DNA of 64,000 bases. It comes from an uncultured Clostridia bacterium (GTDB lineage: Bacteria > Bacillota > Clostridia > Christensenellales > UBA1242). The translations under genes and the position numbers were made by a program. Every line of letters starts with the position of its first letter. The stretch's first letter is position 1. Shown here one piece after another: positions 1-64,000 of this stretch. The notes under the pieces are model-generated. The model saw only the letters and a list, made by a program, of their open reading frames with translations, ran no database searches and was not told where the DNA came from. The DNA is taken from positions 137-64,136 of the forward strand of contig CALVZW010000001.1 in NCBI GenBank assembly GCA_944372675.1, in the 5' to 3' direction.

Positions 1-24
1 ATAAAAAAAACTGCAATTGCAGTT
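1..24 (-). terminator. putative intrinsic terminator after the PRC-barrel gene
   Basis: A-run at 3-10, palindrome CTGCAATTGCAG at 11-22, then a T-run. On the minus strand this is a short hairpin followed by a U-run directly after the stop codon at 25-27. Confidence 0.45.
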
Positions 25-786
25 TTATGCTGAAAAAATTGCTAAATCTTTAATTTTTCCAAATTTTCTTGCGTTTTCAATAGTTTTAAGTGATATAATA
101 TTTCCTTTTTTTGCAATTAATTCTTTTGATTGTGTGTAAAGATTTTCCGTTATAACTCTGCCTAACAAAAAGTCGACTGAACTTGTAACTTTAGTAGGGA
201 GAGTAGGGGAAGTATTATCTTCATTATGTAATGGAACAATGTTATTAATGTTATCTATTCTTAAAATTTTAACAACTTCATTTGTTTTTGTAATGGCTGG
301 CTTTTTTGTTTTGAATTTAGTAACATCAATTTTTTTATTTTTATCTTGAATAATTGTTATGCCATCACTAAATTTTATTAAATTATCAATTTGAAATGAT
401 TGATTGTTGTTTAAAGCACATTCTGTTACATTAAAATTATCGTCAAACACTATATCGGTAATTTTACCTAAATATGTACCTAAAGCAGTGTATACAATAG
501 AATTGATTGGATTTACGATGTTTAACTCTGGTTCATAATTGCTTGCATTTTCTAAGCAACTATTATTTTTAATAACAACAGCATCTTGTCCTAAATTGTA
601 AATGTTTTTTGTTTCTAAAATTCTTAATTCATTTGTAATTTCTTCTTCATTATTATCATTAAATATTGAAAGGTATTTTATTTTTTTTAATTTTTTATCA
701 AATATTGCATTTAATATTGTTCCTTCAACTTGTCCATTATATAAAGAAATAACAGGCTTACCCAATACAGTAGAAAGTGTGTTCAT
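25..786 (-). CDS. PRC-barrel domain protein (tandem, YlmC/YmxH-like)
   Basis: 253-aa ORF with a GGAGGA SD just upstream of the ATG at 786. It has repeated PRC-barrel-like segments (GKPVISLYNGQVEGTI, LGTYLGKITDIVFD, LLGRVITENLY). The assignment is from pattern recognition only. Confidence 0.5.
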   Translation of the reverse strand: MNTLSTVLGKPVISLYNGQVEGTILNAIFDKKLKKIKYLSIFNDNNEEEITNELRILETKNIYNLGQDAVVIKNNSCLENASNYEPELNIVNPINSIVYTALGTYLGKITDIVFDDNFNVTECALNNNQSFQIDNLIKFSDGITIIQDKNKKIDVTKFKTKKPAITKTNEVVKILRIDNINNIVPLHNEDNTSPTLPTKVTSSVDFLLGRVITENLYTQSKELIAKKGNIISLKTIENARKFGKIKDLAIFSA

Positions 787-934
787 AAATTCCTCCGCTT
801 TAAAATATTTTATGATTGTAATATTTTAATTATGCTATTTATTAAAATTTTATGTTACAAGTTTAGTTATATTTAAATTAAATTTAAACTAAATAAATTT
901 AATGAGAATAATTTTATATCGATATTATATATTG

Positions 935-963
935 TTGCAAAATAATATATTATATGATATAAT
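935..963 (+). promoter_or_regulatory. sigma-A type promoter with extended -10, positioned for a leaderless mRNA
   Basis: -35 TTGCAA at 935-940, a 17-bp spacer, then TGATATAAT at 955-963. The ATG of the next gene is at 972 with no SD between. Confidence 0.55.
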
Positions 964-971
964 GAACTTAT

Positions 972-1724
972 ATGTTTACTAAAAAGTTTGAAAATTCATT
1001 TGAACAAGGGAAAATCACGCAAGATAAAATTCGTGTGCATAATATAAAATTAGGCTCAAAATTGGTTGTTCAACAAAATCAAGTTGCATTTATTGTAGTT
1101 AAGGGTAATGTACTTGATAAATTTCCTGAGGGAAGTTTTGAGTTGACAGGTAGTTACATACCGAAAGTTTTTAAATTTTGTAAACTTGATAAAGCCAGAA
1201 AAAAAAGAATATCTAAGAAAAAATACTACTTAAATCATTTTAATGGTAGTATTATGTTTATTAATTTGCAAGAATTTAAAGATTTAACTTTTGAAACTAA
1301 AAATATATTGTTATTTGATAGATTGGATGACTTTAAATTTAAAATTAGTGGAAGGTTTAATTTTAAAATTATTGACATTGATTTGTTTGCAAAATTCATT
1401 GCTAAATATGGAAAAAGTAATGATTATATTGTAAAGAATGTAATAAAATTTGTATCTAAAAAAATAAGGTACGAATTTCATAAAGAAGAATTTGAAATTG
1501 AATATTTTTTAATGAAAGAAAGTGCAATTTTTGAGAAAATAATGACAAAACTTAATAAAAGATTAATGAAGATAGGAATTGAGGTTTATGACCCAATTTT
1601 AACTGGTTTTAATGTCAACAAACATAACCAACGCAAAATTAATGAATTAATAAGTCAAGGACAAATTACAATAAGGTATCAAAAAATTAATCAAGGAGAT
1701 GAAAACTATGTTGACTTTGGATAA
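972..1724 (+). CDS. hypothetical protein, possibly SPFH/band-7-like (YdjI type)
   Basis: 250-aa ORF. The N-terminal stretch IKLGSKLVVQQNQVAFIVVKGNVLDKFPEGSFELTG resembles the start of SPFH-domain proteins. The 3' end overlaps the downstream ABC ATPase gene. Confidence 0.35.
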   Translation: MFTKKFENSFEQGKITQDKIRVHNIKLGSKLVVQQNQVAFIVVKGNVLDKFPEGSFELTGSYIPKVFKFCKLDKARKKRISKKKYYLNHFNGSIMFINLQEFKDLTFETKNILLFDRLDDFKFKISGRFNFKIIDIDLFAKFIAKYGKSNDYIVKNVIKFVSKKIRYEFHKEEFEIEYFLMKESAIFEKIMTKLNKRLMKIGIEVYDPILTGFNVNKHNQRKINELISQGQITIRYQKINQGDENYVDFG

Positions 1725-2442
1725 TGTAACAAAAGTATTTCGTAAAAATGATAAAAATTTTGTTGCAGTTGAAGATTTATCATTTAACATAAACAAAGGT
1801 GAAATATTTGGCTTAATTGGTACAAATGGTGCAGGGAAAACTACAACTATGCGAATGATTGCTACAACCTTAAAGCCTACTTACGGACAAATTAATGTTT
1901 GTGGTTTTGATTCAGTAAAGGACGATGCAAATGTTAGAAAATGTATTGGCGTACTATATGGTGGAGATACGGGACTATATGATAGGTTGACTGCTAGAGA
2001 AAACATAGAATACTTTGGTAGATTAAATGGTTTAAATGACGATGCAATAAACAAACAAATTGAATATTTATCCGAAGTTTTTGGTTTAAAAGGTTATCTT
2101 GATAGAAGGTGTGGTTCATTTTCACGCGGTATGAAACAAAAAACTTCATTTGCTCGTGCAATAATACATAATCCACAAGTTATGTTATTTGATGAACCAA
2201 CTGCAGGTTTAGATATTTTAGCAAGTGAAGAGGTTATCGATTTTATTAAACAATGTAAAAAACTAGGCAAGACAATATTGCTTTCTTCACATAATATGCA
2301 AGAAGTTGAAGAACTTTGCGACAGGGCATTAATTATAGACCACGGTAAAACTTTGTGCAGTGGTACTCTTGAAAATATATTGCAACAAACAAACACAAAC
2401 TCAATAAAAGAAGCGTTTATTAAAATCATAAAAAAGGATTAG
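1708..2442 (+). CDS. ABC transporter ATP-binding protein (ABC-2/NatA-like)
   Basis: Walker A GTNGAGKTT, signature-like FSRGMKQK, Walker B MLFDEPTAGLD and H-loop SSHNM. The SD AAGGAG at 1693-1698 favours ATG 1708 over the ORF-track ATG 1699. Confidence 0.85.
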   Translation: MLTLDNVTKVFRKNDKNFVAVEDLSFNINKGEIFGLIGTNGAGKTTTMRMIATTLKPTYGQINVCGFDSVKDDANVRKCIGVLYGGDTGLYDRLTARENIEYFGRLNGLNDDAINKQIEYLSEVFGLKGYLDRRCGSFSRGMKQKTSFARAIIHNPQVMLFDEPTAGLDILASEEVIDFIKQCKKLGKTILLSSHNMQEVEELCDRALIIDHGKTLCSGTLENILQQTNTNSIKEAFIKIIKKD

Positions 2443-2445
2443 ATT

Positions 2446-3696
2446 ATGAAAAACAAATTTTTTAATCAATTTTCTATCGTATTAAAAAAAGAATTAAAAG
2501 ATGCTTTTAGAGATAAAAAAAGTATTTTTGCTACTTTCATTTTACCTTTAATATTGTTTCCTATTTTTTTTGTTATTATTGGTATGAGTAGTAATAGCAT
2601 AACTGATAAAGCAATAAATCCTAAATTAACCATTGTTACAACTGGAACGGAAAGCAGTTTATCTGTTAATTCGCAAGAATATAAATATTTTGAAGAAAAT
2701 ATTTTTTCAATTAGTGATGATTTAAAAGTTAATTATGTTGAGTGTGAAAACTTTAAAGATGCACTAATAAATGGAGATATTTATTTAGCATTAATAATTG
2801 AAGAAAATTTTTTAAATAACATTAATGATGTAACAAAGTCGGTAAACATACAGGTTATTTATGACGATAGGTCAACAAGCGGTAATACAACTGCAAGTGT
2901 AATAGTTGAAGTTTTAAATGCTTATAGTGATGCACTGTTGCAAGATAGAGTTGAAGAACTGGACCCAGACATATCAATGACGCCAGTTGTAGGCAGTTCA
3001 CTTTCTTTGTCGCAAGCATTTGACGATATTCAAAGATATGGTACTGATAGTACAATACTTCTTCTTATTATACCTATGCTTTTGACAATGCTTATTTCAA
3101 TAGGTGGAGCATCTATTGCAACAGATTTAGTTGCTGGAGAAAAGGAAAGAAATACATTCGAACCTTTGTTGTCAACGGGTGCAAGCAGATTTAGTATTTT
3201 ATCTGCAAAGTATGCAGTTATTATAATATTTAGTTTTTTAAGTGCCATAGCCGAAGTTTTATCTATATTAATATCAATGCTTGTAACTAAAGATATGTTT
3301 GCTACAAGTGCCTTTTCATCTCTTTATTTGCCATTTTCTGGTGTTATTTTAGTAGTGCTAAATTTACTTATGTTAGCAGCATTGTTTAGTGGGCTGTTGC
3401 TAATTTTAACAAGTACAAGTAATACATTAAAGGAAGCACAAAGTAAATCAACAGTAATTATGTTTTTACCAATGATAATCGCTTTTGCAACAATGTATAC
3501 AGATGTTACTGATATTTCATTATGGAGTATGTGCTTGCCGATTTACAATGTAGTAATTAGCATTAAATTATTACTTGCTGGTGTTATGAATTACGCATAT
3601 TTGTGGGGAGCATTGGCAATAAATGTTATATATGCAATTTTATCAGTCTTTGTAACGGTAAAAACTTTTAGTAAGGAAAGTTTAATAACAAAATAA
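2446..3696 (+). CDS. ABC-2 type permease (NatB-like)
   Basis: 416-aa polytopic protein starting 4 nt after the ATPase stop. It has one N-terminal TM, a large external loop, then about 5 C-terminal TM helices. Confidence 0.7.
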   Translation: MKNKFFNQFSIVLKKELKDAFRDKKSIFATFILPLILFPIFFVIIGMSSNSITDKAINPKLTIVTTGTESSLSVNSQEYKYFEENIFSISDDLKVNYVECENFKDALINGDIYLALIIEENFLNNINDVTKSVNIQVIYDDRSTSGNTTASVIVEVLNAYSDALLQDRVEELDPDISMTPVVGSSLSLSQAFDDIQRYGTDSTILLLIIPMLLTMLISIGGASIATDLVAGEKERNTFEPLLSTGASRFSILSAKYAVIIIFSFLSAIAEVLSILISMLVTKDMFATSAFSSLYLPFSGVILVVLNLLMLAALFSGLLLILTSTSNTLKEAQSKSTVIMFLPMIIAFATMYTDVTDISLWSMCLPIYNVVISIKLLLAGVMNYAYLWGALAINVIYAILSVFVTVKTFSKESLITK

Positions 3697-3763
3697 TGTA
3701 CAAAATACTTGCTAAATTTGGATTTTTAATATATAATATCTAGGTTAATTAAAGGAGAAATTT

Positions 3764-5239
3764 ATGGATAATAATATTGATATGACCAATATTGATGCCA
3801 GCAATGAGTATGAAATTAGGTTAGAAAAATTTAAAAGAATTCAAGAAAGAGATGGGGTTGTTTATAAAGATAAGTTTGAAAGGACTCACACAATAAAAGA
3901 TGCTAGAGAACTTCCGTTGGATACAAATGTAAAATTGTGCGGAAGAATTACAGCAATTAGGGGATTTGGTAAACTTATTTTTGCAAGATTATATGATGTT
4001 GATGCACAAATTCAATTTAGTATTTCTTTAAATGAATGTCCTGATACATTTGAATTTTTTAAATCAAATGTTGATGTGGCTGATTATGTTGGAATTGAAG
4101 GTGAATTATATAATACACATAAAGGCGAATTAACTGTTAGAGTAAGAGGGTATGTAATTTTAAGTAAAGCACTAAGACCACTTCCTGAAAAATGGCACGG
4201 ACTTACTGATACCGATAAGAAATTTAGACAAAGATATTTGGATTTAATTGCGAATGAGGAATCACGAGAAGCATTAAAAACTCGTATAAAAGCAATTAAG
4301 TATATTAGAAATTATCTTGACCAAAATAATTTTACCGAAGTTGAAACTCCAATTTTACAAAATGTTGCAAGTGGGGCAGCAGCAGCACCATTTATGACAC
4401 ATCACAATGCTTTGGATAAAGATTATTACTTAAGAATTGCACCTGAATTGTTCCTTAAGCAAGTAATTGAGTGCGGATTTGATAGAGTTTTTGAGTTGGG
4501 TAAAAACTTTAGAAATGAAGGTATGGATGCAATGCATTTGCAAGAATTTACAATGCTTGAATGGTATGCTTCCTATTGGGACTACAAAGATAATCTTGAA
4601 TTTGTGAAGAAAATGATTCAAGGGTTAGTGCTTGAAACAAAGGGTGATTTAAAAATCACTTATCAAGGTACAGAACTTGACTTTTCAAAGTTTTATGAAT
4701 TAGATTATACAAATTCTTTGAATAAAGAATTAAATTGTGATATTTTATCAATTAATAATGTTGAAGAATTTAAAAATCATTTGTTGAGTTTAAACAAATT
4801 TGATGCAAACGAAGTAAAGGCATTAATTTCAATACCAACTGCTGTAGATTTTGCATTTAAAAGAACAATACGACCAACACTTGTTCAACCAACAGTTATA
4901 ACAAATTATCCAACATTTTTAATTCCACTTGCTAGACACAATGACAAAGATGATAGAATTATTGATATGTTCCAAATTGCAGTTAATGGAGCAGAAATAG
5001 TTAAAGCATATTCAGAACTTGTTAATCCAATTACTCAAAGACAAGCATTTGAAGAACAAGCAAAAAATAAAAGTGCTGGTGATGATGAAAGTTTTGAAAT
5101 TGACGAAAACTTTATTTTAGCAATGGAACACGGAATGCCACCAATGAGTGGATTGGGTTTTGGTATTGATAGATTTATTGCAATACTTGCTGACCAACCA
5201 ACTCTTAGAGATATTGTATTTTTCCCTCAAATGAGATAA
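3764..5239 (+). CDS. lysS: lysine--tRNA ligase (class II)
   Basis: 491 aa with SD AAAGGAG. It has an N-terminal OB-fold region and class II motifs (FELGKNFRNEG, GLGFGIDR). The full length matches the bacterial LysS pattern. Confidence 0.93.
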   Translation: MDNNIDMTNIDASNEYEIRLEKFKRIQERDGVVYKDKFERTHTIKDARELPLDTNVKLCGRITAIRGFGKLIFARLYDVDAQIQFSISLNECPDTFEFFKSNVDVADYVGIEGELYNTHKGELTVRVRGYVILSKALRPLPEKWHGLTDTDKKFRQRYLDLIANEESREALKTRIKAIKYIRNYLDQNNFTEVETPILQNVASGAAAAPFMTHHNALDKDYYLRIAPELFLKQVIECGFDRVFELGKNFRNEGMDAMHLQEFTMLEWYASYWDYKDNLEFVKKMIQGLVLETKGDLKITYQGTELDFSKFYELDYTNSLNKELNCDILSINNVEEFKNHLLSLNKFDANEVKALISIPTAVDFAFKRTIRPTLVQPTVITNYPTFLIPLARHNDKDDRIIDMFQIAVNGAEIVKAYSELVNPITQRQAFEEQAKNKSAGDDESFEIDENFILAMEHGMPPMSGLGFGIDRFIAILADQPTLRDIVFFPQMR

Positions 5240-5243
5240 AATT

Positions 5244-5275
5244 AAAAAGCAATACTTTTTGTATTGCTTTTTCTA
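5244..5275 (+). terminator. intrinsic terminator of lysS
   Basis: Stem AAAGCAATAC (5246-5255) pairs with GTATTGCTTT (5261-5270) around a TTTTT loop, followed by a T-rich tail. Confidence 0.7.
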
Positions 5276-5351
5276 TTAAGTAAAAATTTAATCATATAAG
5301 TTTGGTTTAAAATAAATATGTAAGTAAAACTAATAGTTTTATAAAAACAAA

Positions 5352-5804
5352 TTAAACATTATTATCTTTGCCATTTTTTGTAATTTCATTTCTTGCTAAT
5401 TCATCACATCTATTGTTGTATTTATCAGTAGAATGACCTTTAACTTTATGCCAATTTATTGTATGAAAATTATTTAAATTTATTAGTTTTTTCCATAAAT
5501 CATCATTTAAAACTTGTTTTTTACTCGATGTTCTCCATCCATTATTTATCCAAGAAGATATCCAATCATCTTTAAAGGCATTGTAAATGTAAGCAGAATC
5601 GGTGTAAATATCAATTATGCATTTTTCTTTTACTAATTCTAAAGCACATATAACTGCTTGTAACTCCATACGATTATTAGTAGTATTTGGGCAATAACCT
5701 GAAATTTCTTTTTCAATTCCGTTATAAATTAAAACTGCTGCCCAACCACCAGGCCCAGGGTTGTATGAGCAAGCACCATCAGTATAAATTACAATATTTT
5801 TCAT
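5352..5804 (-). CDS. rnhA: ribonuclease HI
   Basis: 150 aa. The N-terminus IYTDGACSYNPGPGGWAAVL and the later NNRMELQA and TDS motifs are typical of RNase H type 1. Confidence 0.88.
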   Translation of the reverse strand: MKNIVIYTDGACSYNPGPGGWAAVLIYNGIEKEISGYCPNTTNNRMELQAVICALELVKEKCIIDIYTDSAYIYNAFKDDWISSWINNGWRTSSKKQVLNDDLWKKLINLNNFHTINWHKVKGHSTDKYNNRCDELARNEITKNGKDNNV

Positions 5805-5830
5805 AACTACATTATAGCAAATATAAAAAT

Positions 5831-6676
5831 TTATTCAAATAAATTGTAATGCATTTTTACAAAATTTAAAAAATTATTAAAAAAAATTTTTTGTATATCA
5901 TTTTCATTATAACCATTTTTAAAAAATAATTGTATTAAATTGTCAAAGTCATCGTAAGATTTAAGATTAATAGGTAAATTTTCTGTTCCATAAAAATCGC
6001 TACCAATACCAATAGTGTTAACTCCAAATTTTTGAATTATAAAATCAATGTTTTTAAATACATCATATGCTGAAAAATTTTTTGATTTTGTTAAAAAGTC
6101 TTTAACAAATGTTATACCTAAAAAACCATTTGTATTATATATAACTTCTATTTGTTCTATGTTCAAATTTCTTTTATGATTTATTAAATTAAGGCAAGTG
6201 TGAGAATTAAATATAGGCTTTTGTGAAATTTTTACAATATCCCAAAAACTATTTTCGTTAAGATGTGCAGTATCTATCATAATATTATTTTCTTCAAAAA
6301 TCTTTACCAAATCTTTTCCATTTTTTGTAAGCCTGCCTTGTTCTAATGCACCGCCAGCAAATTGGTTATCATAATTCCAAGTTAAAGAACACGAAAAGGG
6401 TGAAAATTCTAATAAACTGTCTATTTGAAGTAAAGTTAAAAAACTTAAATTTTCAAATGAAAATATACAATGTTTTTTTAGTTCATTGTAAGGTGTAACT
6501 TTATTTTTTAATTCTATTGCTTTTTTAATATTAAAACCTTCATTTGATTTAGAAAAAAGAATAGCATTGCATAAAACAATATTATTCTTTTTAAATTCAT
6601 TGTTAAGTTTTTTAAAATTACAATCAGTTGAAGTTAAAAAATCATTATGAGCATCTGCAATTTTAATTTTATTCAT
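5831..6676 (-). CDS. membrane dipeptidase family protein (peptidase M19-like)
   Basis: 281 aa with motifs IADAHNDFL, IDTAHLNE and FNSHTC..HKRNL characteristic of M19 dipeptidases. Its start overlaps the stop of the upstream permease (TAATG). Confidence 0.7.
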   Translation of the reverse strand: MNKIKIADAHNDFLTSTDCNFKKLNNEFKKNNIVLCNAILFSKSNEGFNIKKAIELKNKVTPYNELKKHCIFSFENLSFLTLLQIDSLLEFSPFSCSLTWNYDNQFAGGALEQGRLTKNGKDLVKIFEENNIMIDTAHLNENSFWDIVKISQKPIFNSHTCLNLINHKRNLNIEQIEVIYNTNGFLGITFVKDFLTKSKNFSAYDVFKNIDFIIQKFGVNTIGIGSDFYGTENLPINLKSYDDFDNLIQLFFKNGYNENDIQKIFFNNFLNFVKMHYNLFE

Positions 6677-8430
6677 TATTCAATATCCCGCTTTTTAAAT
6701 ATAATATATGTTAAAGCGAGTAAAAGGGCTACAAAAACAGCAGTAATAATTAAACTAATGTAAAAATTGATGTCAGGATGAATAGGGCAAGAAAAGTCTA
6801 AACCAAGTACATTGCCATTAGTTGCTACAAATTCACCACCTAAAAATCTAAACAAATCAACATTTGCAAAAGGTAAATAAGCATAAACAACACTATCACC
6901 AAATAAATTACCAAATAATGCAACGAATACATATATCATAACTGATATTATTACTGCGGCAACATTGCTTTTAAATGCTGTTGAAATGAATACTGCTAAA
7001 ACTGTATAAACAATTATACGAACTAAAAGCGTTGCTAAAAATATCATGAATAAAGCAGGGGCAGAAATTACTGAAACAGTTTCAGCATTAAAAATCATTA
7101 AAATTGGATTACTACTTAAACCATATAATCTTGCACCGATAATAAATGTTGTAATAGTTCCTATTATTAGGAATATAATACCAATTAATAATGTTGCAGT
7201 TAATTTACCAGTTATTATTTTACTTCTTTTATAAGGTCTAATTGCAAGCATTTTCATTGTGCCACCAGAAGTTTCACCTGAAATCATATTTGCACCAATA
7301 ATAACGCAGAATATTATTATGATAAAACTTAGAAATTCTAGTGCATAATACATAAAATCATATGCATTTGTTTCTTCATTTGAATTGACATTTGATTGAA
7401 AAACATTTGAAAATTCGTAACTATATTTGTTATTTTCAAATAAGTAAACATTTTTTACTACATTTTCTTTTGCTTCATATTTGTTAAAATTTTGTAAATC
7501 TTGGTAGGTGTATTGTTTTAATTTCGATGTTGAAATATCGCCTACAATTTCTAACATTAATTGATTTGTAACGATATCTTCTACTTGTAAAATTGTTAAT
7601 TTATAGTTATCTGCAAGTGTTTTTATAGCATTTATGTTGTTATCGCTTGTATTGTATTCAGTATTTGTTAGGGCTTCGTTATATGAATTTGTCATTTCAT
7701 CATAAATTGATTGCAATTTATTCTCGGCAACTACGACATATTCTGTTTTTAAGTTATCAATTACATTCTGTTCTATTTGTACTGGTGTAATGTTATCAAA
7801 TTTTTCTTTCAAATTATTAAAATATTTATTTTCATCAATTGACTCAACTATTCTTAAATGATGTTCAATTTGTTGTAAATCTCCACTTGTTGCTAGTTCA
7901 ATATTTAATTGATTAAGTTGATGTAAAATGGAAGTATTATCATCATTTGTAACAAAAGCAACCAAAAAATTTTCATTTAGTCTTGAATAAGAATTAATTA
8001 AAACAGATAAAGAGTTTTTTAAGTTGTTTTTAGCACTTATGATATTATCCATATTCCCTTGAGTATAGGAAGTTACTAAATTTTTATAATCGTTATAATT
8101 TAAAACGACTTCATTGTAATATTCTTCTATTAAGGCTTTTGTAACAGTTTCGTTATCAACCCCAGAATAAAAAGCAAGCATATCTTTGACAAAATCTAAA
8201 TTTTCGTCAAAAACATATTTATTTTGATTATTATTAAAATTAGTGTATACTTCAGTTACACTTTCACCTTCAATGTTTGCTAAATCAACAAGGTCTGAAC
8301 GAGGAGATGGTGAAAACATAAGAACTGAAACAACAATTGCTAAAACAAAGAAACCTGTCATTATGAATATAGCAGGGCGAACAAAAATTTTATCGAGTTC
8401 ACCTTTAGTAATTTTTAAAAAACTGTTCAT
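6676..8430 (-). CDS. ABC-2 type permease with a large extracytoplasmic domain
   Basis: Start chosen at MNSFLKITKGEL (8430), 10 nt after the ATPase stop. The ORF-track extension to 8511 would overlap the ATPase gene. The protein has one N-terminal TM, a soluble region of about 330 aa, then about 6 TMs. Confidence 0.7.
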   Translation of the reverse strand: MNSFLKITKGELDKIFVRPAIFIMTGFFVLAIVVSVLMFSPSPRSDLVDLANIEGESVTEVYTNFNNNQNKYVFDENLDFVKDMLAFYSGVDNETVTKALIEEYYNEVVLNYNDYKNLVTSYTQGNMDNIISAKNNLKNSLSVLINSYSRLNENFLVAFVTNDDNTSILHQLNQLNIELATSGDLQQIEHHLRIVESIDENKYFNNLKEKFDNITPVQIEQNVIDNLKTEYVVVAENKLQSIYDEMTNSYNEALTNTEYNTSDNNINAIKTLADNYKLTILQVEDIVTNQLMLEIVGDISTSKLKQYTYQDLQNFNKYEAKENVVKNVYLFENNKYSYEFSNVFQSNVNSNEETNAYDFMYYALEFLSFIIIIFCVIIGANMISGETSGGTMKMLAIRPYKRSKIITGKLTATLLIGIIFLIIGTITTFIIGARLYGLSSNPILMIFNAETVSVISAPALFMIFLATLLVRIIVYTVLAVFISTAFKSNVAAVIISVMIYVFVALFGNLFGDSVVYAYLPFANVDLFRFLGGEFVATNGNVLGLDFSCPIHPDINFYISLIITAVFVALLLALTYIIFKKRDIE

Positions 8431-8440
8431 TTTACACCTT

Positions 8441-9361
8441 TTAATTTTGTTTATTATTAACAACATCCATAAAAATTTGTTCAAGTGATTTTGATACGGA
8501 TGCAATACCAAAGATTGGTACGTTTTTTGAAATTAAGTACGAAGTAACTTTAGGAATATCTTTTTCTTCCATATCACAAATTACATTTTGTCCAGCAACT
8601 TCACAATGGAATTTAAACTGATTCATTATTAATTTTCCTACAAAATTAGGATAATTTACTTTAATTGCAATTTTTGGTTTAACTTTTAAATCTTTAGATA
8701 AATTTGCTACCGTTTTAATTTGTTTTAATTTGCCAAAATCAATAATTGCAACAGTATCACATAAGGCTTCCATTTCACTTAAAATATGGCTAGAAACTAA
8801 AATTGATATTTTTTCTTTTCTTGCAATATTTTTAAGAAAATTTCTAATTTCAATTATTCCATTTGGGTCTAGTCCGTTGGTTGGTTCATCCAATATTAAA
8901 ATTTTTGGATTGTGTAAAATTGCTTGAGCAATGCCTAATCTTTGTTTCATTCCTAATGAATAAGTTTTGACTTTATCTTTAATTCTATCTTTAAGTCCAA
9001 CTAATTCAGCAACTTCATCTATTCTGGTTTTAGGAATACCTTTATATAAACTAGCATAATATTTTAAATTTTGTTTTCCAGACATGTATTGATACATAGT
9101 AGGGGTTTCAACAATTGCGCCGACATTTCTTATTGCTTTTTCAAAATTTTTTTTAATTGAAATGTCACAAATAGTAACATCACCACTTGTTATTTCACTT
9201 AAGCCAGTAATCATTTTTATTATTGAAGTTTTACCTGCACCATTAGGGCCTAATAATCCAAATATTTCACCTTCATAAATGCTAAAACTTACATCATTAA
9301 CCGCTAATCTATCTTTATATTTTTTAGTTAAATGATTTACAGTCAAAACTTTTTTTAACAA
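8441..9361 (-). CDS. ABC transporter ATP-binding protein
   Basis: Walker A GPNGAGKTS, signature YSLGMKQRL, Walker B ILILDEPTNGLD. It has a TTG start preceded by GGAAGGTGA. Confidence 0.88.
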   Translation of the reverse strand: MLKKVLTVNHLTKKYKDRLAVNDVSFSIYEGEIFGLLGPNGAGKTSIIKMITGLSEITSGDVTICDISIKKNFEKAIRNVGAIVETPTMYQYMSGKQNLKYYASLYKGIPKTRIDEVAELVGLKDRIKDKVKTYSLGMKQRLGIAQAILHNPKILILDEPTNGLDPNGIIEIRNFLKNIARKEKISILVSSHILSEMEALCDTVAIIDFGKLKQIKTVANLSKDLKVKPKIAIKVNYPNFVGKLIMNQFKFHCEVAGQNVICDMEEKDIPKVTSYLISKNVPIFGIASVSKSLEQIFMDVVNNKQN

Positions 9362-9475
9362 AATTCACCTTCCGTTAGGTAATTATAGCACATAATAATA
9401 AATTAGTAAACAATTATATCAAATTTTGTTTTAAATATGTAAAAAATGTTGTATAATATAATACATAGGAGAAAT

Positions 9476-10474
9476 ATGAACCAAAAGTTAAAAGATATAT
9501 TTAGCGTAACATTGTCTTTAATCTCTTTTACAATTGCTGTAATATCATTAGCATTAGATTGGGGGCAAAAATGGTGGATAGTTTGGATTTGCGCTTTGTA
9601 CTTTATTTTTATTGCAAATTTATTAATGTTTTCTCATTTTAAACATAATGTTAAAACATATAAATTATGTATTACATTATTAGTAATAGGAATTTTAGTA
9701 GTTGTAGCATATATGGTATGCTATTTAAATGGATGGCTCAAATATTTTGAAAATGCAGACACAATTAAAAATATAATTCTTGATTCGGGAATGTGGGGTA
9801 TTATTGTATTTTTACTAATACAAATTTTTCAAGTAGTTATTTCATTTATACCTTCCATGGTTACAACTTTAGTAGGTGTTGCAATTTATGGACCACTGGT
9901 TGCATCATTAGTTAGTACTGTTGGAATTTTGTTAGGAAGTATTTTATCATTCTTTATTGGAAGAATTTTTGGACGAAAAGTTGTTGTTTGGATTGCTGGT
10001 GAAGAACAAACAAAAAAGTATTGCGATTTATTGAATAAAAAAGGTAAATTCTTGTTAGTGCTTATGTTTTTGTTTCCTGTTTTCCCTGATGATTTGCTTT
10101 GTTTAGTTGCGGGTATAACGACTATGTCATTTAGATTTTTCTTCATAGCAAGTTTAATAACGCGTCCAGTATCAATATTTACTACAGCTTATTTTGGTAG
10201 CGGTCAGTTAATTCCTTATAGTGGGTGGGGACTTTATGTATGGCCTGTAATAATTATTTTACTAATAGCAGTATTTGTTCTTTGTTGGAAATATCAAGAT
10301 AAAGTTGAAAAGTACTTTGTTGAAAAATTTTCTTCTATATCGCAAAAATATAATAACAAAAATAAAAGCAATAAAAATTTAAACAAAGATAAAATTACGA
10401 ACAATAATGTAGATAAAGATAAAATAAATAAAAAAGATAAAGAAAATACTAAAAGTATGAAAGGTGATAAATAA
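9476..10474 (+). CDS. TVP38/TMEM64 (DedA-related) family membrane protein
   Basis: Polytopic membrane protein with the motif VFPDDLLCLVAGIT and a lysine-rich tail. The SD AGGAG at 9467-9471 favours ATG 9476 over 9446. Confidence 0.65.
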   Translation: MNQKLKDIFSVTLSLISFTIAVISLALDWGQKWWIVWICALYFIFIANLLMFSHFKHNVKTYKLCITLLVIGILVVVAYMVCYLNGWLKYFENADTIKNIILDSGMWGIIVFLLIQIFQVVISFIPSMVTTLVGVAIYGPLVASLVSTVGILLGSILSFFIGRIFGRKVVVWIAGEEQTKKYCDLLNKKGKFLLVLMFLFPVFPDDLLCLVAGITTMSFRFFFIASLITRPVSIFTTAYFGSGQLIPYSGWGLYVWPVIIILLIAVFVLCWKYQDKVEKYFVEKFSSISQKYNNKNKSNKNLNKDKITNNNVDKDKINKKDKENTKSMKGDK

Positions 10475-10532
10475 TTAAATCACAAATGAAAATGGTTTTT
10501 ACCTAAATAAGTATTATATTTTTTAACAATAA

Positions 10533-10580
10533 TAAAAAACGCTTTCAAGGGGTAATTTTTGAAAGTGTTTTTTATTTTTT
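10533..10580. terminator. bidirectional intrinsic terminator between convergent genes
   Basis: Stem ACGCTTTCAA (10539-10548) pairs with TTGAAAGTGT (10559-10568, one G-U). It is flanked by an A-run upstream and a T-run downstream. Confidence 0.6.
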
Positions 10581-10600
10581 ATATTTAATATTTTTATTAA

Positions 10601-12295
10601 TTATTTTTCTCTAAAAACTTTTAGTTGCAAAAACAGTGATTTATATAAATAATCTATAAAAACAACCAATGATGCAACGATTGGTATTATAATATAAGGC
10701 AAATAATCGATAAAATTACTAAGATTTAATCCGCATAAAAAGTTAACTGCAAAGGTCAATAAGACTATTACGGCAAAAATTATTAATCTTGGTAACCACT
10801 CTTTATTTATATTATAATAACCAATTAAACTAAATTCTTTTTTAACTGCAATAATTGCATAAACAATAGGGTAAATAATTGAACAACCTAAAATACCTAT
10901 TATTAAATAAGAAATTGATTGTAACTCAGTTAATGATTCTTTAAAAGCAAAATAGCATATAAACATTAATACAACCAATGTTGCGTATGATAAAATTGAT
11001 GTTAATAAATTAGTTTTATTTATGTAAACTTTATGTGATTTTAGTTTTGTGTTGTTTTTTCTATACCTTTGGACTTTTATACCATTTAGTTCACAATTAT
11101 CTATAAAATCTGTTAAAGTTGGTAAGTCATTTTCAATTTTATCTTCTTTAACATTGTCTTTGTAATTGATTTCGCTTTTTGTAATAATTGGTTCAATAAA
11201 TTGTTTTTTAGTAGATTGCGATGAATTGTAAAAATTATAATTATTAACAATATTGTTACTTCTTTTTAAAAATATGTTAGCTTTTAAATTATCATCAACT
11301 TTAACTTTATCTTTGATTAAATAAGAATCAACTTTGCTTTTTTTGACGGTTTCATTAGATTCGATACTTGGTTCGCCAAAAAGATTTTCATTGTATTGAT
11401 TACTGAGGTCTTGTTTTGAAAAGGGTAGTAAATCATTATTGTTATCAATTTTTAAAGTTGACTTATTGCTTACCATAGATTGATATTCATTCATGTACTT
11501 GCTTTTTTCATTTGGATTAAGCAAAATGCCTTGGTCAGTGTTTTCTAAGCCTGTTTTTATTACCTCATTGTTATCAGTTTTTAACTCATTTGAAGTGTTA
11601 TCTTTTTCAATCATTTCGCCAAATATGCTATCAAAGTCTATAGCATCTTCTTTTAAGTCATTATATGACAAAGTTGTTGGCTTATATAGTAGACTTGTTG
11701 AAGCGTCTTGTGGTATAATTTGTTTGTCGGATAATAATACGGCATCAGTTTTGTCATAAACTCTAAAATCATTTACTTCTTCATTTTCAGTTGAATTTTT
11801 ATTTTCAAATGATTTTTCATTTACGTTGTTTAAATTAGTATTTGCAGAGGATTGATTTAAATAATCGAGTATTGAATAATTTGAAATTGTTTCATCCTGT
11901 ATTTCTTCAGTTGGGGTAGGGGAAGAAGTATCAGTGCGTTTAGAATGTTCAATTGTGTTAAAGAAATCTGGTTGAATTGCTAAAGTTGATGAAACATTTT
12001 TACTTACATTTTCATATTTTTTAAATTCTTCAAAATTGTATGGATGTTCTTCAACATATTTTAAACCTTTTTCAGTTAATGCACTGTACCTTCGTTTGCC
12101 ACCAATTTCACTATTTTCCCAATAGGAAGTAATAAAACCTTCAGACTCTAATTTATGTAGACTACTATATAAACTTGGTAATTTAACATCTAATTGATTA
12201 AAAGTTAAATTTTTTATAGATTTAATAATTTCAAGCCCATACTTATTCCCATCTTTTAAAGTATTTAGTATGATTGAATTTATTTTTCCTCTCAT
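10601..12295 (-). CDS. PadR-family winged-helix regulator fused to a long linker and a C-terminal 4-TM membrane domain
   Basis: The N-terminal ~90 aa (NTLKDGNKYGLEII...LPSLYSSLHKLESEGFITSYWE...GGKRRYSALTEKG) match the PadR wHTH pattern. The middle is N/S/T/E-rich. The last ~150 aa contain four hydrophobic helices. Confidence 0.7.
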   Translation of the reverse strand: MRGKINSIILNTLKDGNKYGLEIIKSIKNLTFNQLDVKLPSLYSSLHKLESEGFITSYWENSEIGGKRRYSALTEKGLKYVEEHPYNFEEFKKYENVSKNVSSTLAIQPDFFNTIEHSKRTDTSSPTPTEEIQDETISNYSILDYLNQSSANTNLNNVNEKSFENKNSTENEEVNDFRVYDKTDAVLLSDKQIIPQDASTSLLYKPTTLSYNDLKEDAIDFDSIFGEMIEKDNTSNELKTDNNEVIKTGLENTDQGILLNPNEKSKYMNEYQSMVSNKSTLKIDNNNDLLPFSKQDLSNQYNENLFGEPSIESNETVKKSKVDSYLIKDKVKVDDNLKANIFLKRSNNIVNNYNFYNSSQSTKKQFIEPIITKSEINYKDNVKEDKIENDLPTLTDFIDNCELNGIKVQRYRKNNTKLKSHKVYINKTNLLTSILSYATLVVLMFICYFAFKESLTELQSISYLIIGILGCSIIYPIVYAIIAVKKEFSLIGYYNINKEWLPRLIIFAVIVLLTFAVNFLCGLNLSNFIDYLPYIIIPIVASLVVFIDYLYKSLFLQLKVFREK

Positions 12296-12378
12296 TTTTA
12301 AAACCTCAATTTATTAAATATATTCTACATTTTTTTATAGTATTTGTCAATTAAATACTATAATTTTATAAAAAATTT

Positions 12379-12436
12379 ATAATACACCATATTTAGTGTA
12401 TTATAAACTCATAATACACAATATAAGGGGTAATAT
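12379..12436. repeat. palindrome doublet, locus A (two 26-bp units in 32-bp phase)
   Basis: ATAATACAC-CATATTTA-GTGTATTAT at 12379-12404, linker AAACTC, then ATAATACAC-AATATAAG-GGGTAATAT at 12411-12436. The second unit contains the SD (AAGGGG) and abuts the ATG at 12437. Confidence 0.9.
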
Positions 12437-13117
12437 ATGATTGATTACATACAAAGAACTGCAAGAAAAACACTTTCAATAATAATTAATGAAAAAGGTG
12501 AAGTAACTGTAAAAGCACCTAAAAGAATGTCAGAAAGTGATATCTATAAATTTGTACAATCAAAAGAAAAATGGATTAACTCAAAAGTTAATTCAATTAA
12601 ACAGCAAAATGAAATTAATAATGATTTATTTAATTATAAATGTATTTTGTTTTGTGGCAAAAAATATAGAGTTATAAAAGATACAAAGGCAAAAGATATT
12701 CAATTGGAAGAGGGTATAATAACCATAAAAAAACTTTCTTCATTAAAAAGGGAAGTGCGAGTTTTAGAAAAATTTTTGAAAAACAAATGTTTAGAAATAG
12801 TAGGGCAAAGACTTAAATATTTTTCAAATATAATGCAGTTAGAGCCACAAAAAGTAGTTTTAATGAATTCAAAAAGAAAGTGGGGCACTTGTGATAGTGA
12901 CCAAGTAATATCTTTTAATTGGCGAATAATTATGTTAACACCTAATTTAATTGATTATGTAATTGTACACGAGTTATCGCATTTAATTGAAATGAACCAT
13001 TCTCCAGCATTTTGGGCAATAGTCAGTGCGGTATTACCAAATGTAAAACAATTGAGAAGCACTTTAAAACAATGTAATTTTATTTTACAACAATTTAGAG
13101 AAATTCCTATTGATTAA
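12437..13117 (+). CDS. YgjP-like zinc metallohydrolase (DUF45/M48-like)
   Basis: 226 aa with the C-terminal motif VIVHELSHLIEMNHSPAFW (HExxH) typical of the YgjP family. Confidence 0.75.
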   Translation: MIDYIQRTARKTLSIIINEKGEVTVKAPKRMSESDIYKFVQSKEKWINSKVNSIKQQNEINNDLFNYKCILFCGKKYRVIKDTKAKDIQLEEGIITIKKLSSLKREVRVLEKFLKNKCLEIVGQRLKYFSNIMQLEPQKVVLMNSKRKWGTCDSDQVISFNWRIIMLTPNLIDYVIVHELSHLIEMNHSPAFWAIVSAVLPNVKQLRSTLKQCNFILQQFREIPID

Positions 13118-13150
13118 TATATAATTTAACAGCAATATTAAACAAAATTA

Positions 13151-13184
13151 AGCAGAATATATTGTGGTATTCTGTTTTTTTTTA
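13151..13184 (+). terminator. intrinsic terminator of the ygjP-like gene
   Basis: Stem CAGAATA (13153-13159) pairs with TATTCTG (13168-13174), followed by T9 at 13175-13183. Confidence 0.75.
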
Positions 13185-13765
13185 CATGTAAAATTTATTA
13201 TGTGTTTAAAATTTGGTGTAGGGCGATATTGTTTTTAATATATACATATCTATTCGCTAAAGACAACTTTAGCGAATAGATATAGCAAAAATACCCTAAA
13301 AATAAGATTTTTTTCACAATATTTGTTAAATTTTATACATTATTTATTAAATTTTTTTTATTATATTTAAATAAAATTCTTTGTTTATTTTCAAATATTT
13401 TTGCATTTAATTTTGCATTGTAATCGATTTTTAAAAATTTTAATGAACTTTTATTCGTTTTTATTTTAAAATTTTGCTATAACATTTTTTATTTAATTTG
13501 TTTTATTTTTATAATACTATTAAAAAATATTTTCATAATACCATTTTCATATAATTAAATTTATTTGTAATATATAATACATTGATTATACATTTAAGTT
13601 TGTATAAAATTTATAAATATTTTTATAAATTGAAATTTTGTATTTGTAATTATTATAAGTTTAATTAACATAAATTTTTTTATGCTTGTTGAATTAGTTT
13701 TTTATATTATTATTAAAATTTAATATCAATAATTTAAATAATTAATTTAATATATTTGTATTTAA
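13185..13765. other. gene-free, extremely AT-rich intergenic desert
   Basis: No ORF of 60 aa or more in any frame between 13118 and 13800. This is the longest non-coding stretch in the window. Confidence 0.8.
13246..13283. repeat. perfect 38-bp palindrome (17-bp arms, 4-bp centre)
   Basis: ATATCTATTCGCTAAAG-ACAA-CTTTAGCGAATAGATAT with arms verified base by base. There is no adjacent U-run on either strand. Confidence 0.9.
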
Positions 13766-13794
13766 TTGATAAAAATTAAAAAATTTGATATAAT
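13766..13794 (+). promoter_or_regulatory. sigma-A type promoter with extended -10, positioned for a leaderless recombinase mRNA
   Basis: -35 TTGATA at 13766-13771, a 17-bp spacer, then TGATATAAT at 13786-13794. The ATG is at 13801 with no SD. Confidence 0.55.
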
Positions 13795-13800
13795 CAATGT

Positions 13801-14880
13801 ATGGATAATAATGAAACATACATTCAGCAAAGAGATGCAAAAAATATAATTAAATTAAGAAAATTAAGGGATGAATTACCTGTTTTTTGTTCAGAATTTT
13901 TTATAGGAATTGAAAATACAACAAGTGTTTTAACTAGAATTGCCTATGCACAAGATTTAAATGTATTTTTCAAGTTTTTAACACAAGAAATACCATATTT
14001 TGAGAACAAAGATATTCGCTTAATCGCCCTTTCCGACTTAAATCATGTAACTGCTGAAAATATAGAATTATTTTTAGACTATTTAAATTTATATTATAAC
14101 AATGGTAAAAAAGTTACAAATAATGATAAGGCAAAAGCAAGAAAACTTGCAACAATACGTAGTTTATTTAAGTATTTTTACAAAAAAAATAAAATTGAAC
14201 AAAATGTTGCGCAAAAAGTTGATATGCCTAAAATTTATAATAAGACTATTGTACGATTAGAGCCTAATGAAGTTGAAAATTTATTAAATATTGTGGATAA
14301 TGGTGATGTTTCATTAACTAGACAACAAAAAGATTTTCATAAGCACACCAGAACGCGCGATTTAGCAATTTTAATGTTATTTTTAGGTACTGGTATAAGA
14401 ATTAGCGAATTAGTTGGAATAAATATTAAAGATATTAATTTTGATGAAAATTCATTTGTTATAACTCGTAAAGGCGGTGACCAATATATACTTTATTTTT
14501 CAAATGAAGTTGCAAACGCCCTACTCCATTACAAAGTGCTTAGAGAACAAATAAAGACTAAAAATCCTCAAGATAATGATGCATTTTTTCTATCATTACA
14601 AAATAAAAGAATTACTACAAGAGCAGTACAAAATTTAGTCAAAAAATATAGTAAAATCGCATCTCCATTAAAGAAAATATCACCGCATAAATTAAGAAGT
14701 ACTTATGGAACAAATTTATATCAACAAACGCACGATATTTATATTGTTGCAGATGTTTTAGGACATAAAGATGTTAACACTACTAAAAAACATTATGCTG
14801 CCATTAGTGAAAATATAAGAAAAGATGCTTCAAAACATATTAAATTAAGAAATAATGATGAAGATAATTATGATGACTAA
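13801..14880 (+). CDS. site-specific tyrosine recombinase, Xer family (long, XerS-like architecture)
   Basis: 359 aa with catalytic pattern GIRISEL (Arg I), HKLRST (His/Arg II) and LGHKDVNTTKKHY (His, Tyr). The N-terminal SAM-like core-binding domain is longer than in typical XerC/D. Confidence 0.8.
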   Translation: MDNNETYIQQRDAKNIIKLRKLRDELPVFCSEFFIGIENTTSVLTRIAYAQDLNVFFKFLTQEIPYFENKDIRLIALSDLNHVTAENIELFLDYLNLYYNNGKKVTNNDKAKARKLATIRSLFKYFYKKNKIEQNVAQKVDMPKIYNKTIVRLEPNEVENLLNIVDNGDVSLTRQQKDFHKHTRTRDLAILMLFLGTGIRISELVGINIKDINFDENSFVITRKGGDQYILYFSNEVANALLHYKVLREQIKTKNPQDNDAFFLSLQNKRITTRAVQNLVKKYSKIASPLKKISPHKLRSTYGTNLYQQTHDIYIVADVLGHKDVNTTKKHYAAISENIRKDASKHIKLRNNDEDNYDD

Positions 14881-15076
14881 TTGTTTTACAGTTTTTAATT
14901 TAAATAATAATTAAAATTTAATTTTATAATCTATTAAATTTTATTTATTAAAAGTTTGTAAAATTTACAAATTTTATTATGTTTAATTATTATTTTTAAT
15001 TTTTAAACATTTTTTTGTGAATATAAAGGTATTTGATAACATATTTAAATAAACATATTTTTAATCAAAAAAACTT

Positions 15077-15090
15077 AGAACAATTGTTTG
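15077..15090. promoter_or_regulatory. LexA (SOS/Cheo) box upstream of lexA
   Basis: AGAACAATTGTTTG compared with the Firmicutes consensus CGAAC-N4-GTTCG. It ends 7 bp upstream of the lexA -35. Confidence 0.6.
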
Positions 15091-15097
15091 ATAATGA

Positions 15098-15126
15098 TTG
15101 ACAAAAAGTTTTTTATATGGTATACT
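15098..15126 (+). promoter_or_regulatory. lexA promoter
   Basis: -35 TTGACA at 15098-15103, a 17-bp spacer, then -10 TATACT at 15121-15126. Confidence 0.65.
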
Positions 15127-15154
15127 CAAGAAAAATACAAAGGAGAATATAATT

Positions 15155-15787
15155 ATGGCAAAAAATAATCAAAAAATTGACTATATGCTAGATTATATCG
15201 CATCTTACTCAAAAGATAATGGATTTCCCCCAAGCATACGAGAAATTCAAAATAAATTTAATTTTAAGTCGACTTCTACGGTGTCATATTATCTTAAGAA
15301 ATTAGAAGAAAGAGGCGATGTTGTTAGCAAAGGTAGAAAAAATAGAACATTAACAATTTCGCCAAGATATTATGATGAGCATCCGGAATTATCAAAAAAA
15401 TTCTTAGATAAAGATTTTAATTTAATTCCCCTACTCGGTTGTATAACTGCTGGTCAACCAATTTTAGCTGAAGAAAATTATGATGAATCATTTTTTATTC
15501 CAACTAACTTGTTTAGAGGTGATAACTTATTTATGCTTACAGTAAGTGGTGAAAGTATGATTGAAGCAGGTATTTATGATGGGGATAAGATTATCGTTCG
15601 TAAACAAGAAACAGCCGAAAATGGTGAAATTATTGTTGCTTTAATTGAAAATTCTGCTACAGTTAAAACTTATTATAAGGAAGAAAATAGAATTCGTTTG
15701 CAACCCGAAAACTCAACAATGCAACCGATGTACTTTGATAATATTAGTATTTTAGGTAAAGTTATTGGTTTAATTAGAAAAATGTAA
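15155..15787 (+). CDS. lexA: LexA repressor
   Basis: Start at MAKNNQ, with SD AAGGAGA upstream. The ORF-track start at 15098 lies in the promoter. It has an N-terminal wHTH and a C-terminal S24 peptidase with the GESM serine and the VKTY lysine. Confidence 0.92.
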   Translation: MAKNNQKIDYMLDYIASYSKDNGFPPSIREIQNKFNFKSTSTVSYYLKKLEERGDVVSKGRKNRTLTISPRYYDEHPELSKKFLDKDFNLIPLLGCITAGQPILAEENYDESFFIPTNLFRGDNLFMLTVSGESMIEAGIYDGDKIIVRKQETAENGEIIVALIENSATVKTYYKEENRIRLQPENSTMQPMYFDNISILGKVIGLIRKM

Positions 15788-15841
15788 TACACAAATTGTT
15801 GTGTATTATAAAAGTAGAATACACAATATAAAGTGTATTCT
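15784..15841. repeat. palindrome doublet, locus B (overlaps the lexA stop; the second unit doubles as a terminator)
   Basis: GTAATACAC-AAATTGTT-GTGTATTAT at 15784-15809, linker AAAAGT, then AGAATACAC-AATATAAA-GTGTATTCT at 15816-15841. The stem extends to 12 bp (15813-15844) and is followed by T8. Confidence 0.9.
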
Positions 15842-15990
15842 ACTTTTTTTTAAAAATTTTACAATTATAAATTTATAAAATTAAAGTAAATAAATACTGT
15901 ATTATATCTAATAATTTTATTTTAATTATCAATTATATTTAATTATATATTGATAAAAATTATTTGAATAATTATATTAAAATTATTTAA

Positions 15991-16962
15991 TTATTTAACA
16001 AATTGTTTATATTTTTGTAATACAAATTGAATTATATTTTGTTCATCTTGTAAATTTTCATTATTCATAAATATAATATTTTTTGTGTATCTTTTATACC
16101 AAGTTATTTGTCTTTTAGCATAATTTCGAGAATGTTGTTTAACTTTTTCAATAGCATTGTTTAATGTATCATTGCCATTAAAATAATCAAAAAATTCTTT
16201 ATAGCCAATTGCATATGACACTTGTAGTTTTTTATTTAATTTGTTTTGCAAATCGAAAATATATTTTGCTTCTGTTAATAGTCCATTTTCTAACATTTCA
16301 TCAACTCGTGAATTAATATCATTATATAATTTTTCTCTATCCTTATTTAAAAAAATTATAAAATATTCATAAGGTGAATTTTCAAAATTATTTTTGTTTT
16401 GTCTTATGTTAGATAATTTTTCATTTGTGGAATGACAAATTTCTAATGTTCTAATAATTTTTTTGGTATCGTTAATGTTTAATTTTTTTGCCGTTTGTTC
16501 ATCTACTTTTAGCAACAAATTATATAATGCTTTTTTCCCCTGCTCTTCAAGAATTTTATTTAAACATTTGCGATATTCTTCGTCTTTTTGACATTGTGCA
16601 AAATCATAAGGGAATAAAAGGCTTTCAATATATAAACCGGTTCCACCTACTATTATTGGCAGTTTTTTATTTTGATATATTAAATTTATTTGTTTAACTG
16701 TATCATTTTTAAATTCTGCAGTACTATATTCTTCTTCAATATTTTTTATGTCAATATTGTAATGAGGATATTTTTTTAGCAATTTTTCATCAAGTTTTGC
16801 AGTTGCAATATTACATTGTCTATAAATTTGCATTGAATCGGCAGAAATTAAAGAACAATTTAAAATATCATAAAGTTTAAGTGCTACTTTTGTCTTACCT
16901 ACACCTGTTGGGCCTGCTAATATAAGCAAAGGTATTTTATTTATAGTACTCGTTTGAACCAT
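15991..16962 (-). CDS. miaA: tRNA dimethylallyltransferase
   Basis: 323 aa with P-loop GPTGVGKT and the miaB-mutS-mutL-miaA synteny. Confidence 0.9.
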   Translation of the reverse strand: MVQTSTINKIPLLILAGPTGVGKTKVALKLYDILNCSLISADSMQIYRQCNIATAKLDEKLLKKYPHYNIDIKNIEEEYSTAEFKNDTVKQINLIYQNKKLPIIVGGTGLYIESLLFPYDFAQCQKDEEYRKCLNKILEEQGKKALYNLLLKVDEQTAKKLNINDTKKIIRTLEICHSTNEKLSNIRQNKNNFENSPYEYFIIFLNKDREKLYNDINSRVDEMLENGLLTEAKYIFDLQNKLNKKLQVSYAIGYKEFFDYFNGNDTLNNAIEKVKQHSRNYAKRQITWYKRYTKNIIFMNNENLQDEQNIIQFVLQKYKQFVK

Positions 16963-19106
16963 TTTTCAATGTCCTTTCTATCAATTTTGATTGCAATTGG
17001 TCGGCCGTGTGGACAAAATAATTCTGTATTATTTTCAAGTACTGCATCCACTAACACACATATTTCGTTTTCACTCATATCGTTCCCCGCTTTTATAGCC
17101 GCTTTGCACGCCCTTTGCATTAAATATTCATCAAAGTGCAAATTTTCCGCTACTTTTAATTCTTTGCCAATTTGTGATAGTATGCCGTCAAAAAATTGTT
17201 TGCAATCAAAATTTCCACCTAAGATATGAGGTACGGCAGATATTTTGTAAGATTTATCACCGAACTCTTCTAATTCAAAACCTAAATTATTAAATTGCTC
17301 TAAGTTTTGTTCGATAAAAGATTTTTCTTGGCTATTCACATTTAACATATATGGAATTAATAATGGTTGTGTTGCTTTTTCTTTATTTCCGTAAAATTTT
17401 TGCAACCTATCATAAATTATTCTTTCGTGTGCTGCGTGTTGGTCTATTAAAATAGCACTTTCACCACTTTCGACAAACAAGAATGTATTAAATAATTTTC
17501 CTACAACTTTGTAACCATTTTTTAACAATGATAAACTTTGTTCTTCATCTTCATCTTCAACATAACCGCGATATTGAAACTCTGGTTTTAATCTTTGATT
17601 AAAGGATGTATCATTATTTAAATTTTTGCTTGAAAATGCTTCAATACCAAGCGACATATTTTCTTCTTCGTTTACATTGACATTTTTAATTTCTTTAATT
17701 TTATCATCATTATTATCAAATATTTTTAGTTTATATATAGACGGTAATTCTTCATTATTATTTTCAATATTATTATTTTCATTTAATGAATTACTTAATG
17801 AAGTTTGTATATTGTTATTATTTATTTCATTGTTGTAATTTAAATTGCTAACATTGTAATTAGAGTTGTATTGTAAATCTTCATTAATATTATTTTTATC
17901 TTGAACCATAACATTTTCAAAAATTTTGTTATCATTAAAAATGGCATTTTCACTCGCAAACTTATGCTCGCTTGAATTAGAATATTTTAAATTTTGATTT
18001 GAGTTGTTTTCAAATAAGTTATCAAAATTTTTAAAAGCGTCTTGTTGTTCAGTTTGAATTAATGGTTCATTTTTTAGCGATTTTATTGGTTTATCAATTA
18101 AATCAATAGTATATAAATCTTGATTAGATAAAATCGTATTTGATACTGTTCTATAAACAAATGAGAATATAGAACTATTATCATCAAATCTTATTTCAAG
18201 TTTTGTTGGATGCACATTTACATCAATGCTTTCAGGGTTGACATCAAGAAACATTACAAAAAATGGAAATTGCCCTTTCATAAGGTGTGTTTCAAACCCT
18301 TTGTTTACTGCAACTGATATATTAGTATTTTGTACACATCTTTTATTTACAATTAAGGTTTGATATGTTCGGTTTGCTTTTGTAAAACTTGGTTTTCCAA
18401 TATAACCATATAAGTGCATTTGCTCTCTTTTACTATCAAACTTTAATAGATTTTGTAATGTATCAATTCCATATACTGCAAAAATTGCATCTTCTAAGTT
18501 TTTACCTGAACTATAATAAATTTGTTTACCGTCTACAATATATCTAATTGAAGTATTTGGGTTTGATAAGATAAGTCGCTGTACAATTGTTGTAATTTCG
18601 TGTTCTTCTTGTTTTGGCTTTTTTAAAAACTTTTTTCGTGCAGGCACATTATAAAACAAATTTTTAACAGAAACTTTTGTCCCAAGTGGTGCTGAGCATC
18701 TTTCAAAAACTTTAATTTCCCCGCCATCCAATTCAATTTTGGTTGCCAAGTCGTCATCTTCAATTTTAGTTAAAAGTTCAATTTGTGAAACTGAGGCAAT
18801 CGATGCTAATGCTTCGCCACGAAAACCTAGTGTTAAAATGGCTTCCAAATCTTCAACCGACTTAATTTTACTCGTTGCGTGGGGTAAAAATGCAGTTTTA
18901 ACATATTCGTTCTCAATGCCACAACCATCATCGATTACTGTCATTTCATCTATGCCACCATTTTTTATTTCAATGGTAATGTTTTTTGCTCCTGCATCAA
19001 TACTATTTTCAGTCAACTCTTTAATGACTGATGCCGGTCTTTCAACTACTTCGCCTGCAGATATTTTATTGTAAATTGTTGAATCTAGTACTTGTATTTG
19101 TGCCAT
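16941..19106 (-). CDS. mutL: DNA mismatch repair protein MutL
   Basis: GHKL ATPase motifs (ELTENSIDAGA, DDGCGI), an N-rich linker, and a C-terminal domain with DQHAAHERIIY. Confidence 0.93.
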   Translation of the reverse strand: MAQIQVLDSTIYNKISAGEVVERPASVIKELTENSIDAGAKNITIEIKNGGIDEMTVIDDGCGIENEYVKTAFLPHATSKIKSVEDLEAILTLGFRGEALASIASVSQIELLTKIEDDDLATKIELDGGEIKVFERCSAPLGTKVSVKNLFYNVPARKKFLKKPKQEEHEITTIVQRLILSNPNTSIRYIVDGKQIYYSSGKNLEDAIFAVYGIDTLQNLLKFDSKREQMHLYGYIGKPSFTKANRTYQTLIVNKRCVQNTNISVAVNKGFETHLMKGQFPFFVMFLDVNPESIDVNVHPTKLEIRFDDNSSIFSFVYRTVSNTILSNQDLYTIDLIDKPIKSLKNEPLIQTEQQDAFKNFDNLFENNSNQNLKYSNSSEHKFASENAIFNDNKIFENVMVQDKNNINEDLQYNSNYNVSNLNYNNEINNNNIQTSLSNSLNENNNIENNNEELPSIYKLKIFDNNDDKIKEIKNVNVNEEENMSLGIEAFSSKNLNNDTSFNQRLKPEFQYRGYVEDEDEEQSLSLLKNGYKVVGKLFNTFLFVESGESAILIDQHAAHERIIYDRLQKFYGNKEKATQPLLIPYMLNVNSQEKSFIEQNLEQFNNLGFELEEFGDKSYKISAVPHILGGNFDCKQFFDGILSQIGKELKVAENLHFDEYLMQRACKAAIKAGNDMSENEICVLVDAVLENNTELFCPHGRPIAIKIDRKDIEKWFKRVL

Positions 19107-19109
19107 TTT

Positions 19110-21704
19110 TTACTCCTTTATCATATTTTGCATAGTTTGTATAGTTGTTAATGCTTCAATTGGTGTCAATAAATTTACATTTATTGAATTAATATAAGCA
19201 CTTAACTTATTAAGTTTATCATTCTCTTTTTCTTGTTGCGTTTGAGGTAGTTCAATCTTGTTTAGTTTTACTTGGTTTAAGTTTAATGCTTGTAAAATTT
19301 CTTTAGCACGAGATATTACGGCATTTGGCAATCCTGCCATACTTGCAACTTCAATACCAAAACTTCGATTTGCACCGCCTTTAATAATTTTTCTTAAAAA
19401 TATAACAGTATTGTCAAATTCTTTTACAGATATTTGATAATTTTTTACCCCTTCTAGTTTGCCTTCGAGTTCTGTTAGTTCGTGATAGTGTGTTGCAAAT
19501 AGTACTTTAGATTTTGTTTGTTTAGATAAGTATTCTACAACTGCCCAAGCAATACTTAAGCCATCGTAAGTACTTGTTCCCCTACCAACTTCGTCAAAAA
19601 CTATTAAACTATTGTCAGTTAAATTTGCTAATATGTTCGATACTTCAAGCATTTCAACCATAAATGTGCTTTGACCAAATGCTAAGTCATCACTTGCACC
19701 AATACGCGTAAAAATTCTATCTGTTATTGCAATTTTTGCTGAACGAGCAGGAACAAATGAACCAATATGTGCCATTAAAACTATTAAAGCAACTTGTCTC
19801 ATATAAGTACTTTTACCAGCCATATTTGGCCCTGTAATTATTAATATTCTATTTTCGCCATTATCAAGATAAGTATCATTTGGAACAAATCTTTCATCTT
19901 TAAGAGTTTGTTCTACAACGCAATGCCTACCATCAATAATTTCTGTTTCTTTAATAGATTTGTTTATAAGTGGTTTGCAGAAATTATTTTCAAGTGCAAC
20001 ATATGACAATGACATCAATGAGTCAATCATTGCAAGAACTTTTGCAGTACTTAAAAGTGAAGGTATATTTGAAATAAGTTTTTCTCGTATTTGTTCAAAA
20101 ATTTCTTGCTCAAGTTTTAACTGCATTTCTTCAGCATTTAAAATTTCTGCTTCCAAAAATTTAAGTTCATCTGTTATATATCTTTCGCTGTTTGCAAGTG
20201 TTTGTTTTCGTTGATATCTTTCTTTAGGAATAAATTGAATTTGTGATTTTGGTATTTCTATGAAATATCCAAAAACTGAGTTGTAAGAAATTTTTAAAGT
20301 CTTTATGCCTGTAAGATTTTTTTCTTCATTCTCAATTTTAATAAGTTCAGTTCTTCCACCTGTTGCTTTTTCGCGTATTTGGTCAAGTTGTTGGTTAAAG
20401 CCTTTTTTGATAAAACCGCTATCACGAGTGTTAGTTGGAGAATTTTCATCAAAAGCACCATCCAACATTTCCACTAAATCTTCAAAATCTACAATTTCTT
20501 TTGTTGCAAATTTAAATAAATTGCTATGTAATGTTGCTACGACTTGTTTTATTTGTGGTATTTTTGAAATCGCAATTTTTAAATCGTTACATCCCCTTGG
20601 CGATATTGTTCCATAAGAAATTTTACCGCATATTCTTTCAATATCAGTTATCTCTCTTAATGTTTGTGAAATACTTTCACGAGCCAAAGTGTTGTTAATT
20701 AATTCTTCAACTGCATTAAGTCTTTCATTAATTTGAAGTTCATCTTGTAAAGGTTGTTCCACCCATTGACGCAATAATCTAGCACCCATAGATGTTTTTG
20801 TTTTATTTAAAACCCAATATAGCGAACCTTTTGTTTTTCTATCTTTCATTGATTCAACCAATTCAAGATTCCTTCTAGTATTAATATCTAGTTGCATAAT
20901 GCTTTTATCTTTTTCAACAACAATTTTTGTAATGTTGCTCATTGCTCTTTTTTGTGTTTCTTCAAGATATGAAAGCAAAGCCCCTGCTGACATTATTGCA
21001 TATTTGTTGTTACCTAAATCGGTTTTATCTAATGATAAAATATTTAGTTGTTTGCATATTTGTTTAGTAGCCCTTTCTAGTCCGTAAGCCCAATCATAAT
21101 ATTCATTTGCTTTTGGAGCAATACCGACTTTGTAACTTGTTAAGTTTGAATAAAACTCTCTAACTCTTGAATTACAAATAACTTCGCTTGGCTTTATTCT
21201 AGTAAGTAAGTCATTGATTTTGTCAATAGATAGTCCTTTATCACTTTTTAAAGCATACATATCGCCAGTTGTTATGTCTACATAACTAGCACCATAACCG
21301 CCGTCATCGCAGTATAGCGACATAATAAAATTGTTTTTAGTGTCGTCTAGTAATTCCGTTTCCATTATTGTCCCTGGTGTAACAACTCTAACAACATCTC
21401 TAACAACAAGCGGTTGCCCCTGTTTTGGTTGAGTTAACTGTTCGCATATAGCCACTTTGTAGCCTAATGAAATTAATTTAGTAATGTAGTTATTGCTTGA
21501 ATGAAATGGAATTCCACACATAGGCGCTTTTTTATTATCTCCACAATCTCGTGCAGTTAGAGTTAGTCCAAGCACTTTAGAAACTTCTAGCGCATCTTCA
21601 AAAAACATCTCATAAAAATCACCTAATCTATAAAACAGGATACAATCTTTGTATTCTTCTTTCTTATTTAGGTACTGTTGCATCATTGGTGATAATTTAC
21701 TCAT
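19110..21704 (-). CDS. mutS: DNA mismatch repair protein MutS
   Basis: 864 aa. It has an N-terminal mismatch-binding region (GDFYEMF) and a Walker A GPNMAGKST. The ATHYHEL motif is also present. Confidence 0.95.
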   Translation of the reverse strand: MSKLSPMMQQYLNKKEEYKDCILFYRLGDFYEMFFEDALEVSKVLGLTLTARDCGDNKKAPMCGIPFHSSNNYITKLISLGYKVAICEQLTQPKQGQPLVVRDVVRVVTPGTIMETELLDDTKNNFIMSLYCDDGGYGASYVDITTGDMYALKSDKGLSIDKINDLLTRIKPSEVICNSRVREFYSNLTSYKVGIAPKANEYYDWAYGLERATKQICKQLNILSLDKTDLGNNKYAIMSAGALLSYLEETQKRAMSNITKIVVEKDKSIMQLDINTRRNLELVESMKDRKTKGSLYWVLNKTKTSMGARLLRQWVEQPLQDELQINERLNAVEELINNTLARESISQTLREITDIERICGKISYGTISPRGCNDLKIAISKIPQIKQVVATLHSNLFKFATKEIVDFEDLVEMLDGAFDENSPTNTRDSGFIKKGFNQQLDQIREKATGGRTELIKIENEEKNLTGIKTLKISYNSVFGYFIEIPKSQIQFIPKERYQRKQTLANSERYITDELKFLEAEILNAEEMQLKLEQEIFEQIREKLISNIPSLLSTAKVLAMIDSLMSLSYVALENNFCKPLINKSIKETEIIDGRHCVVEQTLKDERFVPNDTYLDNGENRILIITGPNMAGKSTYMRQVALIVLMAHIGSFVPARSAKIAITDRIFTRIGASDDLAFGQSTFMVEMLEVSNILANLTDNSLIVFDEVGRGTSTYDGLSIAWAVVEYLSKQTKSKVLFATHYHELTELEGKLEGVKNYQISVKEFDNTVIFLRKIIKGGANRSFGIEVASMAGLPNAVISRAKEILQALNLNQVKLNKIELPQTQQEKENDKLNKLSAYINSINVNLLTPIEALTTIQTMQNMIKE

Positions 21705-21715
21705 TTCTTCCTCCG

Positions 21716-23047
21716 TTAATTTAAAACTTCTCCATAAAGTTGATTGTTTTCAATTTTTGTAATTTTAACATCTACAAAAGATAATTCTCGTAAGTCATTG
21801 CATTGAACTATTATGGTTTTCCCGCTATCAGTTTTAACTATATAACAATCTAAGTCTTTTGTATCTAATTTCCTTTCAACAATACAGTTTTCAACCTTGC
21901 CAATCATTTCATTATTTTTTTGTAGCGAAATTTCTTTTTCTAATTTTAATAAAGCATTTACGCGTTTGTTCTTTTCTTCTTGACTAACTTGTCCATCCAT
22001 TGTGGCTGCTGGCGTACCTTGTCGTGGTGAATACATAAAAGCAAATATTCCATTATATGAAACTGTTTTTACTAAATCGCAAGTCATATTAAAATCTTCT
22101 TCAGTTTCTGTTGGAAAGCCAACGATAAAATCACTTGTTAAAGAAACATTAGGTATTTTTTCTTTTATTTTATTAATTGTTTCCAAGTAGTGTTCGACTG
22201 TATATTTTCTATTCATCAATTTTAGTATTCTATTGCTTCCCGATTGTACCGGTAAATGTATTGCTTTTGAAATTTTGGGATTGTTTGCTATTACATCTAT
22301 GACATCATCAGTTAAATCTTTTGGATGCGAAGTCATAAACTTTAATTTAAATTCATAAGGCAAGTCTGCAATTTTTTGTAATAGCATTGCAAATGATATT
22401 CCATTGCTAAGGTCATTTCCGTAAGAATTTACATTTTGTCCTAACAATGTAATAACTTTATATTTTCCCGTTTTTAGTAAAGATTCTACTTCTTCAATAA
22501 TATCTTTTGCATCTCTACTTTTTTCTCTACCTCGTACATACGGAACAATGCAATATGTACAAAAGTTGTTACAGCCATACATAATGTTTACCCAACCGTT
22601 ATAGCCACTTGTCCTATACATAGGCACATTTTCGTTTATGTATACTTCATCTTCAATAGACTTAATTCTTTTGTGATTTAAATTAAAATCATCAAGAAAT
22701 TCGCCAAATTTGCTAAGGTTATGTGTTCCAAAAATAATGTTTACAAAGGGAAACTTTTTTTGTATTAAATCGGCCATTTCAGGCTGTTGACTCATACATC
22801 CACACACAGCAACAACTAGATTAGGATTTAATTTTTTTATTGGTTTAACTGCCCCAATATTTCCTAATATCTTTTCTTCCGCAGATTTTCTTATGCAACA
22901 AGTATTAAAAACAATAACATCTGCTTGGTTTTGGTTTTGAGTTTCAACATATCCTCTTTCTTCCAAAAATCCAGCAAGTTTTTCTGATTCATGTACATTC
23001 ATTTGACATCCATAGGTCAAAATGTGATAATATTTTGTGTTATTCAT
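21716..23047 (-). CDS. miaB: tRNA-2-methylthio-N6-dimethylallyladenosine synthase
   Basis: Start at MNNTKYYHILTYGCQMN (23047). It has a radical-SAM CNNFCTYC motif and a C-terminal TRAM-like domain. Confidence 0.9.
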   Translation of the reverse strand: MNNTKYYHILTYGCQMNVHESEKLAGFLEERGYVETQNQNQADVIVFNTCCIRKSAEEKILGNIGAVKPIKKLNPNLVVAVCGCMSQQPEMADLIQKKFPFVNIIFGTHNLSKFGEFLDDFNLNHKRIKSIEDEVYINENVPMYRTSGYNGWVNIMYGCNNFCTYCIVPYVRGREKSRDAKDIIEEVESLLKTGKYKVITLLGQNVNSYGNDLSNGISFAMLLQKIADLPYEFKLKFMTSHPKDLTDDVIDVIANNPKISKAIHLPVQSGSNRILKLMNRKYTVEHYLETINKIKEKIPNVSLTSDFIVGFPTETEEDFNMTCDLVKTVSYNGIFAFMYSPRQGTPAATMDGQVSQEEKNKRVNALLKLEKEISLQKNNEMIGKVENCIVERKLDTKDLDCYIVKTDSGKTIIVQCNDLRELSFVDVKITKIENNQLYGEVLN

Positions 23048-23170
23048 AATAATCCTTTTATGTTTAATTATATCATTTTTTGTAATAAAATAGCAAGTCA
23101 AAATACAAAATTCATAAAAAAAACAGTTAATATTTTACATATTTAAAATGATTATGCAAATAATAGTTTA

Positions 23171-25390
23171 ATGATAAATGTATTAAAAAAAGTTTTTAAA
23201 GTCGGCATAATTATTTTTGCTATCTTAGTAGTAGCAATTAGTTGTTGTTTAGGTTATTATTACATAAAAATTTCTAGCAAATATGACAACATAACTTTTG
23301 ATAAAGACAAGTTAATAACAGCAACTTCTTATGCTGAAATATTAGATAGCGAAAACCAAGTTGTAAGCAATGCTTCAATTGATGGAAGAAAAACCATTGC
23401 TTTTGATGAAATACCAGAACATACTATTAATGCTTTTATTGCAATTGAAGACCAAAACTTTTATAAGCATAATGGAATTAATTATAAAAGAATTTTAAAA
23501 TCAATTTTTGTTAATTTAAAATCTGGATATGCTAAGGAAGGAGCATCAACGATATCACAACAACTTATTAAAAATACGCATTTAAACAATGAAAAAACAT
23601 TGGAGAGAAAACTTAAAGAATTTTTTTTAACAAAAAAACTAGAAAAATCTTTTACTAAAAATGAAATAATGGAAGCATATTTAAATGTCATTTATTTTGG
23701 CAATAGTTGCTTTGGCATTGAAAATGCAAGTAATTTTTATTTTGATAAATCAGCAAGTGAACTAGACATTGCAGAATCTGCTATGCTTGCGGGTATTATC
23801 AAGTCCCCTAAGTTATATTCCCCTATTTTGCACGAAAATGATTGTAAGGCAAGACGCAATTTAGTTTTAAATCAAATGGCAAAATGCAATTATATAACTA
23901 GTGAACAAGAAAAAACTGAGTCGCAAAAGGATATTATTCTTAGCAAAAAGACCATTAATAATTGCCTTGAAAGAAATGTTTTGAATTTTTCTGCAAAAAC
24001 TCTTAATTTGGCAGAAAAAGATTTGATTAATTCAAAACTAAAAATTAAAACATATATAAAACCTAGTTTACAAAATTTCATAGATAATCTTGATTTAAGC
24101 ATTTTTAATTATGATAACAATATGCCAGAATATGCAATAATTATTGAAAACAATAAAAATGGCGGTATTGAAGCAATACGGACTTCCGAAGCCGTCAATC
24201 TTGAAGATACGTTAAGACAACCTGCTTCTTGCTTAAAACCATTTTTAGTCTATGCTCCTAACTTCGAAGATGGAAAGATAAACTTACTTACAAAGGTTGA
24301 TGACGAAAAAACTACTATAGCAGACTTTAGTCCTAAAAATGCGGGAAATAAATATAAAGGCAATATTTCTGTTAAAGAAGCCATAAGCACTTCATCAAAT
24401 GTTTGTGCAACAAAATTGCTGAACTACTACGGCATTAATAAAGCAAAAAAGACTGCTGAAAAGTTTGGTTTTAAATTTACAAAAAATGATAATCATTTAG
24501 CACTTGCTTTGGGTAGTTTATATAATGGGTGCGATTTGCTAACTTTGACTAACGCTTATGCAACTTTGGCTAATGGTGGTAAAAAACCAAACATAAGTGT
24601 TGTTGAAAGCATAAATGGACTAAATGACATACCTTTATACAAGAATGAAAGCAATAAACAAACTGTTATTTCAAATGAAACAGCATTTTTACTAACAAAA
24701 GCATTGCAAGATTGCACAAAAAATGGTACTGCTAAAAAATTGAAAGAATATGCGAATGTCGTAGCATCAAAAACCGGAACAAATGGTGCAATTAACAGCA
24801 ACAAAAATACCGATGCTTATTGCATTAGTTATTCGAAAGACTACACTGTTTGTGTTTGGATGGGTATTAAAAATAATGATGCCGAACTTTTACCGCAAAA
24901 TTATAATGGAGGCAATCAACCTGCTAGCATTTCAAAAAAAATATGGGATTATCTCAAGCCAACTCAAAAGTTTGAAATACCTAGCGGAATAGTTAAACTA
25001 AGGATTGATAAAGAAAACTACGATAATAATAACACTGTCAAACTTGCTACAAAAGAAACATTAGATAGATATGTAATTGAAGAGTATTTTAATAAAAAAT
25101 ATGCCCCTACTCTTTATGCCGATACATTTACGGCAGTTAGCAAACCAATTTTTGAATGTAAAGTAAGCGAAAAAAATGTAATATTAAATATTGAAACAAA
25201 CAAGCACACAAGTTATGAATTACACAGAATATCAAATGGCAAAGATGAATTATTAGATACAATTAAATCACAAAAAAATCAATATATTTATGAAGATGAA
25301 AATCTTAGTCCAAATTTTTATGAATATTATATAATTGCGGAAAAAGGCGAAAGTAAAAAAAGTGATATTATTAAAGTTTTAGTTGAATGA
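23171..25390 (+). CDS. class A penicillin-binding protein (glycosyltransferase + transpeptidase)
   Basis: N-terminal TM and GT51 motifs (EDQNFYKHNGI, GASTISQQL). Transpeptidase motifs SCLKP, SSN and KTGT, plus an extra C-terminal domain. Confidence 0.88.
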   Translation: MINVLKKVFKVGIIIFAILVVAISCCLGYYYIKISSKYDNITFDKDKLITATSYAEILDSENQVVSNASIDGRKTIAFDEIPEHTINAFIAIEDQNFYKHNGINYKRILKSIFVNLKSGYAKEGASTISQQLIKNTHLNNEKTLERKLKEFFLTKKLEKSFTKNEIMEAYLNVIYFGNSCFGIENASNFYFDKSASELDIAESAMLAGIIKSPKLYSPILHENDCKARRNLVLNQMAKCNYITSEQEKTESQKDIILSKKTINNCLERNVLNFSAKTLNLAEKDLINSKLKIKTYIKPSLQNFIDNLDLSIFNYDNNMPEYAIIIENNKNGGIEAIRTSEAVNLEDTLRQPASCLKPFLVYAPNFEDGKINLLTKVDDEKTTIADFSPKNAGNKYKGNISVKEAISTSSNVCATKLLNYYGINKAKKTAEKFGFKFTKNDNHLALALGSLYNGCDLLTLTNAYATLANGGKKPNISVVESINGLNDIPLYKNESNKQTVISNETAFLLTKALQDCTKNGTAKKLKEYANVVASKTGTNGAINSNKNTDAYCISYSKDYTVCVWMGIKNNDAELLPQNYNGGNQPASISKKIWDYLKPTQKFEIPSGIVKLRIDKENYDNNNTVKLATKETLDRYVIEEYFNKKYAPTLYADTFTAVSKPIFECKVSEKNVILNIETNKHTSYELHRISNGKDELLDTIKSQKNQYIYEDENLSPNFYEYYIIAEKGESKKSDIIKVLVE

Positions 25391-25581
25391 TATAAAAAAT
25401 TAAATAATTAAAGTATTTACAAGTTTTAAAAATATATAAATAAATAACAGACAGATTGTAGAAAAAAATAATAAAATGGAAACAACATAGCATACAAAAC
25501 AATTATATATTTAAAATTTAAAATTGTTTTAAAAACCATAATCTTATGAGTTGTAAAATGTATTAACATTTACTACAAAAT

Positions 25582-25615
25582 AAAAAATCACGAAATATAT
25601 TCGTGACTTTTTTAA
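25582..25615. terminator. bidirectional intrinsic terminator (PBP gene / rpmA)
   Basis: A-run, stem TCACGAA (25588-25594) pairing with TTCGTGA (25600-25606), then a T-run. Confidence 0.7.
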
Positions 25616-25891
25616 TTATTTTGCATAGACAGATACTTGAATCTTGTCTTTTGATTTGTGTTCAAATTTAACAACACCATCAATTAATGCGAAAATTGTG
25701 TAGTCTTTACCTAAACCGACATTGTTGCCAACAGCATATTTTGTGCCTCTTTGGCGAACTATTATATTACCGGCAAGAACTGATTGTCCATCAGATTTCT
25801 TTAGGCCAAGACGCTTAGATTCGCTATCTCTGCCGTTCTTTGAACTACTTCCACCTTTCTTAGATGCAAATAATTGTAAACTAATAAACAT
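25616..25891 (-). CDS. rpmA: 50S ribosomal protein L27 (with cleavable N-terminal extension)
   Basis: [23 protein letters not shown]... is a Firmicutes-type L27 with the propeptide removed by Prp. Confidence 0.93.
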
Positions 25892-26198
25892 CTCTTATCT
25901 CCTTTATTTGTAAATTTTTAGGATATCCACTTTCAATATCTCTTAAGCCATAAATCATAGAATTGATTATAATTTGCACTTCTTTGTTTTTAGGTATGTT
26001 TAACTCAATGTTTCCATCGCTAACTTTACTTAAAATATCAATATCATACATCTTTTTAACTGCTAAAACTGCCGTTTGTAAAAGTGTTGAAATGCCAGCG
26101 CAAACTATATCTTTTCCTGACGGAGCATAATCAGTGTGTCCATTGGCTTTAATTTGAACAATGCTGTCTCCGTTATAAACAATTTCAATAGTAGTCAT
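25881..26198 (-). CDS. prp: ribosomal-processing cysteine protease Prp
   Basis: 105 aa located between rplU and rpmA, with the motif [18 protein letters not shown]. Confidence 0.88.
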
Positions 26199-26506
26199 TA
26201 TTTTGTTATTGACAAAATTTTAACTCTTGTAAATGGTTGGCGATGCCCCATTTTGCGTCTTTCATTCTTTTTAGGCTTGTATGTGAATATTGTAAGTTTT
26301 TCGCCCTTGCCGTGAGCCATTACTTCACCTTCAACAACTGCATTTTTAACAATTGGTGTGCCAACTGTAGATTTTTTGCCGTCATTGAGTAATAAAACAT
26401 CAAACTTAACTTTATCGCCAACATTGGCATTTAAAAGTTCGATATCGTAGTAACGGTCTTGTTCAACTTTGAGTTGTTTTCCACCTGTTTTAATAATAGC
26501 GTACAT
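26198..26506 (-). CDS. rplU: 50S ribosomal protein L21
   Basis: MYAIIKTGGKQLKVEQD..., 102 aa. Confidence 0.95.
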   Translation of the reverse strand: MYAIIKTGGKQLKVEQDRYYDIELLNANVGDKVKFDVLLLNDGKKSTVGTPIVKNAVVEGEVMAHGKGEKLTIFTYKPKKNERRKMGHRQPFTRVKILSITK

Positions 26507-26590
26507 TTAGTTTCCCTCCTATAGTATTAAGACTCGCTGAATAAGGCGACTTGCGTACTTAAAAAGCCCACTCCAAGCGGTACTGCAGTA
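26507..26590 (-). promoter_or_regulatory. L21 (rplU) leader, ribosomal-protein autoregulatory 5' UTR
   Basis: This is the only GC-enriched, structured non-coding segment in the window. It sits between a consensus promoter and rplU, the position of the Firmicutes L21 leader. Confidence 0.55.
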
Positions 26591-26619
26591 AGTATATCTA
26601 AATTAACTCAATTTGTCAA
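26591..26619 (-). promoter_or_regulatory. rplU operon promoter
   Basis: On the minus strand: TTGACA (26619-26614), a 17-bp spacer, then TATACT (26596-26591). Confidence 0.7.
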
Positions 26620-26837
26620 GTAATTTACAAAAATAAATTTATCTTTTTTTGCTTGTTATGAATAATATCAATTTGATTACTAGTTATTGTATTTATGTCA
26701 TTATTTATATTTCTCAATTACATAAGAATAATTATAAATGAAATAAATACTTCGGTCTATACAGTTTATAAAGATTAAATGATTTTTATTTAAGTAATAT
26801 TTAATGTTTGTAATGACAAGTAAATAAGACTATTAAA

Positions 26838-27971
26838 TTATTTTCTTTTTCTTGTATCACAAACTTTATTGTTTACTATTTGATTTGAGTTGTTACTTAA
26901 TTTATTTAAAAGATTAACCCTTTTGTATAAAACTATCGCACAAATTACAAATACAATATCCATAAAACCAGTTAAAGGATAAAAGAAGTCTATAATAACA
27001 CTAAACCCAACCCTACTTAGCAAAAACGAAACTAAGCAAGTTATTGCAATAGATATGTGTTTGTCATTTATATAGCCGTTAAGCCACCAAGAAATAGTAA
27101 ACATGGTAGCGACGGCAGTTGTAAAAATTGCAAGCCATAAAATAACTACTGATAGTATTACAAAAATATTAGAAACCCCAAATGCTAGATAAACAAATGG
27201 CATATCATATTGAATAGATACAGGATTTAAAATAATTGATAAACTTGATAAAAAAGTAATAACAGTTAAAACTATTCCCGTTAATACACTTGCTTTCTTA
27301 TCTACATTTTTAGTCGTATTTGAGCCTGTTTTCATTAAAATAAAGCCCGTCAGGAACATATTACTGCATACAAAAATTATGCAACAACCTATTGAATTTA
27401 ATAGTGAGTTATATGAAAAGTTGAAAATATTTTCAAGATTAAAATTTGAAGTTTTAAAAATTGCAACAGTAAAGATTGCAAATAAAAATATTAAAAGTAA
27501 AGGCAGTAAAATTCCATTAAGTTTGGAAAGTTTATCAATTCCGCCAAGCACTGTTACAACGCAAAGCAATGCTCCAATTATTGAAATAATAGGAAAATCA
27601 AAGTTTTGGAATATTATGCCTTGTAAACTATCAAAACCTGCAAACATTGCACCTAAAACAATTATGTAAGAAAAAATTATTATAATTTCAAAAATATGCG
27701 CAAATTTACCAAACAACAATTTAAAAAAATCAGTTAATGAATCGGCTTTACAGTTTTTACCTAGTTGTAAAAAAATGTAACCTAGCAAAAAAAATGTTAT
27801 TCCCGCTACAATAGTCATTACCAATCCCCAAAATCCAAATCGTGCAAAATAAATATATACTTCCCTACCAGACGCAAAGCCAGCACCAACTATTGTACCA
27901 AAAAAAATTAAAAATACTTTAATAGTGGACATCGAATTGTTTTTATTTGATTTTTTTAAATTTAAATTCAT
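26838..27971 (-). CDS. YkvI-like membrane protein (putative transporter)
   Basis: 377-aa polytopic protein. The N-terminal FFGTIVGAGFASGREV motif resembles the YkvI family. The start is uncertain (27971 or 27932). Confidence 0.55.
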   Translation of the reverse strand: MNLNLKKSNKNNSMSTIKVFLIFFGTIVGAGFASGREVYIYFARFGFWGLVMTIVAGITFFLLGYIFLQLGKNCKADSLTDFFKLLFGKFAHIFEIIIIFSYIIVLGAMFAGFDSLQGIIFQNFDFPIISIIGALLCVVTVLGGIDKLSKLNGILLPLLLIFLFAIFTVAIFKTSNFNLENIFNFSYNSLLNSIGCCIIFVCSNMFLTGFILMKTGSNTTKNVDKKASVLTGIVLTVITFLSSLSIILNPVSIQYDMPFVYLAFGVSNIFVILSVVILWLAIFTTAVATMFTISWWLNGYINDKHISIAITCLVSFLLSRVGFSVIIDFFYPLTGFMDIVFVICAIVLYKRVNLLNKLSNNSNQIVNNKVCDTRKRK

Positions 27972-27982
27972 ATTTAATTATA

Positions 27983-28011
27983 TTGCAAATTTGTTAACTT
28001 TATGATATCAT
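27983..28011 (+). promoter_or_regulatory. sigma-A type promoter with extended -10, positioned for a leaderless tmcAL mRNA
   Basis: -35 TTGCAA at 27983-27988, a 17-bp spacer, then TGATATCAT at 28003-28011. The ATG is at 28018 with no SD. Confidence 0.5.
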
Positions 28012-28017
28012 TACAAT

Positions 28018-29118
28018 ATGAAAATTTGCGGAATAATATGCGAACTTAATCCGGCACATAACGGACATAAGTTTTTAATTGAAGAAGTAAAACGGAAAAC
28101 TAATTGTGATTTAGTCATAGCAATTATGAGTGGAAATTTTGTTCAGCGTGGCGAACCTGCTATATTTGACTACCAAACTCGTGCACAAATGGCTATAAAT
28201 GTTGGTTTTGATGCTGTTATTTATTTGCCAACGGTTTACACTTTAAATTCGGCTGAAAATTTTGCTGGGCAGACTTTGTTTGTAGCAAGTCAATTTAATT
28301 TAGATTATTTAGCATTTGGAGTAAACTCTAATGAAGAAATTTTATATAAAATTAATGATTTAAAACAAAATGTTGATTTTAATAATTTAATTAAAAACAA
28401 TTTATCAAAAGGCTTTTCATTTTCAAATTCGTTTAGTAAAGCAGTTTATGAAAAATTGCATACAAATATAACTGCTAATGATATTTTAGCACTAGAATAT
28501 TTGTCAGTTATTGATGATAAAAAATATAATTTTACACCAATTATTATCAATAGAAATAATGAAATATCAGCAACAAAAATACGAAAGTTAATTTTGACAA
28601 AGCAATTTGACAAACTTTCTAATATGATTGATGAAAATAATTTAAATTTAATAAAAAAATCTAAAGTCAATAACTATAACAAATTTAATATGGTTATTTA
28701 TTCCAACATAATATCAAGTACGAAAGAAACCTTAGTAAATATAAAAGATATGCGTGAAGGAATTGAAAACAAAATATACAACGCAAATTCCAATACACTA
28801 TATGGTTTAAATAAGCAAGTAAAATCAAAAAGATACAATCAAAAATATTTAAATAGATTGTACTTAAATATATTATTTGGCATAACAAAAGATTCTAATG
28901 TTATGCTTCCCTATTTAAAAATTGTTGCAGTAAAAAATAAAACTGTTTTAAATAATTTAAAGTGTAAATTGCCTTTAATTACAACTTTAAAAAATAAAAA
29001 TATTTTAAATGAAAATAGCATTTATGATTACGATATCTTAAGTTCAAAAATTTATAATTCCGTTAATAAAATAAATTCCAATGCTTTCCCATATCAAAAA
29101 ATTATAATACACAATTAA
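28018..29118 (+). CDS. tmcAL: tRNA(Met) cytidine acetate ligase (YlbM/UPF0348 nucleotidyltransferase)
   Basis: The N-terminus GIICELNPAHNGHKFLI...MSGNFVQRGEPA matches the YlbM/TmcAL pattern. Confidence 0.8.
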   Translation: MKICGIICELNPAHNGHKFLIEEVKRKTNCDLVIAIMSGNFVQRGEPAIFDYQTRAQMAINVGFDAVIYLPTVYTLNSAENFAGQTLFVASQFNLDYLAFGVNSNEEILYKINDLKQNVDFNNLIKNNLSKGFSFSNSFSKAVYEKLHTNITANDILALEYLSVIDDKKYNFTPIIINRNNEISATKIRKLILTKQFDKLSNMIDENNLNLIKKSKVNNYNKFNMVIYSNIISSTKETLVNIKDMREGIENKIYNANSNTLYGLNKQVKSKRYNQKYLNRLYLNILFGITKDSNVMLPYLKIVAVKNKTVLNNLKCKLPLITTLKNKNILNENSIYDYDILSSKIYNSVNKINSNAFPYQKIIIHN

Positions 29119-29161
29119 TTGCGTATTATAAAAATATAATACACTACATTTAGTGTATTAT
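29104..29161. repeat. palindrome doublet, locus C (overlaps the last codons and stop of tmcAL)
   Basis: ATAATACAC-AATTAATT-GCGTATTAT at 29104-29129, linker AAAAAT, then ATAATACAC-TACATTTA-GTGTATTAT at 29136-29161, followed by a T-run. Confidence 0.9.
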
Positions 29162-29219
29162 ATTTTTTTTATAGATAAAATTCATTTTTATAATATAGAT
29201 AAATGCAAAGTATTAATAA

Positions 29220-29894
29220 TTAATTTTTTGCAATAACTTCCCCACTATGCGGATCAATAATCACGCCCATTGAATTGCCGTTACTTCCCACAATGGAAAC
29301 ATACCAATAATAGTCATCAAAACTACTATTTAAATCTGTTATGATTTTTATATAAACTTCGCCATTAAAATTACCTTTTGAAATAAATTCATTTACATCA
29401 TCACCAAATTCTTCCACAGCAATTTCTAAGGCACTTGCCCAAGTGATTTCAAGATTTTCAGTTTTTGGAGATATAGTGCATTTACTTTCGCCATTGTCTG
29501 TAATAACAGTTAATTCAATAACTGCATTATCACTTACAATTTTGCCAATATCAACCATTAGCGTACCGTCATATTTGTTGTATTCCAAATTGCCTTTAAA
29601 TTCTTGTTCATCAACTTTAATGTTATACTGTGCAACAATAGGCATATCGTTAGATTTGTATTTTATTGTTAACATTCCAAATTCAATTACATCTTCTTTT
29701 ATTCCATTAACTATGTAAGGATTTTCTCGTTCTCCACTCATAAAAGTTGCAGTATACTCATCATTTTCACCAGAAAAAACATTATATCTAACTTCGGCAA
29801 TATTTGCTTTTACTAAATCAACTTTATTTGCACCACAAGCAGAAAAAATAACTGTCATAAATATGAGCAATGTGCCTAATATTATTTTATTCAT
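29220..29894 (-). CDS. putative lipoprotein
   Basis: Signal peptide with the lipobox VIFSAC. There is no recognisable catalytic motif, and the C-terminus is PepSY-like (weak). Confidence 0.55.
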   Translation of the reverse strand: MNKIILGTLLIFMTVIFSACGANKVDLVKANIAEVRYNVFSGENDEYTATFMSGERENPYIVNGIKEDVIEFGMLTIKYKSNDMPIVAQYNIKVDEQEFKGNLEYNKYDGTLMVDIGKIVSDNAVIELTVITDNGESKCTISPKTENLEITWASALEIAVEEFGDDVNEFISKGNFNGEVYIKIITDLNSSFDDYYWYVSIVGSNGNSMGVIIDPHSGEVIAKN

Positions 29895-30060
29895 TTATGC
29901 CTCCACTACTCTTTATATCTATGCTTGTACATTTTATTTTATACATAAAAAATACATTTACAAATTTTATAATTTTTGTAAATGCAGTTTATTTAATCTA
30001 TCGAGTTTATGTTGATGGATTAAAATTTAAATTATTTATTGATGTAATTTTTTAATTTTT

Positions 30061-30486
30061 TTATTCACTCAACATATCTACCCTTTTTTGATGCCTTCCA
30101 CCTTCAAAATTTGTTGTTAAAAAAGCATCAATGATTTTTTTATAAGTTAAAACAGTTTTCTTATTTCGACCTGCCAAAATTAAAACATTAGCATTGTTAT
30201 GTTGTCTTGAAAGAATTGCAGTTTTTTTATTATGGCATAATGCCCCCCGTATGTGTTTGTGTCTATTAATTGCAATGCTCATTCCAATGCCTGTGCCACA
30301 AATTAATATACCTTTGCAATCGTTATTTGCCATATAATCTGCCATTTTGTTTGCATAAATTGGATAATCTACTGATTTATTTGATTCTGTACCTAAATCA
30401 ACATACTCCAATTTTTTATTAGTTAAATATTTTTTTATTTTTTCTTTTAAATCATATCCCGCGTGGTCGGATGCTAAAACAATCAT
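30061..30486 (-). CDS. rpiB: ribose-5-phosphate isomerase B
   Basis: MIVLASDHAGYDLK..., ICGTGIGMSIAINR, 141 aa. Confidence 0.9.
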   Translation of the reverse strand: MIVLASDHAGYDLKEKIKKYLTNKKLEYVDLGTESNKSVDYPIYANKMADYMANNDCKGILICGTGIGMSIAINRHKHIRGALCHNKKTAILSRQHNNANVLILAGRNKKTVLTYKKIIDAFLTTNFEGGRHQKRVDMLSE

Positions 30487-30489
30487 AAT

Positions 30490-31464
30490 TTACTCCTTGT
30501 TATTATTTAAATTCTTATTTATTATATTTTTAATATCAATATCATTATTTAGAATTTTATGTAATTGTAATTTAGATATTTTTACTTCTTTAGAATTATT
30601 GTTATTAAAATTGTATGTACCTTTATCATTCGGGTCATATTTTCTTACATAACATTCATCTAAGTCTACAATATCTCCAAAATATGCACTTTCACCAATT
30701 GAATCTCTTTTTATTACTTGGTATATGCCCTTTTCTACATTTTTAAACATAACGCTTTCTTCATAAATCAAAGAATCTTCATCGAGCAAAATTAAATCTC
30801 TGTTTACATATCTTTCTTCGTCAAAGTCTTGTTTAAACATTTCAGCATTATTAAAGTATTCTTCATTTAAGTATGTTGCTTGAACTAGCCTAAAATTATC
30901 ATTTAAACAACAATCACCTTCAAAAACCGTATATTTGTTTTTTACAAATTTCCCGTTTTCAGTAACGGCACAAGTTAAAACATTTGAAAAATTAGGATTA
31001 AAAATTGTTGCTACAGTTTCGCTGTTATGATTTGTGAAATTATAGTCTTCATACATTTCGCCTGATTTGCTTAAAATAAGATATGCAACAGGTTGGTCGT
31101 AAAGTTTTGCACTTTTTACTTTTAGTTTTGAAGGCAAAAATAGTTCTGTTTTAGTGGTTAATGTTCCTTTTAATTGAAGCATACTTGTAAGGCGTAAAAC
31201 TTTACATTCAACAAAATCAGTAATAATCAAGTCAATTAAATTTTGTAAACAATCATATTCTATTTCGTATTTTATACCATTATTTTCTTTCGTCATTATG
31301 ATTTGTTCATTAGTGCCAATTTTATCATTAACTAAATTAATAAATTTATCCAATTCTTGCTCATCAAATTCTTTTAAAAAGTTTTTTATTTGATTTCTTA
31401 CATTATTGTTTTCTAGGAATGGTAAATATATAAACTTTCCTAAATGCGTTTCAAATTTTTCCAT
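30490..31464 (-). CDS. hypothetical protein
   Basis: 324-aa ORF tightly packed between maf and rpiB. I recognise no motif in it. Confidence 0.5.
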   Translation of the reverse strand: MEKFETHLGKFIYLPFLENNNVRNQIKNFLKEFDEQELDKFINLVNDKIGTNEQIIMTKENNGIKYEIEYDCLQNLIDLIITDFVECKVLRLTSMLQLKGTLTTKTELFLPSKLKVKSAKLYDQPVAYLILSKSGEMYEDYNFTNHNSETVATIFNPNFSNVLTCAVTENGKFVKNKYTVFEGDCCLNDNFRLVQATYLNEEYFNNAEMFKQDFDEERYVNRDLILLDEDSLIYEESVMFKNVEKGIYQVIKRDSIGESAYFGDIVDLDECYVRKYDPNDKGTYNFNNNNSKEVKISKLQLHKILNNDIDIKNIINKNLNNNKE

Positions 31465-31471
31465 AATATAC

Positions 31472-32056
31472 CTATAAATTATTTATTTCTTTTAAGATTT
31501 TTTTAATTGGTATTCCTATAACATTATCTCTTGAACCTTTGATAATGTGAGTATTTTTTTCAATTTCAGGGCAAAGAGTATACCCCCCAGCATTATTAAG
31601 TCCATTGTATTTATTTAGTAAAATATCTTTTTGTTTATCACTAAACAGGTCAAAGTAAAGTTTTGTTATATCTGCAAAAGTTTTACTTTTAAAATTTTTT
31701 GTATTAATTATCGTTACACCTGTTATTAAATAGTGAGGATATGTTGTAATTACTTTCATCATTTCTTCAAATTGATTTGTATTTTTTGGTTTTTCTAATA
31801 TTTTTCCTTTGATAAAAGCGACACTATCACATCCAATCACATATCCACTTAATTCGTTTGCAACACTTTTTGCTTTTCCATTTGATAGAAACTTAGTATA
31901 ATCAATAGCCTGTTGAAGTGTATTAACTTTAAATTTGCTTTTATATGATTCTTCATCAAATTTATTATTAACTAAAATCCAATTTAAATTATTATTTTTT
32001 ACTAGTTCTTTTCTTGAAACCGATGAAGTCGCTAAATAAATAATATTTTTATTCAT
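31472..32056 (-). CDS. maf: Maf-like nucleoside triphosphate pyrophosphatase
   Basis: 194 aa with the pattern LATSSVSRKELV...DE...GCDSV...AGGY...G.PI typical of the Maf family. Confidence 0.7.
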   Translation of the reverse strand: MNKNIIYLATSSVSRKELVKNNNLNWILVNNKFDEESYKSKFKVNTLQQAIDYTKFLSNGKAKSVANELSGYVIGCDSVAFIKGKILEKPKNTNQFEEMMKVITTYPHYLITGVTIINTKNFKSKTFADITKLYFDLFSDKQKDILLNKYNGLNNAGGYTLCPEIEKNTHIIKGSRDNVIGIPIKKILKEINNL

Positions 32057-32102
32057 AATTACATTCTACCATATAAACAAAAATTAATCAATATAAATAA
32101 CG

Positions 32103-32140
32103 AATAAAAAAATAATCTAAACAATGTTTAGATTATTTTT
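32103..32140 (-). terminator. intrinsic terminator of rpmF
   Basis: Perfect 12-bp stem, AATAATCTAAAC (32111-32122) pairing with GTTTAGATTATT (32126-32137). The A-run at 32104-32110 gives a U-run on the minus strand. Confidence 0.75.
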
Positions 32141-32143
32141 AAA

Positions 32144-32344
32144 TTATTCTTCTTCTTTTTTATTTTTTTCAAAGTCAACAACTTGTTTGCCATCATAATA
32201 GCCACAAGATTTGCAAACTTGGTGAGTTGCTTTTAATTCGTGGCAATTAGGACATTCAGTTAAAGTTGGGCTAGATATTTTCCAACTTGATGCGACTCTT
32301 TTATTTCTTCTTTGTTTAGATACTTTCTGTTTAGGTACTGCCAT
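32144..32344 (-). CDS. rpmF: 50S ribosomal protein L32
   Basis: MAVPKQKVSKQRRNKR... with CxxC...CxxC, 66 aa. Confidence 0.93.
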   Translation of the reverse strand: MAVPKQKVSKQRRNKRVASSWKISSPTLTECPNCHELKATHQVCKSCGYYDGKQVVDFEKNKKEEE

Positions 32345-32356
32345 TTATTTACCCTC

Positions 32357-32860
32357 CTAGTCATAATTTATGTCAATCAAACTTGCAAACGCATTGTTAA
32401 TTTGCTTTTTACATTCGCAGGTTTGAAAGTTAAGATTTGCAAAGCATTGCGGGCATAACCCTTTGCAATCTTCCTTGCACAAAACTTGATGTGGCAAAGA
32501 AGTCAATAGATTATCAATAATCATTTTCGTAATATCAATAACATTACCTTTGTAAAAATATTGATCATAGCAGTTATTAATATCCTTATCGTTTGCGGGC
32601 AAAAATTTTTCTTCAAACTTAAAGGTATGTAATAACTTAACTTCATCTCCACAACGAAAACAATTCCCCGTCAAATACACAGAGCCTTGCCCCTTCACAA
32701 GCACAAAATCTGAGTTGTATTGATATGATATTGAAATGTTACAAGGTGATTGAGTTTTAAAACCCAGATCATCAATGACATCACTCGGAATTTGAAATTC
32801 CAAATTTTTATGAACATCAATACCGCTTCTACTTTTTGCTAGGTTGAGGTCTAATAACAT
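32357..32860 (-). CDS. yceD: YceD/DUF177 family ribosome-associated protein
   Basis: 167 aa located upstream of rpmF, with C-terminal cysteine clusters (CKEDCKGLCPQC). Confidence 0.78.
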   Translation of the reverse strand: MLLDLNLAKSRSGIDVHKNLEFQIPSDVIDDLGFKTQSPCNISISYQYNSDFVLVKGQGSVYLTGNCFRCGDEVKLLHTFKFEEKFLPANDKDINNCYDQYFYKGNVIDITKMIIDNLLTSLPHQVLCKEDCKGLCPQCFANLNFQTCECKKQINNAFASLIDINYD

Positions 32861-32886
32861 TGCTCTCTCCTAATTTTGACTTATAA

Positions 32887-32915
32887 AGTATATAAGATTT
32901 TTTAATTATTGTCAA
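32887..32915 (-). promoter_or_regulatory. yceD-rpmF promoter
   Basis: On the minus strand: TTGACA (32915-32910), a 17-bp spacer, then TATACT (32892-32887). Confidence 0.65.
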
Positions 32916-33001
32916 TTGTTTTTAAGAAAAAATTGTTTTTAGTTTGAATTTATTTTACTTAAAATGTCAATTATGCTATAATAAATCGCTAGGAGATATT
33001 T

Positions 33002-35077
33002 ATGAATAGAAATTTGCAAACTTTATTAAACCCTAAATCTATTGCTCTAATCGGCGCATCAAACAAAATAGATTCCGTTGGTTATAGATTATTAAACAAT
33101 ATCATTAACGGTGGATATGAAGGAAAAATTTATCCTATTAATCCCAAATACGATAATTGTCAAAATTTAAAATGTTATAAATCTATCAATGATTTACCAC
33201 AAATTCCCCAACTTGTCATCATAGCAATCCCTGCTAAATCTGTTTTTGAAACAATTGTACAATGTAAAGATTTTGGAGTTCAAAACTTTTATATTATTAC
33301 ATCAGGATTTGGCGAACTTAATCAAGAAGGAAAACTTATTCAACAAAAAATTTCTGATTATGCTAAAGATAATGAATTAAATATTATCGGACCTAACACA
33401 ATTGGCTTTGTAAATAACAAACTTATGTTAAATGCAAATTTTGGGCAATCAAAATGTAAAAATGGAAGCATTGCCCTACTCAGCCAATCGGGCGCATATT
33501 TAAGCGGTATTATGAATATTATTGAAAATTCACAAATTGGACTAAAATATGCAATTAGTTTTGGAAATGCTTGTGATGTAAAAGTTCACGATTTAATTGA
33601 ATGTTTTAATAACGACAAAGATATTACACAAATTTTAATGTATCTTGAATCAATACCTTGTCCTAAAGAATTTATGAAAATTTGTAAAAAATGCAATAAA
33701 AAAATTATTTGCATAAAATCTGGTCGCAGTGCCAAAGGTGCTAGTGCAGCATCATCACATACTGGTACACTTGCAAGTTCTGATGTAATTGTAGATTCCT
33801 TTTTGAAACAATGCGGAGTAATGAGAGTTGATTCAATTTCACAAATGGTGGACCTTGCAACAATTTTTGCAACTACAAATAATTTTGAAACGGCAAAAAA
33901 TGCAGTAATAATTACGAACGCAGGTGGCCCTGCTATTATGGCGGTAGATGCTTTAAGCAACAATGGAATTGATTTATATAATTTTACTGACGATGAAAAA
34001 TCATATATGAAGTCATATTTACAAAGTCAAGCATCAGTAAAAAATCCAGTTGATATGGTTGCATCTGCTTCGGTTGATGACTACAAAAAAACTCTTGAAT
34101 TTTGTATTAATAATGAAAAAATTGATGCAATTATTTGTATACATTTATACATTATGGGTACAAAATCAATTGAAATAGCAGAAATTGTTGACAAATTAAA
34201 AGAACAACATCCTGATAAATTAATTATGGGAATTTTCATAACTCATCAAAATGAATTACTAGAAATAAAAAACAAAGTAAAACATCTACCAATTTTTGAT
34301 TCTAGTGAAAACATTGCTGATGCTTTAAAATTTGCAACTAAAAAAATTGAAAAATTAAAAATACAAGAAAAAATAATTAAAAATAAAAATATAGACAAAA
34401 TTATATTACAAGCAAAAAAAGAAAATAGAGAATTATTAACTACTTACGAATCTTTGGAAGTTTTAAAGGAACTAAAATTGCCATTAGTAAAATACGCATA
34501 TGTTAAAGATATCGAAACTGCTAAAGAACAAGCCAAACAAATTGGGTATCCAGTTGTTGTAAAAATTACATCAAAAACTATCACTCATAAAAGTGATGTT
34601 GGCGGTGTAAAAGTTGGAATTCAAGACGAAAACCAATTAATAAAAGCATTTGAAGAAATTAATATTAGTTTAGCAAAAAATAACTGTTTAGATGGTCTTG
34701 ATGGTTTTATCATACAACAAATGAAATCGTCAAATCGTGAATTTGTTTACGGAATTGTTAAAGATAGTCAATTTGATTTATGTTCAATGTTTGGGCTTGG
34801 TGGCATATTTGTTGAAGCATTAAAAGATGTATGTTTTAAAGTTTTGCCAACAAGTGAAATTGATATTGAAAATCAAATTAAAAGTTTAAAATCTTCTTCA
34901 TTGCTTAACAAAATTAGAAATTTACCACCTGCTAACTTAGAAGTTTTAAAAGATATTATGTTAAAAATTAATAATTTTGCTTTAAGTTATGACATAAAAG
35001 AATTAGACCTTAACCCAATTTTAATTGAAGATAAATCTGGCGAACCTGTTTTAATTGATGCTAGAATAAAAATATAA
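33002..35077 (+). CDS. acyl/acetyl-CoA synthetase (ADP-forming), fused CoA-binding and ATP-grasp domains
   Basis: 691 aa. The N-terminus LLNPKSIALIGASNK..VGY is a CoA-binding domain. It also has succinyl-CoA-synthetase-like flavodoxin domains and a C-terminal ATP-grasp (GYPVVVKI...HKSDVGGV). Confidence 0.75.
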   Translation: MNRNLQTLLNPKSIALIGASNKIDSVGYRLLNNIINGGYEGKIYPINPKYDNCQNLKCYKSINDLPQIPQLVIIAIPAKSVFETIVQCKDFGVQNFYIITSGFGELNQEGKLIQQKISDYAKDNELNIIGPNTIGFVNNKLMLNANFGQSKCKNGSIALLSQSGAYLSGIMNIIENSQIGLKYAISFGNACDVKVHDLIECFNNDKDITQILMYLESIPCPKEFMKICKKCNKKIICIKSGRSAKGASAASSHTGTLASSDVIVDSFLKQCGVMRVDSISQMVDLATIFATTNNFETAKNAVIITNAGGPAIMAVDALSNNGIDLYNFTDDEKSYMKSYLQSQASVKNPVDMVASASVDDYKKTLEFCINNEKIDAIICIHLYIMGTKSIEIAEIVDKLKEQHPDKLIMGIFITHQNELLEIKNKVKHLPIFDSSENIADALKFATKKIEKLKIQEKIIKNKNIDKIILQAKKENRELLTTYESLEVLKELKLPLVKYAYVKDIETAKEQAKQIGYPVVVKITSKTITHKSDVGGVKVGIQDENQLIKAFEEINISLAKNNCLDGLDGFIIQQMKSSNREFVYGIVKDSQFDLCSMFGLGGIFVEALKDVCFKVLPTSEIDIENQIKSLKSSSLLNKIRNLPPANLEVLKDIMLKINNFALSYDIKELDLNPILIEDKSGEPVLIDARIKI

Positions 35078-35082
35078 TTAAA

Positions 35083-35131
35083 AAATGAACTATTTGCAAT
35101 TTTAAATTAGTTGCATTAAGTTCATTTTTTG
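35083..35131 (+). terminator. intrinsic terminator of the acyl-CoA synthetase gene
   Basis: Outer stem AATGAACT (35084-35091) pairs with AGTTCATT (35119-35126), with inner TGCAA/TTGCA pairing and a T-run. Confidence 0.55.
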
Positions 35132-35204
35132 TTAATTAATTAAATAAATAAAATACATTATTTTTTTAAATTTTAATAAACAATAAATTATAATGTTTAA
35201 AAAC

Positions 35205-35262
35205 ATAATACACAACATATTGCGTATTATATTTTTATAATACTCAATATCTAATATTCGAA
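35205..35262. repeat. palindrome doublet, locus D (second unit decayed)
   Basis: ATAATACAC-AACATATT-GCGTATTAT at 35205-35230, linker ATTTTT, then a left arm ATAATACTC at 35237-35245 with no matching right arm. It overlaps the stop of the 86-aa gene. Confidence 0.8.
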
Positions 35263-35511
35263 TCTAAAATCGCCATTTAATCTTTCGAAAAATCTTATTA
35301 AATCAAAATCTTCTTCTTCAACATCTTGTTCAAATTCATTAAACAATTCTTTTGCCCTAACTTCGTCAATGACATAAAATTTTTGAGTGTTGCCATTATC
35401 ATCTCTTGCCCTATATAAATTAAGACTATTAAAAAAGTTATATGAAAGCAAACTCATTATTGTTCCGATTAAAAATAAACCAATTATAAAACATTTTAAA
35501 ATACTATTCAT
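35251..35511 (-). CDS. small membrane-anchored hypothetical protein
   Basis: 86 aa with an N-terminal TM helix and an acidic C-terminus. Its start overlaps the stop of the upstream gene (TAATG). Confidence 0.5.
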   Translation of the reverse strand: MNSILKCFIIGLFLIGTIMSLLSYNFFNSLNLYRARDDNGNTQKFYVIDEVRAKELFNEFEQDVEEEDFDLIRFFERLNGDFRFEY

Positions 35512-35993
35512 TATTCTTCACATTGATTTTTATCTTTAGGTTTAACTTTTAAATATTCAAAGAATGTATCAATATTATTTCTTTCATATTCAATAAGTTT
35601 ATTTGCTAAATTCATAATTTCAGTGTCAGCATTTTCATAATTAGTTACGGCTTTAACTAAATCAATAATGCCCATCATTGTTCCAATCAATAGCATTTCG
35701 GCAATATGCTGAGTGCATGCTGACGCTAACATATTAAGTTTTATTGATACCCATAATTGAGTTTTTTGAATTATATTATTATCTTTTAAGTTATAGTCTT
35801 TAGAATTTGCAATCATAATACATTCTTTTTCAAAAATATTGTATTCAGTGCTTTCTTTGCTTAATTCAACAGTTATATCTTCTAACTTTATACTTGTTAA
35901 AACATTTTCCAATGATTGCGTTGCCATTTTTACATTTTTATATATTTCATTCAACAATTCTATGCTATCGTCTTTTGTACAAATTTTTTCCAT
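35511..35993 (-). CDS. hypothetical helical protein
   Basis: Start at MEKICTKDD, preceded by a GAGGAG SD. It is predicted to be all-helical with no recognised motif. Confidence 0.5.
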   Translation of the reverse strand: MEKICTKDDSIELLNEIYKNVKMATQSLENVLTSIKLEDITVELSKESTEYNIFEKECIMIANSKDYNLKDNNIIQKTQLWVSIKLNMLASACTQHIAEMLLIGTMMGIIDLVKAVTNYENADTEIMNLANKLIEYERNNIDTFFEYLKVKPKDKNQCEE

Positions 35994-36040
35994 TGTATTT
36001 CTCCTCAACAATATTATGAGTATATACTAAAAAATTATTA

Positions 36041-36072
36041 AAAAAAACTCCAATTTTTTTTTTGGAGATTTT
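36041..36072 (-). terminator. intrinsic terminator
   Basis: CTCCAA (36049-36054) pairs with TTGGAG (36062-36067). The A8 run at 36041-48 gives a U-run on the minus strand, downstream of the gene ending at 36082. Confidence 0.65.
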
Positions 36073-36081
36073 TTCCATTTT

Positions 36082-36702
36082 TTATAGCAAACTATCTATA
36101 TTTACAAGTATTTGATTTTCTAATTTAAATACTTTTAATTTTTTTATCTTATCTAATTCAAAAGTTTCAAATGAACTAAAATATTCAACTAAAGCACTTG
36201 GTTTTAAATTCCCCTTTTGTCCGCACGCCATTATACAAGTAATAATATTTTCATTTGCATTAATAGAAAAAATTTTATTACTAAAATCTACATTCATTTT
36301 TCTTGCAAAACTTTCATCAGCAAAATTTAGTTTTACTTTGTTTGAGAAAATAAATTGATACTCAGCAAAATCATATAAGTCATAAAAATTTGGTTTTTTG
36401 TCAATTATTTTTGCAAATTCAACTTGTAGCCCTGCGGGTGCATATTTGTTAAATAATTCTTTAAAATTTTCAGCATTTTGATAATCTGTAACAATATAGC
36501 AATATTCGCAAAAACTTTCAATTCCCAACGAAGTTGGTGGACTAAAGTATAGTAATTCGTGCGGATTAAAACCTTGCGAATAATTAACATCTATCCCTGC
36601 TCTTTTTATAGTTTGTACAATCACATCTCGACAATCTAAATAAGAATTGTATGCAAAAGAATCTATTTTATTAAATTTTATTAGTAACACCACATCCTCC
36701 AA
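36082..36702 (-). CDS. TIGR03936-type radical-SAM-associated protein (DUF2344)
   Basis: 206 aa with the pattern NSYLDCRDV...RAGIDVNYSQGFNPHE. It overlaps the upstream radical SAM gene by 32 nt. Confidence 0.7.
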   Translation of the reverse strand: MEDVVLLIKFNKIDSFAYNSYLDCRDVIVQTIKRAGIDVNYSQGFNPHELLYFSPPTSLGIESFCEYCYIVTDYQNAENFKELFNKYAPAGLQVEFAKIIDKKPNFYDLYDFAEYQFIFSNKVKLNFADESFARKMNVDFSNKIFSINANENIITCIMACGQKGNLKPSALVEYFSSFETFELDKIKKLKVFKLENQILVNIDSLL

Positions 36703-38449
36703 ATTTAATTAAACCACAATTAGTACAACCTAAACGACAATCTCTTGTTGTCTTTTCGTTGCGAGAATTTAATCTTTCCTTTTTTAAATATTCTTTGCTT
36801 ACTCCAACATCAATATGTTCCCAAGGCAAAATAGTGTTTTCTTCTATTTCATCAAGATATTTTTTAAAATCAACATTTTTAAGTGCTTCTTGCCATTTTT
36901 CAAAATCAAACATTTCATTCCAACCATCAAAGATGCATCCTAATCTATAGGCTTTTTCAATAACTTTACAAAGTTCTCTATCTCCCCTTGCCAATATAGT
37001 TTCAATTAAACTTGTTTTGTAATCGTGGTAGTTATAATTAACTCCTATGGCACGAAGTCCATTCTTTAAATAATCAATTTTATTTAAAACATCGCTTTCA
37101 TCAGCAAATTTTTCAAATTGAAACGGAGTAAAAGGTTTAGGTACAAAAATACTTGTACTAACTGTAAGTTTTGGTCTTTTTTTTGCCCCTTTTACATTTT
37201 GGTAAACCAATTGTATTTTTTGGGCTAAATCTATGATGCCTTGTATGTCTTGTATAGTTTCAGTTGGTAAGCCAATCATAAAATATAATTTAATTTTATC
37301 ATAATTAGCATTAAATGCATCTTCAAGACTATGTAAAATATTTTCTTCAGTTATATTTTTATTAATAACATCTCTTAATCTTTGCGTACCCGCTTCTGGA
37401 GCAAATGTCAAACTTGATTTGCGACTTTCAAAAGAATATGCACCTTTAAAACTATCTAATCTTAATGAAGGCAATGAAAATTTTACATTTTTTAAAATTG
37501 GTTCATTTTTTAATTTATCCATTAACTCTAATAAATTTGGATAATCACCCGTTGACAAAGAAAATAAAGATAGTTCGCTATAGCCTGTATTTTGGATTAT
37601 ATTTGTTGAAATTTTGCAAATATTATCAATCGTTCTTTCTCTAACTGGTCTATAAATGTATCCTGCTTGGCAAAATCTGCATCCCCTAGTACAACCACGG
37701 AATAACTCAACTGCTCCACGATTATGTACTATGTCAATATTTGGTACGACTGGTTTTGACATATAAAATGCTTTGTTTAAATCTTGCACAATTGCTTTTT
37801 TAATTTTTTTATCATAATCAACTACTGTAAACTTATCTTTGTGTGTTTTATGTAGCATAGGAATATATATGCCATCAAAATCTTTAATTACATTAAAAAA
37901 TTCTTGCTTAGTCATTCCTTTACTATATACATTTTGAAGTTTTACATTAACTTCTTCACCATCACCCACAATAACAACATCAAGAAAATCAGCAATTGGT
38001 TCAAGATTAACTGCACAAGGGCCTCCCCCTATTATTATTGGGTAACTTTCATTTCTATCTTTTGCAAAAAATGGAATATTCGCTAAATCAAGCATATATA
38101 AAAAGTTTGTATAACTCATTTCGTATTGAAAAGTAAAATGTAAAAAATCAAATTTATTTAATTCAGTATGACTTTCCAAAGAAAACAATTTTTCATTTTT
38201 TTGCCTTAACAAATTTGCAAAATCTAATTTAGGTGCAAAACACCTTTCACAAAAACTGTTATCTAAACTATTTAATAATTCATATAATATTTTCATTCCT
38301 GTATGCGACATACCAACTTCATACAAATCAGGAAAGCAAAAACAATTACTTATTTTGTTCTTGTCAAAATGGTTAATGCTGTTAAATTCTCCCCCTAAAT
38401 AGCGAGAAGGTTTTTCAATTTTAATTAAATCACTATATTTCAAATTCAT
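36671..38449 (-). CDS. TIGR03960-type B12-binding-domain radical SAM protein
   Basis: 592 aa with a CTRGCRFC (CxxxCxxC) cluster motif. This is the usual partner of, or fusion with, DUF2344. Confidence 0.75.
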   Translation of the reverse strand: MNLKYSDLIKIEKPSRYLGGEFNSINHFDKNKISNCFCFPDLYEVGMSHTGMKILYELLNSLDNSFCERCFAPKLDFANLLRQKNEKLFSLESHTELNKFDFLHFTFQYEMSYTNFLYMLDLANIPFFAKDRNESYPIIIGGGPCAVNLEPIADFLDVVIVGDGEEVNVKLQNVYSKGMTKQEFFNVIKDFDGIYIPMLHKTHKDKFTVVDYDKKIKKAIVQDLNKAFYMSKPVVPNIDIVHNRGAVELFRGCTRGCRFCQAGYIYRPVRERTIDNICKISTNIIQNTGYSELSLFSLSTGDYPNLLELMDKLKNEPILKNVKFSLPSLRLDSFKGAYSFESRKSSLTFAPEAGTQRLRDVINKNITEENILHSLEDAFNANYDKIKLYFMIGLPTETIQDIQGIIDLAQKIQLVYQNVKGAKKRPKLTVSTSIFVPKPFTPFQFEKFADESDVLNKIDYLKNGLRAIGVNYNYHDYKTSLIETILARGDRELCKVIEKAYRLGCIFDGWNEMFDFEKWQEALKNVDFKKYLDEIEENTILPWEHIDVGVSKEYLKKERLNSRNEKTTRDCRLGCTNCGLIKFGGCGVTNKI

Positions 38450-38548
38450 AATATTTTTTCCTTAGGTTATTATAACATACTTTTTTTAAAAAAACATATC
38501 ATACTTATAAATACATAAAAAAATCATATAATAAATGAGAGGTGTAAA

Positions 38549-39580
38549 ATGAATATTGTACTAACTGGTGGCGGTAGCGCTGGACATATAATACCAAATT
38601 TAGCAATTGTAAAAGAACTTAAAAAACACTTTGATAATATATACTACATTGGTAGCAATAAAGAAAATGAAAAAAAATTGGTGGAACAATATGGAATAGA
38701 ATATTTCGCTATCACTCCCCCTAAATTAATTAGAAAATTTACTTTAAAAAATTTAACTATACCTTTTAAACTAATAAAATCCATTAATGAATGTAAAAAA
38801 TTATTAAAAAGTTTAAATGTTGATGTTATTTTTTCAAAAGGTGGTTATATATCTCTCCCAGTAGTAATGGCTGGTCATAAACTAGGCATAAAAGTTTTAA
38901 TTCACGAATCAGATACTTCATTAGGACTAGCAAATAAAATTTGTAGTAGATATTGTGACAAAATTTTTACAACATTTCCAATTTATAGCAAATCAAATAA
39001 AATCATACAAACCGGTACACCTATTCGAGAAGAATTTTTAAATCCTCCACATAAGCAAAATTTCTTCAAAAATAACAAAAAAACTATATTAGCTGTTGGT
39101 GGTAGTCAAGGTTCAAAAACAATTAATGAATTTATTTACCAAAATATTGATGAATTAACAAAAAATTATAATATAATTCATTTATGTGGCATTAATAAGT
39201 TAAAGCAAATTAAAAATGATAGTTATTTACAAATTGAATTTTCAAATGAAATGCCTTTACTTATTAATAGTAGCGATATTGTACTTACACGCGGTGGTTC
39301 AAATGCTCTTTTCGAAATTTTAGCAATTGGTAAGCCAATGATAATCGTTCCTTTAACTAAAAAAGAATCACGCGGGGAACAAATTGAAAATGCAAAATTT
39401 TTTACTCAACATAATTTAGGTTGTTATATGCCAATCTTAGAACTTAATTCATTTATTAATTTAGTTCAAAAACAATTAAATAAAACAAATCAAATACAAA
39501 CATTAAAAAATAAAAACACTTATTTACAAGGAAATGAAAATGTTGTGAAAGGAATTTTACAACTATGTAAAGCAAATTAA
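38549..39580 (+). CDS. murG: undecaprenyldiphospho-muramoylpentapeptide beta-N-acetylglucosaminyltransferase
   Basis: TGGGSAGHIIPNLA, GGSQGS, TRGGSNALFEILA..P.IIVP, 343 aa. Confidence 0.88.
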   Translation: MNIVLTGGGSAGHIIPNLAIVKELKKHFDNIYYIGSNKENEKKLVEQYGIEYFAITPPKLIRKFTLKNLTIPFKLIKSINECKKLLKSLNVDVIFSKGGYISLPVVMAGHKLGIKVLIHESDTSLGLANKICSRYCDKIFTTFPIYSKSNKIIQTGTPIREEFLNPPHKQNFFKNNKKTILAVGGSQGSKTINEFIYQNIDELTKNYNIIHLCGINKLKQIKNDSYLQIEFSNEMPLLINSSDIVLTRGGSNALFEILAIGKPMIIVPLTKKESRGEQIENAKFFTQHNLGCYMPILELNSFINLVQKQLNKTNQIQTLKNKNTYLQGNENVVKGILQLCKAN

Positions 39581-39611
39581 ATATTTACTTTTTATAAAAG
39601 ATAGCAAAAAT

Positions 39612-39669
39612 ATAATACACTAAATATGGTGTATTATTATTTTATAATACACCATATTTGCTTATTATA
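39612..39669. repeat. palindrome doublet, locus E
   Basis: ATAATACAC-TAAATATG-GTGTATTAT at 39612-39637, linker TATTTT, then ATAATACAC-CATATTTG-CTTATTATA at 39644-39669. The right arm of the second unit is decayed, and its centre is almost the reverse complement of the first unit's centre. Confidence 0.88.
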
Positions 39670-39680
39670 CATTATAAATT

Positions 39681-40523
39681 TTATTCTTCTTTCAAACTTT
39701 CTTTAATTTTTTTCATTAAATCTATTGCTAATGGAAAACCGCCTTCAAAACTTTGAGCCAAGTAATTCATAGATTTTTCCAAATTAACTTCAACACCCTC
39801 GCCTTTTGCATAAGCAAGCGCTAAAAGGTATTGTGCTCTTAAATCGCCATTATCTGCAGAACTTGTCAATAAAGTAATTACTTCTTGCGAAAAAACATTG
39901 TTTTGAGATGTTGCGCATAGTTGTATTGCAACTTCATATTGAGCAAACGGAGACCCTAATTTTGCCGCTTTTTTAATTAAATCCCAACCTTTAGTAATAT
40001 CTCTTTGAACTATCACACCATTATCTGACATATAAAATGAACCGAGCATATAGACTGCATTAGGATAATCGCTTTGAGATAGTTTTTCAAATATTGCAAA
40101 TGCTTTTTTTTCATTTTGTTCAATGCCGAAACCAAACATATAGCAAAGTCCTATTCTAAACTGTGCCAATGTGTTGCCACTTGTGGCTGATTGTTGTAAA
40201 CAATCAAATGCTTCTGCTTGGGCGTTATTTTTAAATAGGTAAACAGAATATTCAATTAGCGATTCTGCTTGCCCTTTCTTTGCTAATTCTTGCCATATCT
40301 TATATGCTTTTTCTTCATCTTCAATAATTTTGTAACCAGCATATAAACAACACGCATATTTATATTTATCAAAATCGCTACATTCATTTAAATTTAATTT
40401 TGTAGGTTCAAACTTGTCATATTCATTTGTGTTCCCTAACAAATAATATGATTGGACTTCATTTAAAAAAATACTTTCACCAGTTTTTTTAATAGCCATT
40501 AAATCTTCTTTGCTTATTCTCAT
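39681..40523 (-). CDS. Sel1/TPR-like repeat protein
   Basis: Repeated A..y.LG.my..G.Gv..n..kA patterns. The ATG at 40523 follows an AGGAG SD. The ORF-track start at 40529 is a GTG inside the SD. Confidence 0.65.
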   Translation of the reverse strand: MRISKEDLMAIKKTGESIFLNEVQSYYLLGNTNEYDKFEPTKLNLNECSDFDKYKYACCLYAGYKIIEDEEKAYKIWQELAKKGQAESLIEYSVYLFKNNAQAEAFDCLQQSATSGNTLAQFRIGLCYMFGFGIEQNEKKAFAIFEKLSQSDYPNAVYMLGSFYMSDNGVIVQRDITKGWDLIKKAAKLGSPFAQYEVAIQLCATSQNNVFSQEVITLLTSSADNGDLRAQYLLALAYAKGEGVEVNLEKSMNYLAQSFEGGFPLAIDLMKKIKESLKEE

Positions 40524-40610
40524 ATACACTCCTAAGATAAATTTCCATGCTTATCTTACTTAATAAGTATATCACATTATTTAAAAAAAACAAAATGATA
40601 TAAAGTACTT

Positions 40611-41453
40611 TTAAATAATATCTTTTAAAAGTTCAAAAGAATCAAATTTAGTAAATAGTTCGTCTAAATTTTTTTCCATTATAACTTTTTTTAATTTGTT
40701 AGATTTGTCATAAACTACAAAAATAGTATAGTTTTGAGTGTTAACAAATTTAACTAATTTATAAAGTGGCATATCTTCAGAAACTGCTACAATATTAACA
40801 TTACATCCTTTTTTAAAATTTTTTTGCAAATCTTTGCTAAATATTCTGCGTTTGTAAACTGCGTTCTTATTAAAATTAAATGCACCCGTCAATAAAAAAA
40901 TCGATACTAACGCCATATAAAAAAGTGGCTCGATAAAAATTGACACTATAAATACACCAAAAAATAATAATGATAATGTTATAGCAGTTACACTAACAAT
41001 TTTTTCAGTTGTTTTAGTATCCTTATATTTTGAAATAATTGCTCTAAATACCCTACCGCCATCAAGCGGAAATACGGGTAATAAATTAAACACAAATGTT
41101 ATAAAATTGCTAAAAACAAATAAATCAGTGTAATAATATGTTATTGGAAATATCCACCATAAAGATACACAAATTATAATTAATATTAAGTTAACTAATG
41201 GTCCAGCAACTGCAATTTTAATTTCGTCGCTTGGTGTAAAATTGTCGTCTTGTAAACTAAGTTCCGCACCAAACGGTAAAAGTGATATTTGTTCTAATTG
41301 ATAACCAAGATGCCTAGCAACTATTGCGTGTCCTATTTCGTGCAAAAGCACAGTTACTAAGTAACATAAAAATATTTCCCCTACACCAACAAAAAATGTT
41401 AATATTCCAATAACTAAAAACAATGGGTGTATTCTAAACTTTAATCGTTCCAT
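40611..41453 (-). CDS. site-2 protease family (M50) membrane metalloprotease, SpoIVFB-like
   Basis: HEIGHAIVARH (HExxH) and NLLPVFPLDGGR motifs in TM helices, plus a soluble C-terminal domain. Confidence 0.8.
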   Translation of the reverse strand: MERLKFRIHPLFLVIGILTFFVGVGEIFLCYLVTVLLHEIGHAIVARHLGYQLEQISLLPFGAELSLQDDNFTPSDEIKIAVAGPLVNLILIIICVSLWWIFPITYYYTDLFVFSNFITFVFNLLPVFPLDGGRVFRAIISKYKDTKTTEKIVSVTAITLSLLFFGVFIVSIFIEPLFYMALVSIFLLTGAFNFNKNAVYKRRIFSKDLQKNFKKGCNVNIVAVSEDMPLYKLVKFVNTQNYTIFVVYDKSNKLKKVIMEKNLDELFTKFDSFELLKDII

Positions 41454-42025
41454 TTTTCATCTCCTGAACTATTAAAGTTATCTATAATCTCATCTCCCTG
41501 TTTAAGATAAAATTGCATATCGCTTAACATCAAGGCAAGGGGTTGCCCTTTTCTTACATTATCACCGTTTTTTATTCCTAATCCAAATTTGCCAGAAAAT
41601 ACTGTACATAAATCTTCGCTATGCTTTATGGTTATTTGTGTAAAATTATCTACTAATTCTGTAATTTCTATTTCACCTTTAAAAGGAGCATATAAAATTC
41701 CTTTTGCACCAATTACAGTTATTATTCCACTATCATTAATAAAATTTTCATAGTCAGTTAACTGCAAATCATAATCAATAGGTTCTGTTGATACTAGACA
41801 AGAATTTTCTTTAAACAATACTGAAACTAATTTTACTCCACTTGTATCGTCAAATAGCTCTTCAGTTGGCTTTGCCGATTCTAATGTGGTTTTTATACTT
41901 TCAACTAAATTATCCCAAAACGAACGGTCAATTACATTAATTGTTAAACAACATATTCCAACAATTATTACAAAAAATATATTTTTGAGTTTAATAGTTG
42001 CAAAAATATTTCTAAAACTTTTCAT
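41441..42025 (-). CDS. membrane-anchored degenerate M23/LytM-domain protein, SpoIVFA-like
   Basis: N-terminal TM and a C-terminal LytM-like fold pattern (APFKGEI...GDNVRKGQPLA). I see no HxxxD/HxH metal ligands. It overlaps the downstream M50 gene. Confidence 0.55.
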   Translation of the reverse strand: MKSFRNIFATIKLKNIFFVIIVGICCLTINVIDRSFWDNLVESIKTTLESAKPTEELFDDTSGVKLVSVLFKENSCLVSTEPIDYDLQLTDYENFINDSGIITVIGAKGILYAPFKGEIEITELVDNFTQITIKHSEDLCTVFSGKFGLGIKNGDNVRKGQPLALMLSDMQFYLKQGDEIIDNFNSSGDEKWND

Positions 42026-42042
42026 ATCACATTTTATGCAAT

Positions 42043-42085
42043 AAAAAAAACAAATAGACTATACTTATTTTTATAGTCTATTTAT
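42043..42085 (-). terminator. intrinsic terminator after minE
   Basis: Stem AAATAGACTATA (42052-42063) pairs with TATAGTCTATTT (42072-42083). The A8 run upstream gives a U-run on the minus strand. Confidence 0.7.
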
Positions 42086-42100
42086 TTAGCATCCATTACA

Positions 42101-42355
42101 TTAATTTTTGTCAGGCACAATACCTACAATTTTTAATCTGCGTGCCAACGCACTTATATTTATGTTATATTCACCAAATTCATTAACTTGAATATTTACT
42201 TCGAAATCATCATTTTTTATATCAGCGTACTCTTTTAATACTTGATAAACTTCCGATTTTATTACTTCGCAAAATTTATCTGGTTTAAAGTGTTTATCAG
42301 TTGATAATGCTGATTTTACTCTATCTAATGCATTTGTAGTAATATATTTTTGCAT
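42101..42355 (-). CDS. minE: cell division topological specificity factor MinE-like
   Basis: 84 aa starting 3 nt after minD. The central pattern (VIKSEVYQVLKEYADIKNDDFEVNI) resembles MinE, but the N-terminus is atypical. Confidence 0.55.
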   Translation of the reverse strand: MQKYITTNALDRVKSALSTDKHFKPDKFCEVIKSEVYQVLKEYADIKNDDFEVNIQVNEFGEYNINISALARRLKIVGIVPDKN

Positions 42356-42357
42356 AT

Positions 42358-43152
42358 TTAAATTTTCCTTTTAATTTTTCGTTTTAAATATCCCCATAAT
42401 CCTTTATATTCGCTTTGAAAGTTAATAATTTTGTTTGAATTATATTGAATGTTTTCTGCCAACTGAGCAAAAGCCATTCCGGCTCTTGACTTTGATACAA
42501 CTGCTCCACCTGAGTTTAAACAAGTTGTTATGTTATCATCTTCAGGAATAACTCCAATTAGTTCAATGTCAAAAAGATGACTAATGTCGGTAATTGAAAG
42601 CATTTCATTACTAGCCATTAAATCACCTCTTGCCCTATTTATGACAAGTTTAGTACTAAATAATTCGTAAGTACTTAAAATGTCAACTACTTTTGAAGCA
42701 TCTTTTATGGCAGAAATGTGAGGTGTAGTTACGACAATTGCTTCAGAAGCAGAAAAAACTGCTCTATGAAATCCTAAATCTATCCCTGCTGGACAATCTA
42801 TCAAAATATAGTCAAATATGCTTGATAATTCATCGACTATAGATTTTATTTGTAATTTATTAATTTTATTTGAGTGTAAACTTTGTGTTGAAGGCATAAT
42901 GTATAGATATGGCTCATTATTATCTTGAATTAATGCCTGTTTAATTCTACAACGCCCTTCTATGCAATCAACAATATCATAAATAATTTGTTTTTCTACC
43001 CCCATAACAACATCTAAATTATTTAAACCGATATCAACATCAAGAATACAAACTTTTTGCTTTAAATGAGCAAGTCTTGAACCAAGATTAGCACATATTG
43101 TTGTTTTACCTACACCACCTTTGCCACTTGTTATTACAAATTTTCTTGCCAT
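42358..43152 (-). CDS. minD: septum site-determining ATPase MinD
   Basis: Deviant Walker A GKGGVGKTT and a C-terminal amphipathic helix (GLWGYLKRKIKRKI). The ATG at 43152 follows a GAGGTG SD. Confidence 0.9.
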   Translation of the reverse strand: MARKFVITSGKGGVGKTTICANLGSRLAHLKQKVCILDVDIGLNNLDVVMGVEKQIIYDIVDCIEGRCRIKQALIQDNNEPYLYIMPSTQSLHSNKINKLQIKSIVDELSSIFDYILIDCPAGIDLGFHRAVFSASEAIVVTTPHISAIKDASKVVDILSTYELFSTKLVINRARGDLMASNEMLSITDISHLFDIELIGVIPEDDNITTCLNSGGAVVSKSRAGMAFAQLAENIQYNSNKIINFQSEYKGLWGYLKRKIKRKI

Positions 43153-43406
43153 TTTCACCTCTTGCTTATTATAACATTAATAATGTTACGAAAAATATAC
43201 AATTTTGTTGCTAAACTAAAAAAAATGTAATTATTAAAAATTACAATTTTAAATAACTTTGTTATTACAAATAAAATAATTATGTTTTTACTCTAAAAAT
43301 TTTTAAAATAATAAAAAAATTTACTATCTTCTAGTGTTCCTTTTGATTTTATTTGTTTAATTTCTTAATAGTTTAACTTTAAAACTTTACTTTTTTAGCA
43401 ACGCTA

Positions 43407-43450
43407 ATAAAAAAACTCTTAAGCAAACATTAAAGTTTAACCTAAGAGTA
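43407..43450 (-). terminator. intrinsic terminator of rny
   Basis: ACTCTTA pairs with TAAGAGT around a structured loop. The A-run at 43408-43414 gives a U-run on the minus strand. Confidence 0.55.
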
Positions 43451-43501
43451 ATTACAAACTACTCAACTTTTTTAAGTTTTTATATAAATCAATTTAAAAC
43501 A

Positions 43502-45094
43502 TTATTTTGCATATTCAATCTTACGAGTTTCACGAATTACATTAACTTTAATTTGTCCAGGATATTCAACTTCTTGTTCTATCTTTTTAGCAATATCTTT
43601 TGCCAAAAATAGTGCTTCATCATCTGAAATTTCATCAGGTTTAACCATAATACGAATTTCTCTACCTGCTTGAATAGCATACGCCTTTTCTACACCATTA
43701 AATGAATTAGAAATTTCTTCAAGTTTTTCAATTCGTTTAACATAACTTTCAAGACTTTCTCGTCTTGCTCCTGGTCTAGCACTTGAAATAGCATCAGCAA
43801 CTTGTACTAAAATTGCTTCAATTGATTTAAAAGGAACATCGCCGTGATGTGCTTCAATACAATGAATAACAGCATCATTTTCTTTATATTTTTTTGCTAA
43901 TTGAACACCAAGTTCAACATGAGAACCTTCTAATTCTTGGTCAACTGCTTTACCTATATCGTGCAAAAGTCCACCGCGTTTAGCAGTTTCAACATCAACA
44001 CCTAATTCAGCAGCCATCATACTTGCTAAGTGCGAAACTTCCATTGAATGTACAAGCACATTTTGACCATAACTTGTTCTGTACTTTAATCGTCCTAAAA
44101 GCATTGATAATGCTGGGTGCAAACCGTGAACATCAACATCATAGGATGCATCTTCCCCAATTTGTTTCATTTCATTTTCTAAATCATTCTTAACTTTGTT
44201 AGCCATTTCTTCAATCCTTGCTGGATTAATTCTTCCATCTAACATAAGTTTTTCAATAGTTCGTTTTGCTATTTCGCGTCTTAATGGGTCAAAACTTGAT
44301 AATACTACTGTTTCAGGTGTATCATCAATAATTAAATCAATTCCAACTGCATTTTCTATTGCACGAATGTTCCTACCTTCTCTGCCAATTAATCTACCTT
44401 TCATTTCTTCGTTTGGAATTGAAATAGTAGATACGGTAATTTCTGCAGTGTAATCAGTAGCACATCTTTGTATTGCTTGAGTTATAATATTAATTGCATT
44501 TTTGTTAGCATTTTCTTTTGCTTCTTCTTCCATTAATCGAATTTCAGATGCAATGTTTTTACGCGTTTCATCTTTAATGCTTTCAATAAGGGCATTTTTT
44601 GCCTCTTCTTGAGTCATTTTGGACGCTTTTTCTAATTCGTGTGTAATATTTTGTTTTTTATTTTCTAACTCTTGCTCATAAGAATATAATTGATTTTCTT
44701 TTTGTTCAAGTTGTTGTTTGCTAATTTCTAATTGTTCAGCCTTTAATTCAAGACTTTGTTCTTTTTTGTTTTGATATTCTTCCCTTTGAAGAACTCGTTC
44801 TTCAATTCTTTGTATTTCTTGTCTTCTTTCTTTAATTTCTAAATCATTATCTGCTTTTAATTTAAAGATTTCATCTTTTGCTTCAAGAATAAGTTCTTTC
44901 TTTTGGGCTTTAGCATCATTTATGGCGTCTTCAATAATCTTTTTTGCCGATTTTGTAGCACTGTCAATTTTTTTCTGTATTATTAATTTATACAAAAAAT
45001 AACCGCCAACAACCCCTATAGCCACACAACCTAAAATTATTAAAATCAATGGGAAAACACCGATACTGATGCTATAAAGCATATTTATAGACAT
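43502..45094 (-). CDS. rny: ribonuclease Y
   Basis: N-terminal TM, coiled coil, KH domain ([11 protein letters not shown]) and HD domain (LLHDIGKA), 530 aa. Confidence 0.93.
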
Positions 45095-45142
45095 ACCGAT
45101 TATTTCTCCTTAAAAATTATACATATTTCTATGTACAAGATA

Positions 45143-45171
45143 ATTGTATATTTTTTTTAATATTTTGTCAA
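45143..45171 (-). promoter_or_regulatory. rny promoter
   Basis: On the minus strand: TTGACA (45171-45166), a 17-bp spacer, then TACAAT (45148-45143). Confidence 0.6.
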
Positions 45172-45384
45172 GCAATTAGTTTATTAAATTAAATAAAAAA
45201 CTATTATAAAATTTTTGAAAGTGTCAGTAATAAAAAAATATAAGTAATTAAGTAATATTACCCATTGCTGATATAACTCTTAGACTATAATTTTTGTAAA
45301 TTTATATAAAAAAACAACATTATATTTTTAGAGAATTTTTATAAAAATATTTCTCCAACTAACATAAATGTTGTTTATTTTTTA

Positions 45385-46374
45385 TTATTCAATAACTTCA
45401 TACAATGATTTAACTTTTTCATTAATTTCATTGTAGACATCTTTATTATCAATTAAATATTGTTTTGCAGCCTCTTTGCCTTGACCAATTTTTGTATCGT
45501 TATAAGAGAACCAAGAACCGCTTTTTTGTATTATATTTTTTTCAACAGCAATATCTAACAAACTTCCTTCTTTAGATATTCCTGTACCATACATAATATC
45601 AAATTCTGCAACTTTAAATGGTGGCGACATTTTGTTTTTAACTACTTTTGCTTTTGTTTTGTTTCCTATAATATTTTCGCCAGCCTTTATTACATCTGCC
45701 TTTCTAATATCAATTCTTATTGAAGCATAAAATTTTAATGCTTTACCACCAGTTGTAACTTCAGGAGAACCAAATAAAACTCCAACTTTTTCTCTTAATT
45801 GATTGATAAAAATAACACAAGTATTTGACTTATTAATAATGCCAGTAAGTTTTCTTAATGCTTGAGACATTAACCTTGCTTGTAAGCCTATAAAACTTTC
45901 ACCCATTTCGCCTTCGATTTCCGCTTTAGGTGTTAATGCTGCAACTGAGTCAATTACTATAATGCTAAATGCTCCGCTTCTAACTAGCGATTCAGTAATA
46001 TCAAGTGCTTGCTCACCTGTGTCTGGTTGTGATAGATATAAATTTTCAACATCTACACCAATTTTTGAAGCATAAACAGGGTCTAAAGCGTGTTCAGCGT
46101 CAATAAAGGCAGCCAACCCGCCCATTTTTTGTGCTTCGGCGATAATATGCAATGTAACTGTAGTTTTACCTGATGATTCAGGACCATAAATTTCAATAAT
46201 TCTACCTTTAGGAACACCCCCTATTCCTAACGCGTTATCAAGAGTGAAACACCCTGTAGGAATTACATCAATTTTTTGATAAAATTTGTCCCCCATTTTC
46301 ATTATTGCGCCTTTTCCATATTGTTTTTCAAGGTCCGCTAATACTTGTTCAAGTAATTTGTCTTTTTCTTCCAT
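45385..46374 (-). CDS. recA: recombinase RecA
   Basis: GPESSGKTT Walker A and full-length RecA pattern, 329 aa. Confidence 0.96.
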
Positions 46375-46414
46375 AGTTTACTCCATTTTTTAGAACATAT
46401 TTTTCATAAATACA

Positions 46415-47488
46415 TTATACAACATAATTTGAAATATTCAAAGCATTTTGACGAAGTTTTTTAATTAATTCAAAAATTACTGTATTTGTTGCATAATTTA
46501 TTGTAAATTTTTTATCTACAACTGCTTTATGTTGATAAACATTAACTGCATTTTTATCGCCTATTGCAGTAAAAAATACAACATTCCCATCTTTAGTTTT
46601 AACATTAAAATCGCCTACAGCTATTAACGACATATCACAATTTGTTTTATTTAAAAGAGATGTTGCCATTTCGTAAGCAGTTTCAGCACTTACCATTGAA
46701 TATTGATTTAAGATTTTTTCATCCACACCTAAAATTTTATTTATAGAATTTGGTGAATTAACTATAACAGATTCTTCAATAATATTTTTTGAAATTTTGT
46801 TTTGATTAATTATTGTACTAGCAATATTCCCACCTGTAAATGTTTCGGCAACACTTATTTTTAAATGACGCAAATCTAAAATTTCATAAATTGCTTCTGC
46901 TAATTTTATATCTTTTGACGCATAAAATGCCTGTTTTAAATCTTTAACAAAAGTAGATACAATATTATCTTGAATGGTTTTATTAATTGATGACATAAAG
47001 CGGAAAATAATTAAACTATCGCCATATGAATTTTCAACAGAGTATTCAAAAACATTATTTGAGTTTTTATATTCTTTTAAATAATTGTTTAAGTTAGTTT
47101 CAGAAACTCCAAAACATTTTATACAATAATTGTCATAGTCGATTTTTAAATTATTCTTTAAAATTGTTTTAAATTTTTCAAATGATTCAAAAATATCTAA
47201 ACCTACCACAATAATATTATTTGCTGGACTTATAAAAATACCATCACCACAATCTTGCATTTGGTTTAGCGGTACGAGTAAAGAACTAGCATTTTTATGT
47301 TCATCTTCGACAAAAATTGTTAGCCCTTTTGAAAATGATTTGTAGTCTATTCCTAACAAATCATTTACAACTCCAAATTGTGTTATATCTAAACCAAGTT
47401 TAAAAAATTGCTTATGTAATATATTATAATTTTTAACAATCCATTTGGCTTTGTCGTTTCCCATAACCACCAAAACTGATGTATTCAT
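46415..47488 (-). CDS. cinA: CinA-like competence/damage-inducible protein (divergent N-domain + PncC-type C-domain)
   Basis: The C-terminal SVAETFTGGNIAS...VSAETAYEMA pattern matches the CinA/PncC domain. The gene has the pgsA-cinA-recA synteny. Confidence 0.7.
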   Translation of the reverse strand: MNTSVLVVMGNDKAKWIVKNYNILHKQFFKLGLDITQFGVVNDLLGIDYKSFSKGLTIFVEDEHKNASSLLVPLNQMQDCGDGIFISPANNIIVVGLDIFESFEKFKTILKNNLKIDYDNYCIKCFGVSETNLNNYLKEYKNSNNVFEYSVENSYGDSLIIFRFMSSINKTIQDNIVSTFVKDLKQAFYASKDIKLAEAIYEILDLRHLKISVAETFTGGNIASTIINQNKISKNIIEESVIVNSPNSINKILGVDEKILNQYSMVSAETAYEMATSLLNKTNCDMSLIAVGDFNVKTKDGNVVFFTAIGDKNAVNVYQHKAVVDKKFTINYATNTVIFELIKKLRQNALNISNYVV

Positions 47489-48069
47489 TACTCACCCTTT
47501 AGTACATTTTTGTTTTTATAAAAATACTCCACTGTAGAATAAATAACCATAAACAAAGCAAAAGCACCAACAAAATAAACTATATAAGAAATTATATCAA
47601 CAGCAAGTCCACTAAACCAATTTTCTTGTAAATTACTTCCTAAAAACATCATTCCAATTAAAGCAATATCCAACAAAACTGTTTTAAGTTTTCCAGATTT
47701 ATCCGCTGCGATAACTACCCCTTTTGTGCTTGCTACTTGTCTTAAACTATTAACTAAATAATCTCTTGCAAAAATTAATGCACATATTAAAATATATACA
47801 TATAATGGTAAAATTAAATCTATTATTATAATTAATATACCAGCCATTACAAGCAATTTATCTGCTATTGGGTCTAAAAATTTTCCTGTATCTGTAACTT
47901 GATTATTTTTTCTAGCCAAGTACCCATCTAAAAAGTCGGTAGTTGATGCAATCAAAAATAGAATGGTTGCAACAAGTTTGCCATATGGTATACATTCTAT
48001 CATATAAAACGCCATAATAATAGGCACAAGAACTATTCTTGAAATTGTAATTTTATTAGGTAAATTCAT
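47488..48069 (-). CDS. pgsA: CDP-diacylglycerol--glycerol-3-phosphate 3-phosphatidyltransferase
   Basis: CDP-alcohol phosphatidyltransferase motif DFLDGYLAR...G..LDPIADK. Confidence 0.9.
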   Translation of the reverse strand: MNLPNKITISRIVLVPIIMAFYMIECIPYGKLVATILFLIASTTDFLDGYLARKNNQVTDTGKFLDPIADKLLVMAGILIIIIDLILPLYVYILICALIFARDYLVNSLRQVASTKGVVIAADKSGKLKTVLLDIALIGMMFLGSNLQENWFSGLAVDIISYIVYFVGAFALFMVIYSTVEYFYKNKNVLKGE

Positions 48070-48071
48070 TA

Positions 48072-49391
48072 TTATCTCCTTTTTATAACCTTTCCTAACA
48101 AGTCATATTCATAAAAACCGATAATTTCGACTTCATAAAATGCCCCCTGCTCTACTCCGTCAAAATTTTCACAATACACTACGCTATCAACTTCTGGCGA
48201 ATTATATTGATTTCTCATAATAATACTACCGTCATTTATTTCATCGCACACACACAATAGTGTTTTACCAACTAATTGCTCATTATTTATTTTAACAATA
48301 TTTTTTTGCAAATTATATAATTTCTTTCTTCTCAATTTCTTTGTTATATTGCAAATTTGTTTTGGCATACTGTAAGCAGGCGTACCGTTTTCCCTTGAAT
48401 ATTCAAAAACCCCTACATTATCTAGTTGTTGCGTTAAAATAAAATTTTTTAATTGTGCAAAATCATTGTGAGTTTCACTAGGAAATCCGACAATAAATGA
48501 ACTTCGAATTGCTATTTTATTTGGTTGATTTTTTATTTTTGTTATAAGTTCACAAATACTTTCATAACTACTTTTTCTGTTCATCTTTTTCAAAATGTTA
48601 TTACTAACATGTTGTAAAGGTATGTCTAGATACTTACACATTTTAGGTTCGTCATTTATGAACTTTATTAACTTATCATAAATAAGTTCAGGGTAGCAAT
48701 AATGTAATCTTACCCAAACGATACCATCAATTTTAACTAATTGTTGTAGTAAATCAACAAGTTTATATTCGTTGTAAATATCTATCCCGTATCTTGTTAC
48801 ATCTTGAGCAACAATAATCAATTCTTTTACACCATTTGTTGCTAATGCTTGACATTCTTCAACTATATCTTCAATTTTTCTACTTCTAAATCTACCCCTT
48901 ATTTTTGGTATAGTGCAATATGTACAAAAATTATCACAACCATCAGCAATTTTTACATAAGCATAATGATTTGGAGTTGAAAGTATGCGTGCTGGGCTTA
49001 CTAATTGACATACATTAAATTCACTTACATCATATAATGAATAAACTAATTCGACAATTTTGTCATAATCATCAATGTTAACAAGCAAATCAATACTAGG
49101 TATGCTTTCCCTAATTTCATCGCCGTTTCTTTGTACCAAGCAACCGCAAACAATAATTTTTTCGCATTTTCCTTGTTTTAGTTGTTCAACTTCAAGTATT
49201 CTTTCAATTGATTCTTTTTGTGCACTTAAGATAAAAGCACAAGTGTTTATAATAGCTATGTTGGCTTCTTTTACATCATTAACTAATTTAAAGCCTGCAT
49301 TTTTAAGTAAATATAGTATTTTTTCACTATCAACAGTATTTTTATCGCACCCAAGACTTATAAGTGCAAATGATTTTTCATTTGGATTCAT
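48072..49391 (-). CDS. rimO: ribosomal protein S12 methylthiotransferase
   Basis: MTTase N-domain (SLGCDKNTVDSE), radical SAM CDNFCTYC and a TRAM C-terminus, with the ftsK-rimO-pgsA synteny. Confidence 0.85.
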   Translation of the reverse strand: MNPNEKSFALISLGCDKNTVDSEKILYLLKNAGFKLVNDVKEANIAIINTCAFILSAQKESIERILEVEQLKQGKCEKIIVCGCLVQRNGDEIRESIPSIDLLVNIDDYDKIVELVYSLYDVSEFNVCQLVSPARILSTPNHYAYVKIADGCDNFCTYCTIPKIRGRFRSRKIEDIVEECQALATNGVKELIIVAQDVTRYGIDIYNEYKLVDLLQQLVKIDGIVWVRLHYCYPELIYDKLIKFINDEPKMCKYLDIPLQHVSNNILKKMNRKSSYESICELITKIKNQPNKIAIRSSFIVGFPSETHNDFAQLKNFILTQQLDNVGVFEYSRENGTPAYSMPKQICNITKKLRRKKLYNLQKNIVKINNEQLVGKTLLCVCDEINDGSIIMRNQYNSPEVDSVVYCENFDGVEQGAFYEVEIIGFYEYDLLGKVIKRR

Positions 49392-49405
49392 TCTTTTTCT
49401 CCGTT

Positions 49406-52084
49406 TTAACCTTTGTCGCCATACAATCTTAAAAATTCTTCCATTGTAATAAAGATTTGTCTAGGCTTTGTGCCATCTGCTTTAGAAATGTATTGTCTTG
49501 CTTCTAATTCATCAACAATGCGTGCTGCTCTGTTATATCCAATGCTAAAGCGTCTTTGAATAGATGAAATTGAACAAATTTGAGTTTCAATAGCATTTCT
49601 AAGTACTGGTATAAAATATTCATCCTTAGTTGCATCAGCACCATCACCAAAACTTGCTTCAGTTGTTTTTTCAACCATAATGCTTTTTTCTATTTCTGGG
49701 TCATATTCGCAAGTGTTATGCTCTTTTATAAATTTAACAATTGATGACACTTCTTGTTGCGTAATAAATGCCCCTAGTAAACGCGTAGGCTCTTCACCGC
49801 GTGGGCAATATAGCATATCACCACGACCAAGCAATTTTTCTGCCCCGCTTTGTTCAATAATTGTTTTTGAGTCATTATAGTTTGTTAACGCAAAAGCAAT
49901 TCTTGATGGCAAATTCGCTTTGATTGTACCAGTAATAACATCTACCGATGGTCTTTGAGTTGCCAATATTAAGTGTATACCGCTTGATCTAGCCTTTTGA
50001 GTAAGTTTAAGTATTTTCTCTTCAATTTCTTTTCTAGTACTAATCATTAAATCGCCTAATTCATCTACCATAATGACTATCTTATACATTTTTTCCAATG
50101 TTCCATCTTTAACTTCGGGCATATCATTGTATTCATCAATACTTCGAACATAATATTGCGCAAAAACTCTATTTCTTCTTTCCATTTCCTCGCAAGCCCA
50201 TGCCAAAGCACTTACTGCTTGTGCTGGTTCAGCAACAACTTTTGGTAAAAGCAAATGCGGTAAATTTTCAAATATAACAAATTCTACATATTTAGGGTCA
50301 ATCAAAATTATTCTTAAATCTTGCGGTGAAGATTTATATAATAAAGAAATGATAACTGCATTCATAAAAACTGATTTACCACTACCTGTTGAACCCGCAA
50401 CTAGAGTGTGCACTAATTTACCTACATCGGACAAAACCGGTCTATTTGTTATGTCTTTACCAAGTGCAAAAGTTAGTGGCGAAGGTGCTTCTCTAAATTG
50501 TTTAGTGTCAATAATATCTCTTAAACCAATGGTATCAACTGTATCATTTGGCACTTCAATACCAAATGCGTTTTTCCCAGGAATCGGGGCTTCGATTCTT
50601 ATTGCTTTCCTACTTTCAAGCACCATAGATATGTCATTAGTGTATTGTAAAACTTTATTAACAGTTACACCTTGTGGCATTTCAAATTCGTATCTAGTAA
50701 TTGCTGGCCCTCTTGTTACGCCAACGCACTTAACAGATATTTTAAATTCTTCAAACTTCTCTTCAATGATTCTTGCCTTTTCTTCATACTTTTCTTGCGA
50801 CATTGAAGGTATGGAACTTTGTGTTGTAAGAAGTTCAAGTGGTGGTCGCACATACTTTGCTTTTCTTTTTGGTTTAGGTGCTTCTTGTTTAACTACTTCA
50901 GTTTTTTGCGTATCTTGTTCTTTATTAAATAAATTATTTAACAAATCATCAGTTGTACTGCTAGCATTATTTGTTTTGTTGTTGTCAAATATAATATTTT
51001 CAGTATTAAATTCTTGATTACTAAAATTGTTTTCTTGTTTACTTAAGCCTAATTTAGTAAATGCATCATCTTCTAAATTAACGTTACTTTCAAAATTTCC
51101 AATTTGTTTTTCATTAAAATCGTCGACAACCGGCGAAACTTTAAATTCGCTAGTATTTTTTTCTTGCAAAATTGTTTTTGGCTTATCAAACAAGTTAGTT
51201 TCATCGCTTTCGTTAAAAATAAATTTTTGAGGCTTTAATGGTGTAACTTGACTACCGTCAATAGCATCTTGCAAAGTTATTGAACCTTTACCATCAATAA
51301 TATTATCAGAACTTATTATACCCGAATAAATAGTTGGGTCAACTTTCGTTTGCTTTACTGGTTCTCGTTTTTTAATATTTATTGGTTTAGGTGTAATTGG
51401 TGTAACTAAATCGTTAATTTTATCTTTTTCATCTTTTTCAATTTTTGCATTTAAAGTTAAAGGCATTGAAATAAAGGTTGGCATACTTTTGTTTTTTTCC
51501 ATTGTTGCGTTTGGAACTTTCATTGTTTGAGTTTTGCTAGATACCTTATTTAATTTCACCTTTTCTGTTGTTGTTGAATTATTTGTGGCTTGTCTAGGTA
51601 TTAGCAAGTGTTTGTGATGAAATTGTTTATCAACACATACACAAAAAAATACAATCATTAAAATGACAAATAAACATATTACGGCTTCAGTAGGCAACAA
51701 CAATCTTAGCGGATAAATGACAAATGAAAAAATTGCTCCAGCAGGAGTAAGATTACTAAACGGATACTCCATACAATCGACAAATGATAAATTATATGAA
51801 CTGCTTGTCAATGCTATGTGTATAATAAACATCATTGAAAAAGCAATAATACATAATGACACAATAAAACTTGGCGTAAATATGTTTTTATATCCCATAA
51901 TTTTGGATACAGACAAAGCAATTAATAGTAAAAGCAAAATATAAATACTTGCACCACAAATGCCTATCAATAAGTGATTTAACAAATCTAAAATTGAAAA
52001 TGATATGCAAATTAGCACAAGTAAAGACACAAACAACACAATCAATGGTGTTGTGTTTTCTCTTGTCAATATTTTACGAATCAT
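49406..52084 (-). CDS. ftsK: DNA translocase FtsK/SpoIIIE
   Basis: N-terminal TMs, a long low-complexity linker, a motor domain with Walker A GSTGSGKSV and Walker B VIMVDELGDLM, and a C-terminal gamma wHTH. Confidence 0.93.
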   Translation of the reverse strand: MIRKILTRENTTPLIVLFVSLLVLICISFSILDLLNHLLIGICGASIYILLLLLIALSVSKIMGYKNIFTPSFIVSLCIIAFSMMFIIHIALTSSSYNLSFVDCMEYPFSNLTPAGAIFSFVIYPLRLLLPTEAVICLFVILMIVFFCVCVDKQFHHKHLLIPRQATNNSTTTEKVKLNKVSSKTQTMKVPNATMEKNKSMPTFISMPLTLNAKIEKDEKDKINDLVTPITPKPINIKKREPVKQTKVDPTIYSGIISSDNIIDGKGSITLQDAIDGSQVTPLKPQKFIFNESDETNLFDKPKTILQEKNTSEFKVSPVVDDFNEKQIGNFESNVNLEDDAFTKLGLSKQENNFSNQEFNTENIIFDNNKTNNASSTTDDLLNNLFNKEQDTQKTEVVKQEAPKPKRKAKYVRPPLELLTTQSSIPSMSQEKYEEKARIIEEKFEEFKISVKCVGVTRGPAITRYEFEMPQGVTVNKVLQYTNDISMVLESRKAIRIEAPIPGKNAFGIEVPNDTVDTIGLRDIIDTKQFREAPSPLTFALGKDITNRPVLSDVGKLVHTLVAGSTGSGKSVFMNAVIISLLYKSSPQDLRIILIDPKYVEFVIFENLPHLLLPKVVAEPAQAVSALAWACEEMERRNRVFAQYYVRSIDEYNDMPEVKDGTLEKMYKIVIMVDELGDLMISTRKEIEEKILKLTQKARSSGIHLILATQRPSVDVITGTIKANLPSRIAFALTNYNDSKTIIEQSGAEKLLGRGDMLYCPRGEEPTRLLGAFITQQEVSSIVKFIKEHNTCEYDPEIEKSIMVEKTTEASFGDGADATKDEYFIPVLRNAIETQICSISSIQRRFSIGYNRAARIVDELEARQYISKADGTKPRQIFITMEEFLRLYGDKG

Positions 52085-52211
52085 ATAATCTCCTTATCAT
52101 TCCGCTATAAGAAAGATTATATCACAAAAAGTTTTTTTACACAACAAAAAACAATGAATTTATTTAACAATTAAAATCATTTATTAAAAATTTTGTCATA
52201 TTTTGTCAACT

Positions 52212-52913
52212 CTAATTTTTAATGTTTAAACATTTTGATACAGTTGTAATAGTTAGTCCATTTTTCTTGCAGTAATCAATAATTGAAGGTAATGCTTCTA
52301 GCGTATTTTTTGTTGGATGCATTAAAATTAAATCGCCATTTTTTAAATTATTAGTTGCCCTTTTTACTATTAAATCGGTATTTTTATCTCTCCAATCAAT
52401 CGTATCCTTTGACCACATTATAGTCTTGTAGTTTAGTGCAGAAGCAACTTGTAAAGTTGTTTTATTAAAATCGCCCGATGGTGGAGCAAATAAATTCATT
52501 TCAACATTAGTTAAACCTTTTACAACTTCGTGACACATATTAATTTCATTGTAATTTTGCTCATAAGTTAATTTTGAATGTTCCTTATGATTAAAACCGT
52601 GATTGCCCAATTCGTGCCCCGCTTCCACAATTTTATTTAATAATTCGGTATATTTATTTGCCCACGAACCACCAACAAAAAATGTAGTTTGTATGTTTGC
52701 TTCTTTTAGTACATCCAGCATCGATTCAATATATTCATTTCCCCAATAAACATTTATCATCAATGAAACTTGTGGCAAATTTGCGTCCCCGCAATAGTAA
52801 GGCTCGTCATTGCTTTGATTAAAAACACTTCTTATACTATTATCGTAAGTAACACAAAACAACGCAAATAACATACAAACAATACATACATTTGATAATA
52901 TTCTATAATTCAT
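52212..52913 (-). CDS. polysaccharide deacetylase (NodB domain, PdaB-like)
   Basis: N-terminal TM or signal sequence, plus NodB motifs TFFVGG and HELGNHGFNH. Confidence 0.75.
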   Translation of the reverse strand: MNYRILSNVCIVCMLFALFCVTYDNSIRSVFNQSNDEPYYCGDANLPQVSLMINVYWGNEYIESMLDVLKEANIQTTFFVGGSWANKYTELLNKIVEAGHELGNHGFNHKEHSKLTYEQNYNEINMCHEVVKGLTNVEMNLFAPPSGDFNKTTLQVASALNYKTIMWSKDTIDWRDKNTDLIVKRATNNLKNGDLILMHPTKNTLEALPSIIDYCKKNGLTITTVSKCLNIKN

Positions 52914-53051
52914 AAATATCTCCGTATATTATCTATATGCTATAAATTTTATTTTCTTAACCATAACGAAAAAATTTTGGACAACTATATAATAAATAAT
53001 TTTACAAAACAAAATAAATATAAAAAACAATCAATTGATTTATAAATCTAA

Positions 53052-53088
53052 TAAAAAAACAAATATAATATTTCATTATATTTGCTTT
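53052..53088 (-). terminator. intrinsic terminator of pnp
   Basis: Stem CAAATATAAT (53060-53069) pairs with ATTATATTTG (53075-53084). The A-run at 53053-53059 gives a U-run on the minus strand. Confidence 0.65.
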
Positions 53089-53133
53089 TAATAATAATTT
53101 AATTTTATAAATTTTTAACAAATTAATTTATTT

Positions 53134-55224
53134 TTAAATTTTTTGTATTAATCTTAAATCAATTCTTCCTCTGTTGTCAACTTTAATAACTTCAACTTTA
53201 ACCTTATCGCCCACAACAACAACATCTTCAGTTTTTTCAATATGTTTGTCGGAAAGTTTTGAAATATGAATTAAGCCTTCTTTAGTTGGAGATAATTTTA
53301 CAAATGCACCAAAATCACTAGTTCTAACAACTTGTCCATTTAAAATCATACCAACTTCAACTTCCATAACAATGCCTTCAATAATTTCTTTTGCTCGTTG
53401 AATCATTTTTGCATCAAAGCCGGCAATAGTAACAAAACCATCATCTTCAATGTCAATTTTTACATTTGTTTCTTCAATTATTTTATTGATACTCTTACCA
53501 CCAGAGCCAATAACATCTTTAATTTTATCAGGGTCAATATTTAAAGTTGCAATTTTTGGTGCGTATGGTGATAATTCAGTTCTTGGCATACTAATTGTTT
53601 CAAGCATTTTATTCATAATAAATAATCTACCGATTCTTGCCTTTTCCAAAGCAGTTCTTAAGATATTTTCATCAATGCCTTTAATTTTAATATCCATTTG
53701 AATTGCTGTAATACCCTTTTCAGTCCCTGCAACTTTAAAATCCATATCGCCATAAAAATCTTCTTCGCCTTGAATGTCAGTCAAAACAAAAGTTTTATCA
53801 TCGGCTTTGATTAACCCCATAGCAATACCTGCAACAGGTGAAGAAATTGGTACACCAGCATCCATCAAAGCAAGTGTAGAACCGCAAACACTTGCCTGCG
53901 AAGTTGAGCCATTTGAACTCAATACTTCTGAAACTGTTCTTATTGAATAAGGGAATTCTTCTTCAGTAGGTAAAACTGGTTCCAATGCCCTTTCAGCAAG
54001 TGCCCCATGTCCAATTTCACGACGACCAGGTGTACGCAACATTTTTGCTTCACCTGTGCTGTAAGGTGGCATATTGTATTGATGCATATATCGTTTTTCT
54101 TCTTCTTGTTGACTAAGCCCATCAATTTTTTGCATTTCACTTAACATACCCAAAGTACAAGTTGTTAAGACTTGTGTTTGTCCACGAGTAAAGACTCCTG
54201 AACCGTGAACTCTTGGAAGCAACCCAACTTGACACCAAATCGGGCGAATTTCATCTAATGAACGACCATCTAAACGAATTCCTTTTTCAACTATTTTATT
54301 TCTTACTTTTTCTTTTGTCATTGCATAAATAGTTGAATTTACAATGGCTTCAATATTTTCCACTTCAGGATATTTTGATGAAAATTCATTTAAACATTCT
54401 TGCTTTAAATCAGCATCTCTTTGCTGTCTTTCTTCACGAATGATTGTGTCAAGTACATAGTTAAGTTTTTCATTAGCGTAATCTTTTACTTCTGCCCTAA
54501 TTTGTGTAGTAAGTTCATCTTCAGTTGTAACGCATTTTTTATCTTTACTAAATTCTTTAATAATTTGTAATTGAAACTCAACTTGTTTTTTAATTTCTTC
54601 GTGTGCTACCATAATTGCTTTAAGCATTGTTTCTTCATCAACGAATTTAGCCCCTGCTTCAACCATTAAAATAGCGTCGTGTGTTCCGCTTACAGTTAAA
54701 TTAAGTAAACTTTTTTCTCTTTGTTCTAAATTAGGATTTAAAATAAATTCTCCATCAACAAGAGCAACATTTACAGCACCAGTTGGACCTTCAAACGGAG
54801 CAGACGAAATGGACAAGGCAATACTTGACCCAAGCATACACAATGCTTCAGGTGCTACATCTGGGTCAACTGAAAGCGGTGTCGCAACAATTGAAATGTC
54901 ATTGTAAAAGTTTTTAGGGAACAATGGTCTTAAAGGACGGTCAATTAATCTTGAGTTTAAAATTGCCTTATCAGAAGGCTTACCCTCGCGTCTTTTGTAA
55001 CTACCAGGTATTTTACCCACTGCATAAAGTTTTTCTTCAAAATCAACACTTAATGGAAGAAAATCAACTCCATCACGTGCTTTATCAGCAACTGTTACAT
55101 TAACCATTACTACCGTATCTTGACATCTTACTAAACAAGAACCATCGGCTTGCATTGCGTATCTGCCTAGTTCTACTTTTACTGGTTTTCCCCCATAAGT
55201 TGTTTCAAATATTTTATTTTCCAT
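53134..55224 (-). CDS. pnp: polyribonucleotide nucleotidyltransferase (PNPase)
   Basis: 696 aa with two RNase PH domains, KH and S1 domains, and the rpsO-pnp synteny. Confidence 0.96.
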   Translation of the reverse strand: MENKIFETTYGGKPVKVELGRYAMQADGSCLVRCQDTVVMVNVTVADKARDGVDFLPLSVDFEEKLYAVGKIPGSYKRREGKPSDKAILNSRLIDRPLRPLFPKNFYNDISIVATPLSVDPDVAPEALCMLGSSIALSISSAPFEGPTGAVNVALVDGEFILNPNLEQREKSLLNLTVSGTHDAILMVEAGAKFVDEETMLKAIMVAHEEIKKQVEFQLQIIKEFSKDKKCVTTEDELTTQIRAEVKDYANEKLNYVLDTIIREERQQRDADLKQECLNEFSSKYPEVENIEAIVNSTIYAMTKEKVRNKIVEKGIRLDGRSLDEIRPIWCQVGLLPRVHGSGVFTRGQTQVLTTCTLGMLSEMQKIDGLSQQEEEKRYMHQYNMPPYSTGEAKMLRTPGRREIGHGALAERALEPVLPTEEEFPYSIRTVSEVLSSNGSTSQASVCGSTLALMDAGVPISSPVAGIAMGLIKADDKTFVLTDIQGEEDFYGDMDFKVAGTEKGITAIQMDIKIKGIDENILRTALEKARIGRLFIMNKMLETISMPRTELSPYAPKIATLNIDPDKIKDVIGSGGKSINKIIEETNVKIDIEDDGFVTIAGFDAKMIQRAKEIIEGIVMEVEVGMILNGQVVRTSDFGAFVKLSPTKEGLIHISKLSDKHIEKTEDVVVVGDKVKVEVIKVDNRGRIDLRLIQKI

Positions 55225-55240
55225 TTATTTACTCCTTTGC

Positions 55241-55298
55241 ATAATACACTATATTTAGTGTATTTTATTATTATAATACCAAATATATGGTGTAATAT
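55241..55298. repeat. palindrome doublet, locus F (in the pnp 5' leader, abutting the SD)
   Basis: ATAATACAC-TATATTTA-GTGTATTTT at 55241-55266, linker ATTATT, then ATAATACCA-AATATATG-GTGTAATAT at 55273-55298. The pnp SD occupies 55232-55238. Confidence 0.88.
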
Positions 55299-55321
55299 AT
55301 TTATTTATATATTATTATTTA

Positions 55322-55352
55322 CAAAAAAGCCCAAAAATATTTTTGGGCTTTG
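55322..55352 (-). terminator. intrinsic terminator/attenuator between rpsO and pnp
   Basis: AGCCCAAAA (55328-55336) pairs with TTTTGGGCT (55341-55349). The A-run at 55323-55327 gives a U-run on the minus strand. Confidence 0.75.
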
Positions 55353-55357
55353 AACAT

Positions 55358-55609
55358 TTATCTAATGCCGAGTTCTGTAGCAATACTTCTGTATTGTTCA
55401 ATATCGGTTTTCTTAAGATAATTTAACAAGCCTTTTCTTTGCCCTACTAATTTAAGTAGACCACGGCGAGTGTGATTATCTTTAGGATGAACTTTTAAAT
55501 GTTCGTTTAAGTGATTAATTCTTTCTGTAAGCAAAGCGATTTGAACACTTGTTGAACCAGTGTCTTTTTCGTTCTTACCGAATTTAGCAATAATCTCTTT
55601 CTTATCCAT
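55358..55609 (-). CDS. rpsO: 30S ribosomal protein S15
   Basis: 83 aa with [33 protein letters not shown]. Confidence 0.94.
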
Positions 55610-55720
55610 ACTGATTTTCTCCTTTACTAATTTACTCCAAAAGCAAGGTAATGCGTCGGAGATTCGACAAAACTTTGCTAAAGGTATTTAAATGATAGCA
55701 CAAAGTAAATTATTTGTCAA
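55610..55720 (-). promoter_or_regulatory. rpsO promoter and structured leader (possible S15 autoregulatory element)
   Basis: On the minus strand: TTGACA (55720-55715), a 17-bp spacer, then TATCAT (55697-55692). The ~75-nt leader contains a GTCGAATCTCCGAC hairpin nested in AGCAA/TTGCT pairing. Confidence 0.45.
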
Positions 55721-55800
55721 GTATTTAAACTATTAATTAGTATCCTTTTATAACACAATGATTTAATTATTTGACAAAAAATTTACTAGCAAATATTCTA

Positions 55801-57432
55801 TTATAAGTAATTGTCAGGTAAATCATTATAAAATAAAATTACACATTCTTTATTATTTAATCTTTTAATAAAATCATTAATTGAATTTAATGCTTGAATT
55901 TGGTGTATTTTTGTTTCATCAAAATTTTTGTTTTTAAGGCCTTGTTTAATATCTAATGAATGAGTTACATTTACGATTACAACTTCATCAGCGACTTCAG
56001 CAATTCTTTCACCAAATTCAATATTTGCTTGCGTTTCTTTTGCTCCAAGTTCAACTAGTCCTGGTGTTACGACAATTTTATGTCCATTAAACATTTTTAA
56101 AGTTTCGAGTGCTTTTTTACTGCCTTCTATACTTCCGTTATAAGAATCATCTAAAATTGTCATTTTATCACTAACATTTATTAATTGCAATCTGTGGTCA
56201 ATTGGTTGTAATCTATTAATTCCTTTTACAATTTCTTCAATTGTTAACCCTAATTTGCTTGCTAATGCTGATGAAGTTAAAATATCTTCAACATTATGTT
56301 CCCCTAATAATTTTGTTTGACATTGTATTGATTCATCTTTTATGTGCAAAATAAATGTAGTACCATCTTTTGTAGTTTTTATATCAGTTGCATAAACATC
56401 AAACTTACTATTAAATCCTGTTATTAATTTATTTTTTGTTGTCTTTTCATATAATTCTCGGCAAATTTCATTTTCACCGTTGAAAACTATTGTTCCATCA
56501 CTTGGCAATGCTTCAACAAGTTCATATTTTGTATTTTTAATATTATCTAACGATTTAAAAGTTTGTAAATGTTGTTCCCCTACACTTGTAATAATTCCAT
56601 ATTGTGGTGATACCAAATCACATAACTCTTTTATATCTCCTTGAAATCTTGCCCCCATTTCAGCAATTAAAATTTGGTGCGAAAAATCTAAATATTGAAT
56701 TATTGATTTTGTAATTCCCATTGGGGTATTATAACTAAACGGACTAGCACAAACTGAATATTTTTCACTTAATATAGTTTGCAAGAAAAATTTTGTGCTT
56801 GTTTTTCCAAAACTTCCAGTAATTCCTATTTTAATTAAATCAGGATTTAATTTTAATTTCTTTTTTGCTAAAACTATGTAGTGTTTAGAAATTGTTTTTT
56901 CAAGCGGTAGTAATAATAAATTAACAAATGGTACAATAATTGGTAGCATTAAAGGAGTTAAGGCAATAGCGGCATATCTAATTGGATCTAAAAATGCTGT
57001 AAACAACCATATAAGTAAGAAAGTAATTAATGCACAAACAATGATAAATTCATATTTTAATCGATTTACCCTATTTGTTATTTTTAATGGTGTCTTTTTT
57101 GGTGCATTATATAAATTAACAATAAATACTGTTACTAAATAAAAGTAAAATATTAATCCCAAATACGCCCAAAAATCATTAATATTTTGCGTATCTAAAA
57201 TGACATTAGTAACTGCCATTAATGCTAAACTTAGTATTGAAAGCATAAATAATCGAGATATGTATTTACCCTTTGTGTCTTTAATCCACCCAAAATATTC
57301 CTTAGTTTTGTAGTTAGATAATTGCAATATTTGAAAGAATTTGTATGCCACAAACCACATTAAAATAGCATTTACTACTGCTAAGCCTATTCCTATATAT
57401 AAATGTATATTTGTTAAATAGAAAAATTTCAT
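55801..57432 (-). CDS. murF: Mur ligase family protein, MurF-like, with an N-terminal ~5-TM membrane domain
   Basis: Residues from ~200 onward carry MurF-type motifs: ITGSFGKTSTK, AEMGARFQGDI, ITSVGEQHL, GEHNVEDIL, DDSYNGS, TPGLVELG. The first ~180 aa are five hydrophobic helices. Confidence 0.65.
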   Translation of the reverse strand: MKFFYLTNIHLYIGIGLAVVNAILMWFVAYKFFQILQLSNYKTKEYFGWIKDTKGKYISRLFMLSILSLALMAVTNVILDTQNINDFWAYLGLIFYFYLVTVFIVNLYNAPKKTPLKITNRVNRLKYEFIIVCALITFLLIWLFTAFLDPIRYAAIALTPLMLPIIVPFVNLLLLPLEKTISKHYIVLAKKKLKLNPDLIKIGITGSFGKTSTKFFLQTILSEKYSVCASPFSYNTPMGITKSIIQYLDFSHQILIAEMGARFQGDIKELCDLVSPQYGIITSVGEQHLQTFKSLDNIKNTKYELVEALPSDGTIVFNGENEICRELYEKTTKNKLITGFNSKFDVYATDIKTTKDGTTFILHIKDESIQCQTKLLGEHNVEDILTSSALASKLGLTIEEIVKGINRLQPIDHRLQLINVSDKMTILDDSYNGSIEGSKKALETLKMFNGHKIVVTPGLVELGAKETQANIEFGERIAEVADEVVIVNVTHSLDIKQGLKNKNFDETKIHQIQALNSINDFIKRLNNKECVILFYNDLPDNYL

Positions 57433-58169
57433 TTTAAAAAATCCTTTATAATTTTATTAACTAAATTTGCTTCTTCAACATAAGCAAAATGCCCTGCATT
57501 TTTTACAACATATAGTTTACTATTTTTTATTTTTTTGTTTAATTTTTTTGCCATATATAATGGGGTATCCTTATCTTTTTCACCCCAAATAATTAATGTT
57601 GAACATTTAATATTTGATAAATATTTTTCTAAATATTCATTTACTACCCTATTAAAAACCCTTTTTTCTTCATTAGATAATTTTTTATAGTCATCAGAGC
57701 CATATTTTTCAAGGCTTTCTTTATCTTTTACATTAATTTTTACTAAAAATTTTGCAAACTTATATTTCATTTTTTTTAATGATTTTTTAATTGTATTTCT
57801 TGGTTTTAATCCTGCACTATCAATTAAAATCATTTTACTCACAATATCGTTTAATTGATTAGACAATATTATTGATATCCTACCACCAAATGAATGTCCA
57901 ACTAAAATAATATCATTTAAATTAAGTTTTTTTAAAAGTTCAGCAACAGCATTTGAGTATGAGTATATGTCAAAATTTTGCAATGGTTTGTCGCTTTGAC
58001 CAAAACCAAAAAAATCTAATGTTAAAATATTATAATTTTGAAACGATACTAATAATGGTGATAAACTTAAATGGTTGCCACCCCATCCGTGCAATAAAAC
58101 AACTGTTTGCTCTTTATTGTTAAATTGATAATCATAATATAGTTTTACTTTTTCAAATTCAAAAATCAC
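57429..58169 (-). CDS. alpha/beta hydrolase
   Basis: 246 aa with the HGWGG oxyanion region, the nucleophile elbow GHSFGG, and a C-terminal GH. Confidence 0.7.
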   Translation of the reverse strand: MIFEFEKVKLYYDYQFNNKEQTVVLLHGWGGNHLSLSPLLVSFQNYNILTLDFFGFGQSDKPLQNFDIYSYSNAVAELLKKLNLNDIILVGHSFGGRISIILSNQLNDIVSKMILIDSAGLKPRNTIKKSLKKMKYKFAKFLVKINVKDKESLEKYGSDDYKKLSNEEKRVFNRVVNEYLEKYLSNIKCSTLIIWGEKDKDTPLYMAKKLNKKIKNSKLYVVKNAGHFAYVEEANLVNKIIKDFLK

Positions 58170-58587
58170 TACTCCACTCCATTAAAACTCCATCTTCACC
58201 TTGTCCGTAGTAATTTTTCCTTAAACCATTTTGTCTAAAGCCATTTTTTTTGTAAAAATTAATTGCAACTAAATTTGTTGAATTAACTTCTAAATAAAGT
58301 TTATTTACATAATCTAAATTTTTAACAAAATTAATTAATTGACTACCTATACCATTATTTTGATAATTTTTGTTTACTCCAATTTTAAATACTTCATAAT
58401 AGTCTATATTATCATAGATTATTATGTATCCTAAAAGTTCAGTATTTACATAAGCAAAAATTTTGTATTTACAATTATGTAACATTTCATCAAATTGCTT
58501 TTTATTGTATTTATCATTATTAAACAAATCATTTTCTAAATTACAAATTTTAGGCAATAAACTATCATCTTTTATTTCCTTAATCAT
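58159..58587 (-). CDS. rimI: ribosomal-protein-alanine N-acetyltransferase (GNAT)
   Basis: GNAT motif A (YQNNGIGSQLI) and the tsaE-tsaB-rimI synteny. Confidence 0.75.
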   Translation of the reverse strand: MIKEIKDDSLLPKICNLENDLFNNDKYNKKQFDEMLHNCKYKIFAYVNTELLGYIIIYDNIDYYEVFKIGVNKNYQNNGIGSQLINFVKNLDYVNKLYLEVNSTNLVAINFYKKNGFRQNGLRKNYYGQGEDGVLMEWSSDF

Positions 58588-59204
58588 AATTTATGCCCTT
58601 TTTGCATTTCTGCTTGTGATAATCTTAAATACATTGGTTTCACATCAGTTGAATTTATTGCTTTATCCAAATTATCCAAAACAATTTTGTTCATCTTTGG
58701 AATATTAATAACTTCAATTTCACAATTTAATTCATTAGCAATATTATCACAACTGCAAATTTTTGTAGATTTGTCAATAATTTTCTTAAGTTCATCTTCT
58801 TTCATAAGACGCATTGATTCAACTTTGTTATTTTCGATAAAACCTACAAAATATTCATCCGCAACACCCTTCATAACGCAAAGTTGACAATCACTCAAAG
58901 TATTGTATGCAATTAATGATAATGTGTCTATTGGAATAATTTTTAAATTTAAGGCATTTGCTAGCCCTTTTGCTACAGCAATACCAATTCTAATACCTGT
59001 AAAACTTCCTGTACCAACACAAACAGCTATGTAATCTAATTGAGATTTGTCAATATTTGCTTTTATCATAATATCATCAATTTGTTGCATTAATGTAATT
59101 GAATGTTGAATATTTCCTTCACCTACATTTTCATAAAAAGTGTCATTAACAATTAATGACACATAACTTTGCTTTAAACAAGTATTAATACAAAGTATAT
59201 TCAT
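58584..59204 (-). CDS. tsaB: tRNA threonylcarbamoyladenosine biosynthesis protein TsaB
   Basis: GTGSFTGIRIGIAVAKGLA motif, 206 aa. Confidence 0.82.
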   Translation of the reverse strand: MNILCINTCLKQSYVSLIVNDTFYENVGEGNIQHSITLMQQIDDIMIKANIDKSQLDYIAVCVGTGSFTGIRIGIAVAKGLANALNLKIIPIDTLSLIAYNTLSDCQLCVMKGVADEYFVGFIENNKVESMRLMKEDELKKIIDKSTKICSCDNIANELNCEIEVINIPKMNKIVLDNLDKAINSTDVKPMYLRLSQAEMQKGHKL

Positions 59205-59626
59205 AAATGTTCCACCTTTATTTCTCTTTCAGTACTTGATAATTTAGAAATTGTAATAATAATCTTATGTTTTGGCATAATGCTTTCAGCAATTTGTGGC
59301 CACTCCACAAGCGAAATTTCATTTTTTGAATTAAGTATTTCTTCAAATCCAAGCAGAAAAAGTTCTTCAATATCTTCAAGTCTATATAAATCAAAATGAT
59401 TCAGTTTAATTCCATTATCGCCTACATAGGAATTTAACAAAGCAAATGTTGGACTAGTTATAGTATCTGCAATGCCTAATCCTTTTGCAAATCCTTTTGC
59501 AAAAGCAGTTTTCCCCGCCCCTAACTCTCCTATAAGTTCTACAACACTACCAATGGGTGTTGATTTTGCAATATTAAATGCAATTTTTTCTGTTTCATTT
59601 ACGCTATTTGATAAATATTTTTCCAT
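59201..59626 (-). CDS. tsaE: tRNA threonylcarbamoyladenosine biosynthesis ATPase TsaE
   Basis: P-loop GELGAGKT, then SPTF..., H.DLYRL, 141 aa. Confidence 0.85.
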   Translation of the reverse strand: MEKYLSNSVNETEKIAFNIAKSTPIGSVVELIGELGAGKTAFAKGFAKGLGIADTITSPTFALLNSYVGDNGIKLNHFDLYRLEDIEELFLLGFEEILNSKNEISLVEWPQIAESIMPKHKIIITISKLSSTEREIKVEHL

Positions 59627-59709
59627 ATATCATATGATACAAAAATTTAAAGATTTTGTCAATTATAAATATTAAAAATAATGTCAATAATACTAAAAAG
59701 GTGAAAAAA

Positions 59710-60489
59710 ATGAAAAATAAATTAGCATTTTTAATTGATGAAATATTTAAATTAGTAATAATATTCTTTATTTCTTTAGTGTTCTTTAAAGCAACATCGC
59801 TACCTTTTTGGTTGTGCATTGTCTTATCATCATTATTGACATTATTTTTATGTGTAGTTTTATATTTTTTAAAAACAAAAAGATATTCAAAAAAACAGTT
59901 AAAAATAAATGAAATTAAAGAAATTGAAAAACTTAAGGAACAATTTTCTTATGCTAGTAACACAGAAATTCAACATTATTTGAAGAAATTATTTAATGCT
60001 GAACTTAACTACAAAAAAGAATTAACAATTAATAGTAAATCGACAATTATAAATTATAATTTTGACACTCCGCTTTTAAATACTGAAAATATTAAAACTA
60101 TTTACAAGCAAAATAAAAACAGAAAAATAAACAAAGTTATAATTATTTGTAATGATTACAATGACGAATGTAAAAATTTTATTAAAAACTTTCAAAAAAT
60201 TGAATATGAAATTATGGATGTTGGAGATTTATATTTAAACTATATTATTCCACAAAATTACTTTCCAAATTTTGAAGTTGAAAAAATACCAAATGAAAAA
60301 TTTTCATTTAACAAATTTAAAAAATATGCTTTTAACAAACGAAAGGCAAAAACATATTTTTTTTGCGGTATAATTTTGTTATTTTCAAGTTATTTAGTGC
60401 CACTAAAAATTTATTATTTAACATTTTCGGCAATAATGTTTATTTCAAGTTTACTATGTTTTGTTTTAAACACAAAAAAAGCCAAATAA
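59710..60489 (+). CDS. hypothetical membrane protein (2 TM - soluble domain - 2 TM)
   Basis: The ATG at 59710 follows the SD AAAGGTG. It has hydrophobic helices at both ends and no recognised motif. Confidence 0.5.
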   Translation: MKNKLAFLIDEIFKLVIIFFISLVFFKATSLPFWLCIVLSSLLTLFLCVVLYFLKTKRYSKKQLKINEIKEIEKLKEQFSYASNTEIQHYLKKLFNAELNYKKELTINSKSTIINYNFDTPLLNTENIKTIYKQNKNRKINKVIIICNDYNDECKNFIKNFQKIEYEIMDVGDLYLNYIIPQNYFPNFEVEKIPNEKFSFNKFKKYAFNKRKAKTYFFCGIILLFSSYLVPLKIYYLTFSAIMFISSLLCFVLNTKKAK

Positions 60490-60628
60490 TAGTGTTACAA
60501 ACTCATAAACTAAATATCATATAAATAAAAAAAACTTTAATTTATAAAATACAAATTTAGTCTGTAACAACTATTAATTGACTTTTTTTAATTAAACCTA
60601 TTTCATAGGCTAAAAATTGAGATATACT

Positions 60629-60914
60629 CTATTCTTTATCACTATTTTCAGACTTTGCAAGAGCTTGTTCATAAGCAGTAAATATTGCACTTGTAATTTT
60701 TTCTCTTGTCTCATTATTCAAGGCATGCGCTAAATCAACTCTTTCGCCTGTAAGTAATCTCTTGCTTGGCATGCAAACGAATAATCCGCCTTTGCCATCC
60801 ATAATTCTAGCATCGTGGATAACAAAGCAGTCGTCGATTGTGAAATGTTACGATCGCCCTAACAGGTTGATCAGGTCTATCAACAATTTTCACTCTGACT
60901 TCTGTAATATTCAT
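60629..60914 (-). pseudogene. spoVG: spoVG interrupted by a single-base insertion (frameshift)
   Basis: ATG at 60914 encodes MNITEVRVKIVDRPDQPVRAIVTF, then the frame stops at 60807-60809. The next frame from 60841 gives TIDDCFVIHDARIMDGKGGLFVCMPSKR...AYEQALAKSENSDKE, ending in a stop at 60629-60631. The span is 286 nt (3n+1). Omitting the base at about 60842 restores a 94-aa SpoVG. Confidence 0.75.
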
Positions 60915-61123
60915 TTCTACCATCCTTATTTTATTTGTGTGAGAGTCCTAAATATAATACTATAAAAAGCAAAAAAATACAATTAATTTTCTTGATTTTT
61001 TAGTCTTTTTTTACAAAAATTAACATTTTTTTGTTAACTATAAATATTTTTACCAATTTTTACCAATTTATACATTAAATATAAATTTTAAACAAAAATT
61101 TCTTTAAAGCATAGTATATTGTT

Positions 61124-62473
61124 ATGATAAAAAATAAAAGAATTCATTTTATTGGTATTGGTGGAATTAGTATGAGTGCTTTAGCAAAGTACTTAAGTTT
61201 AAATAATTATGTTCAAGGTAGTGATATTGTTTTAAATGAAGAAATACAAGCACTAAAACAACAAAACATACCTGTTTTTATTGGTCATAACAAAAACAAT
61301 ATGAAGAACATTGATTTATGCGTCTATAATAATGCAATAGATGCAAAAAATGAAGAACTTGAATATGCCATAAAAAATAATATTGAAATAATTGAAAGAA
61401 GTCAATTATTAGGATTAATTGCAAAAGAATTTGAAACAATAATTGCAGTTTCAGGAACGCACGGAAAAACTACAACTACAGCAATGATTTCAAAAGTTAT
61501 GCTCGATTGTAATTTAAAGCCTACCATACATATTGGCGGACATTTTGACTATATTGACGGAAATTTTAAAATTGGTAGCAATAAATATTTTGTAACAGAA
61601 GCCTGCGAATACAAAAAAAGTTTTTTAAACTTACACCCACAATATACAATAATAAATAATGTTGAACTTGACCACACCGATTGCTATAATAACTTAACTG
61701 AACTTTATGATGCTTTTAAGCAACTTGTGAATTTAACACAAAATAAAGTTTTTGTTTATTATAATGATAAATTTTATAATGAGATTAAACACAATGCTAA
61801 AGTAATTTCTTTCGGTACGAATTTAAATGCCACCTATAGAGCATATAATTTTAGACAAAAAAATAACAACTATACTTTTGATGTATCATTTAATAAAGAA
61901 TATTTAACGACAATTTCACTTAGCATATCAGGTAAATATAATGCAATGAACGCACTTGGATGTGTCGCCCTTTGCCATACTTTACAAATACCTTGTGAGC
62001 AAATTAAATTAGCACTTAGCAATTTTAAAAATGTAGAGAGAAGATTTGAATTTATTAAAAAAATTAATAATGCCGATATTTTTCGTGATTACGCCCACCA
62101 CCCTACAGAAATAAAAAATTTACTTGAGAGTGCTAAAAAACTTAACTATAATAAACTAATTATTTACTTTCAACCACACACATATTCTAGGACAATAGGA
62201 TTGTTTAATGATTTTTTAAAGTGTTTTGTTAATTGCGATAAACTTTATTTATTGCCAACATATTCAGCAAGAGAACAAGAAATAAATGGTGGTAGAAGCG
62301 AAGATTTATATGCTAAACTTTCAAAAGTAAAAAAAAATGTTTATTTTATTAACTCTTTTAAAGATTGTTTAAAATCAATTAATGAAAATTCATATGAAAA
62401 TAATTTAATAATTTTAGTCGGTGCTGGCGATATTGGTAATTTATTTGATAAAACCAAAAATAACAACTTATAA
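61124..62473 (+). CDS. murC: UDP-N-acetylmuramate--L-alanine ligase
   Basis: IHFIGIGGISMSALA, VSGTHGKTTTTAM, 449 aa. Confidence 0.92.
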   Translation: MIKNKRIHFIGIGGISMSALAKYLSLNNYVQGSDIVLNEEIQALKQQNIPVFIGHNKNNMKNIDLCVYNNAIDAKNEELEYAIKNNIEIIERSQLLGLIAKEFETIIAVSGTHGKTTTTAMISKVMLDCNLKPTIHIGGHFDYIDGNFKIGSNKYFVTEACEYKKSFLNLHPQYTIINNVELDHTDCYNNLTELYDAFKQLVNLTQNKVFVYYNDKFYNEIKHNAKVISFGTNLNATYRAYNFRQKNNNYTFDVSFNKEYLTTISLSISGKYNAMNALGCVALCHTLQIPCEQIKLALSNFKNVERRFEFIKKINNADIFRDYAHHPTEIKNLLESAKKLNYNKLIIYFQPHTYSRTIGLFNDFLKCFVNCDKLYLLPTYSAREQEINGGRSEDLYAKLSKVKKNVYFINSFKDCLKSINENSYENNLIILVGAGDIGNLFDKTKNNNL

Positions 62474-62539
62474 AAATTGTCAAGGAAATTTTTTAAAAAA
62501 AAGTTTTAAATTTATGTAATATTAATTCATATAAATTTA

Positions 62540-62580
62540 AAAAACAAACTTGAATAAATTAAGTTTGTTTTTTTGTTTTT
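62540..62580 (+). terminator. intrinsic terminator of murC
   Basis: Stem AAACAAACTT (62542-62551) pairs with AAGTTTGTTT (62561-62570), followed by a T-run. Confidence 0.7.
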
Positions 62581-62652
62581 ATGTATTTTATCTCACGACG
62601 AAAAGACCATACTATGTGGCCTTTCTTATCTTATAGCATCCATTTTCATTTT

Positions 62653-64000
62653 TTATTCAACAGAAACAATGTAATAATATACTGGTTGCCCACCATAAAT
62701 GGCAGTAACTTCGCAATTAGTAAACTTTTCTGCTAATTTATCTTGCATTGCCATTGCTTGATTTTCGTCTATACCTGCTCCATAGAACAAAGTAATATTG
62801 ACAGAATCTTCATTAACTAATGCATTAACTAAATCTTCAAGCGTATTGTCAATAGAAGCACTCTTAGCACGAATATGAGATTCATCTAATCCAATAATTT
62901 CGCCTTCTTTAATGTCAAAACCGTCAACATTAGTTGTTCTAACGGCATTTGTTATTGCCCCACTTCTCACAGTCTTACAACTTTCATTCATTGTTTGTAA
63001 ATTTTCATCTTTATCAACTTCAGCATTAAATGCTAAAATTGCCGAAATTCCCTGCGGAACACTTGTTGTTGGTATAACATAAACTTGTTTTTGTGTTAAT
63101 GCTTTAGCCTGTTCTGCAGCCAAAATTATATTTTTATTATTAGGGAAAACATATACATTCTTTGATGGCACTAAATCAATTGCCTTTGCAATATCATCGG
63201 CACTTGGGTTCATTGTTTGCCCACCTTCAATAATGTAATCAACACCTAAATCTTTGAAAACAGCACTTAAACCATCACCTGCACAAACTGAAACCATACC
63301 AAATGGTTTTTCGTCCTTAGTTTCAGCAAGTTTTCTTAATTCTCGGTTTTGTTCTCTCATATTTTCAATTTTAACATTATACAATTCACCCAATTCTAAT
63401 GCATATCCTAATGCCTTGTTAGGTTCATTTGTATGAACGTGTATTTTAACAAGTGATAAATCGCCTACGCAATTTACAGAATCACCTATTGCCATTAATT
63501 TTTCTTTTAATTTATCAATGTCAGACTCAGTTGTTTTCTTAAACATATGAATTATCATAAACTCTGTGCAATAACCAAATTCAATATCAGCAAGTGTTTC
63601 AAGGTTTACATGGAATTCTTTATCCTTTTCAACAGCATTTGCTGTATCATTCATTTCAAATTCAAATGTTTCATCATTAATAATAACCTTGTAGAAGCCT
63701 TCGAAGATAACCATTAAAGCACGGCCACCAGCATCTATAACCCCTGCTTTTGCTAGTACTGGTAACATTTCAGGTGTCTTTTGTAAAATTTCTTCACCCT
63801 TTTCAATTACATACTTCATAAAGTCTTCAAAGTCAGTCATTTTCTTGCAAGCAGACCCTGCTTCTTCTGCCATTGTTCTAATAACTGTTAAAATTGTACC
63901 TTCTTTTGGCTTGGTAACCGCTTGATATGCTATAGCAGCACCTTCCTTTAAAGCCTTAGCAAATTGTTTTGTAGTTATTTCTGTACAAGTTTTTGTAACT
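62653..64000 (-). CDS. yloV: DAK2-domain fusion protein YloV (5' end outside the window)
   Basis: The reading frame stays open upstream of the ORF-track Met at 63873, through to the window edge (..KPKEGTILTVIRTMAEEAG..). It has a DAK2-like N-part and a DegV-like C-part pattern. Confidence 0.72.
   Translation of the reverse strand, partial: VTKTCTEITTKQFAKALKEGAAIAYQAVTKPKEGTILTVIRTMAEEAGSACKKMTDFEDFMKYVIEKGEEILQKTPEMLPVLAKAGVIDAGGRALMVIFEGFYKVIINDETFEFEMNDTANAVEKDKEFHVNLETLADIEFGYCTEFMIIHMFKKTTESDIDKLKEKLMAIGDSVNCVGDLSLVKIHVHTNEPNKALGYALELGELYNVKIENMREQNRELRKLAETKDEKPFGMVSVCAGDGLSAVFKDLGVDYIIEGGQTMNPSADDIAKAIDLVPSKNVYVFPNNKNIILAAEQAKALTQKQVYVIPTTSVPQGISAILAFNAEVDKDENLQTMNESCKTVRSGAITNAVRTTNVDGFDIKEGEIIGLDESHIRAKSASIDNTLEDLVNALVNEDSVNITLFYGAGIDENQAMAMQDKLAEKFTNCEVTAIYGGQPVYYYIVSVE

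Follow-up and report, generated by a model that had tools for sequence, protein, structure and literature searches.

An uncultured gut Clostridia genome carries, between rpsO and pnp, a pair of 26-nt palindromic units that ends just in front of the pnp ribosome-binding site. The question raised by this locus is what reads the doublet: a DNA-binding regulator, a process acting on the pnp leader RNA, or nothing at all. We addressed it in the window, the whole 64,000-nt stretch of DNA that was analyzed, and in the corresponding loci of related species. The window has a GC content of 27% and contains miaB-mutS-mutL-miaA, lexA, a Xer-like recombinase gene, murG, rny, recA, ftsK, a ylxY-like gene and an L21 leader in addition to rpsO-pnp.

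The preliminary description of this DNA had listed the rpsO stop codon, a terminator, two repeat units, the Shine-Dalgarno (SD) sequence and the pnp start codon in this order. All of these features were located on the minus strand when the window sequence was read (Table 1), the unit next to the terminator being the distal and the one next to the SD sequence the proximal unit. The terminator hairpin itself, AAAGCCCAAAAATATTTTTGGGCTTT, spans 55351-55326, followed by a T-run to 55321, and folds with -13.7 kcal/mol (z -4.0). A simple terminator scanner did not call it, probably because the loop/stem rule of the scanner is unsuited to a perfect palindrome. Between this terminator and the distal unit lie 22 AT-rich bases; the two units are separated by a 6-nt spacer and are therefore 32 bp apart from start to start.

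The probable rpsO promoter is the sole strong promoter-like site upstream of pnp, and the promoter-like match inside the doublet of the window reaches only 9/12. In L008, a related species, no σ70-like promoter was called from the rpsO terminator to pnp. That the doublet itself contains a promoter is doubtful, as the conserved TA[T/G/A]AAT at the flank of the proximal unit lacks an acceptable –35 region and nothing was called in L008.

Table 1. Features of the rpsO-pnp leader and related doublets in the 64,000-nt window; coordinates refer to the first letter of the window as position 1
Feature	Coordinates	Strand	Description
rpsO (ribosomal protein S15)	55358..55609	-	TIGR00952, E 1.1e-36; stop codon TAA at 55360-55358
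pnp (polynucleotide phosphorylase)	53134..55224	-	NF008805, E 2.7e-290; ATG at 55224
rpsO intrinsic terminator	55321..55351	-	11-bp GC-containing stem and U-tract; perfect 15-nt palindrome arms
Distal unit (26 nt)	55273..55298	-	NrdR-type box 1 at 55293-55278, ACACCATATATTTGGT in mRNA sense
Linker between boxes (16 bp)	55262..55277	-	Length invariant, sequence variable between species; TATAAT hexamer at 55275-55270
Proximal unit (26 nt)	55241..55266	-	NrdR-type box 2 at 55261-55246, ACACTAAATATAGTGT
pnp SD sequence AAAGGAG	55232..55238	-	Begins 3 nt past the proximal unit; GGAG invariant in the cross-species alignment
Probable rpsO promoter	55692..55720	-	TTGACA, 17 nt, TATCAT preceded by TG; 11/12 consensus, consensus match only
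Doublet A	12379..12436	+	5′ copy between divergent PadR-fusion gene and YgjP-like (PF01863) gene
Doublet B	15784..15841	+	Flanked by the 3′ ends of lexA and miaA, unit 1 overlapping the lexA stop codon
Doublet C	29104..29161	+	Flanked by the 3′ ends of a HIGH-nucleotidyltransferase gene and a hypothetical gene, unit 1 overlapping a stop codon
Doublet F	35205..35262	+	Flanked by the 3′ ends of an ADP-forming acetyl-CoA synthetase gene and an 86-aa ORF, with a decayed unit 2
Doublet D	39612..39669	+	Flanked by the 3′ ends of murG and a Sel1-repeat gene; outer arms decaying

According to the preliminary description, the same repeat occurs at five other loci. This holds: doublets with exactly the same 32-bp spacing were found at all five (A to D and F in Table 1), the pnp copy being doublet E. 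With up to three mismatches, the window contains 12 matches to the 16-mer, compared with 2.4 expected, and none of 100 shuffled sequences reached 12. A matrix built from the family gives ten units scores between 26 and 35 bits, the best value in 20 shuffles being 15.5 bits, and the sixth locus still scores 31 bits although it was left out of matrix construction. Units have the general form ATAATACAC-N8-GTGTATTAT, and the linker within a doublet is 16 bp. Extending the window ends by 9 kb revealed neither nrd genes nor further doublets. The six doublets are thus distributed over ~73 kb, about one per 12 kb, and all of them are intergenic; at B, C and F, the end of a unit overlaps a stop codon. 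Units never occur in arrays of more than two, ruling out a CRISPR-like array, and the loci resemble each other only over 58 bp plus A/T tracts, ruling out a MITE or a larger mobile element. As far as we know, dif/Xer sites, parS sites and uptake sequences do not fit the doublets in motif, copy number and tandem geometry, and these candidates were dropped.

Seven species of a clade of uncultured gut Clostridia (57-83% protein identity, GC 26-39%) keep the doublet at pnp. It is located immediately upstream of pnp in all five closest species, in contrast to none of 75 more distant pnp loci, and in the seventh species (57% acs identity) both of its boxes are intact. Contigs from gut metagenomes carry identical PNPase genes; among species-level genomes, the nearest are MAGs of uncultured Clostridia, whose PNPases are 77-83% identical, and the next tier (≤65% PNPase identity) includes ‘Candidatus Onthoplasma’, CAG-917 and Christensenellales bins. 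Scanning the pnp loci of the 75 distant relatives for the generic core of sites bound by the repressor NrdR revealed no tandem boxes at pnp, indicating that the link between doublet and pnp is specific to the uncultured Clostridia clade. The few core matches in these relatives fall inside coding regions or at unrelated sites.

Within the clade, the arms of the proximal pnp unit and the central A8/T9 are invariant in all seven species, and its 8-nt centre varies at positions at which NrdR boxes tolerate changes. The 6-nt spacer changes in sequence between species but is fixed in length, and no alignment between species is possible for the DNA from the rpsO terminator to the distal unit. L006 differs from the other species in the upstream part of the aligned region, yet its doublet stays at pnp. 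The remaining doublets are also found in relatives: A in L103, L105 and L106; B in L103/104, L105 and L108; C in L109 and L110; D in three further species, with decay of the locus in L113; and F in L008, L109, L110, L111 and L113. A 61-kb stretch of a sister genome (CALVJT010000021.1) contains the same six loci without a single gain or loss. Taken together, the orthologous positions, the absence of gains and losses and the end of similarity at 58 bp plus A/T tracts indicate that the doublets are old, fixed features and not recently mobile. No other member of the family is retained as persistently as the pnp copy.

We compared the doublets with the published definition of an NrdR operator. Such a site consists of two partially palindromic 16-bp boxes separated by a linker of 15-16 bp, both boxes being required; C4, A6, A8, T9, T11 and G13 are the conserved positions of a box, and the linker matters in length but not in sequence (PMC12051234, PMC13584703). 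Experimentally, a G shifted by one base (9-bp C-G distance) is tolerated in one box of a pair, and a 7-nt box centre abolishes NrdR binding (PMC13584703). The proximal pnp box has all six conserved positions and the distal box five, its G being one base off, which is the very variant tolerated in one box. Over all 12 boxes of the window, six retain six, five retain five and one retains four of these positions. The information profile of the 12 units is high at positions 2, 4, 6, 8, 9, 11, 13 and 15 and close to zero at 5, 7, 10 and 12. Since positions 8 and 9 would form the loop of a hairpin, their conservation is unexpected for a pure RNA stem-loop. The conserved flanks ATAAT/ATTAT lie outside the published 16-bp box.

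A matrix independent of the family, constructed only from ten validated NrdR boxes of E. coli and S. coelicolor and applied to pairs 31-32 bp apart without an nrd-operon positive control, placed the six doublets ahead of all other tandem sites in the 64 kb. The pnp pair ranks first (25.0 bits) and doublet A second (24.5 bits); the maxima obtained with shuffled sequences have a 95th percentile of 15.4 bits, the largest of 100 being 22.8 bits. Scored as single boxes, the proximal pnp box (13.4 bits) is third and the distal box (11.6 bits) eighth among 63,985 16-mers. Of the 26 doublets compared between loci and species, 25 have a spacing of exactly 32 bp, corresponding to a 16-bp linker. Matches to this matrix, about one per 13 kb here, are ~25 times rarer in distant relatives (4 in 1.34 Mb), where they are found neither at pnp nor at nrd genes. 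An NrdR-like site at pnp had initially been offered as speculation; it gains substance from these comparisons, as the predicted site shows every sequence property of a tandem operator that could be tested.

The gene downstream of the predicted operator is pnp and not a gene for ribonucleotide reductase (RNR). NrdR is regarded as a repressor of RNR genes specifically, and it is this specificity that has made it a candidate antimicrobial target; NrdR proteins also bind heterologous sites in vitro. Neither nrd genes nor nrdR are present in the window or in any of the relatives' loci retrieved, tblastn searches for NrdR gave no match in the window and the relatives' DNA, and a search for homologs of B. 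subtilis NrdR returned Bacillus-type proteins only. A metagenome scan for the doublet pattern yielded four matches, none in an nrd context: three represent an unrelated repeat with a GC-rich centre, and the fourth, on the short contig L088, is a family-like doublet downstream of tpiA. All ten matches in a scan of viral contigs are unrelated.

The pnp units could also function in the mRNA. In the window, the proximal unit forms an RNA hairpin of -8.4 kcal/mol (z -4.2). The distal unit shows no RNA fold (z +0.4), the long hairpin between the units is broken, and the leader as a whole reaches z -1.4. In four of five related species, the units are able to pair into a hairpin of 19-24 bp, and this single inter-unit hairpin is the best fold of the pnp leader in L006-L009 (z -2.1 to -3.8). 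Over six species, the local stem of the proximal unit is 96% paired and never varies, so that its pair counts are uninformative because the stem is invariant; the distal local stem is 59% paired. The long hairpin is 86% paired with three double-sided changes, a result equaled by 46-112 of 500 shuffles, and covariation is significant for neither the local nor the long fold. Rfam gave no match at gathering or E-value thresholds and nothing near threshold, ruling out a known RNA family. The structured leader of the RNase III type that the preliminary description had suggested is therefore weakly supported in the window species, with its unfolded distal unit and a leader of ordinary stability; a long hairpin can form in the four relatives. 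An RNA role of the pnp doublet is possible, especially in these relatives. Judged by sequence, the putative NrdR-like site is better supported than the structured RNase III-type leader.

The copies differ in their position relative to genes. The pnp doublet and doublet A are 5′ copies, and B, C, D and F are 3′ copies between convergent genes. Unit 2 of doublet A overlaps the SD sequence and abuts the ATG at 12437; in L103, doublet A begins 6 nt after the end of a 10/12 promoter and runs to the start codon. Across species, 5′ doublets have a mean tandem score of 25.8 bits and 11.3 bits for the weaker box, compared with 19.0 and 5.9 bits for 3′ doublets, which usually retain one competent box. 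This difference (one-sided Mann-Whitney p 0.004, orthologs pooled) is only indicative, because orthologs are not independent and pooled statistics overstate independence. The 3′ copies have A-tracts upstream, T-tracts downstream and strong folds. We read this as one ancestral element with two fates, that of an operator at 5′ sites and that of a terminator hairpin at 3′ sites.

The two units of a doublet also resemble each other's reverse complement more than expected, with 5.73 of 8 complementary centre positions versus 5.10 in a shuffled-partner null (p 4e-4). The complementarity is clear at doublet D, with 7-8 of 8 positions complementary in four species including a compensatory change. In D as well as in F and G of L111, unit 2 matches the reverse complement of unit 1 down to the variable positions, again with compensatory changes. 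Inverted-unit pairing is clear at pnp in L007 and L008, too; the remaining pnp copies, including that of the window, and the remaining F copies are at or slightly above the null, and A, B and C are near it. Such complementarity at variable positions, seen in some doublets, is not predicted by NrdR binding.

Could the doublet, then, act as RNA throughout? On this account, the units form hairpins like those of REP/BIME/REPIN elements, terminating transcription at the 3′ sites and serving processing, stability or translation in the pnp leader, and the likeness to NrdR boxes is ancestral or coincidental. The 3′ copies count in its favour. Together with its flanks (A4/T8), unit 2 of doublet B gives a strong terminator-like hairpin of -18.2 kcal/mol, and unit 2 of doublet C, flanked by A5/T8, one of -15.8 kcal/mol, both exceeding the rpsO terminator, and the two units of doublet D pair into one long hairpin of -22.5 kcal/mol. 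Doublets occupy four of the nine convergent junctions of the window, the other five being filled with unrelated A-tract/hairpin/T-tract terminators, that is, ordinary bidirectional ones; doublet B is replaced by such an unrelated ordinary terminator in L106/107, and its unit 2 in L108 has a 7-nt centre, which leaves a hairpin possible but abolishes NrdR binding. The complementarity between units and the 19-24 bp hairpin of the leader in L006-L009 fit as well, and, with no promoter called in L008 from rpsO to pnp, the transcript would include both units. The same account fares worse at pnp of the window, with its broken long hairpin, and neither unit there is followed by a U-tract as would be expected for a hairpin terminating transcription directly. 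The lack of significant covariation, the poorly paired distal stem and the empty Rfam search weigh against it, too. Moreover, a hairpin leaves the conserved loop positions 8/9, the constant 6-nt spacer and the better preservation of boxes in 5′ copies unexplained, and relatedness to REPINs is hard to reconcile with six loci that are orthologous between two species without gains or losses in ~61 kb, and with the failure to find a RAYT gene or a larger element body in the annotated window ORFs and the relatives' loci. We therefore regard an RNA-only function as unlikely, though far from negligible.

The DNA-binding protein could also be a different one. A candidate is the 564-aa PadR-domain fusion encoded divergently beside doublet A; this protein would in that case be a global regulator specific to the clade. 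Its gene adjoins doublet A in all four species examined, and L112, a more distant LexA relative, has neither doublets nor the PadR/YgjP gene pair. PadR operators share the geometry of inverted 4-bp half-sites 8-10 bp apart, but the half-sites ACAC/GTGT found here differ from the canonical ATGT/ACAT, so that the spacing fits and the sequence does not (PMC3506622). Tandem sites with a fixed 16-bp linker and a conserved central A/T are hallmarks of NrdR, and we found no report of them for PadR; a matrix of validated NrdR boxes alone recovers all six sites; and the strong promoter of the PadR-fusion gene (11/12) lies beside doublet A without overlap, the doublet being upstream of its –35 region. 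Another symmetric DNA-binding protein such as this one appears very unlikely to us. An equally slim chance is left for the pnp doublet being a tolerated relic of a once-spreading palindromic element with no regulatory role of its own. Decay is indeed visible in the second units of D and F and at locus D in L113, and the distal pnp unit of the window carries two substitutions. A mere relic would hardly keep its proximal arms and A8/T9 invariant in seven species amid unalignable intergenic DNA, nor would the pnp copy be expected to be the most persistent of the family.

On balance, we think it slightly more probable than improbable that the pnp doublet is a tandem NrdR-type operator, with two 16-bp boxes and a 16-bp linker, situated downstream of the rpsO terminator and ahead of the pnp ribosome-binding site. 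At a high ratio of dATP to ATP, an NrdR tetramer loaded with dATP/ATP would bind both boxes, bend the DNA sharply and lower pnp transcription. The tetramer could occlude a weak promoter within the doublet. More probably at this locus, it would form a roadblock to RNA polymerase reading through the rpsO terminator, since the only strong promoter-like site lies upstream of rpsO, the match in the doublet is poor and none was called in L008. PNPase yields NDPs, which are the substrates of RNR enzymes of classes I and II, and NrdR would in this way couple the NDPs released by RNA degradation to the need for DNA precursors. The match to the definition of NrdR sites, the conservation in seven species and the location of the doublet are observed. 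That the organism possesses NrdR, that NrdR binds this site and that it represses pnp we infer from the DNA sequence.

The pnp doublet is part of a family, specific to this clade, whose members are old and immobile copies of one 58-bp palindromic element. The 5′ copies, at pnp and the ygjP-like gene, retain two competent boxes, and the copies between convergent genes appear to have been preserved chiefly as hairpins for bidirectional termination. One member of the YgjP family is a UTP pyrophosphatase. At four of the six window loci, the neighbouring genes converge on the doublet, leaving no gene that it could repress; these 3′ copies look like bidirectional terminators, and a simple regulon leaves them unexplained.

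A more far-reaching version, to which we give rather little credence, is that an NrdR operator became a dispersed 58-bp element, present about once per 12 kb and long fixed at orthologous sites. NrdR would then act as a dATP-sensing regulator or roadblock beyond ribonucleotide reductase, at pnp, the YgjP-like nucleotide hydrolase gene and mreB-minD, and the element would also provide nearly half of the bidirectional terminators, possibly with read-through depending on the nucleotide pool. If the operator assignment is true, RNA turnover would be linked to the control of dNTP supply via one nucleotide sensor, and the NrdR regulon would prove able to expand beyond RNR. The use of one element both as an operator-like 5′ site and as a terminator between convergent genes, at stable loci, would be an unusual and traceable case of reuse in a small AT-rich genome.

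Compared with known systems, the family resembles the REP/BIME/REPIN elements of Proteobacteria in being short extragenic palindrome doublets, often located at 3′ ends or between convergent genes and able to form long hairpins; those elements have been co-opted as terminators or stabilisers and were proposed to be dispersed protein-binding sites (PMC3337134, PMC3333891). It differs from REPINs in its fixed 6-nt spacer, as opposed to 71 and 110 bp in P. fluorescens SBW25 (PMC3337134, PMC3333891), in its orthologous, immobile copies, in that most doublets are not inverted at variable positions, and in its Clostridia host. A RAYT (Y1/HUH transposase) was found neither among the annotated ORFs of the window, several short ORFs excluded, nor among the genes of the relatives' loci, and the window contains no transposase.

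In E. coli, the rpsO-pnp leader forms a hairpin that is processed by RNase III and mediates PNPase autoregulation, and a hairpin length of ~20 bp suffices for RNase III. The locus studied here shares with it the order of rpsO terminator, palindromic leader and pnp, and a hairpin of ~20 bp is possible in four relatives. Unlike the E. coli leader, to which it has no sequence or Rfam similarity, its long hairpin is disrupted in the window species, and the element is shared with unrelated loci.

The closest likeness in box architecture is to the tandem NrdR operators of E. coli nrdAB, nrdDG and nrdHIEF, S. coelicolor nrdAB and nrdRJ and L. monocytogenes nrdDG, which have the same boxes, linker, six conserved positions and AT-rich centre. 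The pnp doublet scores as well as validated NrdR boxes and lies near the start codon, as NrdR operators do; in L. monocytogenes nrdDG, box 2 is 13 bp from the ATG. In contrast to these operators, the gene downstream is pnp, the boxes are flanked by ATAAT/ATTAT, copies are dispersed and include 3′ intergenic ones, and binding by NrdR is deduced here from the DNA. The sole validated exception to RNR targets that we found is topA of P. aeruginosa, a non-RNR gene with a single NrdR box and a positive effect on expression (PMC4409342); pnp, by comparison, has two boxes with canonical spacing that are conserved across species. New here is the apparently canonical NrdR-type operator at a non-RNR gene, within a conserved, dispersed family that includes terminator-like 3′ members, and the conservation pattern of the pnp doublet points to recognition of double-stranded DNA.

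At least one rearrangement separates the gene order of the window from that of the sister genome contig CALVJT010000021.1: in the latter, the block from rnhA to the PBP gene directly follows rny, unlike in the window. Despite this rearrangement, all six doublets (paired 26-nt palindromic units, each with an NrdR-type box) keep their own flanking genes.

Among the relatives, one species (L111) carries an extra doublet between mreB and minD, which was absent from all other species examined. Its two units are fully complementary to each other, and it is located between tandem genes, as is the rpsO-pnp doublet. Decay is seen at locus D, between the 3′ ends of murG and the Sel1-repeat gene, in the most divergent species (L113). 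Here, only the center halves of both units remain (CTAAATATG and CATATTTAG), now separated by unrelated sequence, which shows a route by which a 3′ doublet copy decays.

Features in the window and in relatives
Sequence	Positions	Strand	Feature	Details
Window	10601-12295	-	PadR-fusion gene	564 aa; PadR domain N-terminal, long C-terminal part without assignment
Window	12322-12350		Predicted PadR-fusion promoter	Near-consensus: TTGACA, 17 nt, TAGAAT
Window	15098-15787		lexA ORF as called mechanically	229 aa, TTG start
Window	26520-26594	-	L21 leader (Rfam)	36.4 bits, barely at gathering score (36)
Window	5240-5351, 10475-10600, 25391-25615, 62474-62652		A-tract, hairpin and T-tract	Doublet-free convergent junctions
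L111	20286-20343		Extra doublet, spacer between mreB stop and minD	29.9 bits, both boxes 6/6
L113	16306-16382		Locus D	Doublet remnants
L034	21125-21172		Plausible tandem NrdR-type site, distant relative	22.9 bits

The plausible site in L034 lies in a spacer, 3′ of a candidate nucleoside hydrolase ORF and 5′ of a putative small membrane-protein gene. From its N-terminus, recognized by eye, we take the upstream ORF to encode a putative inosine-uridine nucleoside hydrolase. The site could be a further non-RNR NrdR target within this order. The arm pattern was also matched, around a GC-rich center (AAAATACACAACGAGTTGTGTATTTTTCTAGAAAAATACACAAC), on the JGI contigs Ga0105051, Ga0105052, and Ga0335396; this sequence, identical on all three and of ∼48% GC, is unrelated to the doublet family.

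At least four of the five doublet-free convergent junctions of the window have an A-tract and a T-tract on either side of a hairpin that is unrelated to the doublet; this design of bidirectional terminator seems to be the general rule in this genome. The repeat arms and the stem at the lysS/rnhA junction (GCAATAC/GTATTGC) have AATAC/GTATT in common.

Doublet A adjoins the gene of the PadR-fusion protein in a conserved neighborhood. The conserved TTTGTCAA contains the –35 element of the predicted PadR-fusion promoter and may double as a promoter element for the YgjP-like gene, since its opposite strand reads TTGTCA.

Two further annotations concern the window itself. The lexA ORF is probably overextended, because the identical database protein and the orthologs are 210 aa long. 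The L21 leader precedes the genes for rplU, a Prp-like peptidase, and rpmA, and its presence there is consistent with a Bacillota origin.
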